From Candidatus Arthromitus sp. SFB-rat-Yit (GTDB lineage Bacteria; Bacillota; Clostridia; Clostridiales; Clostridiaceae), in contig NC_016012.1 of NCBI RefSeq assembly GCF_000283555.1, positions 810,001 through 842,000 of the forward strand: 32,000 bases of DNA, given 5' to 3'. Numbering within the stretch: position 1 is the first letter of the stretch; each line of letters begins with the position of its first letter. A program made the translations under genes and the position numbers. The notes under the pieces were generated by a model. The model saw only the letters and a program-made list of their open reading frames with translations. It had not been told where the DNA came from and ran no database searches. Below are positions 1-32,000 of this stretch, piece after piece.

Positions 1-606
1 ACCCGATATAGATAATAAATTTACAAATTTATATTTATCGAGCGATATATCAATTTTCCCTATAGCTTGTATCGCATCAGTGTGAAAAATAACATTTCTA
101 TCATGACAAACTTTTGATATAGCATCAACATCTTGAATAGTTCCTATTTCATTGTTAACAAAAGCAACAGAAACAAGTATTGTTTTATCAGTAATTGCAT
201 TAATTACGTCGTTTACATTAACAATACCATCAGAATTAACATCTAAATATGTAACCTTAAATCCATTTTGCTCTAAATATTTGCAAGTATACAAAACAGA
301 ATGATGTTCTATCTTTGCTATTATAATATGATTGCCTTTTTTTCTATTAGCAAAAGCAACTCCCTTAATCGCCCAATTATTCGACTCTGTTCCACCACTT
401 GTAAAAAATATTTCTTTCCTTTGACATTTTAAAGCATTAGCAATATTTTCTCTAGAATGTTCTATTGCATTCTTGGCAATTCTTGAAAATTCATGTATGC
501 CCGAAGGGTTTCCAAAATTATCAAAAAGATATGGCTTCATTTCTTTCATAACTTCATCTCTTAAAAAAGTCGTAGCAGCATAATCCATATAAATTCGTTC
601 ATTCAT
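1..606 (-). CDS. Cysteine desulfurase, NifS/IscS family (class V aminotransferase). N-terminal 202 codons only; the gene continues past the window start
   Basis: Not in the ORF track because it is truncated by the edge. My minus-strand translation from ATG 606 reads MNERIYMDYAATTFLRDEVMKEMKPYLFDNFGNPSGIHEFSR...FFTSGGTESNNWAIKG...IEHHSVL...FHTDAIQAIGKIDISL...LSISG. It stops just before the expected SGHK PLP-lysine motif. ATG 606 overlaps the Rrf2 stop (ATGAATGA). An alternative ATG lies at 588. Confidence 0.88.
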   Translation of the reverse strand, partial: MNERIYMDYAATTFLRDEVMKEMKPYLFDNFGNPSGIHEFSRIAKNAIEHSRENIANALKCQRKEIFFTSGGTESNNWAIKGVAFANRKKGNHIIIAKIEHHSVLYTCKYLEQNGFKVTYLDVNSDGIVNVNDVINAITDKTILVSVAFVNNEIGTIQDVDAISKVCHDRNVIFHTDAIQAIGKIDISLDKYKFVNLLSISG

Positions 607-1045
607 TGATATCAACCCCTATATTAATAAAATTTAATTTATTATGTTCATCTATTATATCTTGAAGTGTAACCGATGAAAAAATATTGTTAATAGCATC
701 TCTTATTTTAACCCACAAAACACGTGTAGCACATCTATCCAAATTATCACAAGTCGAATTGTTTTCGGCACAATCCGATATATTAATAGGTCCTTCGACT
801 ACATCTATAATATCCTTAATTGTAATTTCTTTAGGTTTTCTTGTTAATGAATATCCTCCCTTAGCACCTCTAACACTTTTAATAAGGTTCGCTTTCTTAA
901 GAGTAGAAAACAATTGTTCTAAATAAAGTTCGGATATCTTTTGTTTCTGTGCGATACTACGTACAGACATCATTTCAGTATCATAAGACAGAGCAAGCTC
1001 AAGCATTGCCTTTATTCCATATCTACCTCTAGTAGACATTTTCAT
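599..1045 (-). CDS. Rrf2 family transcriptional regulator (IscR/CymR-like), probably Fe-S binding
   Basis: 148 aa. N-terminal winged-helix signature MKMSTRGRYGIKAMLELA...SVRSIA. Three clustered Cys (DCAENNSTCDNLDRC). It sits directly upstream of, and overlaps, the cysteine desulfurase gene, as in cymR/iscR-nifS operons. Confidence 0.88.
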   Translation of the reverse strand: MKMSTRGRYGIKAMLELALSYDTEMMSVRSIAQKQKISELYLEQLFSTLKKANLIKSVRGAKGGYSLTRKPKEITIKDIIDVVEGPINISDCAENNSTCDNLDRCATRVLWVKIRDAINNIFSSVTLQDIIDEHNKLNFINIGVDINE

Positions 1046-1078
1046 GTTAATTCTCCTTAAACTCTATAATAATTCAAA

Positions 1079-1107
1079 ATTATAACAATTTCATTTTTTA
1101 TAGTCAA
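1079..1107 (-). promoter_or_regulatory. Sigma-A type promoter for the Rrf2-nifS operon
   Basis: Minus strand reads TTGACT (1107..1102), a 17-nt spacer, then TATAAT (1084..1079). This lies about 34 nt upstream of ATG 1045, which is preceded by AAGGAGA. Confidence 0.5.
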
Positions 1108-1119
1108 CATGACCCACCC

Positions 1120-1165
1120 ATATAAAAATAAAAAATCTAATCTTAATAAACAATCAGATTAGATT
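1120..1165 (-). terminator. Rho-independent terminator ending the fab/acc operon
   Basis: Perfect 10-bp stem aatctaatct (1134..1143) / agattagatt (1156..1165) with a 12-nt loop. On the minus-strand transcript it is followed by TTTTTTATTTTTAT. It starts 8 nt after the accA stop. Confidence 0.75.
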
Positions 1166-1172
1166 TTTAAAA

Positions 1173-1979
1173 TTACTCAATTCCATATTGTCCAATTTTT
1201 CTAAATTTTTGATATCTTTCCTCTTTAATTTCATTTCCTGATTTATTTTTAAATCTATTAATAAAGTCAACTATATCTTTCTTCAAAGATTCAGCAACCT
1301 TTTCTTTAGTCACATGTGCCCCTTCGCCGTATTCATCAATTATCTTATCTACAATTCCCAATTTCTTTAAATCGTAAGATGTGAGTTTCAAAACATCAGC
1401 GGCCTCTTTAAACTTACTAGAATCTTTCCACAAAATACTTGCACACGCTTCTGGAGATATTACTGAATAAATTGAGTTTTCAAGCATCCAAATTTCATTA
1501 GCTATAGAAATACCCAAAGCTCCACCACTTCCACCTTCAGATATTACAATCGATAATATAGGACAAGTAAATCCCATCATTTCAAACAAATTTTTTGCAA
1601 TAGCTTCACCCTGTCCTCTTTCTTCGGCTTGTTTACCACAAAATGCACCAGGAGTATCAACAAAAGTTATTATTGGTCTATTAAATTTATTCGCCTGTTT
1701 CATAAGCCTTAAAGCTTTACGATATCCTTCAGGATTAGTCATACCAAAATTTCTCATAATATTATCTTTGGTATTTTCCCCCTTCATTTGTGAAATTATC
1801 GTTACAGGCATATCATCTATAAATCCAATTCCTCCAATCAAAGCTTTATCATCTGAATAATATCGATCACCATGAAATTCTTCAAACGAATCAAATATAT
1901 TTTCTAAATAAAATTTAGCCGTAGGACGCATAGGCATTCTTGCAAGTAAAACCCTATCCCAAATACTCAAATTACTCAT
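1173..1979 (-). CDS. accA: Acetyl-CoA carboxylase carboxyltransferase subunit alpha
   Basis: 268 aa. Motif FVDTPGAFCGKQAEERGQGEAIA. Start overlaps the accD stop (ATGAGTAA). Last gene of the fab/acc cluster. Confidence 0.95.
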   Translation of the reverse strand: MSNLSIWDRVLLARMPMRPTAKFYLENIFDSFEEFHGDRYYSDDKALIGGIGFIDDMPVTIISQMKGENTKDNIMRNFGMTNPEGYRKALRLMKQANKFNRPIITFVDTPGAFCGKQAEERGQGEAIAKNLFEMMGFTCPILSIVISEGGSGGALGISIANEIWMLENSIYSVISPEACASILWKDSSKFKEAADVLKLTSYDLKKLGIVDKIIDEYGEGAHVTKEKVAESLKKDIVDFINRFKNKSGNEIKEERYQKFRKIGQYGIE

Positions 1980-2841
1980 TCACATCTCTCCTATGTGCCT
2001 TTAATATATAAGTTATGATATTTTTCAAATCTTTTCTATGTACTATTTTATCTAGAAAACCTTTCTCTAAAAGGAATTCAGCTTTTTGAAAATTATCTGG
2101 CAATCTTTCATTAATGGTCTTCTCTATAACTCTTTTCCCCGCAAACGCAATATAAGCATTGGGTTCACTTATTATTATGTCCCCAAGCATAGCAAAACTC
2201 GCCGTCACTCCACCTGTTGTAGGATCTGTTATAACTGTTAAATAGATAAGACCACTATCAGATAATTTTTTAAGAGCCGCACTAATCTTAGCCATTTGCA
2301 TTAAAGACAATGTTCCTTCTTGCATTCTCGCTCCACCAGATGCCGTGAAAATTATAACAGGAAGTTTATGTTCTATAGCATACTCTATGGCTCTAGTTAT
2401 TTTCTCACCAACAACACTCCCCATGCTACCAATCATAAAAAAACTATTCATAACGCATACAACAGTTTTATACCCTCCGATTGAACATTTTCCAGAAACA
2501 ACAGCATCCTTTTCATTTGAAACATTCTTAGCATCTTGAAGTTTTTTATCATAGTAAGGAAAATCCAATGGATTAACACTAACCATGTCGTTGTCAAATT
2601 CTTCAAAAGTATTCTGATCTGCCAAATATCTAATTCTATCTCTAGGACTTAACCTAAAATGATGCTCGCAAAATGGACAAACCATTAAATTATCTTGAAT
2701 ATCCTCTTTATATAAAATTCTTGAGCAATTATTACATTTAATCCAACGATCATTTGGAATATAAACCTTTCTCTCTTCCTCAAAAGGCATCGTACTTACA
2801 GTAACATATTTATTTTTCTTAAAAAAATCGATTATCATCAT
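1972..2841 (-). CDS. accD: Acetyl-CoA carboxylase carboxyltransferase subunit beta
   Basis: 289 aa. N-terminal zinc ribbon CNNC...CPFC, then SGGARMQEG. ATG overlaps the accC stop (ATGA). Confidence 0.95.
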   Translation of the reverse strand: MMIIDFFKKNKYVTVSTMPFEEERKVYIPNDRWIKCNNCSRILYKEDIQDNLMVCPFCEHHFRLSPRDRIRYLADQNTFEEFDNDMVSVNPLDFPYYDKKLQDAKNVSNEKDAVVSGKCSIGGYKTVVCVMNSFFMIGSMGSVVGEKITRAIEYAIEHKLPVIIFTASGGARMQEGTLSLMQMAKISAALKKLSDSGLIYLTVITDPTTGGVTASFAMLGDIIISEPNAYIAFAGKRVIEKTINERLPDNFQKAEFLLEKGFLDKIVHRKDLKNIITYILKAHRRDVNE

Positions 2842-4184
2842 TTGATATTCACCAACTTATTCAAAAATCCTGTATTATAATTTCCTCTAGCAAAATCTTC
2901 GTCATTTAAAATATCAAAATGGAAATCAATATTACTTGTAATCCCATCGATAATAAATTCAGCCAATGATCTCTTCATTTTCATTATGGCTTCATCTCTC
3001 GTATTCCCATGAACAATAAGCTTCGCAATCATTGAATCATAAAACGGAGGTATTGTATATCCTTGATAAACAGCACTATCCAATCTAACGCCAAACCCCC
3101 CTGGAACATTCAACTGATCTATCTTACCTGGACATGGAGCAAAATTTCTATTAACATCTTCAGCATTAATTCTGCATTCAATTGAATGCCCTTTTATTTT
3201 TAAATCACTTTGGGTAAAAGACAATTTTTTACCACTAGCAATTTTAATTTGCTCTTTTATTAAATCTATTCCTGTTATCATTTCTGTTATAGGATGCTCC
3301 ACTTGAATACGTGTATTCATTTCCATAAAATAAAAGTTTTTATTGTCATCAACCAAAAACTCAATTGTACCTGCATTTACATAATTAACAATTTTGCAAA
3401 TCTTAACAGCAACTTCACCCATTTTCTTTCTTGTATCCTCATCCAAAAATGCAGAAGGTGCTTCTTCAACTATTTTTTGATTTTTTCTCTGAACTGAACA
3501 ATCACGTTCAAATAAATGCACAACATTCCCGAAATCATCTGCTAAGACTTGAAATTCTATGTGATGTGGATTTCTGATATACTTTTCTATGTACACTACA
3601 TCATTATTAAAACACGCAAGTGCCTCAGCTTTTGCCATTAAATATGAATCTTTAAAATCCTCTTCATTTTCTACAATTCGAATACCCTTACCACCTCCAC
3701 CAAGTGCAGCTTTTATCATAACCGGAAAACCAATTGACTTAGCTATCTCAAATGCATAATGCTCATCTTTCAAATATCCTTCATAACCATCAACAATTGG
3801 AATGCCATTTTTTTTCATTGTAATCCTAGCATTTGCTTTATCCCCCATCATATCCATAGTTTTCGGATTAGGTCCTATAAATATAATGTTGCAATCCTTA
3901 CACATTTTAGCAAATTTAGAATTTTCAGAAAGGAATCCAAACCCAGGATGAATGGCCTCTGCCCCACTAAGCGAAGTAGCTTCTAAAATATTTGGTATAT
4001 TTAAATAAGAATCTCTAGCCGAATTTGGACCTATACAAATAGCTTCATCAGCAAGTTGAGTATGTAGTGCTTCCTTATCAGCTTCTGAATAGACAGCCAC
4101 AGAAATTATACCTAATTCTTTGCACGCCCTTATTATTCTTACAGCTATCTCTCCTCTATTTGCAATTAAAATCTTATTTATCAT
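2838..4184 (-). CDS. accC: Acetyl-CoA carboxylase biotin carboxylase subunit
   Basis: 448 aa. KILIANRGEIAVRIIRAC, ATP-grasp GGGGKGIR, EMNTRIQVEHPITE. Confidence 0.96.
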   Translation of the reverse strand: MINKILIANRGEIAVRIIRACKELGIISVAVYSEADKEALHTQLADEAICIGPNSARDSYLNIPNILEATSLSGAEAIHPGFGFLSENSKFAKMCKDCNIIFIGPNPKTMDMMGDKANARITMKKNGIPIVDGYEGYLKDEHYAFEIAKSIGFPVMIKAALGGGGKGIRIVENEEDFKDSYLMAKAEALACFNNDVVYIEKYIRNPHHIEFQVLADDFGNVVHLFERDCSVQRKNQKIVEEAPSAFLDEDTRKKMGEVAVKICKIVNYVNAGTIEFLVDDNKNFYFMEMNTRIQVEHPITEMITGIDLIKEQIKIASGKKLSFTQSDLKIKGHSIECRINAEDVNRNFAPCPGKIDQLNVPGGFGVRLDSAVYQGYTIPPFYDSMIAKLIVHGNTRDEAIMKMKRSLAEFIIDGITSNIDFHFDILNDEDFARGNYNTGFLNKLVNIK

Positions 4185-4197
4185 AAAAATCTCCTAA

Positions 4198-4629
4198 CTA
4201 CTTAATAGCAAACAATATTTCTGCTTCACAAGCAATTTCACCGTTTACCTTAGCAACACCTGCTGCTTTCCCAAAACCAGATCTTATTTTCAAAATTTCA
4301 CATTTAAGTTCTAAAACATCTCCTGGAACAACAATCCTTCTGAACCTTATCTTATCTGCTCCAGCAAAAAAAGCGAGCTTGCCTTTATATTCATCGCTTG
4401 CAAGTATAACTGCTGCACCTGTCTGAGCCAATGCTTCCAAAATCAACACTCCAGGCATTACGGGTTGAGATGGGAAATGACCTTGGAAGAAATTTTCATT
4501 AAAAGTAACATTTTTTATTGCTGTAACACTTTTATTCTCCTCAATGTCCACTATCTTATCTATGAGCAAAAAAGGATACCTGTGAGGAACAATCTTTAGT
4601 ATTTCTGTTATATCAACTACCTTTTTCAT
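4198..4629 (-). CDS. fabZ: 3-hydroxyacyl-ACP dehydratase FabZ
   Basis: PHRYPFLLID and HFPSQPVMPGVLILEALAQ motifs. The track ORF starts at GTG 4641. I prefer ATG 4629 (MKKVVDITEI...), which has GAAGGTG 9 nt upstream. The start is uncertain by 12 nt. Confidence 0.9.
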   Translation of the reverse strand: MKKVVDITEILKIVPHRYPFLLIDKIVDIEENKSVTAIKNVTFNENFFQGHFPSQPVMPGVLILEALAQTGAAVILASDEYKGKLAFFAGADKIRFRRIVVPGDVLELKCEILKIRSGFGKAAGVAKVNGEIACEAEILFAIK

Positions 4630-4647
4630 TTGAAAATTCACCTTCTA

Positions 4648-5133
4648 TTAATACTTTTTAATTTTAAATAATTTTTGTCCAAATTCCACCATTTGTGAAT
4701 CTTTAACTAAAACTTCCAAAACTTTTCCCGAAAATTCACTTTCAATTTCATTCATTAACTTCATAGCTTCAACTATACATACAGTATCACCGCAAGATAC
4801 ACTCTGACCTACAGAAAAATAAGGTTGTTTCCCAGGAGCAGGTGACAAATAAACAGTTCCAACCATAGGGGATGTTATGTATTCAACATTTTCTTCAGAA
4901 ACTTCTTCCTTGATTTCATTTAATGAATTTTTAGGTATTTCTATCTTGTTAACCTCATCTTTTACATTATTATTTACACTAGTTTTAGCAATTTGATTAA
5001 CTGAACCAGTATCTAAACGATTCGATTCTTTATCAAGTTTTAAATATAAATCTTGATAATTTATCTCCATTAAAGAAAGGGTAGAATTATTTATCTTATC
5101 TATAAGCTCCATTATTTCTTTAAAAGATATCAT
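4648..5133 (-). CDS. accB: Acetyl-CoA carboxylase biotin carboxyl carrier protein
   Basis: 161 aa. C-terminal biotinyl domain with an EAMKLMNEI biotin-lysine motif. Confidence 0.93.
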   Translation of the reverse strand: MISFKEIMELIDKINNSTLSLMEINYQDLYLKLDKESNRLDTGSVNQIAKTSVNNNVKDEVNKIEIPKNSLNEIKEEVSEENVEYITSPMVGTVYLSPAPGKQPYFSVGQSVSCGDTVCIVEAMKLMNEIESEFSGKVLEVLVKDSQMVEFGQKLFKIKKY

Positions 5134-5136
5134 TCT

Positions 5137-6375
5137 TTAACCCCTCCATTTCTTAAATAATAATACTGCATTATGTCCACCAAAACCCAAAGAATTAGAC
5201 AATGCATAGTTCACTTCTTTTTCAATTCCTTTGTTTGGAACATAATTTAAATCGCACTCATCATCCTTAACTTTATATCCTGCTGTAGGATGTATAAAAT
5301 TTTCTTCACATGATTTGATACAAGCTATAGCCTCAACAGCACCTGAAGCTCCCAAAAGATGTCCAGTCATAGATTTCGTTGAACTAACAGCAAGATTATA
5401 CGCATGTTCCTTGAAAACTTTTTTAATAGCGCTAGTCTCAACAGCATCATTAATTTTAGTACTCGTTCCGTGTGCATTTATGTAATCCACCTGATTATAA
5501 GATATACCAGCCTCATCCAAAGCATTTTGCATGGCTTTAGCACTCATCTCACCATCTGGCATCGGGGCAGTAATGTGATAAGCATCTGTAGTTGAAGAGT
5601 ATCCAACTATCTCAGCGTAAATATGTGCATTTCTTTTTCGTGCATTATCTAAAGTTTCCAATATTAATATACCTGCACCCTCTCCCATAACAAAACCATT
5701 TCTCTCTTTGTCAAAAGGTATGGATGCTCTCTCAATATCATCAGTTGTATTCAAAGCAGTTAACGCCGTAAAACCACCCAAAGCCAAACTAGTTATCGCA
5801 GACTCACTTCCACCAGTTAAACAAATATCAAGATATCCATGTTTCAGTAATCTATAAGCATCCCCAACTGAATGTGTAGAAGTAGCACAAGCAGTAACTA
5901 CAGATTTACTTTCTCCCCTAGCTCCATATTTAATGGCAATATTCCCTGCAGCCATATTTATAATCAACTTTGGTATAGTCAATGGAGATAGCCGTACAGA
6001 ATCTGTTTTCCTTATTTTATCTATAACATCCTCTAAAGTATTAAATCCTCCAACTCCAGATCCAACAATAACCCCAAATCTTTCTTTGTCGATACCATCT
6101 AAATCTATCTTCGAATCTTGCATAGCCTCCTCTGCTGCATATAATGCAAATGTGGAATAAGGATCTAATCTAGAACATTCTTTTGCATTAAGTCTTTTTG
6201 ATACATCAAAATTTTTTATTGGTGCTATCACCTTAACTTTATCATTCCCAATATTTCTATCACCTATTGGATCTATTCCAACAACACCATTTTTAGCATT
6301 TTTCCAAAACTCAAAAACATCATTTCCTATGGGTGTAATGGCTCCCATTCCTGTAACAACAACTCTATTATTCAT
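5137..6375 (-). CDS. fabF: 3-oxoacyl-ACP synthase II
   Basis: 412 aa. Active-site Cys context VVTACATSTHS, plus NAHGTSTK and GHLLGASG. Confidence 0.95.
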   Translation of the reverse strand: MNNRVVVTGMGAITPIGNDVFEFWKNAKNGVVGIDPIGDRNIGNDKVKVIAPIKNFDVSKRLNAKECSRLDPYSTFALYAAEEAMQDSKIDLDGIDKERFGVIVGSGVGGFNTLEDVIDKIRKTDSVRLSPLTIPKLIINMAAGNIAIKYGARGESKSVVTACATSTHSVGDAYRLLKHGYLDICLTGGSESAITSLALGGFTALTALNTTDDIERASIPFDKERNGFVMGEGAGILILETLDNARKRNAHIYAEIVGYSSTTDAYHITAPMPDGEMSAKAMQNALDEAGISYNQVDYINAHGTSTKINDAVETSAIKKVFKEHAYNLAVSSTKSMTGHLLGASGAVEAIACIKSCEENFIHPTAGYKVKDDECDLNYVPNKGIEKEVNYALSNSLGFGGHNAVLLFKKWRG

Positions 6376-6388
6376 AAAGCACTTCCTC

Positions 6389-7129
6389 CTACATCACCAT
6401 TCCGCCATCTACAGTTATAACTTGACCTGTTATATAGTCAGACAAATTACTAGCTAAAAACACTGCTAGATTTGATACATCCTCAGTTTTACCCATTTTT
6501 TTCAATGGTATATGAGATAAAATAGTTTCCTTAATTTCATCTTTCAATACATCTGTCATATCAGTTTCTATAAATCCTGGAGCTATAGCATTAACATTTA
6601 TACCTCTTGAGCCCAATTCTTTTGCCAAAGATTTAGTCATCCCTATTATTCCTGCTTTAGATGCAGCGTAATTAACTTGTCCAGCATTTCCAATAATACC
6701 TATGACTGAACTAATATTTATAATTTTACCACTCTTTTGCTTAAGCATAATATTGGATACGTGTTTCGCGCAATTAAACGATCCTTTTAAATTCACATTA
6801 ATTACATTATCAAATTCTTCTTCTTTCATCCTCATAATAAGTGTGTCTCTTGTTATCCCAGCATTATTAACCAAAATATCAATTTTCAAAAATTTTTCTT
6901 TGCAAAAATTTGTTAATTCCTCAGCAATAGAGAAATCACTCACATCACCTTTATGTAATAAGGCAACCCCACCATTTTGTTCAATCTCTTGTTTTACTTT
7001 TTCTGCTCCGATATCATCACTTCTATAATTTAAAACTACCTTAGCTCCATGCTTCGCAAAATTAATAGCTATAGATTTACCAATTCCTTTAGATGCCCCC
7101 GTAACAATTGCAACTTTGTCTTTAAGCAT
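6389..7129 (-). CDS. fabG: 3-oxoacyl-ACP reductase
   Basis: 246 aa SDR. TGASKGIG Rossmann motif, NNAG, and the YAASKAG catalytic Y-x3-K. Confidence 0.93.
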   Translation of the reverse strand: MLKDKVAIVTGASKGIGKSIAINFAKHGAKVVLNYRSDDIGAEKVKQEIEQNGGVALLHKGDVSDFSIAEELTNFCKEKFLKIDILVNNAGITRDTLIMRMKEEEFDNVINVNLKGSFNCAKHVSNIMLKQKSGKIINISSVIGIIGNAGQVNYAASKAGIIGMTKSLAKELGSRGINVNAIAPGFIETDMTDVLKDEIKETILSHIPLKKMGKTEDVSNLAVFLASNLSDYITGQVITVDGGMVM

Positions 7130-7131
7130 AC

Positions 7132-8073
7132 CTACACCTCACTCAAAACTTTTAAAGATCTATTTAAAGATGATTCATCTTCTATATTTAACACTGTTAC
7201 TTTTTTATCTATTTTCTTAACAAAACTTGATAAACTTTTCCCTGGGCCTATTTCAACAAAAGTATCAATTCCCATTCCAATAATTCTCAATATACTATCT
7301 TCCCAAAGAACAGAACTCATAATTTGATTAGACAGCAATTCACAAATCTTACTCATATCCATCTTTTCTGAAGTAACATTAGATATAACAGGAACTTTAA
7401 ATTCAGAATTAAATTCTGTATTCTCCAACTCTGTTTTAAATTTCATCGCTGCCTCTTTAAGAAAACTTGTATGGAAAGGTGCTTTAATTGGAAGTCTTAC
7501 ACTCCTCAAAGCTCCTTTATCCTTAAACATTTTATCTGCCATATCAAGTGCAACAACTTCACCAGAAACGACAATTTGAGAAGGGCAATTATAATTTGCA
7601 ATTTCCAAATGTCCATAAGACTTAACATCATCTATAACTTCCAATATTTTTTCCTTGCTTAATCCAATAACCGCTGTCATTCCATATAAATTTCCATCTA
7701 AAGAATTAACCATAAAATCTGCTCTTTTATTAACTAAAATAATCGCTTTTTCAAAATCCAAAGCACCTGAACACACAAGTGCTGAATACTCTCCCAAACT
7801 CAATCCAGCAGTACAAGATGGATTTATATTAACTAAACTTTTAAGTGCCTCAAGTATAGCAATACTTGTTGTCAATATAGCAGGTTGAGTTATTTTTGTA
7901 TCACTTATTTCATCCATGCTACCATTAAATATTTTATCAGAAAGAGAAAACTCTAAAATTTCATTACTTTTTTCAAATATCTTTCTTGACTCAACAAAAT
8001 TTTCGTAAAAATATTTTCCCATACCAACATACTGCGATCCTTGACCTGGAAATATAAACGCTACATTATTCAT
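7132..8073 (-). CDS. fabD: Malonyl CoA-ACP transacylase
   Basis: 313 aa. FPGQGSQ and the GLSLGEYSA active-site serine motif. Confidence 0.94.
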   Translation of the reverse strand: MNNVAFIFPGQGSQYVGMGKYFYENFVESRKIFEKSNEILEFSLSDKIFNGSMDEISDTKITQPAILTTSIAILEALKSLVNINPSCTAGLSLGEYSALVCSGALDFEKAIILVNKRADFMVNSLDGNLYGMTAVIGLSKEKILEVIDDVKSYGHLEIANYNCPSQIVVSGEVVALDMADKMFKDKGALRSVRLPIKAPFHTSFLKEAAMKFKTELENTEFNSEFKVPVISNVTSEKMDMSKICELLSNQIMSSVLWEDSILRIIGMGIDTFVEIGPGKSLSSFVKKIDKKVTVLNIEDESSLNRSLKVLSEV

Positions 8074-8097
8074 GATTTATTTCTCCTATGTTAATAA

Positions 8098-9075
8098 TTA
8101 CCATTCAATTAATATCGACCCATAAGTAAGTCCACCGCCAAAACCAACAAGTATAATCAAATCTCCCTTAGATAGATTTTGAGATTCGCTCAATTCAGTT
8201 AATGCAATTGGTATACTTGCCGCTGAAGTATTTCCATACTTATGCAAATTAATAAAAAATTTATCTACATCAATCTTTAATCGTTGAGAAGCTGATTCTA
8301 TTATTCTTTTATTTGCTTGATGTGGCACAATAAACTTAATATCTTTTATAGAAATATTATTGTTTTTGAGCAATACATCAATTCCTTCAACCATAGATGA
8401 AACTGCAAATTTAAATACTTCTCTACCATCCATATGTATACTAAAATCACTATTAACCGATTCACCCAATATGAAATTAGATATAGGAACAGCTGCAGAA
8501 ACTAAAGAATCAGATTTCTCCCCAACTGACCTTGTATATGTATCAACTATTTTATGTCCATTTTTAGATCTTTCAATATATGCAACACCTGCACCATCTC
8601 CAAACAAAACGCAGGTGTTCCTATCTTTCCAATCTATGATTTTCGATAACATTTCACTACCTATAACAATAGCATTTCTATATTTCTCGGATGATAAAAG
8701 AGCATCCGCCACAACAAGCCCATAAATAAAACCTGTGCATGCTGCATTTAAATCAAAAGCTGTAGCATTTGAAGCACCAATAGTTTTTTGAACTAAACAA
8801 GCACATGAAGGCGTGTTATTGTCAGGAGTAATAGTAGAAAAAATAATAAGATCTATATCTTTCGGATCCTTATTTAATTTATTTAATAATTTTTCTACTG
8901 ACTTAGCCCCCAACACAGATGTATTTTCTGTAGAAATACGTCTTTCTCTTATACCAGTTCTACTGTATATCCACTCATCACTTGTATCAACCATTTTTTC
9001 TAATTCATTGTTAGTTAAAATTCTATCAGGCACATACATACTCATACCTAAAATGCAATTACGTATATAATTCAT
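8098..9075 (-). CDS. fabH: 3-oxoacyl-ACP synthase III
   Basis: 325 aa. DTSDEWI, active Cys in LNAACTGFIYG, HQANKRI, GNTSAASIP. Confidence 0.94.
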   Translation of the reverse strand: MNYIRNCILGMSMYVPDRILTNNELEKMVDTSDEWIYSRTGIRERRISTENTSVLGAKSVEKLLNKLNKDPKDIDLIIFSTITPDNNTPSCACLVQKTIGASNATAFDLNAACTGFIYGLVVADALLSSEKYRNAIVIGSEMLSKIIDWKDRNTCVLFGDGAGVAYIERSKNGHKIVDTYTRSVGEKSDSLVSAAVPISNFILGESVNSDFSIHMDGREVFKFAVSSMVEGIDVLLKNNNISIKDIKFIVPHQANKRIIESASQRLKIDVDKFFINLHKYGNTSAASIPIALTELSESQNLSKGDLIILVGFGGGLTYGSILIEW

Positions 9076-9108
9076 TTAAAATCTCCTCAGATTGTAATTA
9101 GCATTTTT

Positions 9109-9137
9109 AGTATATTACATTATAAAATACATGTCAA
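9109..9137 (-). promoter_or_regulatory. Candidate sigma-A promoter for the fabH...accA operon
   Basis: Minus strand reads TTGACA (9137..9132), a 17-nt spacer, then TATACT (9114..9109). It lies about 34 nt upstream of the fabH ATG, which is preceded by GAGGAG. Confidence 0.45.
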
Positions 9138-9161
9138 CTCTTCCAGTTTTTTACATTTAAA

Positions 9162-10382
9162 TTAATATCTAAATAAAGGGAATTGTTCTGTTATATCTCT
9201 TACACATTTTTTAAAATATTCAGAATTTTTTCCTCTATCCTTAATTACACCATCTATAATATCTGCTATTAACAACATTTCATTCTCACCAAATCCCCTT
9301 GTTGTAACTGCTGCAGTACCAATTCTTATACCACTTGTAATTAAAGCCCCACGTGTATCAAAAGGTATGCAATTTTTATTAACCGTAATACCTATACTAT
9401 CTAATAACATTTCACATTCTTTTCCTGTTATATTTTTATTTGTTAGATCAATCAAAATCAAATGATTATCCGTACCATTGGATACTAATTTAAAATCTCT
9501 CTTTTTTAATTCTTCAGCCAACTTATTTGAATTTTTAATTATTCTTTTTGCATATTCCTTAAAATTATCACTCATAGCCTCTTTAAAACAAATTGCTTTA
9601 GCTGCAATCACATGCATTAAAGGACCCCCCTGAATTCCAGGGAATATAGCCTTATCAATCTTTTCTCCATATTCTTTTTTAGCAAGTATAGCTCCCCCAC
9701 GTGGACCACGTAAAGTCTTATGTGTAGTAGTTGTAACAAAATCTGCATATGGCACCGGATTTTCATGAACACCACCTGCTATAAGTCCAGCTATATGTGC
9801 CATATCAACCATCATATAAGCTCCAACCTCATCACAAATTTCTCTAAACTTTTTAAAATCAATTTTTCTAGCATATGCACTATAACCACAAACAATCAAT
9901 TTAGGTTTAACATTTAAAGCTAAAGTCCTAACCTCATCATATTCTATAACACCTGTTTCTTTATTCACTCCATAAAATTTAAAATTATAAGTCTTTCCTG
10001 AAAAATTAACCGAACTTCCGTGAGTTAAATGCCCTCCATGACTTAAATTCATTGATAAAATAGTATCATTGTGTTTCAAAACCGAAGAATAAACCGCCAT
10101 ATTAGCTTGTGATCCAGAATGTGGTTGCACATTTGCGTATTCAGCATTAAACAATAATTTCATCCTATTTATAGCCAAATCTTCAATTTTATCTACAACT
10201 TCACACCCACCATAATATCTTCTGTTTGGATAACCTTCAGCATATTTATTTGTTAAAATAGTTCCCATAGCACTTAACACATCATTACTAACAAAATTTT
10301 CAGAAGCAATAAGTTCTATATTATTAATTTGCCTATCCTGTTCATCTAAAATTAAGTTAGCTATTTCTCTATCTATTATCAT
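9162..10382 (-). CDS. glyA: Serine hydroxymethyltransferase
   Basis: 406 aa. ELIASENF, and [14 protein letters not shown] containing the PLP lysine. Confidence 0.96.
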
Positions 10383-10415
10383 CTATATCATCTCCTAAAT
10401 TTAATTATAAAAAAT

Positions 10416-10468
10416 AATGCTATGATAACATACCACTTTATCAAAGCAATTACATTAAACATAGCATT
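10416..10468 (-). terminator. Long-loop hairpin plus T-tract between aspS and glyA; possibly the aspS terminator
   Basis: 9-bp stem aatgctatg (10416..10424) / catagcatt (10460..10468) with a 35-nt loop. On the minus transcript it is followed by ATTTTTTATAAT. The loop is unusually long for an intrinsic terminator. Confidence 0.35.
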
Positions 10469-10483
10469 CTATTCAACAAATTT

Positions 10484-12250
10484 TCATTTCTCTATATTTA
10501 TTCCAAGTTCACGTAGTTGCATATCATCAACTTTACCTGGTGCACTTGATAACAAACACTCACCTTTTTTGTTTTTAGGAAATGCTATAACATCTTTTAT
10601 ATCATTAACATTAGCCAAAAACATAATAATCCTATCAAGTCCAAAAGCAATTCCTCCATGTGGTGGAGTTCCATATTTTAAAGCTTCTACAAAAAAACCA
10701 AATTTTTCATTAACTTCATATTCCGAAAGTCCCAATGCCTCAAACATTTTATTTTGGATTAAGTCATTATGTATCCTTATACTTCCTCCCCCAATTTCCT
10801 CCCCATTCAAAACTAAATCATAAGCTTTAGCCCTAATCTTAGAATATTCCTTAGTTTCAAAATATTTAATGTCATCTTCATTAGGCATAGTAAATGGATG
10901 ATGTGATGCGTAATATCTTCCGTCCTCCTCGCTGTACTCATAAAGTGGAAAATCTTTTACCCACAAAAATTTAAATTCTGTATTATCTTTAAGTATTCCA
11001 AGCATATCAGCAAGTTCAAGTCTTAAAGCTCCCAATGCACTTAACACAGTTTTCTTTATTCCTGGAATTATAAACAAGCAATCATTATTCTTCAATTCAT
11101 ACTTTTCTATAAGCATATTTTTATAATCATCAGTCAAAAATTTATTAATTGAGGACACAATCTGATCATCTTTATATCTTATATAAATTAATCCCTTAGC
11201 ATTAAAGTGATCTTTTACAAAAGAGTTAAGGGCATCTAACTGTTTTCTAGTAAAATCAACTCCCTTAGCCTTTATCGCCCTTATCTCCAAGTAATTTTCA
11301 ATGCATTCCTTAAACATAGGAAAATCTGAATTAACAAAATCATCCTTAACATCTATAATCTGCATATCAAATCTTAAATCTGGTTTATCTGTTCCATATT
11401 TATCCATACATTCTTCATAACTTAACTCAATAAATTTATCTTTAATATTTAAATCAAGCATAGAATTGAAAACATGTTTAATGAGCAATTCCATCTTTTC
11501 CTTAACATCATCTTCATCGACAAAACTCATTTCAATATCAACTTGAGTAAATTCTGGCTGCCTATTCGATCTAAGATCTTCATCTCTAAAACATGTAGCC
11601 ACTTGATAGTATTTATCAAAACCACTTACCATTAATAATTGCTTAAAAATTTGGGGTGACTGAGGTAAAGCATAAAACCTCCCCTTATTAAGCCTACTAG
11701 GAACTAAAAAATCTCTTGCTCCTTCTGGAGTACTTTTATTCAATATTGGTGTACTAACTTCTGTAAAACCATCATTATGTAAAAATCCTCTAAATAAATT
11801 AAGTGCCTTACTCCTAATCCTAAATATGTCTTGATATTTATTATTTCTTAGAGAAATATATCTATACTTTAACTTTAAATTATCATTAACCTCAAAACCA
11901 TCATCAATCATAAATGGTAATTGTTCTGATTTTGAGTAAATTTCTATATCATCACATATAACTTCTATATCTCCATTTTTAATTTGTGGATTCTTAGATT
12001 CCCTTTCTTTAACAATACCTCTAACCTTTATACAATATTCTGGTTTCAAACAATCCCCAATATCAAATATGGAGCTACCTTCTTTAAATACAATCTGTAC
12101 TATTCCTTCTCTATCTCTCAAATCAACAAATATAAGAGATCCTAAATTTCTCTTTTTATTAACCCATCCTTCTAGCACTACCTGTTGATCCAAATATCGT
12201 CTATCAATTACTCCACAATACTCTGTACGACGCATTTTTTTAAATTCCAT
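10484..12250 (-). CDS. aspS: Aspartate-tRNA ligase
   Basis: Class II aaRS motifs FRDEDLRSNRQPEFTQ, GGGSIRIH and GLDRI. The track start at 12298 overlaps hisS. ATG 12250 (MEFKKMRRTEYCG...) follows AAGGGGAG and clears the hisS stop at 12267. Confidence 0.93.
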   Translation of the reverse strand: MEFKKMRRTEYCGVIDRRYLDQQVVLEGWVNKKRNLGSLIFVDLRDREGIVQIVFKEGSSIFDIGDCLKPEYCIKVRGIVKERESKNPQIKNGDIEVICDDIEIYSKSEQLPFMIDDGFEVNDNLKLKYRYISLRNNKYQDIFRIRSKALNLFRGFLHNDGFTEVSTPILNKSTPEGARDFLVPSRLNKGRFYALPQSPQIFKQLLMVSGFDKYYQVATCFRDEDLRSNRQPEFTQVDIEMSFVDEDDVKEKMELLIKHVFNSMLDLNIKDKFIELSYEECMDKYGTDKPDLRFDMQIIDVKDDFVNSDFPMFKECIENYLEIRAIKAKGVDFTRKQLDALNSFVKDHFNAKGLIYIRYKDDQIVSSINKFLTDDYKNMLIEKYELKNNDCLFIIPGIKKTVLSALGALRLELADMLGILKDNTEFKFLWVKDFPLYEYSEEDGRYYASHHPFTMPNEDDIKYFETKEYSKIRAKAYDLVLNGEEIGGGSIRIHNDLIQNKMFEALGLSEYEVNEKFGFFVEALKYGTPPHGGIAFGLDRIIMFLANVNDIKDVIAFPKNKKGECLLSSAPGKVDDMQLRELGINIEK

Positions 12251-12266
12251 AAGATTATATCTCCCC

Positions 12267-13526
12267 TTACAAAAAATATTTTTGTATTTCAGTATCATGG
12301 TTTAAATTCAAATTAGTTATTTCACCAGTATCCATATTTTTTATTCTAATTACATTATTGCTTATCTCATCTTTTCCTATAACAACTATATTCTTAGCTT
12401 TAATTTTATTAGCATACTTCATTTGTTGCTTAAAACTTCTATTTAAATAATCTACATCACATTTAATATCAAACTTTCTTAATCTATTACATATTTCCAA
12501 AACATTCATCTTATATTCTTCCGTATGATTAATTAAAAACAAATCAATTCTAATATCTTTAACATAATCATACAAATTATCACCTAGTGCTAATAAAAGT
12601 CTTTCTATACCCATTCCAAAACCAACAGCTGGACAATTTTTACCACCAAGTTCCTCTATTAATTTGTTATATCTTCCTCCGCCACACAAAGTCATATTTG
12701 ATTCATCTACTACCTCAAATACAGTTTTAGTATAATAATCTAACCCTCTAACAATGTTGCTCTTTACTTCAAAATCGACATTAAATAATTTTAAATATGA
12801 TTGAACACTCTCAAAATGTTCACTACACGCATCGCATATGTAATCAAGTATACTGGGAGCATCTTTCGATACTATATTTTTACACTTTTCATTCTTACAA
12901 TCTAATATTCTAAGAGGATTTTTTTTCAATCTTTCATTACAAATACTACATAATTCATGTCTAATATTTTTTAAAAACTCTCTTAATTTCTCATTATAAG
13001 TACTTCTGCATTTATCACAACCTAAAGAATTTATATATACTTTAATATTTTTCAATTTAAAATCAGTATATATACTATACGCCATACTTATAATTTCTGC
13101 ATCAGATGCAGGCGAATCAGTTCCGAATACTTCAACCCCAAATTGATGATGTTGTCTTAATCTCCCCTTTTGCACATTTTCATACCTAAACACAGGTGTT
13201 ATATAAAATAACTTTGTAGGTTGAGAATTTGAATACATAGAATGTTCAATAAACGATCTTATAGTAGGAGCAGTTCCTTCAGCTTTCAGGGTTATACTCC
13301 TATTTCCTTTATCTTTAAAAGTATACATTTCTTTCTGTACTATATCAGTAGTATAACCAACACCCCTTAAAAACAAATCTGTGTATTCAAATATGGGAGT
13401 CCTTATTTCTTTAATACCATATACACTAGACTTATTCCTTAAAAATTCTTCTATATATTGCCATATGTAAGTCTCCCAAGGTAAACAATCCTTTGTTCCC
13501 TTGGGAGATTTAATAATATTATCCAT
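12267..13526 (-). CDS. hisS: Histidine-tRNA ligase
   Basis: 419 aa. PKGTKD, FRYENVQKGRLRQHHQ, CGGGRYNKL, GFGMGIERL. The start overlaps the upstream MBL gene stop by 8 nt. Confidence 0.95.
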   Translation of the reverse strand: MDNIIKSPKGTKDCLPWETYIWQYIEEFLRNKSSVYGIKEIRTPIFEYTDLFLRGVGYTTDIVQKEMYTFKDKGNRSITLKAEGTAPTIRSFIEHSMYSNSQPTKLFYITPVFRYENVQKGRLRQHHQFGVEVFGTDSPASDAEIISMAYSIYTDFKLKNIKVYINSLGCDKCRSTYNEKLREFLKNIRHELCSICNERLKKNPLRILDCKNEKCKNIVSKDAPSILDYICDACSEHFESVQSYLKLFNVDFEVKSNIVRGLDYYTKTVFEVVDESNMTLCGGGRYNKLIEELGGKNCPAVGFGMGIERLLLALGDNLYDYVKDIRIDLFLINHTEEYKMNVLEICNRLRKFDIKCDVDYLNRSFKQQMKYANKIKAKNIVVIGKDEISNNVIRIKNMDTGEITNLNLNHDTEIQKYFL

Positions 13527-14157
13527 TTAAATTTTCACCACCTAGTATATGTTTCAAAAACTTATTACTAATTTTTTCTTCTTTAATAGTACTTTCCTCA
13601 CCATGTCCTGGATAAATTATTGTACTATCTGGCAAATTAAATAGCTTATACCTAATACTTTCTATAATTATATCAAAATCTCCTCCATATAAATCTGTTC
13701 TGCCTATGGTTCCTTTAAATAATGTATCGCCGGTAAAAATCAAATCACCAATTCTATAAGTTACACTCCCTAAGGTATGACCAGGGGTAGATATTACATT
13801 CACAATAACACCATCAAAATTTAAAACTGAATTATCATATATAGGATTTATATGATTCAATTTTGTAAATAAATATGGTTCTTCATGTTGAGCTTGCATA
13901 TCTGGTAAAGCCATAAAAAATGTTGTGCCAAAATGTTGTTGCATATATTCTACCCCATTAGTATGATCAAAATGTCCATGCGTAAGTAATCCATATTTCA
14001 TATTTAAATTAAGATTATTTTTTTCAATATAGTTAACCAATCCTTCTCCATCACCACAATCGATAACAATAGTATTATTATTAATTATATTATGAACTAA
14101 ATAACAATTACAATCGTAACTACCCAACGGAATTCTATAAACATTAATATCTCTCAC
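13519..14157 (-). CDS. MBL-fold metallo-hydrolase (glyoxalase II-like)
   Basis: 212 aa. HGHFDH metal-binding motif plus downstream TPGHT and GD motifs. GTG start preceded by GGAGGT. Confidence 0.85.
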   Translation of the reverse strand: MRDINVYRIPLGSYDCNCYLVHNIINNNTIVIDCGDGEGLVNYIEKNNLNLNMKYGLLTHGHFDHTNGVEYMQQHFGTTFFMALPDMQAQHEEPYLFTKLNHINPIYDNSVLNFDGVIVNVISTPGHTLGSVTYRIGDLIFTGDTLFKGTIGRTDLYGGDFDIIIESIRYKLFNLPDSTIIYPGHGEESTIKEEKISNKFLKHILGGENLNG

Positions 14158-14209
14158 AATTTTACCTCCAAAATAGAATAATCAACAATTTATAATATAT
14201 CTATTCAAG

Positions 14210-16369
14210 TTAATTAATATTTGTATTTGGTCTAAATACATTATATACTCCCTTAACACTTTTCAAAGATGATATAAGTTTATCAAGTTTTTCTCTTGAA
14301 TCAATATTAATCCTAATATCTATTCTGGATATCTCAGAATCAAGTTCCCTAAAATTAATACTTCTAATATAAATATTAAAACTTTTAACAAATTTTGAAA
14401 CATCTTCAATAATAGATGACTTCACATTCCTAAAGGTTACACATATATCTACATCATATTTTCTATTAGCAATATTATACCAATCTAAATCTATGAGTCT
14501 CTCTTTATCTGAACATTTAATTATGTTTTTACAGTCACTCCTATGCACAGTTATACCTTTACCTCTAGTTATAAATCCTAATATTTCATCTCCACAAACC
14601 GGAGTACAACATTTAGCAAATTTGATTAATAAATTACTCTGACCTTCTATCAATATTTCATCTTTATAGCTAGATTTGCATGAATTATATTTTTTATATA
14701 TTATATTATATTCTTTTTTATCATTTTTCTTATCTATAATATTTTCTGATAATAATTCAGATATCTTAGACAATACAAGATTAAAAGTTATATTACCTAT
14801 GCCCAAATTAAAATATAATTCGTCTAAACTAGATAAAGATAAAATCTTTAATAATTTACTAATAAGTACATCATTTAATCGTATAGATCTTTTTTTACAC
14901 TCTTTTTCAAATAAATATTTTCCCCTGTAAACATTGTCTTCTTTAGTTATTCTATTAAACCATTGACGTATTTTACTTTTAGTATGATTGCTCTTAACAA
15001 ATCCTAACCAATCTATACTTGGACCTTTTATCTGTTTAGATGTAATAATTTCAACGATATTACCTGTTTCTAATATATGATCTAAAGTAACAATTTTATT
15101 ATTAACTCTAGCTCCTTCACATCTATACCCTACATCTGTATGAATCCTAAAAGCAAAATCTACGGGTGTAGATCCAATAGGTAATGCTATAACTTTACCT
15201 TTAGGAGTGAAAACGAATATTTCTTGAAATATCAAATCAGTTTTAAAATTTTCCATAGCTTCTGTTGGGTTTTTTGTTTCAGTAAGCCACTCTACAACTT
15301 CTCTAATCCATACAAATTTTTCATCAAAACGATCTTTTGTATCTGTTTGCTCTTTATATTTAAAATGAGCTGCTATTCCTAATTCTGCAACTTTATGCAT
15401 TTTTTTTGTTCTGATTTGTATTTCAAAAGGTTTTCCGCCTTTTGTAAGTACTGTAGTATGAAGAGATTGATAATTATTCGACTTAGGCATCGCTATATAA
15501 TCCTTAAATTTATTAGAAATTGGATTATATTTTTCATGTGCTAATCCTAAAGCCACATAACAATCTTTTATACTGTCAACAATAACTCTTATGGCTATCA
15601 AATCAAAAATTTCATCTATAGTTTTATTCTTCTGAATTAATTTTTTATATATGCTATACAAATGTTTAGGTCTGCCCTCAATAACAGCATTTACATCAGA
15701 TTGATTTAAAACTTCTTTAAACTCTTTTATTATTTCATTAGTTAATTTTTCCCTATCATCCCTTTTTTCAGAAACCAATTTAGCTATTCGATAATATTCA
15801 TCCGGATTCAAATATCTAAAAGATAAATCTTCTAATTCCCACTTTATCTTACTTATTCCAAGTCTATGAGCTAATGGTACAAATATATTTAATGTTTCCT
15901 TAGACTTTTCTTGCTGTTTATACTCAGATAAATATTTTAGGGTTCTCATATTATGTAGTCTATCTGCTAATTTAATTAAAATAACCCTAATATCTTTTGT
16001 CATAGCCATCAGCATTTTTCTAATATTGTCAGCCTGAGCTTCCTCTTTTGTTTTATAATTTATTTTATCTAATTTGGAAACCCCTTCAACTAAGATAGCA
16101 ACTTCTTCACCAAAAGTTGCTGATATATCCGAATACGTAAACTCAGTATCCTCAATAACATCATGTAAAAGACCACCTATTATAGTATTTACATCTAAAT
16201 TCATCTCTGATAAAATGTACGCAACTTCAAGAGGATGCACTATATAAGGTTCACCATCTATTCTTTTTTGATTTATGTGCGCATTAAAAGCAAAATTAAA
16301 TGCTGTTATTATTAACTCTCTATTTTCACTACTTAATCTACTTATTATAAACTCTAGTTTTTGATACAT
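14210..16369 (-). CDS. relA: Bifunctional (p)ppGpp synthetase/hydrolase, RelA/SpoT (Rel) family
   Basis: 719 aa. HD hydrolase motif HDVIEDT, synthetase region GRPKHLYSIYKK...ALGLAH, TGS region VFTPKG, and a C-terminal ACT-like domain. Confidence 0.95.
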   Translation of the reverse strand: MYQKLEFIISRLSSENRELIITAFNFAFNAHINQKRIDGEPYIVHPLEVAYILSEMNLDVNTIIGGLLHDVIEDTEFTYSDISATFGEEVAILVEGVSKLDKINYKTKEEAQADNIRKMLMAMTKDIRVILIKLADRLHNMRTLKYLSEYKQQEKSKETLNIFVPLAHRLGISKIKWELEDLSFRYLNPDEYYRIAKLVSEKRDDREKLTNEIIKEFKEVLNQSDVNAVIEGRPKHLYSIYKKLIQKNKTIDEIFDLIAIRVIVDSIKDCYVALGLAHEKYNPISNKFKDYIAMPKSNNYQSLHTTVLTKGGKPFEIQIRTKKMHKVAELGIAAHFKYKEQTDTKDRFDEKFVWIREVVEWLTETKNPTEAMENFKTDLIFQEIFVFTPKGKVIALPIGSTPVDFAFRIHTDVGYRCEGARVNNKIVTLDHILETGNIVEIITSKQIKGPSIDWLGFVKSNHTKSKIRQWFNRITKEDNVYRGKYLFEKECKKRSIRLNDVLISKLLKILSLSSLDELYFNLGIGNITFNLVLSKISELLSENIIDKKNDKKEYNIIYKKYNSCKSSYKDEILIEGQSNLLIKFAKCCTPVCGDEILGFITRGKGITVHRSDCKNIIKCSDKERLIDLDWYNIANRKYDVDICVTFRNVKSSIIEDVSKFVKSFNIYIRSINFRELDSEISRIDIRINIDSREKLDKLISSLKSVKGVYNVFRPNTNIN

Positions 16370-16492
16370 AACAACCCCTTGAAAATATAGTAATTTAGGG
16401 AGATCAAATATTATTGAAACTCCCTTAAAACATATATTAAATTATAAAATTTGTATTTGAATAATTATAATACATATAATTCAAAATTACAA

Positions 16493-17011
16493 CTACACAT
16501 CATATTTTACAAATGAATTAACATTATAATCTTTCAAAACATCTCTTCCACCAATTTTTTCTAGTTCTATAACAAAATCTAATTCTACAACTTTGCCCCC
16601 GGCTTTCTCTACTAGATCTGCCACAGCTTTAATTGTTCCACCTGTGGCTAATAAATCATCAATTATAGCAACTCTTGGATTATTTTCAAATGCATCTTTA
16701 TGTATCTCTAATGTATCTTTCCCATACTCTAAGCCATAACTTACCTCTATAGTCTTACCAGGCAATTTACCCTTTTTCCTTACAGGTACAAACCCAATTC
16801 CTAAAGCATACGCAACAGGCATTCCAAATATAAATCCTCTAGCTTCTGGTGCAACTATCAAATCTATATTTTTATTTTTCAAATTATCAACAATTAAATC
16901 TATAGTATATTTTAGTGTTTTCCCATCCCGTATAAGAGTTGTTATATCTTTAAAGCTTATTCCTTTTTTAGGGAAATCTTCAATAATTTCTATACTTCTT
17001 TTTAAATCCAT
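16493..17011 (-). CDS. apt: Adenine phosphoribosyltransferase
   Basis: 172 aa. PRPP-binding motif VAIIDDLLATGGT. The ATG and its GGAGG RBS lie inside the 3' end of the upstream gene. Confidence 0.95.
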   Translation of the reverse strand: MDLKRSIEIIEDFPKKGISFKDITTLIRDGKTLKYTIDLIVDNLKNKNIDLIVAPEARGFIFGMPVAYALGIGFVPVRKKGKLPGKTIEVSYGLEYGKDTLEIHKDAFENNPRVAIIDDLLATGGTIKAVADLVEKAGGKVVELDFVIELEKIGGRDVLKDYNVNSFVKYDV

Positions 17012-17841
17012 GATTTTTCCTCCATTTTATAATTCACCTCTTTAATCAAATATTTACATATTTGATTAGCCTTCAAAGAATTTGATACTGTAAGTAATTC
17101 AACTATTAATTTTGCATTTGTAATCTTATTTTTATTTATATATTCCGGATCAATAAAATTAATTAATTCATTAATAGTTATATTATTAGAGCAAGTTTTA
17201 ACAAGCTCACATAATCCATAATTCTTAGTATTTTTCAAAAAATAAGATCCTTCTTTTAAAAGCTTATAATTCTCACCATACACTTTAACATTATCATTAA
17301 ATAAACTTATAAAAACTAAATCTAAAAACTTGACCATACTCTTTAAATTATAAAATCTACTAATACCTTCTAAAATTTTATAAGTTAATGCTGGTAACGT
17401 TAAATCTTTAAATGAATATATACAATCATCTGAATATGGATTTATCAATATATATCTTGAAGAATTTAATATATCTGTTTCTTTATTTGAAATATTTATA
17501 ACTTTTATAGATAAATCTTTATCTATAATTTTATTTAATGAAAACACTATGTCTATCCTCATAAATTCAACATGATCGTTAAACTGTTTCTCATCAAACT
17601 CTTGTGTATCATCGTAAATATAATGATATACATTTAATTTCAAATATCGTAATGCTAATATTAAAATGGATGTAGATAATACGCCATCCAATGTTCCTGG
17701 AGCATAAATTAATATATTAGTATGTTTACTGATCAAATCATCAATTATATCAATTACTTCTTTTATACCATTAATTTTAAAAGGATTATAATTATCACCA
17801 ATATATCCCTTTTCAAAAACAAAATCACGATAATTTTCCAT
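17002..17841 (-). CDS. Short RecJ-like / DHH-domain protein with apparently degenerate catalytic motifs
   Basis: Occupies the recJ slot between secF and apt. By eye it aligns to the RecJ N-terminal DHH domain (ILIYAPGTLDGVLSTSIL; ILINPYSDD..YSFKDL; LDLVFISLFNDNVKVYGENYKLLKEG). It is only 279 aa long. I prefer ATG 17841 (GGAGGA 8 nt upstream) over the track's GTG 17862, which overlaps that RBS. Confidence 0.55.
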   Translation of the reverse strand: MENYRDFVFEKGYIGDNYNPFKINGIKEVIDIIDDLISKHTNILIYAPGTLDGVLSTSILILALRYLKLNVYHYIYDDTQEFDEKQFNDHVEFMRIDIVFSLNKIIDKDLSIKVINISNKETDILNSSRYILINPYSDDCIYSFKDLTLPALTYKILEGISRFYNLKSMVKFLDLVFISLFNDNVKVYGENYKLLKEGSYFLKNTKNYGLCELVKTCSNNITINELINFIDPEYINKNKITNAKLIVELLTVSNSLKANQICKYLIKEVNYKMEEKSWI

Positions 17842-17878
17842 AAATATAATCCTCCAAATCACTAGAAAAACAAGTTCA

Positions 17879-17907
17879 ATTATAATTTACAATGTTAATT
17901 TTTACAA
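17879..17907 (-). promoter_or_regulatory. Candidate promoter for the RecJ-like/apt/relA transcription unit
   Basis: Minus strand reads TTGTAA (17907..17902), a 17-nt spacer, then TATAAT (17884..17879). It is directly downstream of the secF terminator. Confidence 0.4.
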
Positions 17908-17911
17908 TATA

Positions 17912-17959
17912 TTTAACAAAAATAATAGATAGATTATCGACTATCAAATAATCTATCTA
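17912..17959 (-). terminator. Rho-independent terminator after secF
   Basis: Perfect 11-bp stem tagatagatta (17926..17936) / taatctatcta (17949..17959) with a 12-nt loop. On the minus transcript it is followed by TTATTTTTGTT. Confidence 0.75.
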
Positions 17960-17970
17960 CAATTTAACAT

Positions 17971-18831
17971 TTATTTATTTAATTTTCTATTTCCTTTAGA
18001 AGCCAACATTACCCATAACGGTGTAGCAATAAAGATAGACGAATATGTGCCTGAAATTATTCCAATTAATATGGGAAATGAAAATTCCCTTACACTAGGT
18101 ACAAAAATATAAACACAAAGCACTATGATAATAGTTGTAACAGATGTATTAATACATCTAACTAAACTTTGCTTTATACTCAAATTTGCAATATAGTCAT
18201 TAGATTTTCCTGTATGCAATTTCCTATTTTCTCTTATTCTATCAAATATAACTATAGTGTCATTAATTGAATATCCAACTATCGTTAATACTGATGCTAT
18301 AAATGGAGAATTTATCGGAACCATAAATATAGAATATGCACTTAATGTTATCAAAACATCATGTATCAATGCTATTATTGCAGCGATACCAAAATAAATT
18401 TCAAATCTAATAATTATATAAATAAGCATTCCTAATGTGGCTATTGCCAGGGCTATCAAAGCTCTTAAAGTAAGTTCTTTTCCTATTGATCCACTTATTT
18501 CAGTTTGATGTAATAAATTTGAATCCTCTAATGAATATTTTGTTTTAAGTTCATTAAAAAAACTAACAACTTTATCAGTTTCAAAATTTTTACTCCTAAC
18601 TTCAACTTGAGTTCCATTAATCTTTTTTGAAACAGCATCTTGAGAATATTTTGCTAATATTTCATCCACTTCTGACTTATCAAACTCTTTTCCAATATCT
18701 ATTAATACCGTTGTTCCGCCAACAAAATCAATACCTATATTTATTCCTCTATAAAAAAACATAGCAACACCGATTAATACGGTAATTATAGATATAGAAA
18801 ACCATATTTTATATTTTTTCATTATGTTCAT
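17971..18831 (-). CDS. secF: Protein translocase subunit SecF
   Basis: 286 aa, multi-TM. Motifs GIDFVGGT and SINDTIVIFDRIREN. Overlaps the secD 3' end. An alternative ATG lies at 18822. Confidence 0.93.
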   Translation of the reverse strand: MNIMKKYKIWFSISIITVLIGVAMFFYRGINIGIDFVGGTTVLIDIGKEFDKSEVDEILAKYSQDAVSKKINGTQVEVRSKNFETDKVVSFFNELKTKYSLEDSNLLHQTEISGSIGKELTLRALIALAIATLGMLIYIIIRFEIYFGIAAIIALIHDVLITLSAYSIFMVPINSPFIASVLTIVGYSINDTIVIFDRIRENRKLHTGKSNDYIANLSIKQSLVRCINTSVTTIIIVLCVYIFVPSVREFSFPILIGIISGTYSSIFIATPLWVMLASKGNRKLNK

Positions 18832-20113
18832 CTATAATCACTCCTTTACTTTTCTTATGTTCATTTTCATCAAATCCGTAGCTCCTCTTAGATCTTAATC
18901 CCATATTATAGAAAAGCTTAATCAAAAATCTAGTTATAACTATAGAACTAAACATACTTAGAACTATACCTATTAGTAGAGTTGTTGCAAAACCTTTTAC
19001 ACTACCTGTACCAATAAAATATAAAACTAGACCTGCTATTATAGTTGTAATGTTAGAGTCTAGGATAGAATTCATAGCCTTATCAAAACCGATTTTGATA
19101 GATACTTTAACTGACTTTCCCTTTGTTAATTCTTCCCTTATTCTCTCAAATATCAAAATATTAGAATCAATAGCCATTCCCAAAGTTAATAATATACCAG
19201 CTATACCTGGCAATGTCAGTACAGCACCTATAATTGCAAATACAAATAAAAACAAGATCATATATATCGCTAAAGAAAATACGGAAATAATTCCAGGAAA
19301 TCTATATCTAATAAACATAATGATTAATATAAAAACAAATCCTATTAAACCAGCCTTTATTGTATTTGGAAGAGATTCTGCTCCTAATGTCGGACCAACC
19401 TTATTCACAGATATAGTATTAAGTGTAACTGGCAATGCTCCTGATTGAATAATACTTGCAATTTTATTAGCCTCTTCAAAACTCATTGATCCTTCTATTA
19501 CTGCTTCTCCATCAGTTATTTGAGTATTAACCACAGGCTTTGTTAATATCTGGTCGTCCATACTTATTTCTATAATTTTATTTATATTTTTACCTGTGGC
19601 TTCAGCAAATTTTTTCGTGCCTTCATCAGTAAATTTTAGTTGTATTATTGCTTTCCCATCTTGCGTTAAAACTGCAGTAGCATTTTTAACATCGCTACCA
19701 GTGAGCAGTACATTTCCTTCTTCATCTTTAAAATTTAATTGACCCGTAGATGTCAGAGTTTTAACTATATCATTAGAATCAAATTCACCCGCAAGATCAA
19801 TTCTTATACGATTACTTCCCTCTATAGTAACAACAGGTTCGCTCAGTCCAAATTTATTAACTCTTAAAGATAATAACTCTCTAGTATTTTGAAGTGTTTC
19901 TTTGGTTACATTTTCATCAACTATTTCTTGTAAAACAGAAACTCCACCCTGAAGATCTAATCCCTTTAGTATAGAATCATTAAAATTCTTAAATTTGTAT
20001 CCTAAAATTTCAAATCCCTTAAATCCCCAAAATGTACAAAATAAAAATAATAATAACACTAAAATAAAAATAAATAGTGAGGATCCTTTCGAAGTAAGTT
20101 TATCTTTTTTCAC
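18809..20113 (-). CDS. secD: Protein translocase subunit SecD
   Basis: Multi-TM protein with a large periplasmic-type loop. Motifs GLDLQGG and AIDSNILIFERIREE. The track's TTG start (20128) lies on the GAGGAGG RBS. GTG 20113 (MKKDKLTSKG...) sits 6 nt after that RBS. Confidence 0.92.
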   Translation of the reverse strand: MKKDKLTSKGSSLFIFILVLLLFLFCTFWGFKGFEILGYKFKNFNDSILKGLDLQGGVSVLQEIVDENVTKETLQNTRELLSLRVNKFGLSEPVVTIEGSNRIRIDLAGEFDSNDIVKTLTSTGQLNFKDEEGNVLLTGSDVKNATAVLTQDGKAIIQLKFTDEGTKKFAEATGKNINKIIEISMDDQILTKPVVNTQITDGEAVIEGSMSFEEANKIASIIQSGALPVTLNTISVNKVGPTLGAESLPNTIKAGLIGFVFILIIMFIRYRFPGIISVFSLAIYMILFLFVFAIIGAVLTLPGIAGILLTLGMAIDSNILIFERIREELTKGKSVKVSIKIGFDKAMNSILDSNITTIIAGLVLYFIGTGSVKGFATTLLIGIVLSMFSSIVITRFLIKLFYNMGLRSKRSYGFDENEHKKSKGVIIDEHNEKI

Positions 20114-20159
20114 AATGTACCTCCTCAAATAGACTTATCCTATAGTAATAATAATTTTA

Positions 20160-21548
20160 TTAACTAGTCACTTTTTCCTTAGACTTTTCATATGCTTTTA
20201 ATGCTATAGCCATTTCAATTCTTTTTTTCTGTAACTTACATCCTATTTTATATGGATTTAATATAGAATTTGTAAATTCATGATTATTAGCCTGACATCC
20301 TCCACTACAATAAAATCTAGCCCAACACTTATTACAATCTTCCTTTTTATATATATTAGCTTCTTTAAATTCATTTATAATTTGGGGTTCTGATATTTTA
20401 TCCTTATACAAAGAATTTATATTTCCAATAACAAACTCTCTCTTACCAACAAATTGATGGCATGGATAAATATCACCACTTGGAGTAACAGCTATATATT
20501 CGAATCCAGCACCACATGCAGAAACTCTTTTGTATACACAAGGACCTCCTTGTAAATTTATATTATAATGATAAAAATTAACCTTTTTACCTTCATCAAT
20601 AGAATCTCTCAAATATCTATAAATTTTATCATACTCATCATAAATTTGTTCTAAATCTTCAAAGCGTATGGATATTTCCTCATTTTCTTTTACAACAACT
20701 GGTTCAAGAGAAATTTCCTTAAATCCTTTATCAACTAAATGTAAAAAATCATTTGAAAAATCTAAATTTTGATGCGTATAAGTGCCTCTTACATAGTATT
20801 CCTGACCTTCCTCTCTCCCATCTACAAGTTTCTTAATCTTATCAATTATAATATCGTAAGACCCAGTTCCTACCGCTGTCAATCTCATATTGTCATTAAC
20901 TTCTTTTCTACCATCTATTGACAATATTATATTTTTCATATTTTTATTTAAATATTCACTAATTTCATCGTTTAATAAAATTCCATTTGTTGTTAGTGTA
21001 AATCTTATGTTTTTATTAACTTTCTTCTCTATACTTCTTGCGTATTCTACTAATTTCTTTATCATATCAAATGCCATAAGTGGTTCACCACCAAATAAAT
21101 CAACTTCGATGTTATATCTTGGACCACTTTGGCTTATCAAAAAATCTAACGCTCTCTTAGCAACATCTAGAGTCATTATTTCTCTTTTTCCTTTATATTC
21201 GCCTTCATCTGCAAAACAATATTTACACTTTAAATTACAATCATGAACGACATTTAAGCACATTGCTTTCATATATTCTTGCTCATTATTTATTCTTACC
21301 TTCTCTTCATACATATCTTTCGTATACAAAACATTATCATTAATCAATTCTTGTATCTCTAATAAAACTTCATCTAAATCTTGTTTTAAGTATTTATCTC
21401 CAAATTTGTCCATAGCTTCATTTAATGTAAGTGGCTTGTCCGATCCCAATACATCATAAGTAATTTCATCAATTTCCATAAGAGATCCTGTGTTAACATC
21501 TAAAACATATCTTAAATCATCTATAAAAAATTTGTGAATCAATTCCAT
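20160..21548 (-). CDS. scfB: Radical SAM/SPASM thioether-forming SCIFF peptide maturase
   Basis: 462 aa. Radical SAM CNLKCKYC (CxxxCxxC). C-terminal auxiliary-cluster cysteines CVYKRVSACGAG...YPCHQ...CNKCWARFYCSGGCQANN. N-terminus MELIHKFFIDDLRYVLDVNTGSLMEIDEITYDVL is typical of this family. It lies directly downstream of a six-Cys 45-aa precursor ORF. Confidence 0.88.
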   Translation of the reverse strand: MELIHKFFIDDLRYVLDVNTGSLMEIDEITYDVLGSDKPLTLNEAMDKFGDKYLKQDLDEVLLEIQELINDNVLYTKDMYEEKVRINNEQEYMKAMCLNVVHDCNLKCKYCFADEGEYKGKREIMTLDVAKRALDFLISQSGPRYNIEVDLFGGEPLMAFDMIKKLVEYARSIEKKVNKNIRFTLTTNGILLNDEISEYLNKNMKNIILSIDGRKEVNDNMRLTAVGTGSYDIIIDKIKKLVDGREEGQEYYVRGTYTHQNLDFSNDFLHLVDKGFKEISLEPVVVKENEEISIRFEDLEQIYDEYDKIYRYLRDSIDEGKKVNFYHYNINLQGGPCVYKRVSACGAGFEYIAVTPSGDIYPCHQFVGKREFVIGNINSLYKDKISEPQIINEFKEANIYKKEDCNKCWARFYCSGGCQANNHEFTNSILNPYKIGCKLQKKRIEMAIALKAYEKSKEKVTS

Positions 21549-21570
21549 AATACTTTACCTCCGTAATCAT

Positions 21571-21606
21571 ATAAAAAATAAATAGACCGATCAAATCAGC
21601 CTATTT
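21571..21606 (-). terminator. Intrinsic terminator/attenuator between the SCIFF precursor and its maturase
   Basis: The minus transcript aaataggctgatttgatcggtctattt forms a 12-bp stem (two G-U pairs, 3-nt loop; 21580..21606). It is followed by ATTTTTTAT, and lies 22 nt upstream of the maturase RBS/ATG. Confidence 0.6.
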
Positions 21607-21662
21607 CAATACTTCCAAAAATTATCTGTCATATAGGTTGACAAATTGTAATTTATGCTCAA

Positions 21663-21800
21663 TTATTTTTCACAAACTATATTTGCTACTGTACAAGAGG
21701 TCTTACACGCAGATTGGCAAGAATTTGCACATTCTTTACAATTTGTATCTTTTATAGTATCTTTTATAGTATTTTTAACTAAAATTTTAATATGTTTCAC
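21663..21800 (-). CDS. scfA: SCIFF (six cysteines in forty-five residues) ribosomal peptide precursor
   Basis: Not in the ORF track. GGAGG-N8-GTG at 21800, stop TAA at 21665..21663. The product is (M)KHIKILVKNTIKDTIKDTNCKECANSCQSACKTSCTVANIVCEK, 45 aa, with Cys spacing C-x2-C-x3-C-x3-C-x3-C-x6-C. Confidence 0.88.
   Translation of the reverse strand: MKHIKILVKNTIKDTIKDTNCKECANSCQSACKTSCTVANIVCEK
21745..21772 (-). repeat. Perfect 12-bp tandem duplication inside the SCIFF leader
   Basis: The plus-strand unit atcttttatagt occurs twice in tandem (21747..21758 and 21759..21770). This encodes TIKD-TIKD in the leader peptide. Confidence 0.9.
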
Positions 21801-21831
21801 TAAAATTACCTCCAAAAATAAACTCCCCAAA

Positions 21832-21840
21832 ATTATAACA
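21832..21840 (-). promoter_or_regulatory. Extended -10 promoter element upstream of the SCIFF precursor
   Basis: Minus strand reads TGtTATAAT (TG at 21840..21839, TATAAT at 21837..21832), about 32 nt upstream of GTG 21800. There is no good -35 hexamer. It sits just downstream of the preceding gene's terminator. Confidence 0.4.
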
Positions 21841-21879
21841 TATTTAATTCTTTACATCTAGAATTATTATTTTCATAAA

Positions 21880-21924
21880 ACTATATAAAAAGTTCGATAG
21901 AATTAAATATTACTATCGAACCTT
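21880..21924 (-). terminator. Rho-independent terminator after the 642-aa gene
   Basis: 9-bp stem gttcgatag (21892..21900) / ctatcgaac (21913..21921), extendable by a G-U pair and two A-U pairs, with a 12-nt loop. It is followed by TTTTTATATAGTTTT on the minus transcript. Confidence 0.75.
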
Positions 21925-21940
21925 ATTACAATTTTATCTA

Positions 21941-23869
21941 TTAAATCTTTTCTGTTTCTGTAGTAGATTGTGGATTAGAATCATCAAATAAAAATTTCAC
22001 TTTTTTATCAAACTCATCTGAATTTACCATTTCGTTTGCAATCTTAATTAAGACTGATGAATCATCATTTTCTTCAGCAAATAACTCTTTATAACGATTA
22101 GTCCAAAATTCAAATCCAGCATCATCAGGCTCACGATTAACTATCACTCGATAAAGACCTTTTATTTTATCATCAACTGTTTTGTTTTTATTAGTAAATT
22201 CATTCTCAGATAAGAGGTTTATTACAAAACTTTTAGGTGATACAGTCTTATTTCCAATTTCATTTACCCAATAAGCAAATCCCACCTCATCAGCATCTCT
22301 ATCTAAAGCATTTCCATATACTTCAGCTACAAAATCTCTTACTTTATCAATACCACCTTTTGTTTTGAACTGTGATATATCAATAGTTTGATTAACAGAA
22401 TTTTCATCCTTATAAGTTATAGTAAGATTTTTGTATATCTTACTTGGAACAAGTCCTTCTAATTTAAGTCTAGATGTACCATCAAATGATACTTTTATTC
22501 CTTTAGTATTAATAGAAATATCTTTAGCTTTCTTAAATCTATCTATTAAAGTTTGGTTGCTTAAAAGAATTGAAATACTTGTATCTGATATATCTGACCT
22601 AGTTATATCAGTAGATGTTATACTTAATATCTCAGTTTTATTATTAGTCATATTATTAGAAGATGTTCCAGAGCTTGATTCTAAAGTTTTAAATGTTTGT
22701 CTAGAAATTTCATTACCCAAATTATCAAATAAAGCAGCAATATAATTTGTATTTTGAGATAAATTATTTATCGTATATGATTGCTTTTTATGTTCTGCTC
22801 CGTCTAAAACAAGTTTTTCCTTAACAGTTCCAGATTCTTCTCTAATCTCAAGAGTTAACGGATATTGTTTATTCCCATTTTTATCATTACCATTTGTTCC
22901 AAAAAAAACATCAAAAGTTACACTATTTGAATCAAGTCTTGACCTTTCAAAATTAAATGTATTAAGTTGTGTATTAAACGTAATATCTAATAATCCATCT
23001 GCTTCACTTATAAAATATTCATTATTTTGTTTATCTGTACCTTTAAGAGCAATACCAACAAAACAACTGTATCCACTTTGTAAATCGTTAAAAGTTAAGT
23101 CTTCAATTTTATATTCACCATTACCTATTTTGTCAACTTTAGCCGTTTGTTCCATTGCTTGCTGTGAAATAGCTATATGTCCAATTGTAATTTGAACATC
23201 CAAATTATCCAATTCAATAGATGTATTTAATAAACCAGATAAAGTTATAGAATCTTGTCCAATAACTTTACTTGTAAAATCAAATTTAATTCCGTCTTTC
23301 AATTGATCAAGATTCAAAATACCCTCATTAAATTTACATGAATTAAATGTAACTTGTGTATTAGAAGCTATATCAAACATCGGTTCATTTAAATCCTTAT
23401 TTGAAACCAACATCCCACTAATATTTAAAGGATTATTAGTTTCTATTCTTATTAAAGGACCTTTCACTTCATCATCTCTTGTTACTTCTAATAAATCATT
23501 AACATTTAAACTAGTAACATCATCACCTATTACTAAGGAACTATTATTACTAATTAAGATCTCTACAAGTTCTTCTTTTTTTGTTTTTTCTTCAATAGCA
23601 TCAACAATTTTTTTAGTTAATTTAACTTGTCCTATTATAATCAAAGACCCATTGTCATTTATTCCTTTAATAAAATCTTCTTCACTTGTTTCAGATGTAA
23701 TTTCTATTGGTTTTGATTCTGAAGGATTTCTATCATTTTTATTCTTTGAAACAACAGAATTTTGCATATTATTTGCAACTTCACTAGCCATAACATTAAT
23801 AGAATTAGGTACTAAAACTAGTCCAACCATAACACTTAAAAGTAACTTTGATATTTTTTTAAATAACAT
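21941..23869 (-). CDS. Secreted or cell-surface protein with two C-terminal DUF4214 repeats; function unknown
   Basis: 642 aa. N-terminal signal peptide MLFKKISKLLLSVMVGLVLVPNSINVMASE. Central beta-rich, Ig/FN3-like segments, judged by eye. Two DUF4214-type repeats (FVAEVYGNALDRDADEVGFAYWVNEI...SENEF and LYRVIVNREPDDAGFEFWTNRY...NSDEF). No LPXTG, SLH or choline-binding motif was seen. Confidence 0.7.
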   Translation of the reverse strand: MLFKKISKLLLSVMVGLVLVPNSINVMASEVANNMQNSVVSKNKNDRNPSESKPIEITSETSEEDFIKGINDNGSLIIIGQVKLTKKIVDAIEEKTKKEELVEILISNNSSLVIGDDVTSLNVNDLLEVTRDDEVKGPLIRIETNNPLNISGMLVSNKDLNEPMFDIASNTQVTFNSCKFNEGILNLDQLKDGIKFDFTSKVIGQDSITLSGLLNTSIELDNLDVQITIGHIAISQQAMEQTAKVDKIGNGEYKIEDLTFNDLQSGYSCFVGIALKGTDKQNNEYFISEADGLLDITFNTQLNTFNFERSRLDSNSVTFDVFFGTNGNDKNGNKQYPLTLEIREESGTVKEKLVLDGAEHKKQSYTINNLSQNTNYIAALFDNLGNEISRQTFKTLESSSGTSSNNMTNNKTEILSITSTDITRSDISDTSISILLSNQTLIDRFKKAKDISINTKGIKVSFDGTSRLKLEGLVPSKIYKNLTITYKDENSVNQTIDISQFKTKGGIDKVRDFVAEVYGNALDRDADEVGFAYWVNEIGNKTVSPKSFVINLLSENEFTNKNKTVDDKIKGLYRVIVNREPDDAGFEFWTNRYKELFAEENDDSSVLIKIANEMVNSDEFDKKVKFLFDDSNPQSTTETEKI

Positions 23870-23904
23870 TTAATCAATATCTCCTTATAATAAAAATTGA
23901 TACT

Positions 23905-23933
23905 ATTGTAACATTTTTTATTTATAATTACAA
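23905..23933 (-). promoter_or_regulatory. Candidate promoter for the DUF4214 protein gene
   Basis: Minus strand reads TTGTAA (23933..23928), a 17-nt spacer ending in TGt, then TACAAT (23910..23905). It is 36 nt upstream of ATG 23869, which has an AAGGAGA RBS. Confidence 0.45.
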
Positions 23934-23949
23934 TGTATGCTGAAAATAT

Positions 23950-23985
23950 AAATAAAAAAAGGAAAGCCTGAATTAACTTTCCCTT
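23950..23985 (-). terminator. Rho-independent terminator after yajC
   Basis: The minus transcript aagggaaag-N10-ctttccttt forms a 9-bp stem with one G-U pair. It is followed by a U-rich run (TTTTTATTTAT). It starts 6 nt after the yajC stop. Confidence 0.7.
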
Positions 23986-23990
23986 CTGTG

Positions 23991-24296
23991 TTACGCATTA
24001 TTAGACTCATTTTCAATTTTTTCTATAGATTCTGAAGCAATCGTTCCTATAGAATTTTTCAAAAAAGTTAATCTTGTTTTATCTGGACCTGTTTCTAAAA
24101 CCACTTCATTTTTATCATTATCTATTGAAATAACTTTAGCAACAATTCCACCTCTAGTAACAACCTTATCATTAACTTTTATATTATCCAACATTGATTG
24201 ATACTTCTTTCTTCTTCTTGTTTCTGGAAGTATCATTATTACATATAAAATTATTAAAAACCCTATAGGTATAAGTAGGTTAACAAAAGAACTCAT
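23991..24296 (-). CDS. yajC: Preprotein translocase subunit YajC
   Basis: 101 aa. Single N-terminal TM segment followed by RRRKKYQSMLDNIKVNDKVVTRGGIVAKV, typical of YajC. Located downstream of tgt. Confidence 0.9.
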   Translation of the reverse strand: MSSFVNLLIPIGFLIILYVIMILPETRRRKKYQSMLDNIKVNDKVVTRGGIVAKVISIDNDKNEVVLETGPDKTRLTFLKNSIGTIASESIEKIENESNNA

Positions 24297-24308
24297 AAAA
24301 ATCTCCTT

Positions 24309-25436
24309 TTAGTGTATTCCCCATTCTCTAAACTTTTGATTCTTGAAATTAGAGAATTGATTTAATTCAATAGCTTTTCTACTCTCTTCTAATAGTTTAT
24401 TATAAAAATTCAAATTATGCAATACACATAATCTCATGGATAACATTTCCTTAGATTTAAATAGATGACGTATGTATGCTCTAGAATAATTTTCACATGC
24501 CTCACAAGAACATTTTTCATCAATAGGTCTATCATCAAGTTCAAATTTTTTATTAATTAAATTTATTTTGCCTGTACTAGTAAAAAGTTGTCCATGCCTC
24601 CCATTCCTTGCTGGCAAAACACAATCAAAGAAATCAACACCTCTATATATCGATTCTAAAATATTTTCAGGAGTACCTACACCCATTAAATATATTGGCT
24701 TATGTTTTGGTAAATATGGAACTACTTCATCTATAATATGATACATTTCTTCTTTCGTTTCACCAACTGCCAATCCACCTATAGCATACCCAGGCAAATC
24801 TAAATCGGAAATTTGTTTAGCATGTTCAATTCTTATATCAGAATATACACCACCTTGATTAATTCCAAATAAAAGTTGATTAGGATTAATGGTATCATCC
24901 ATCTTATTTAACCTGTCCATTTCAGCAATACATCTCTTTAGCCATCTAGTAGTACGAAAAACAGAATCAATAACATAACTTCTTTCGGAAGGATTTGGTA
25001 TACACTCATCAAATGCCATCGCTATTGTAGAAGCCAAATTACTTTGTATTTTCATACTCTCTTCTGGTCCAATAAAAATTTTTTTGCCATCTAAGTGTGA
25101 ATTAAACTCTACTCGCTCTTCTGTTATTTTTCTAAATTTAGAAAGTGAAAAAATTTGAAAACCACCAGAATCAGTTAAAATTGGTTTGTTCCAATTAATA
25201 AATTTATGTAGTCCTCCCATTTTTTTTATATTTTCATCACCAGGTCTAAGATGCAAATGATATGTATTGGATAATTCAACTTGACAATCTATTTTATTTA
25301 AATCCATAGTTGAAACTGCACCTTTAACAACCCCTTGCGTACCAACATTCATGAAAACCGGCGTTTGAATTGTACCATGTACTGTCTTAAATTCACCACG
25401 TCTAGCCCTACCATCTACATTCAATAATTTATACAT
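24309..25436 (-). CDS. tgt: tRNA-guanine transglycosylase (queuine tRNA-ribosyltransferase)
   Basis: TDSGGFQ, GGLAVGE, and the zinc site CSCEACENYSRAYIRHL. The track's TTG start (25451) lies upstream of the GAGAGGAG RBS. ATG 25436 (MYKLLNVDGRARRGEF...) is preferred. Confidence 0.94.
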   Translation of the reverse strand: MYKLLNVDGRARRGEFKTVHGTIQTPVFMNVGTQGVVKGAVSTMDLNKIDCQVELSNTYHLHLRPGDENIKKMGGLHKFINWNKPILTDSGGFQIFSLSKFRKITEERVEFNSHLDGKKIFIGPEESMKIQSNLASTIAMAFDECIPNPSERSYVIDSVFRTTRWLKRCIAEMDRLNKMDDTINPNQLLFGINQGGVYSDIRIEHAKQISDLDLPGYAIGGLAVGETKEEMYHIIDEVVPYLPKHKPIYLMGVGTPENILESIYRGVDFFDCVLPARNGRHGQLFTSTGKINLINKKFELDDRPIDEKCSCEACENYSRAYIRHLFKSKEMLSMRLCVLHNLNFYNKLLEESRKAIELNQFSNFKNQKFREWGIH

Positions 25437-25465
25437 AAATACTCCTCTCAAAAAACATATCTGGA

Positions 25466-26488
25466 TTAAATTATAATCATACTATCACCAAAACTAAAAA
25501 ATCGATACTCATTTAATATTGCTTCTTCATAAGCAGTCAATATTTTTTCTCTGTTATAAAATGCACTAATTAATATAATAAGCGTAGATTTAGGTAAATG
25601 AAAATTAGTTATTAGAGAGTCAACAGCGCTAAACTTATATCCAGGTTTTATAAAAATATCTGTATATCCCTTTTCTCCTACACATTTACCATTTTTACTA
25701 AATACAGTTTCAAGTACCCTAACAGTTGTAGTTCCAACAGATACAATTTTATTTCCTTTAGATTTTGCTAAATTAATAAACTCCGCAGCTTCATTGCTAA
25801 TTTCATAATACTCAGAGTGCATATTATGATTATCTATATCATTTGTCTTAACTGGCAAAAAAGTACCCAATCCAACATGCAAAGTTATATATACAATTTT
25901 TACACCTTTATTTCTTATTTTAAGCAATAATTCATTTGTAAAATGGAGTCCTGCTGTAGGAGCAGCAATTGATCCTATTTTATTCGAATAAACAGTTTGA
26001 TACTTTTCTTTATCTTCCAACACATCTTTTATGTATGGTGGTAATGGAATGGTTCCATTTTTATTTAAAATATCATATATTTCCCCATCATAAGTAAAAT
26101 TAACAATCCTATTACCATCTGGATTTATACCTATTACTTCCATTTCAATTTTACCATTTATAAAATGAAATTTTTTGCCAACTAAAGCTCTCTTCCCAGG
26201 TTTACACATAACTTCCCAAATTTTACCTTCTATATTTTTAACTAATAGAACTTCTATCTTTCCACCATAACTGCTTTCTCCATAAATTCTAGCCGGAAAA
26301 ACTCTCGTATCATTTAAAACCAATACATCATCTTTATTCATATAATTAATTACATTTACAAACTCACTATGTACAATATTTCCGTTCTTTCTATCAACAA
26401 CCATTAACTTAGATGCATCTCTGTTCTTTAATGGTTTCTGGGCTATAAGTCTTTCTGGTAAATCAAAATCAAATAAAGCTATATCCAT
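25466..26488 (-). CDS. queA: S-adenosylmethionine:tRNA ribosyltransferase-isomerase
   Basis: 340 aa. FDFDLPERLIAQKP, AAPTAGLHFT, VGTTTVRVLE. Confidence 0.95.
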   Translation of the reverse strand: MDIALFDFDLPERLIAQKPLKNRDASKLMVVDRKNGNIVHSEFVNVINYMNKDDVLVLNDTRVFPARIYGESSYGGKIEVLLVKNIEGKIWEVMCKPGKRALVGKKFHFINGKIEMEVIGINPDGNRIVNFTYDGEIYDILNKNGTIPLPPYIKDVLEDKEKYQTVYSNKIGSIAAPTAGLHFTNELLLKIRNKGVKIVYITLHVGLGTFLPVKTNDIDNHNMHSEYYEISNEAAEFINLAKSKGNKIVSVGTTTVRVLETVFSKNGKCVGEKGYTDIFIKPGYKFSAVDSLITNFHLPKSTLIILISAFYNREKILTAYEEAILNEYRFFSFGDSMIII

Positions 26489-26501
26489 AAATTACCTCAT
26501 A

Positions 26502-27491
26502 TTATCTATTAATATTAAAATATTTGTAAGTCTTATCAGTTGCTACTCTACCTCTTGATGTTCTAATAATAAAACCTTGTTGTATAAGAAAAGGTTCATA
26601 AACATCTTCCAAAGTGCTGGTTTCTTCTGACAAGAAATGTGCTATAGTTTCAATCCCTGTAGGTCCTCCTTTAAAATTAAAAACTAAAGCATATAAAATT
26701 CTCCTATCTATTTTATCTAGTCCAAACTCATCGATTTCCAAAAGATCTAATGCATATCTAACCAATTCTAGATCAACAAAATTGTTTTTTTTAACTTGTG
26801 CAAAGTCACGAACTCTTTTTAAAATTCTATTAGCAACCCTTGGCGTACCTCGAGAACGTTTCGCTATTTCAATAGCTGCCTCATCAGTTATATCAATAAA
26901 TAAAATTCGAGATGACCTAACTATTATTTCCCTCAACTCATCATTTGTATAATAATCCATTGCCAGTAATACACCAAATCTATCTCTCAAAGGGGGCGTT
27001 AAAAGTCCCAATCTAGTAGTTGCTCCGACTAAAGTAAACCTAGCTAAATCTATTCTTATCGATTTAGCTTGTGGACCTTTACCAATAATTATATCCAGGG
27101 CATAATCTTCCATGGCACTATATAAAATTTCTTCAACCGTACGACTCAATCTATGTATTTCATCTATAAACAGTACTTCCTTCTCTTCAAGAGATGTTAA
27201 TATTGCTGCTAAATCTCCTATTTTTTCTATAGCGGGAGCTGAGGTTATCTTAATGTTACTATTCATTTCTTTAGAAATAATGGTAGCAAGCGTAGTTTTA
27301 CCAAGTCCAGGTGGACCATAAAATAAAACATGATCTAATGAGTCACCTCTAATATTGGCTGCTTCAATAAACACTTTTAAATTATTCTTAACCTTACCCT
27401 GTCCTATATATTCATCAAAGCTTACAGGTCTTAAACTATATTCTTTTGAATCATTTATAGAAAATGATGTGTTAACCAATCTGTCATCCAT
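26502..27491 (-). CDS. ruvB: Holliday junction branch migration DNA helicase RuvB
   Basis: 329 aa. Walker [12 protein letters not shown], Walker B/sensor [23 protein letters not shown]. Confidence 0.96.
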
Positions 27492-27495
27492 AACA

Positions 27496-28095
27496 TCACC
27501 TCATTAAATTTTTCAAGCACTCTTTTATTATAAATTCCAGCGGCTCATAAGGAAATTTTTTCACTACTTCATTTAACACTTTATTTACACTTTTATCATC
27601 AAACCCCAAAGATAATAACGCCTCCTTCGATTCGGATAAAATATCATTGGATTTGTGATCAACAATAATTTCACTCACCTTATCATAACTTCCTAGCACA
27701 ATCTTATCCTTTAATTCAAGTATTATTCGCTGTGCTGTTTTTTTTCCAACACCATTTGCTTTCATCAACATAGATTCATCAGAATAATAAATAGCCTCTT
27801 TAAGTGTATCAACAGTATTAATCGACAATATTGACAAAGCAGCTTTAGCTCCGATTCCACTTATATTTATTAATTTTAAAAACATATCTAATTCATCATG
27901 ATTTATAAACCCATACAAACCTATAAAATCTTCTCTAACTATTTGTTCAACGTAAAGTTTAATCTTTTTATCTATATCTGGCATCGAGCAAATACTATTT
28001 CCCGATGTAAAAATTTTATATCCTATACCATTATTTTCTATAATTACATAGTCTTTATTTAAACCTTTATAAATTCCCTCTATATACTCGTACAT
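27496..28095 (-). CDS. ruvA: Holliday junction branch migration complex subunit RuvA
   Basis: 199 aa. N-terminal OB domain MYEYIEG...GIGYKI. Two HhH motifs: [13 protein letters not shown] and [16 protein letters not shown]. Confidence 0.93.
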
Positions 28096-28187
28096 ACATC
28101 ATAACCTTTTCAAATTTTGAAATTAATTATTTTAATATTAATTTAACACTCGTAATAACTTTTTTCAACTAAACTTAATTAAATTGG

Positions 28188-28760
28188 CTAAGTTTCAAGT
28201 TCACTCAATATGTACTGCATTTCATCCCTGTTTTCTGAAGTTAATTGATAATTTAATACCAAATTTCTGTCTATCGCAGGTAAAGAATCTACTTTCTTAC
28301 TACTTATATCTATTTTTTCATTTTCAATAAATAATTTTCCATTTTTATCTGATTTAAATACAGTTATATATCCATTTTTCTCTCCTATATAGTACATATT
28401 GGGATTAAAATTGTTTGTATCCTTTTCTTTTAAGATGATAGATTTATCATTGAAATCAACTATATCATACTTATCCATAGAATACATATCCGTAAGAATT
28501 TTATTAATATCCGTTAACTCTAACTTTATTCTATTTTTTTCCATAAACTCCCCATCATCATTTTGAGTTACTATAACAAGATCTCTAGTTCCATTTTTAG
28601 ATATTGTTTCATAACTATTCTTATTAACAAAGTTAGTGTCACCTTTAAAATTAATATTTTTATATGTTATCATGTAAGCACTTAAAAAAACTAATATAGA
28701 TATACAAATTATTCCCAGTATTATGAAATTGTTTTTGTTATTTAAAAATTTATTTTTCAT
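28188..28760 (-). CDS. Membrane-anchored hypothetical protein, possibly with a BofC C-terminal-domain-like region
   Basis: 190 aa with an N-terminal TM anchor (FIILGIICISILVFLSAYMI). The C-terminal segment YYIGEKNGYITVFKSD...DSLPAIDRNLVLNYQLTSENRDEMQYILSELE resembles BofC_C-type domains. It lies upstream of ruvA, as bofC does in Bacillus subtilis. The assignment is by memory only. Confidence 0.4.
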   Translation of the reverse strand: MKNKFLNNKNNFIILGIICISILVFLSAYMITYKNINFKGDTNFVNKNSYETISKNGTRDLVIVTQNDDGEFMEKNRIKLELTDINKILTDMYSMDKYDIVDFNDKSIILKEKDTNNFNPNMYYIGEKNGYITVFKSDKNGKLFIENEKIDISSKKVDSLPAIDRNLVLNYQLTSENRDEMQYILSELET

Positions 28761-28783
28761 TCTTTCTCACTCCTTGTTAGGAT

Positions 28784-28813
28784 TATGTATAAAATATTTA
28801 ATTTTTATACATA
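28784..28813. repeat. Perfect 11-bp inverted repeat just upstream of the 190-aa gene
   Basis: tatgtataaaa (28784..28794) / ttttatacata (28803..28813) with an 8-nt spacer. It lies 24-53 nt upstream of ATG 28760, between the yebC terminator and the RBS. Almost all of the stem is A/T. Confidence 0.6.
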
Positions 28814-28819
28814 TTTAGA

Positions 28820-28858
28820 TAAAAAATGAAAAAAGTGTATTGAAGATTTAATACACTT
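28820..28858 (-). terminator. Rho-independent terminator after yebC
   Basis: 9-bp stem aagtgtatt (28833..28841) / aatacactt (28850..28858) with an 8-nt loop. It is followed by TTTTTTCATTTTTT on the minus transcript. Confidence 0.7.
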
Positions 28859-28865
28859 TAAATTT

Positions 28866-29609
28866 TTAATTATCAATTTCATATTCTGCATTACAAAAAA
28901 CTTCTTGAACATCATCATCATCTTCTAATGCATCTATAAACTTTTCTATTATATTAATTTTCTCATCAGAATCCAAAAAAACATTTGTATCTGCTTGCAA
29001 CATTACTTCAGCTTCTAAAAAATCAATATTTTCAGATTCAAGCTCCTCCTTTATTTTTTTAAAATTTTCAACACTACTCTTAATTACATAAACATTATCA
29101 CTTTCGTGAGTTTGAAAATCATCAGCACCACAATTAAAAGCAATTTCCATTATCTCATCTTCACTAATATCTTGAGAACTATCGACTACAATCTCACCAA
29201 CTTCTTTAAACATATAACTGACACAACCACTAGATCCAAGATTTCCAGAAAATTTAGAAAATATATGTCTTACATTACCTGCAGTTCTATTTTTATTATC
29301 GGTCAACGCTTTAACTATGACTGCAACTCCAAATGGTCCATAGCCTTCGTAAACTAAATTTTCATAATTATCCCCGCTTAATTCTCCTGCCCCTTTCTTA
29401 ATAGCTCTCTCTATTGTTTCTTTAGGAATATTATTATATTGTGCCTTTTCTATAGCATCTTTAAGTTTCGAATTTCCTTCGATACTTGATCCTCCCATTT
29501 TCGCTGCAACAGATATCTCTTTTACAAGTTTTGTGAAAATTTTTGATCTTTTCGAATCAACTTTACTCTTTCTCGCTTGTATATTATGCCATTTACTATG
29601 TCCTGACAT
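28866..29609 (-). CDS. yebC: YebC/PmpR family DNA-binding transcriptional regulator
   Basis: 247 aa. Hallmark N-terminus MSGHSKWHNIQARKSKVDSKRSKIFTKL, and NKNRTAGNVRH. Confidence 0.93.
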   Translation of the reverse strand: MSGHSKWHNIQARKSKVDSKRSKIFTKLVKEISVAAKMGGSSIEGNSKLKDAIEKAQYNNIPKETIERAIKKGAGELSGDNYENLVYEGYGPFGVAVIVKALTDNKNRTAGNVRHIFSKFSGNLGSSGCVSYMFKEVGEIVVDSSQDISEDEIMEIAFNCGADDFQTHESDNVYVIKSSVENFKKIKEELESENIDFLEAEVMLQADTNVFLDSDEKINIIEKFIDALEDDDDVQEVFCNAEYEIDN

Positions 29610-29621
29610 TATTTCTCCTCC

Positions 29622-29957
29622 TTATTTTTTCTTAGGATATTTTATAGAATTTTTACGTAATTTTTCCATTATATTCTTGTACAAATCAATATCCAAGCTA
29701 TTAGCCAAAGAAATTGAATATATCATAACATCTGCTAATTCTTCACAGAAATGTTCAAATTTATCGCTATTTTTAATGTTATTTGCTTCGTCGGTTGTAT
29801 CCCACTGAAATATTTCCATAAGTTCTGCTGCTTCGATTGCTATACTCATGCTAAGATCTTTAGGATTCCTAAACTTATCCCATCCACGTTCTGACTCGAA
29901 ATTTTTTATTATTATTTTCAGCTCTTCTAGATTAACTCTTGAATCATTTAACTCCAT
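29622..29957 (-). CDS. MazG-like nucleotide pyrophosphohydrolase
   Basis: ERGWDKF...IEAAELMEIFQW...EELADVMIYSISLAN (the EExxE/D helix pattern of the all-alpha NTP-PPase fold). The track start at 29990 overlaps yigZ. ATG 29957 (MELNDSRV...) follows AGGAGA. Confidence 0.75.
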   Translation of the reverse strand: MELNDSRVNLEELKIIIKNFESERGWDKFRNPKDLSMSIAIEAAELMEIFQWDTTDEANNIKNSDKFEHFCEELADVMIYSISLANSLDIDLYKNIMEKLRKNSIKYPKKK

Positions 29958-29976
29958 AATTAATTCTCCTAATTTA

Positions 29977-30633
29977 TTATTGAATCTCATTATTTAAAAA
30001 ATATCTTCCCTCATTTTTAAAATACATAACATCATCGCTAATTTCAACATCAAAATTATTCGAAGTTAGATCAGTTATATCGGATAAAAGCTTATTTACA
30101 ATAATTTTTTCAATTCTAACTTTAAATATAACCTTTTCTTCATATAAAACATTATCTACATGAATTTTATTTACATCAAAAAAGTACTGTAATTTTCCAA
30201 TAATCTCATACGGAACAATTATTGAGATTTCTTTACCTAAAACTCTATCAACTATCTTCGCTTTATCGATCACTCCACTGGCACCATTTACATAAGCCCT
30301 AGTCAATCCTCCAACACCTAAAAGAATTCCTCCGAAATACCTTGTTACTACAACAATAATATCTGTTAATCCTCTTTTCTTAATTAATTCTATTATTGGT
30401 ATTCCTGCCGTACCTCGTGGCTCTCCATCATCTGTATATCTTTGAATCAACATATCATTACCAATTACATAAGCATAAACATTGTGCCTAGCTTCATGAT
30501 GCTTAGTCTTTATATCATCTATAAATTTTTTAGCCTCATATTCTGACTCAATATGCTTAATGTATCCTATAAAAATAGATTTCTTTTCTTCAAACTTGTA
30601 TTCTGTTTCACCTATTATAGTTTTGTAATCCAA
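29977..30633 (-). CDS. yigZ: YigZ / IMPACT (UPF0029) family protein
   Basis: 218 aa. KHHEARHNVYAYVIG...YTDDGEPRGTAGIPIIE, typical of YigZ. Confidence 0.88.
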   Translation of the reverse strand: MDYKTIIGETEYKFEEKKSIFIGYIKHIESEYEAKKFIDDIKTKHHEARHNVYAYVIGNDMLIQRYTDDGEPRGTAGIPIIELIKKRGLTDIIVVVTRYFGGILLGVGGLTRAYVNGASGVIDKAKIVDRVLGKEISIIVPYEIIGKLQYFFDVNKIHVDNVLYEEKVIFKVRIEKIIVNKLLSDITDLTSNNFDVEISDDVMYFKNEGRYFLNNEIQ

Positions 30634-30636
30634 TTT

Positions 30637-31995
30637 CTAATTCTCCAAACCTTCAATAATATATTTTTTAAATCTATTTAGCTTACTTTTTGGTACATCA
30701 AAATTAACAAATGTTCCATTATCCAAATGTTTCTCTTGTATAATTTTGTAATCCTTATAGATAATGTTTAATATTGAATAATCCGAGTATGGAATCAATA
30801 ATGACACGTTTTTATATTCCAAGCTTAATGTTTCCTCAATCAAGTTCAATAAGCTATCTATGTTAAATCCATTAAATGCAGAAATAAATATTGATTTTTC
30901 ATTAGGATATAGTCTGTGTATTTTTATTTTAAATTCCTCTAATTCCTCATCTTTTAATTTGTCTACTTTATTAAATATCAGTATCCTATTTAAATTTTTA
31001 ATTCCAATTTCTTTCAAAACATTATCAGTTGTATCTATTTCAATTTCAAAATTACTAGAAGAAGAATCTACTACATGCAAAAGTAAATTACTATAAATAA
31101 CCTCCTCCAATGTCGATTTAAATGCATCCACCAAATCATGTGGCAATTTTTTAATGAAACCAACCGTGTCAGTTAAAGAAATTATGGTCTTTCTCGGTAA
31201 TAAAATCTTCCTGACAGTTGTATCCAATGTTGCAAATAACATATCGGCTTCAAACACAAGTTTTTTATCTAACTCTGTTTCACCTTCATTAGATGTCATA
31301 TAAATATAATTTCTTAATGTGGATTTACCTGCATTTGTATATCCTACTATTGATACTTGTGGTATATTGTTCTTTATCCTTGCGTCCCTTTGTACACTTC
31401 TCTCTAACTTTATTTTTTCAATTTCTTTCTTCAAATAATCAATTCTGCTTCTTATATATCTTCTATCCGTTTCAAGTTTAGTTTCTCCTGATCCTCCTCT
31501 TAAGCCTATACCACCTGACGTTCTATTTAAATCAGTATTTAATCCTCTAAGTCTTGAATATTTGTACTTCAATACAGCCAATTCAACTTGATATTTAGAA
31601 ACTTTAGATTTCGCCCTTCTTGCAAATATTTCTAAAATTAAAGTCGTCCTATCTATAACTCTAATTCCTGATATCTCTTCAAGAGCACGTATTTGTGATC
31701 CTGATAAATCATCGTCGAAAATCAACAATTTTATGTTTCTATGATAAATAGAATTTATTATTTCTTTAATCTTTCCCTTACCTATGTAATACATCGAGTC
31801 AGCCTTATCTCTTTTTTGAAAAAATGTATCATCAACATTTATACTGCAAGCATAAGCCAACTCTTTTAATTCTTCAAGACTCTCTAAAGTGTCACATCCT
31901 ATCAAAACGCAATTATCTTCAATTTTATTTTTATATATTTCAAGTTTAAAATTTTTCTCTATCTCTTGTATCTTTGTAAAAATGTCAAAATTCAA
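30637..31995 (-). CDS. hflX: GTPase HflX
   Basis: 452 aa from a TTG start. HflX N-domain YYIGKGKIKEI, G1 GYTNAGKSTL, G3 DTVGF, G4 NKVD. The reading frame is still open at the window edge, so the true start could lie beyond 32000. Confidence 0.9.
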   Translation of the reverse strand: MNFDIFTKIQEIEKNFKLEIYKNKIEDNCVLIGCDTLESLEELKELAYACSINVDDTFFQKRDKADSMYYIGKGKIKEIINSIYHRNIKLLIFDDDLSGSQIRALEEISGIRVIDRTTLILEIFARRAKSKVSKYQVELAVLKYKYSRLRGLNTDLNRTSGGIGLRGGSGETKLETDRRYIRSRIDYLKKEIEKIKLERSVQRDARIKNNIPQVSIVGYTNAGKSTLRNYIYMTSNEGETELDKKLVFEADMLFATLDTTVRKILLPRKTIISLTDTVGFIKKLPHDLVDAFKSTLEEVIYSNLLLHVVDSSSSNFEIEIDTTDNVLKEIGIKNLNRILIFNKVDKLKDEELEEFKIKIHRLYPNEKSIFISAFNGFNIDSLLNLIEETLSLEYKNVSLLIPYSDYSILNIIYKDYKIIQEKHLDNGTFVNFDVPKSKLNRFKKYIIEGLEN

Positions 31996-32000
31996 ATAAT

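Follow-up and report, generated by a model that had tools for sequence, protein, structure and literature searches.

A SCIFF ranthipeptide precursor and maturase at the yajC-secD junction of a Candidatus Arthromitus genome

The window, the whole 32,000-nt stretch of Candidatus Arthromitus sp. SFB-rat-Yit DNA that was analysed, very probably carries a canonical SCIFF ranthipeptide system that works in the way proposed below. It is placed at the yajC|secD junction of the housekeeping cluster ruvAB-queA-tgt-yajC-secDF-recJ-apt-relA, and this junction is ancient. The scfA-scfB pair is an already known, canonical copy of the SCIFF pair that nearly all Clostridia carry, and every sequence feature given for it in the original prediction was confirmed. 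The original prediction was right in calling it not new, as the family is curated, biochemically studied and structurally characterised, and the value of this further copy is in its context. Few RiPPs are as widespread and conserved in Clostridia as the SCIFF peptides. The ScfA/ScfB system (TIGR03973/TIGR03974) was reportedly described by Haft and Basu in 2011. CteA/CteB (thermocellin, PDB 5WGG/5WHY) and Tte1186a/Tte1186 are its characterised representatives. The features of the locus are listed in Table 1.

Table 1. Features at the scfAB-secDF locus, in positions of the window
Feature	Position	Strand	Description and basis
yajC	23991..24296	-	TIGR00739 56 bits (cut-off 44.2); PF02699 76.9 bits
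yajC terminator	23987..23956	-	-13.3 kcal/mol, z = -4.8
Lineage-specific insertion	21886..23869	-	642-aa signal-peptide/DUF4214 gene (23869..21941) and its own terminator
scfA extended -10 element TGTTATAAT	21832..21840	-	Direct reading; candidate promoter
scfA ribosome-binding site GGAGG	21809..21813	-	8 nt 5' of the GTG start
scfA	21663..21800	-	45-aa SCIFF precursor, GTG start, TAA stop; HMM and substitution pattern
Hairpin (21606..21580) and U-rich tail	21570..21606	-	Putative partial terminator/attenuator; terminator scan, folding, conservation
scfB ribosome-binding site GGAGG	21558..21562	-	Direct reading
scfB	20160..21548	-	Radical SAM/SPASM SCIFF maturase, 462 aa; HMM, domains, CteB alignment
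scfB-secD spacer, 46 nt	20114..20159	-	secD ribosome-binding site GAGGAGG; no terminator by scan
secD	18809..20113	-	TIGR01129 346 bits (cut-off 244)
secF	17971..18831	-	TIGR00966 282 bits (cut-off 160); 23-nt overlap with the secD end

The precursor gene scfA occupies the 392-bp gap that separates the scfB start (21548) from the stop (21941) of the gene upstream. Direct reading of the minus strand gives the arrangement originally claimed for it, with GGAGG (21813..21809), 8 nt, GTG (21800), 45 codons and TAA (21665..21663). It encodes (M)KHIKILVKNTIKDTIKDTNCKECANSCQSACKTSCTVANIVCEK, a peptide with six cysteines at positions 21, 24, 28, 32, 36 and 43 that are spaced C-x2-C-x3-C-x3-C-x3-C-x6-C. 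In profile searches ScfA scores 68.8 bits with TIGR03973 (cut-off 50) and 70.5 bits with PF13165 (cut-off 27); with E-values of 2.7e-19 and 1.1e-19, it is far from a chance occurrence. A family alignment of 33 members has 19 invariant columns, and the peptide keeps every one of them. These make up 19 of its 45 positions and hold across lineages whose ScfB is only 42-52% identical to that of the window. They include the core SCQSACKTSCTV-N--C and the N-terminal MKHI, both present in the window peptide. A 55-aa version of scfA starting at TTG, taken from the mechanical ORF prediction, was rejected; GTG is the true start because MKHI is invariant in the 33 members and the same codon is ATG in two close relatives. 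Among four related genomes, 14, 6 and 105 of the 125 pairwise nucleotide differences in scfA fall on the first, second and third codon positions of the minus frame, and 106 of the 119 differing codons are synonymous. This pattern argues for a real gene under purifying selection.

A plus-strand ORF of 68 codons (21655..21861) overlaps scfA, and the idea that this ORF is the real gene and the 45-codon frame a chance ORF has next to no chance of being right. The plus-strand ORF is the longer in the mechanical ORF list, and gene callers skipped the minus-strand scfA in five related assemblies. However, the profile matches near 1e-19 belong to the minus frame, the substitutions among relatives gather at its third codon positions, and both the ribosome-binding site and the promoter element sit on the minus strand. 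The codon-position pattern and the HMM matches already refute the plus-strand ORF as a gene; it is therefore an antisense shadow of scfA.

The maturase gene scfB starts 114 nt past the scfA stop, within the 500 bp that PMC5300114 uses as the limit for a radical SAM maturase gene near a precursor. ScfB scores 631.7 bits with TIGR03974 (cut-off 425) and contains Radical_SAM, Fer4_12 and SPASM domains in profile searches. Both partners pass their curated models, so the profile comparison put forward with the original prediction bears out its assignment to the SCIFF precursor/maturase pair of CteA/CteB type. ScfB aligns with CteB (5WGG) over residues 1-454 with 51% identity (E = 1.7e-155). The alignment begins at residue 1 and thus spans the N-terminal peptide-recognition (RRE) domain of CteB. 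The CxxxCxxC motif and the C-terminal SPASM-like cysteine cluster noticed earlier in the 462-aa enzyme are found as C104-x3-C108-x2-C111 and seven C-terminal cysteines. C104/108/111, C345/363/418 and C405/408/414/437 align with CteB C104/108/111, C344/362/413 and C400/403/409/432, and all ten Fe-S cluster ligand cysteines of CteB are kept (the CX3CX2C motif, with three-Cys AC1 and four-Cys AC2 in the SPASM domain).

The window system shares with CteA/CteB and Tte1186a/Tte1186 the peptide length, the six cysteine positions, all invariant residues, the maturase 114 nt downstream, the lack of an accessory protease or transporter, and a host in the Clostridia, the class expected for a SCIFF precursor. 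The differences are all minor: Asn20, where at least 90% of the 33 aligned members have Gly, Ile41, where most aligned members have Gln or Leu, the GTG start, and a DUF4214 gene next to the pair instead of TIGR04086. The orphan maturases of NF040492 ('not_ScfB', the ScfB-like orphan exception model) are very similar in enzyme sequence. ScfB was rejected as one of them: it scores 653 bits, below the cut-off of 855, and scfA adjoins it. Among the loci, L004-L007 alone resemble this group (812-820 bits), and these, unlike window ScfB, have neither scfA nor sec genes nearby. PapA/PapB (freyrasin) and QhpD, the other radical SAM/SPASM enzymes that make non-alpha thioethers, share clade and cluster layout with ScfB, which scores 283 and 254 bits, below the respective cut-offs of 340 and 453. 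ScfA has no CX3D repeats, and by homology its expected acceptor is Thr, not Asp/Glu.

The cross-linking chemistry of ScfB-type enzymes is described in PMC8326336, PMC8172795 and PMC10177961. Non-alpha thioether chemistry is established for CteA (PMC8326336); only a single cross-link, of disputed position, has been demonstrated in CteA and Tte1186a. By homology to CteB and Tte1186, the N-terminal peptide-recognition domain of ScfB would bind the invariant N-terminal part of ScfA. The enzyme would then cleave SAM at the C104/C108/C111 cluster and abstract a side-chain hydrogen. At least one Cys-to-Thr non-alpha thioether is predicted to form, from Cys32 to Thr34 or Thr37, with the donor Cys held on auxiliary cluster 1. 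The donor and both candidate acceptors of this putative ranthipeptide thioether are present in ScfA.

The TG-n-TATAAT of the candidate scfA promoter is invariant in an alignment of the window with relatives L001-L003, and L099 and L101 have it too. The relatives carry a -35 TTGAAA that the window has not kept; the DUF4214-gene insertion ends at this point. In a hexamer scan, promoter-like matches in the region are no commoner than in shuffles. The hairpin between scfA and scfB has a fold energy of -12 kcal/mol (z = -4.0 against shuffles). It is conserved in L001-L003, unlike the remaining spacer, with G-C/A-U to G-U changes that preserve pairing, and it is identical in L099 and L101. A hairpin with a U-tract is found at this place in 32 of 48 lineages, compared with 20/144 coding controls and 17/144 shuffles (about 13%). 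The original prediction had missed this conserved element, which bears on any operon model. We judged it implausible that scfB has its own promoter past the hairpin, as the sole hexamer match (21594..21566) would initiate within the ribosome-binding site.

In lantibiotic- and subtilosin-type RiPP operons a stem-loop separates the precursor gene from the genes for modification, and such a hairpin is the expected means of setting a high precursor-to-enzyme ratio. The scfAB arrangement is alike in that the hairpin and U-tract come directly past the short precursor gene and ahead of the enzyme gene. However, those operons normally continue into export or immunity genes, whereas read-through at scfAB would feed the housekeeping genes secD and secF.

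At the scfB-secD junction no terminator was found by scan, and the fold is no better than that of shuffled sequence (z = +1.5), in agreement with the earlier description of a maturase stop 46 nt from the secD start (GTG at 20113) with no hairpin between. The distance becomes 31 nt if TTG at 20128 is used. Consensus-like promoter hexamers within scfB are no more frequent than in shuffles. The three genes scfB, secD and secF lie on one strand with short spacers and with no terminator or obvious promoter between them, which supports a probable scfB-secD-secF operon. The co-transcription of the maturase with secDF suggested in the original prediction thus finds support in sequence and comparison, from the hairpin-free 46-nt spacer and from short gaps across lineages.

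Sequence and comparison establish the identities of scfA, scfB and secDF and outline the putative promoter and terminators, and from this anatomy we infer how the locus is transcribed. scfA would be transcribed from its own extended -10 promoter, which lies 3' of both terminators, that of yajC and that of the inserted surface-protein gene. The moderately stable hairpin and U-tract past scfA would end most transcripts and leave an excess of precursor mRNA. The remaining transcripts would read through into scfB, secD and secF via short structure-free spacers. Against this working, hairpin efficiency and read-through are predictions from the DNA, and there may be an internal secDF promoter inside scfB.

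We compared the neighbourhood of the pair in 96 loci, dereplicated to 50 ScfB clusters, with a locus GC of 28% to 58% and ScfB proteins that are 42% to 52% identical to that of the window. A genome-collection scan with a single ScfB protein gave 7 loci. The wider survey was a metagenome scan with peptide alignment and exact-protein look-ups. It is biased towards the 80 metagenome loci that most resemble the window peptide, many of them from human gut. The loci closest to the window pair come from Candidatus Arthromitus, Candidatus Dwaynia and Clostridiales MAGs. scfB is followed by secD or secDF in 27 of 33 dereplicated Clostridia lineages. In 26 of 36 lineages secD/secDF begins on the same strand no more than 300 nt past scfB, in 3 more it begins within 1.5 kb, and in the other 7 secDF is absent within 1.5 kb downstream. 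The scfB-sec gap has a median of 18 nt; it is at most 21 nt in 18 of the 27 lineages, and in 8 of them the genes abut at 0 nt or overlap. At least one of secDF, yajC and TIGR04086 is found within 4 kb in 29 of 33 lineages, in at least six different gene orders. This neighbourhood survey, also put forward with the original prediction, places scfAB beside secDF/yajC in most sampled Clostridia lineages. The Sec-locus position, the nearby yajC and the lack of a protease, exporter or immunity gene had been presented as local details. All are true, but they are the usual arrangement in Clostridia and not peculiarities of this genome. No paper in the literature library searched mentions SCIFF and secD together.

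The pair may have been inserted once at the yajC|secD junction in a Clostridia ancestor and carried along by inertia, so that the neighbourhood has no functional meaning. We take this possibility seriously, although we lean somewhat against it. The genes that flank the pair occur in the same order in E. coli, where queA-tgt-yajC-secD-secF is contiguous, whereas in Clostridia yajC and secD are separated by scfA-scfB, usually together with TIGR04086. The ruvAB...relA order is common to the window, its relatives and Clostridium acetobutylicum, and 4 of 33 lineages carry the pair with none of secDF, yajC and TIGR04086 near it. All this fits inertia. However, the rearranged orders, at least six, keep scfAB beside secDF, yajC and/or TIGR04086: in some loci tgt-yajC has moved downstream, and Oscillospiraceae-type loci retain yajC-TIGR04086-scfA-scfB even without secDF. 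The scfB-sec gaps are moreover mostly at most 21 nt or overlapping and therefore imply shared transcription at least.

The pair thus appears to be usually fused transcriptionally to secDF, lies near yajC and TIGR04086 across rearranged gene orders and is kept in the segmented-filamentous-bacterium (SFB) lineage, and these features together lead to the testable idea of a membrane- or secretion-linked housekeeping role. Most likely the product is no diffusible antibiotic but a housekeeping peptide, single-copy and found class-wide, which acts in or at the cell membrane and is expressed with SecDF-YajC. Against a Sec-linked role, the secDF/yajC linkage could be inherited gene order with no functional tie. 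The 7 lineages with no secDF within 1.5 kb also speak against it, as does C. acetobutylicum, which has the gene order of the window plus TIGR04086 but a scfB-secD gap of 254 nt. A partnership with TIGR04086 is disfavoured by the loss of this neighbour in the SFB lineage, so it is dispensable at the site.

The physiological role was originally described as unknown. This calls for a qualification, as Chen et al. 2020 (doi 10.1002/biot.202000136) proposed a quorum-sensing role from regulatory and quorum-sensing phenotypes of knock-outs, according to the passages of PMC8326336 and PMC8102284 that cite this work. In C. beijerinckii, strains with disrupted precursor and radical SAM genes showed altered sporulation and agr gene expression, as that study is cited in PMC8102284, and PMC8326336 lists SCIFF under 'Quorum sensing', which is repeated in bioRxiv 10.1101/2025.02.12.637840. 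These reports point to extracellular signalling and go against the housekeeping reading. The modified peptide would then be a secreted quorum-sensing signal, and the secDF adjacency would reflect export or coincidence. We consider this unlikely. Neither the window nor the surveyed loci have an exporter, leader protease, receptor kinase or regulator beside the pair; the adjoining processing/export protein and cognate sensor/regulator of an agr- or RRNPP-type locus are missing from the window as well. ScfA has no Sec signal sequence, its 19 invariant positions leave scant room for species-specific signalling, and scfAB is kept in an SFB-like lineage. As scfB and secDF look co-transcribed, the knock-out phenotypes could also be partly polar on secDF.

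As a Cys-rich thioether RiPP made by an enzyme of the superfamily of sactipeptide antibiotic maturases, the SCIFF peptide could be a bacteriocin-type antimicrobial, but this is very improbable. The immunity and dedicated (ABC-) transporter genes of a bacteriocin cluster are absent beside the precursor in the window and in the surveyed loci. The peptide is nearly invariant in sequence and is reported to be present in one copy per species and widespread among Clostridia (PMC8326336, bioRxiv 10.1101/2025.02.12.637840), a broad distribution that PMC8326336 also takes to speak against an antimicrobial role.

A stronger form of the housekeeping role, which we regard as quite speculative and doubtful, is that the peptide, instead of being a natural product for secretion, is a constitutive cross-linked small subunit or regulator of the Sec accessory machinery (SecDF-YajC, TIGR04086), with the scfA promoter and leaky terminator as the main driver of secDF across the class. 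If true, the pleiotropic phenotypes reported for scfA/scfB knock-outs would in part be due to polarity or be related to secretion. In practice, inactivating scfA or scfB by insertion may have a polar effect on secDF.

Two features of the locus are local. The neighbours of scfAB in the window are tgt, yajC, a DUF4214 protein, secD, secF, a recJ-like gene, apt and relA, with no protease, exporter, immunity or receptor gene beside the pair in the 32 kb. The TIGR04086 membrane-protein gene is missing, and the space between yajC and scfA is taken instead by an inserted gene for a hypervariable DUF4214 surface protein. Its product matches PF13946 in two stretches in the profile search, and the gene ends in a hairpin and T-tract (about 21923..21886) with -18.7 kcal/mol and z = -5.3. 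The site is free of the insertion in L001-L003 and occupied by it in L097, L099 and L101.

All genes of the locus lie on the minus strand, in the order ruvA-ruvB-queA-tgt-yajC-DUF4214 gene-scfA-scfB-secD-secF-recJ-like-apt-relA. The inter-ORF gap holding scfA is 392 bp long, and the minus-strand GGAGG-N8-GTG...TAA gene of 45 codons and six cysteines that the original prediction placed there is read in the sequence. Its product is (M)KHIKILVKNTIKDTIKDTNCKECANSCQSACKTSCTVANIVCEK, with cysteines at positions 21, 24, 28, 32, 36 and 43. When the window and three related genomes are compared in pairs, differences in the minus frame number 14, 6 and 105 at codon positions 1, 2 and 3, and 106 of the 119 differing codons are synonymous. 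The N-terminal MKHI is unvarying in an alignment of 33 SCIFF family members, and two close relatives have ATG exactly where the window has GTG. Together these patterns show that the 45-codon gene is real and under constraint. A TTG-started 55-aa extension of this frame in the mechanical ORF list was rejected because of the invariant MKHI and the ATG in relatives, and a plus-strand ORF of 68 aa because the codon-position pattern fits the minus frame. Stored gene calls of five public assemblies (L097, L099, L100, L101 and L102) omit scfA between the DUF4214 gene and scfB, yet it is present there and 96-98% identical; annotation systematically overlooks the SCIFF peptide here.

The peptide passes the cut-offs of TIGR03973 (68.8 bits; cut-off 50) and PF13165 (70.5 bits; cut-off 27), and ScfB passes that of TIGR03974 (631.7 bits; cut-off 425), so the proposed identity as SCIFF precursor and maturase holds. 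On NF040492, an exception model for ScfB-like orphans, ScfB reaches 653 bits, below the cut-off of 855. Pfam assigns it Radical_SAM, Fer4_12 and SPASM domains. Its best match among solved structures is CteB of Clostridium thermocellum (5WGG/5WHY; E = 1.7e-155; 51% identity over residues 1-454), and all ten cluster cysteines of CteB are kept when the Fe-S ligand list of PMC10177961 is used for comparison. The alignment shows that ScfB is a maturase of the CteB type, full in length and with its clusters intact. The peptide has the donor Cys32 and both candidate acceptors, Thr34 and Thr37, of characterised SCIFF peptides, and its only deviations from the family are Asn20, a site where ≥90% of members carry Gly, and Ile41. 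SCIFF and ScfB are curated families (PMC5300114) with a crystal structure and in vitro chemistry (PMC8326336, PMC10177961), and a preprint describes them as conserved throughout the orders of Clostridia (bioRxiv 10.1101/2025.02.12.637840). The pair is an ordinary, already known system, which the original prediction had interpreted rightly, including that it is not new. Four Clostridium sp. MAG loci (L004-L007, about 8001..9390) carry ScfB-like radical SAM/SPASM genes 53-54% identical to window ScfB, with neither a SCIFF gene nor sec, yajC or tgt neighbours; these enzymes score 812-820 bits on NF040492, slightly below its cut-off.

Features of the scfAB-sec region in the window
Feature	Position	Strand	Remarks
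Hairpin/T-tract 3' of yajC	23987..23956	-	-13.3 kcal/mol, z = -4.8
DUF4214 protein gene	21941..23869	-	642 aa; signal peptide; two C-terminal DUF4214 stretches; between yajC and scfA
Hairpin/T-tract 3' of DUF4214 gene	about 21923..21886	-	-18.7 kcal/mol, z = -5.3
scfA extended -10 element	21840..21832	-	TGTTATAAT; ~20 nt upstream of scfA RBS; present in relatives
scfA RBS	21813..21809	-	GGAGG, 8 nt before GTG at 21800
scfA	21800..21663	-	GTG start, 45 codons, TAA stop 21665..21663
Hairpin/T-tract between scfA and scfB	21606..21580	-	-12 kcal/mol, z = -4.0, then UUUAUUUUUU
scfB	21548..20160	-	462 aa; C104-x3-C108-x2-C111
ScfB radical SAM cluster	C104/C108/C111		Alignment to CteB
ScfB auxiliary cluster 1	C345/C363/C418		Alignment to CteB
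ScfB auxiliary cluster 2	C405/C408/C414/C437		Alignment to CteB
secD/secF overlap	18809..18831	-	23 nt
recJ-like gene	17002..17862	-	286 aa; stop overlaps apt start

Relatives also have a TTGAAA -35 element upstream of scfA; the window has none because the DUF4214-gene insertion ends at that spot. In SFB-type genomes the scfA-scfB spacer is conserved only in its hairpin and T-tract: one relative has a 42-nt deletion immediately upstream of the hairpin, and stem changes are only from G-C or A-U to G-U. Counting only hairpins of at most -8 kcal/mol that run into a U-rich tail, 32 of 48 such spacers in dereplicated lineages carry one, compared with 20/144 equal-length coding segments and 17/144 shuffles. 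The 46-nt spacer between scfB and secD gave no structure in a folding test (z = +1.5), in agreement with the absence of a hairpin claimed earlier; its length and the size and CxxxCxxC motif of the enzyme were likewise measured as predicted. secD more probably starts at the GTG at 20113, which GAGGAGG precedes by 6 nt, than at the mechanical-ORF TTG at 20128. Across the survey described below, scfB-sec spacers show no hairpin with U-tail except weak ones (-5.4 kcal/mol or poorer). Sequence and comparison show that scfA carries a promoter element of its own and, at its 3' side, a conserved hairpin and U-tract, and that the junctions into secD-secF are short and free of structure; scfB and secDF appear to be co-transcribed. 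The hairpin would stop most transcripts, giving an excess of precursor mRNA, and read-through would supply scfB, secD and secF. By homology, ScfB would bind the N-terminal part of ScfA, cleave SAM, take a side-chain hydrogen and make at least one thioether from Cys32 to a Thr gamma-carbon, while auxiliary cluster 1 holds the donor thiol (PMC8326336, PMC8172795, PMC10177961). Even for CteA there is dispute over how many cross-links form in vivo and where.

The survey comprises 96 loci: 7 from genomes, 9 retrieved through exact matches to two SCIFF peptides, and 80 from metagenomes, this last set found with a 33-member SCIFF peptide alignment. They were annotated with iterated HMMs made from window proteins and dereplicated at ≥85% ScfB identity into 50 clusters. 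In 26 of the 36 lineages with at least 1.5 kb of downstream sequence, a same-strand secD or fused secDF starts no more than 300 nt past the scfB stop; in three others it starts within 1.5 kb, and in seven it is absent from that stretch. The scfB-to-sec spacer has a median of 18 nt, is at most 21 nt in 18/27 and is 0 nt or overlapping in 8/27. About half of the lineages (22/41; 15 same strand, 7 divergent) have a gene for a TIGR04086 (DUF3792) membrane protein no more than 1 kb upstream of scfA. With both flanks available, secDF, yajC or TIGR04086 lies within 4 kb of scfAB in 29 of 33 lineages (GC 28-58%, ScfB 42-52% identical to that of the window). The Sec-locus position is therefore not local, and the three details singled out in the original prediction (no adjacent protease, exporter or immunity gene; the hairpin-free junction to secD; nearby yajC) are present in the window but are family-wide traits. 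Gene orders vary, for example tgt-yajC-TIGR04086-scfAB-secDF-recJ, TIGR04086(-)-scfAB-secDF-tgt-yajC and TIGR04086(-)-scfAB-tgt-yajC. Clostridium acetobutylicum has the window order with TIGR04086 added, and its scfB-secD gap is 254 nt. In E. coli K-12, queA-tgt-yajC-secD-secF are contiguous; the clostridial pair is therefore located at the old yajC/secD junction. Inherited gene order alone could explain the linkage, and we give this roughly the same odds as a direct link in function. Tight linkage to secDF, yajC and TIGR04086 despite rearrangement, together with the attenuator-like hairpin, offers a modest, testable lead on SCIFF function. Our literature search found no paper pairing secD with SCIFF or ranthipeptide; Haft and Basu 2011 being outside that search, we cannot claim that the synteny is absent from the literature.

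The TIGR04086 proteins have 120-145 aa (L008 3921..4358, L011 5526..5948, L103 4170..4541 and many metagenome loci). Their gene stays with yajC-scfAB in Oscillospiraceae-type loci where secDF is absent, and the protein is a candidate third component of the SCIFF system. No copy was detected in the 32-kb window, where the DUF4214 gene occupies its position. An assembly of run DRR001117 carries the exact ScfB protein. At species level, the genomes closest to the window, with 82-85% ScfB identity, are those of Candidatus Dwaynia gallinarum, a Clostridiales MAG and an uncultured Candidatus Arthromitus (currently Candidatus Neoarthromitus, family Clostridiaceae), which places the window in a relative of segmented filamentous bacteria (SFB). 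In these three (L001-L003) the DUF4214 gene is not at this site; the scfA promoter comes straight after yajC and its terminator. It is at the same site in the subclade L097, L099 and L101. Between L099 and the window, the DUF4214 protein is 41% identical and Tgt, YajC, ScfB and SecD are 86-95% identical; a search of 5.8 billion proteins gave only five homologues. These findings mark the gene as a lineage-specific insertion that evolves fast and lies outside the SCIFF system, and its product appears to be a hypervariable surface protein of SFB-type bacteria. What is truly lineage-specific in the window is the lost TIGR04086 neighbour and this inserted gene. In Pseudobacteroides (L008 4500..5867), the gene for a 455-aa protein that matches no Pfam or NCBIfam model lies between TIGR04086 and scfA and is another lineage-specific insertion at that junction.

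No protease, exporter, immunity or receptor gene was found beside scfAB. The N-terminus is invariant and the core nearly so across the class, at most one cluster per species is reported (bioRxiv 10.1101/2025.02.12.637840), and the pair is kept in the SFB lineage. These features argue against a bacteriocin, and a species-specific secreted signal sits awkwardly with the same features. A quorum-sensing role was proposed from the scfA/scfB knock-outs of Chen et al. 2020, as described in PMC8326336, PMC8102284 and bioRxiv 10.1101/2025.02.12.637840; because scfB and secDF look co-transcribed, polarity on secDF may confound the phenotypes. Our preferred reading makes SCIFF a housekeeping peptide expressed together with the accessory Sec machinery SecDF-YajC.

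Downstream of secF, the recJ-like gene matches only the N-terminal DHH half of RecJ (TIGR00644, 84.9 bits, cut-off 396.9). A similarly short form is found in C. acetobutylicum (289 aa, L103 8880..9749), and in many of the other Clostridia surveyed the gene at this place encodes ~585 aa.
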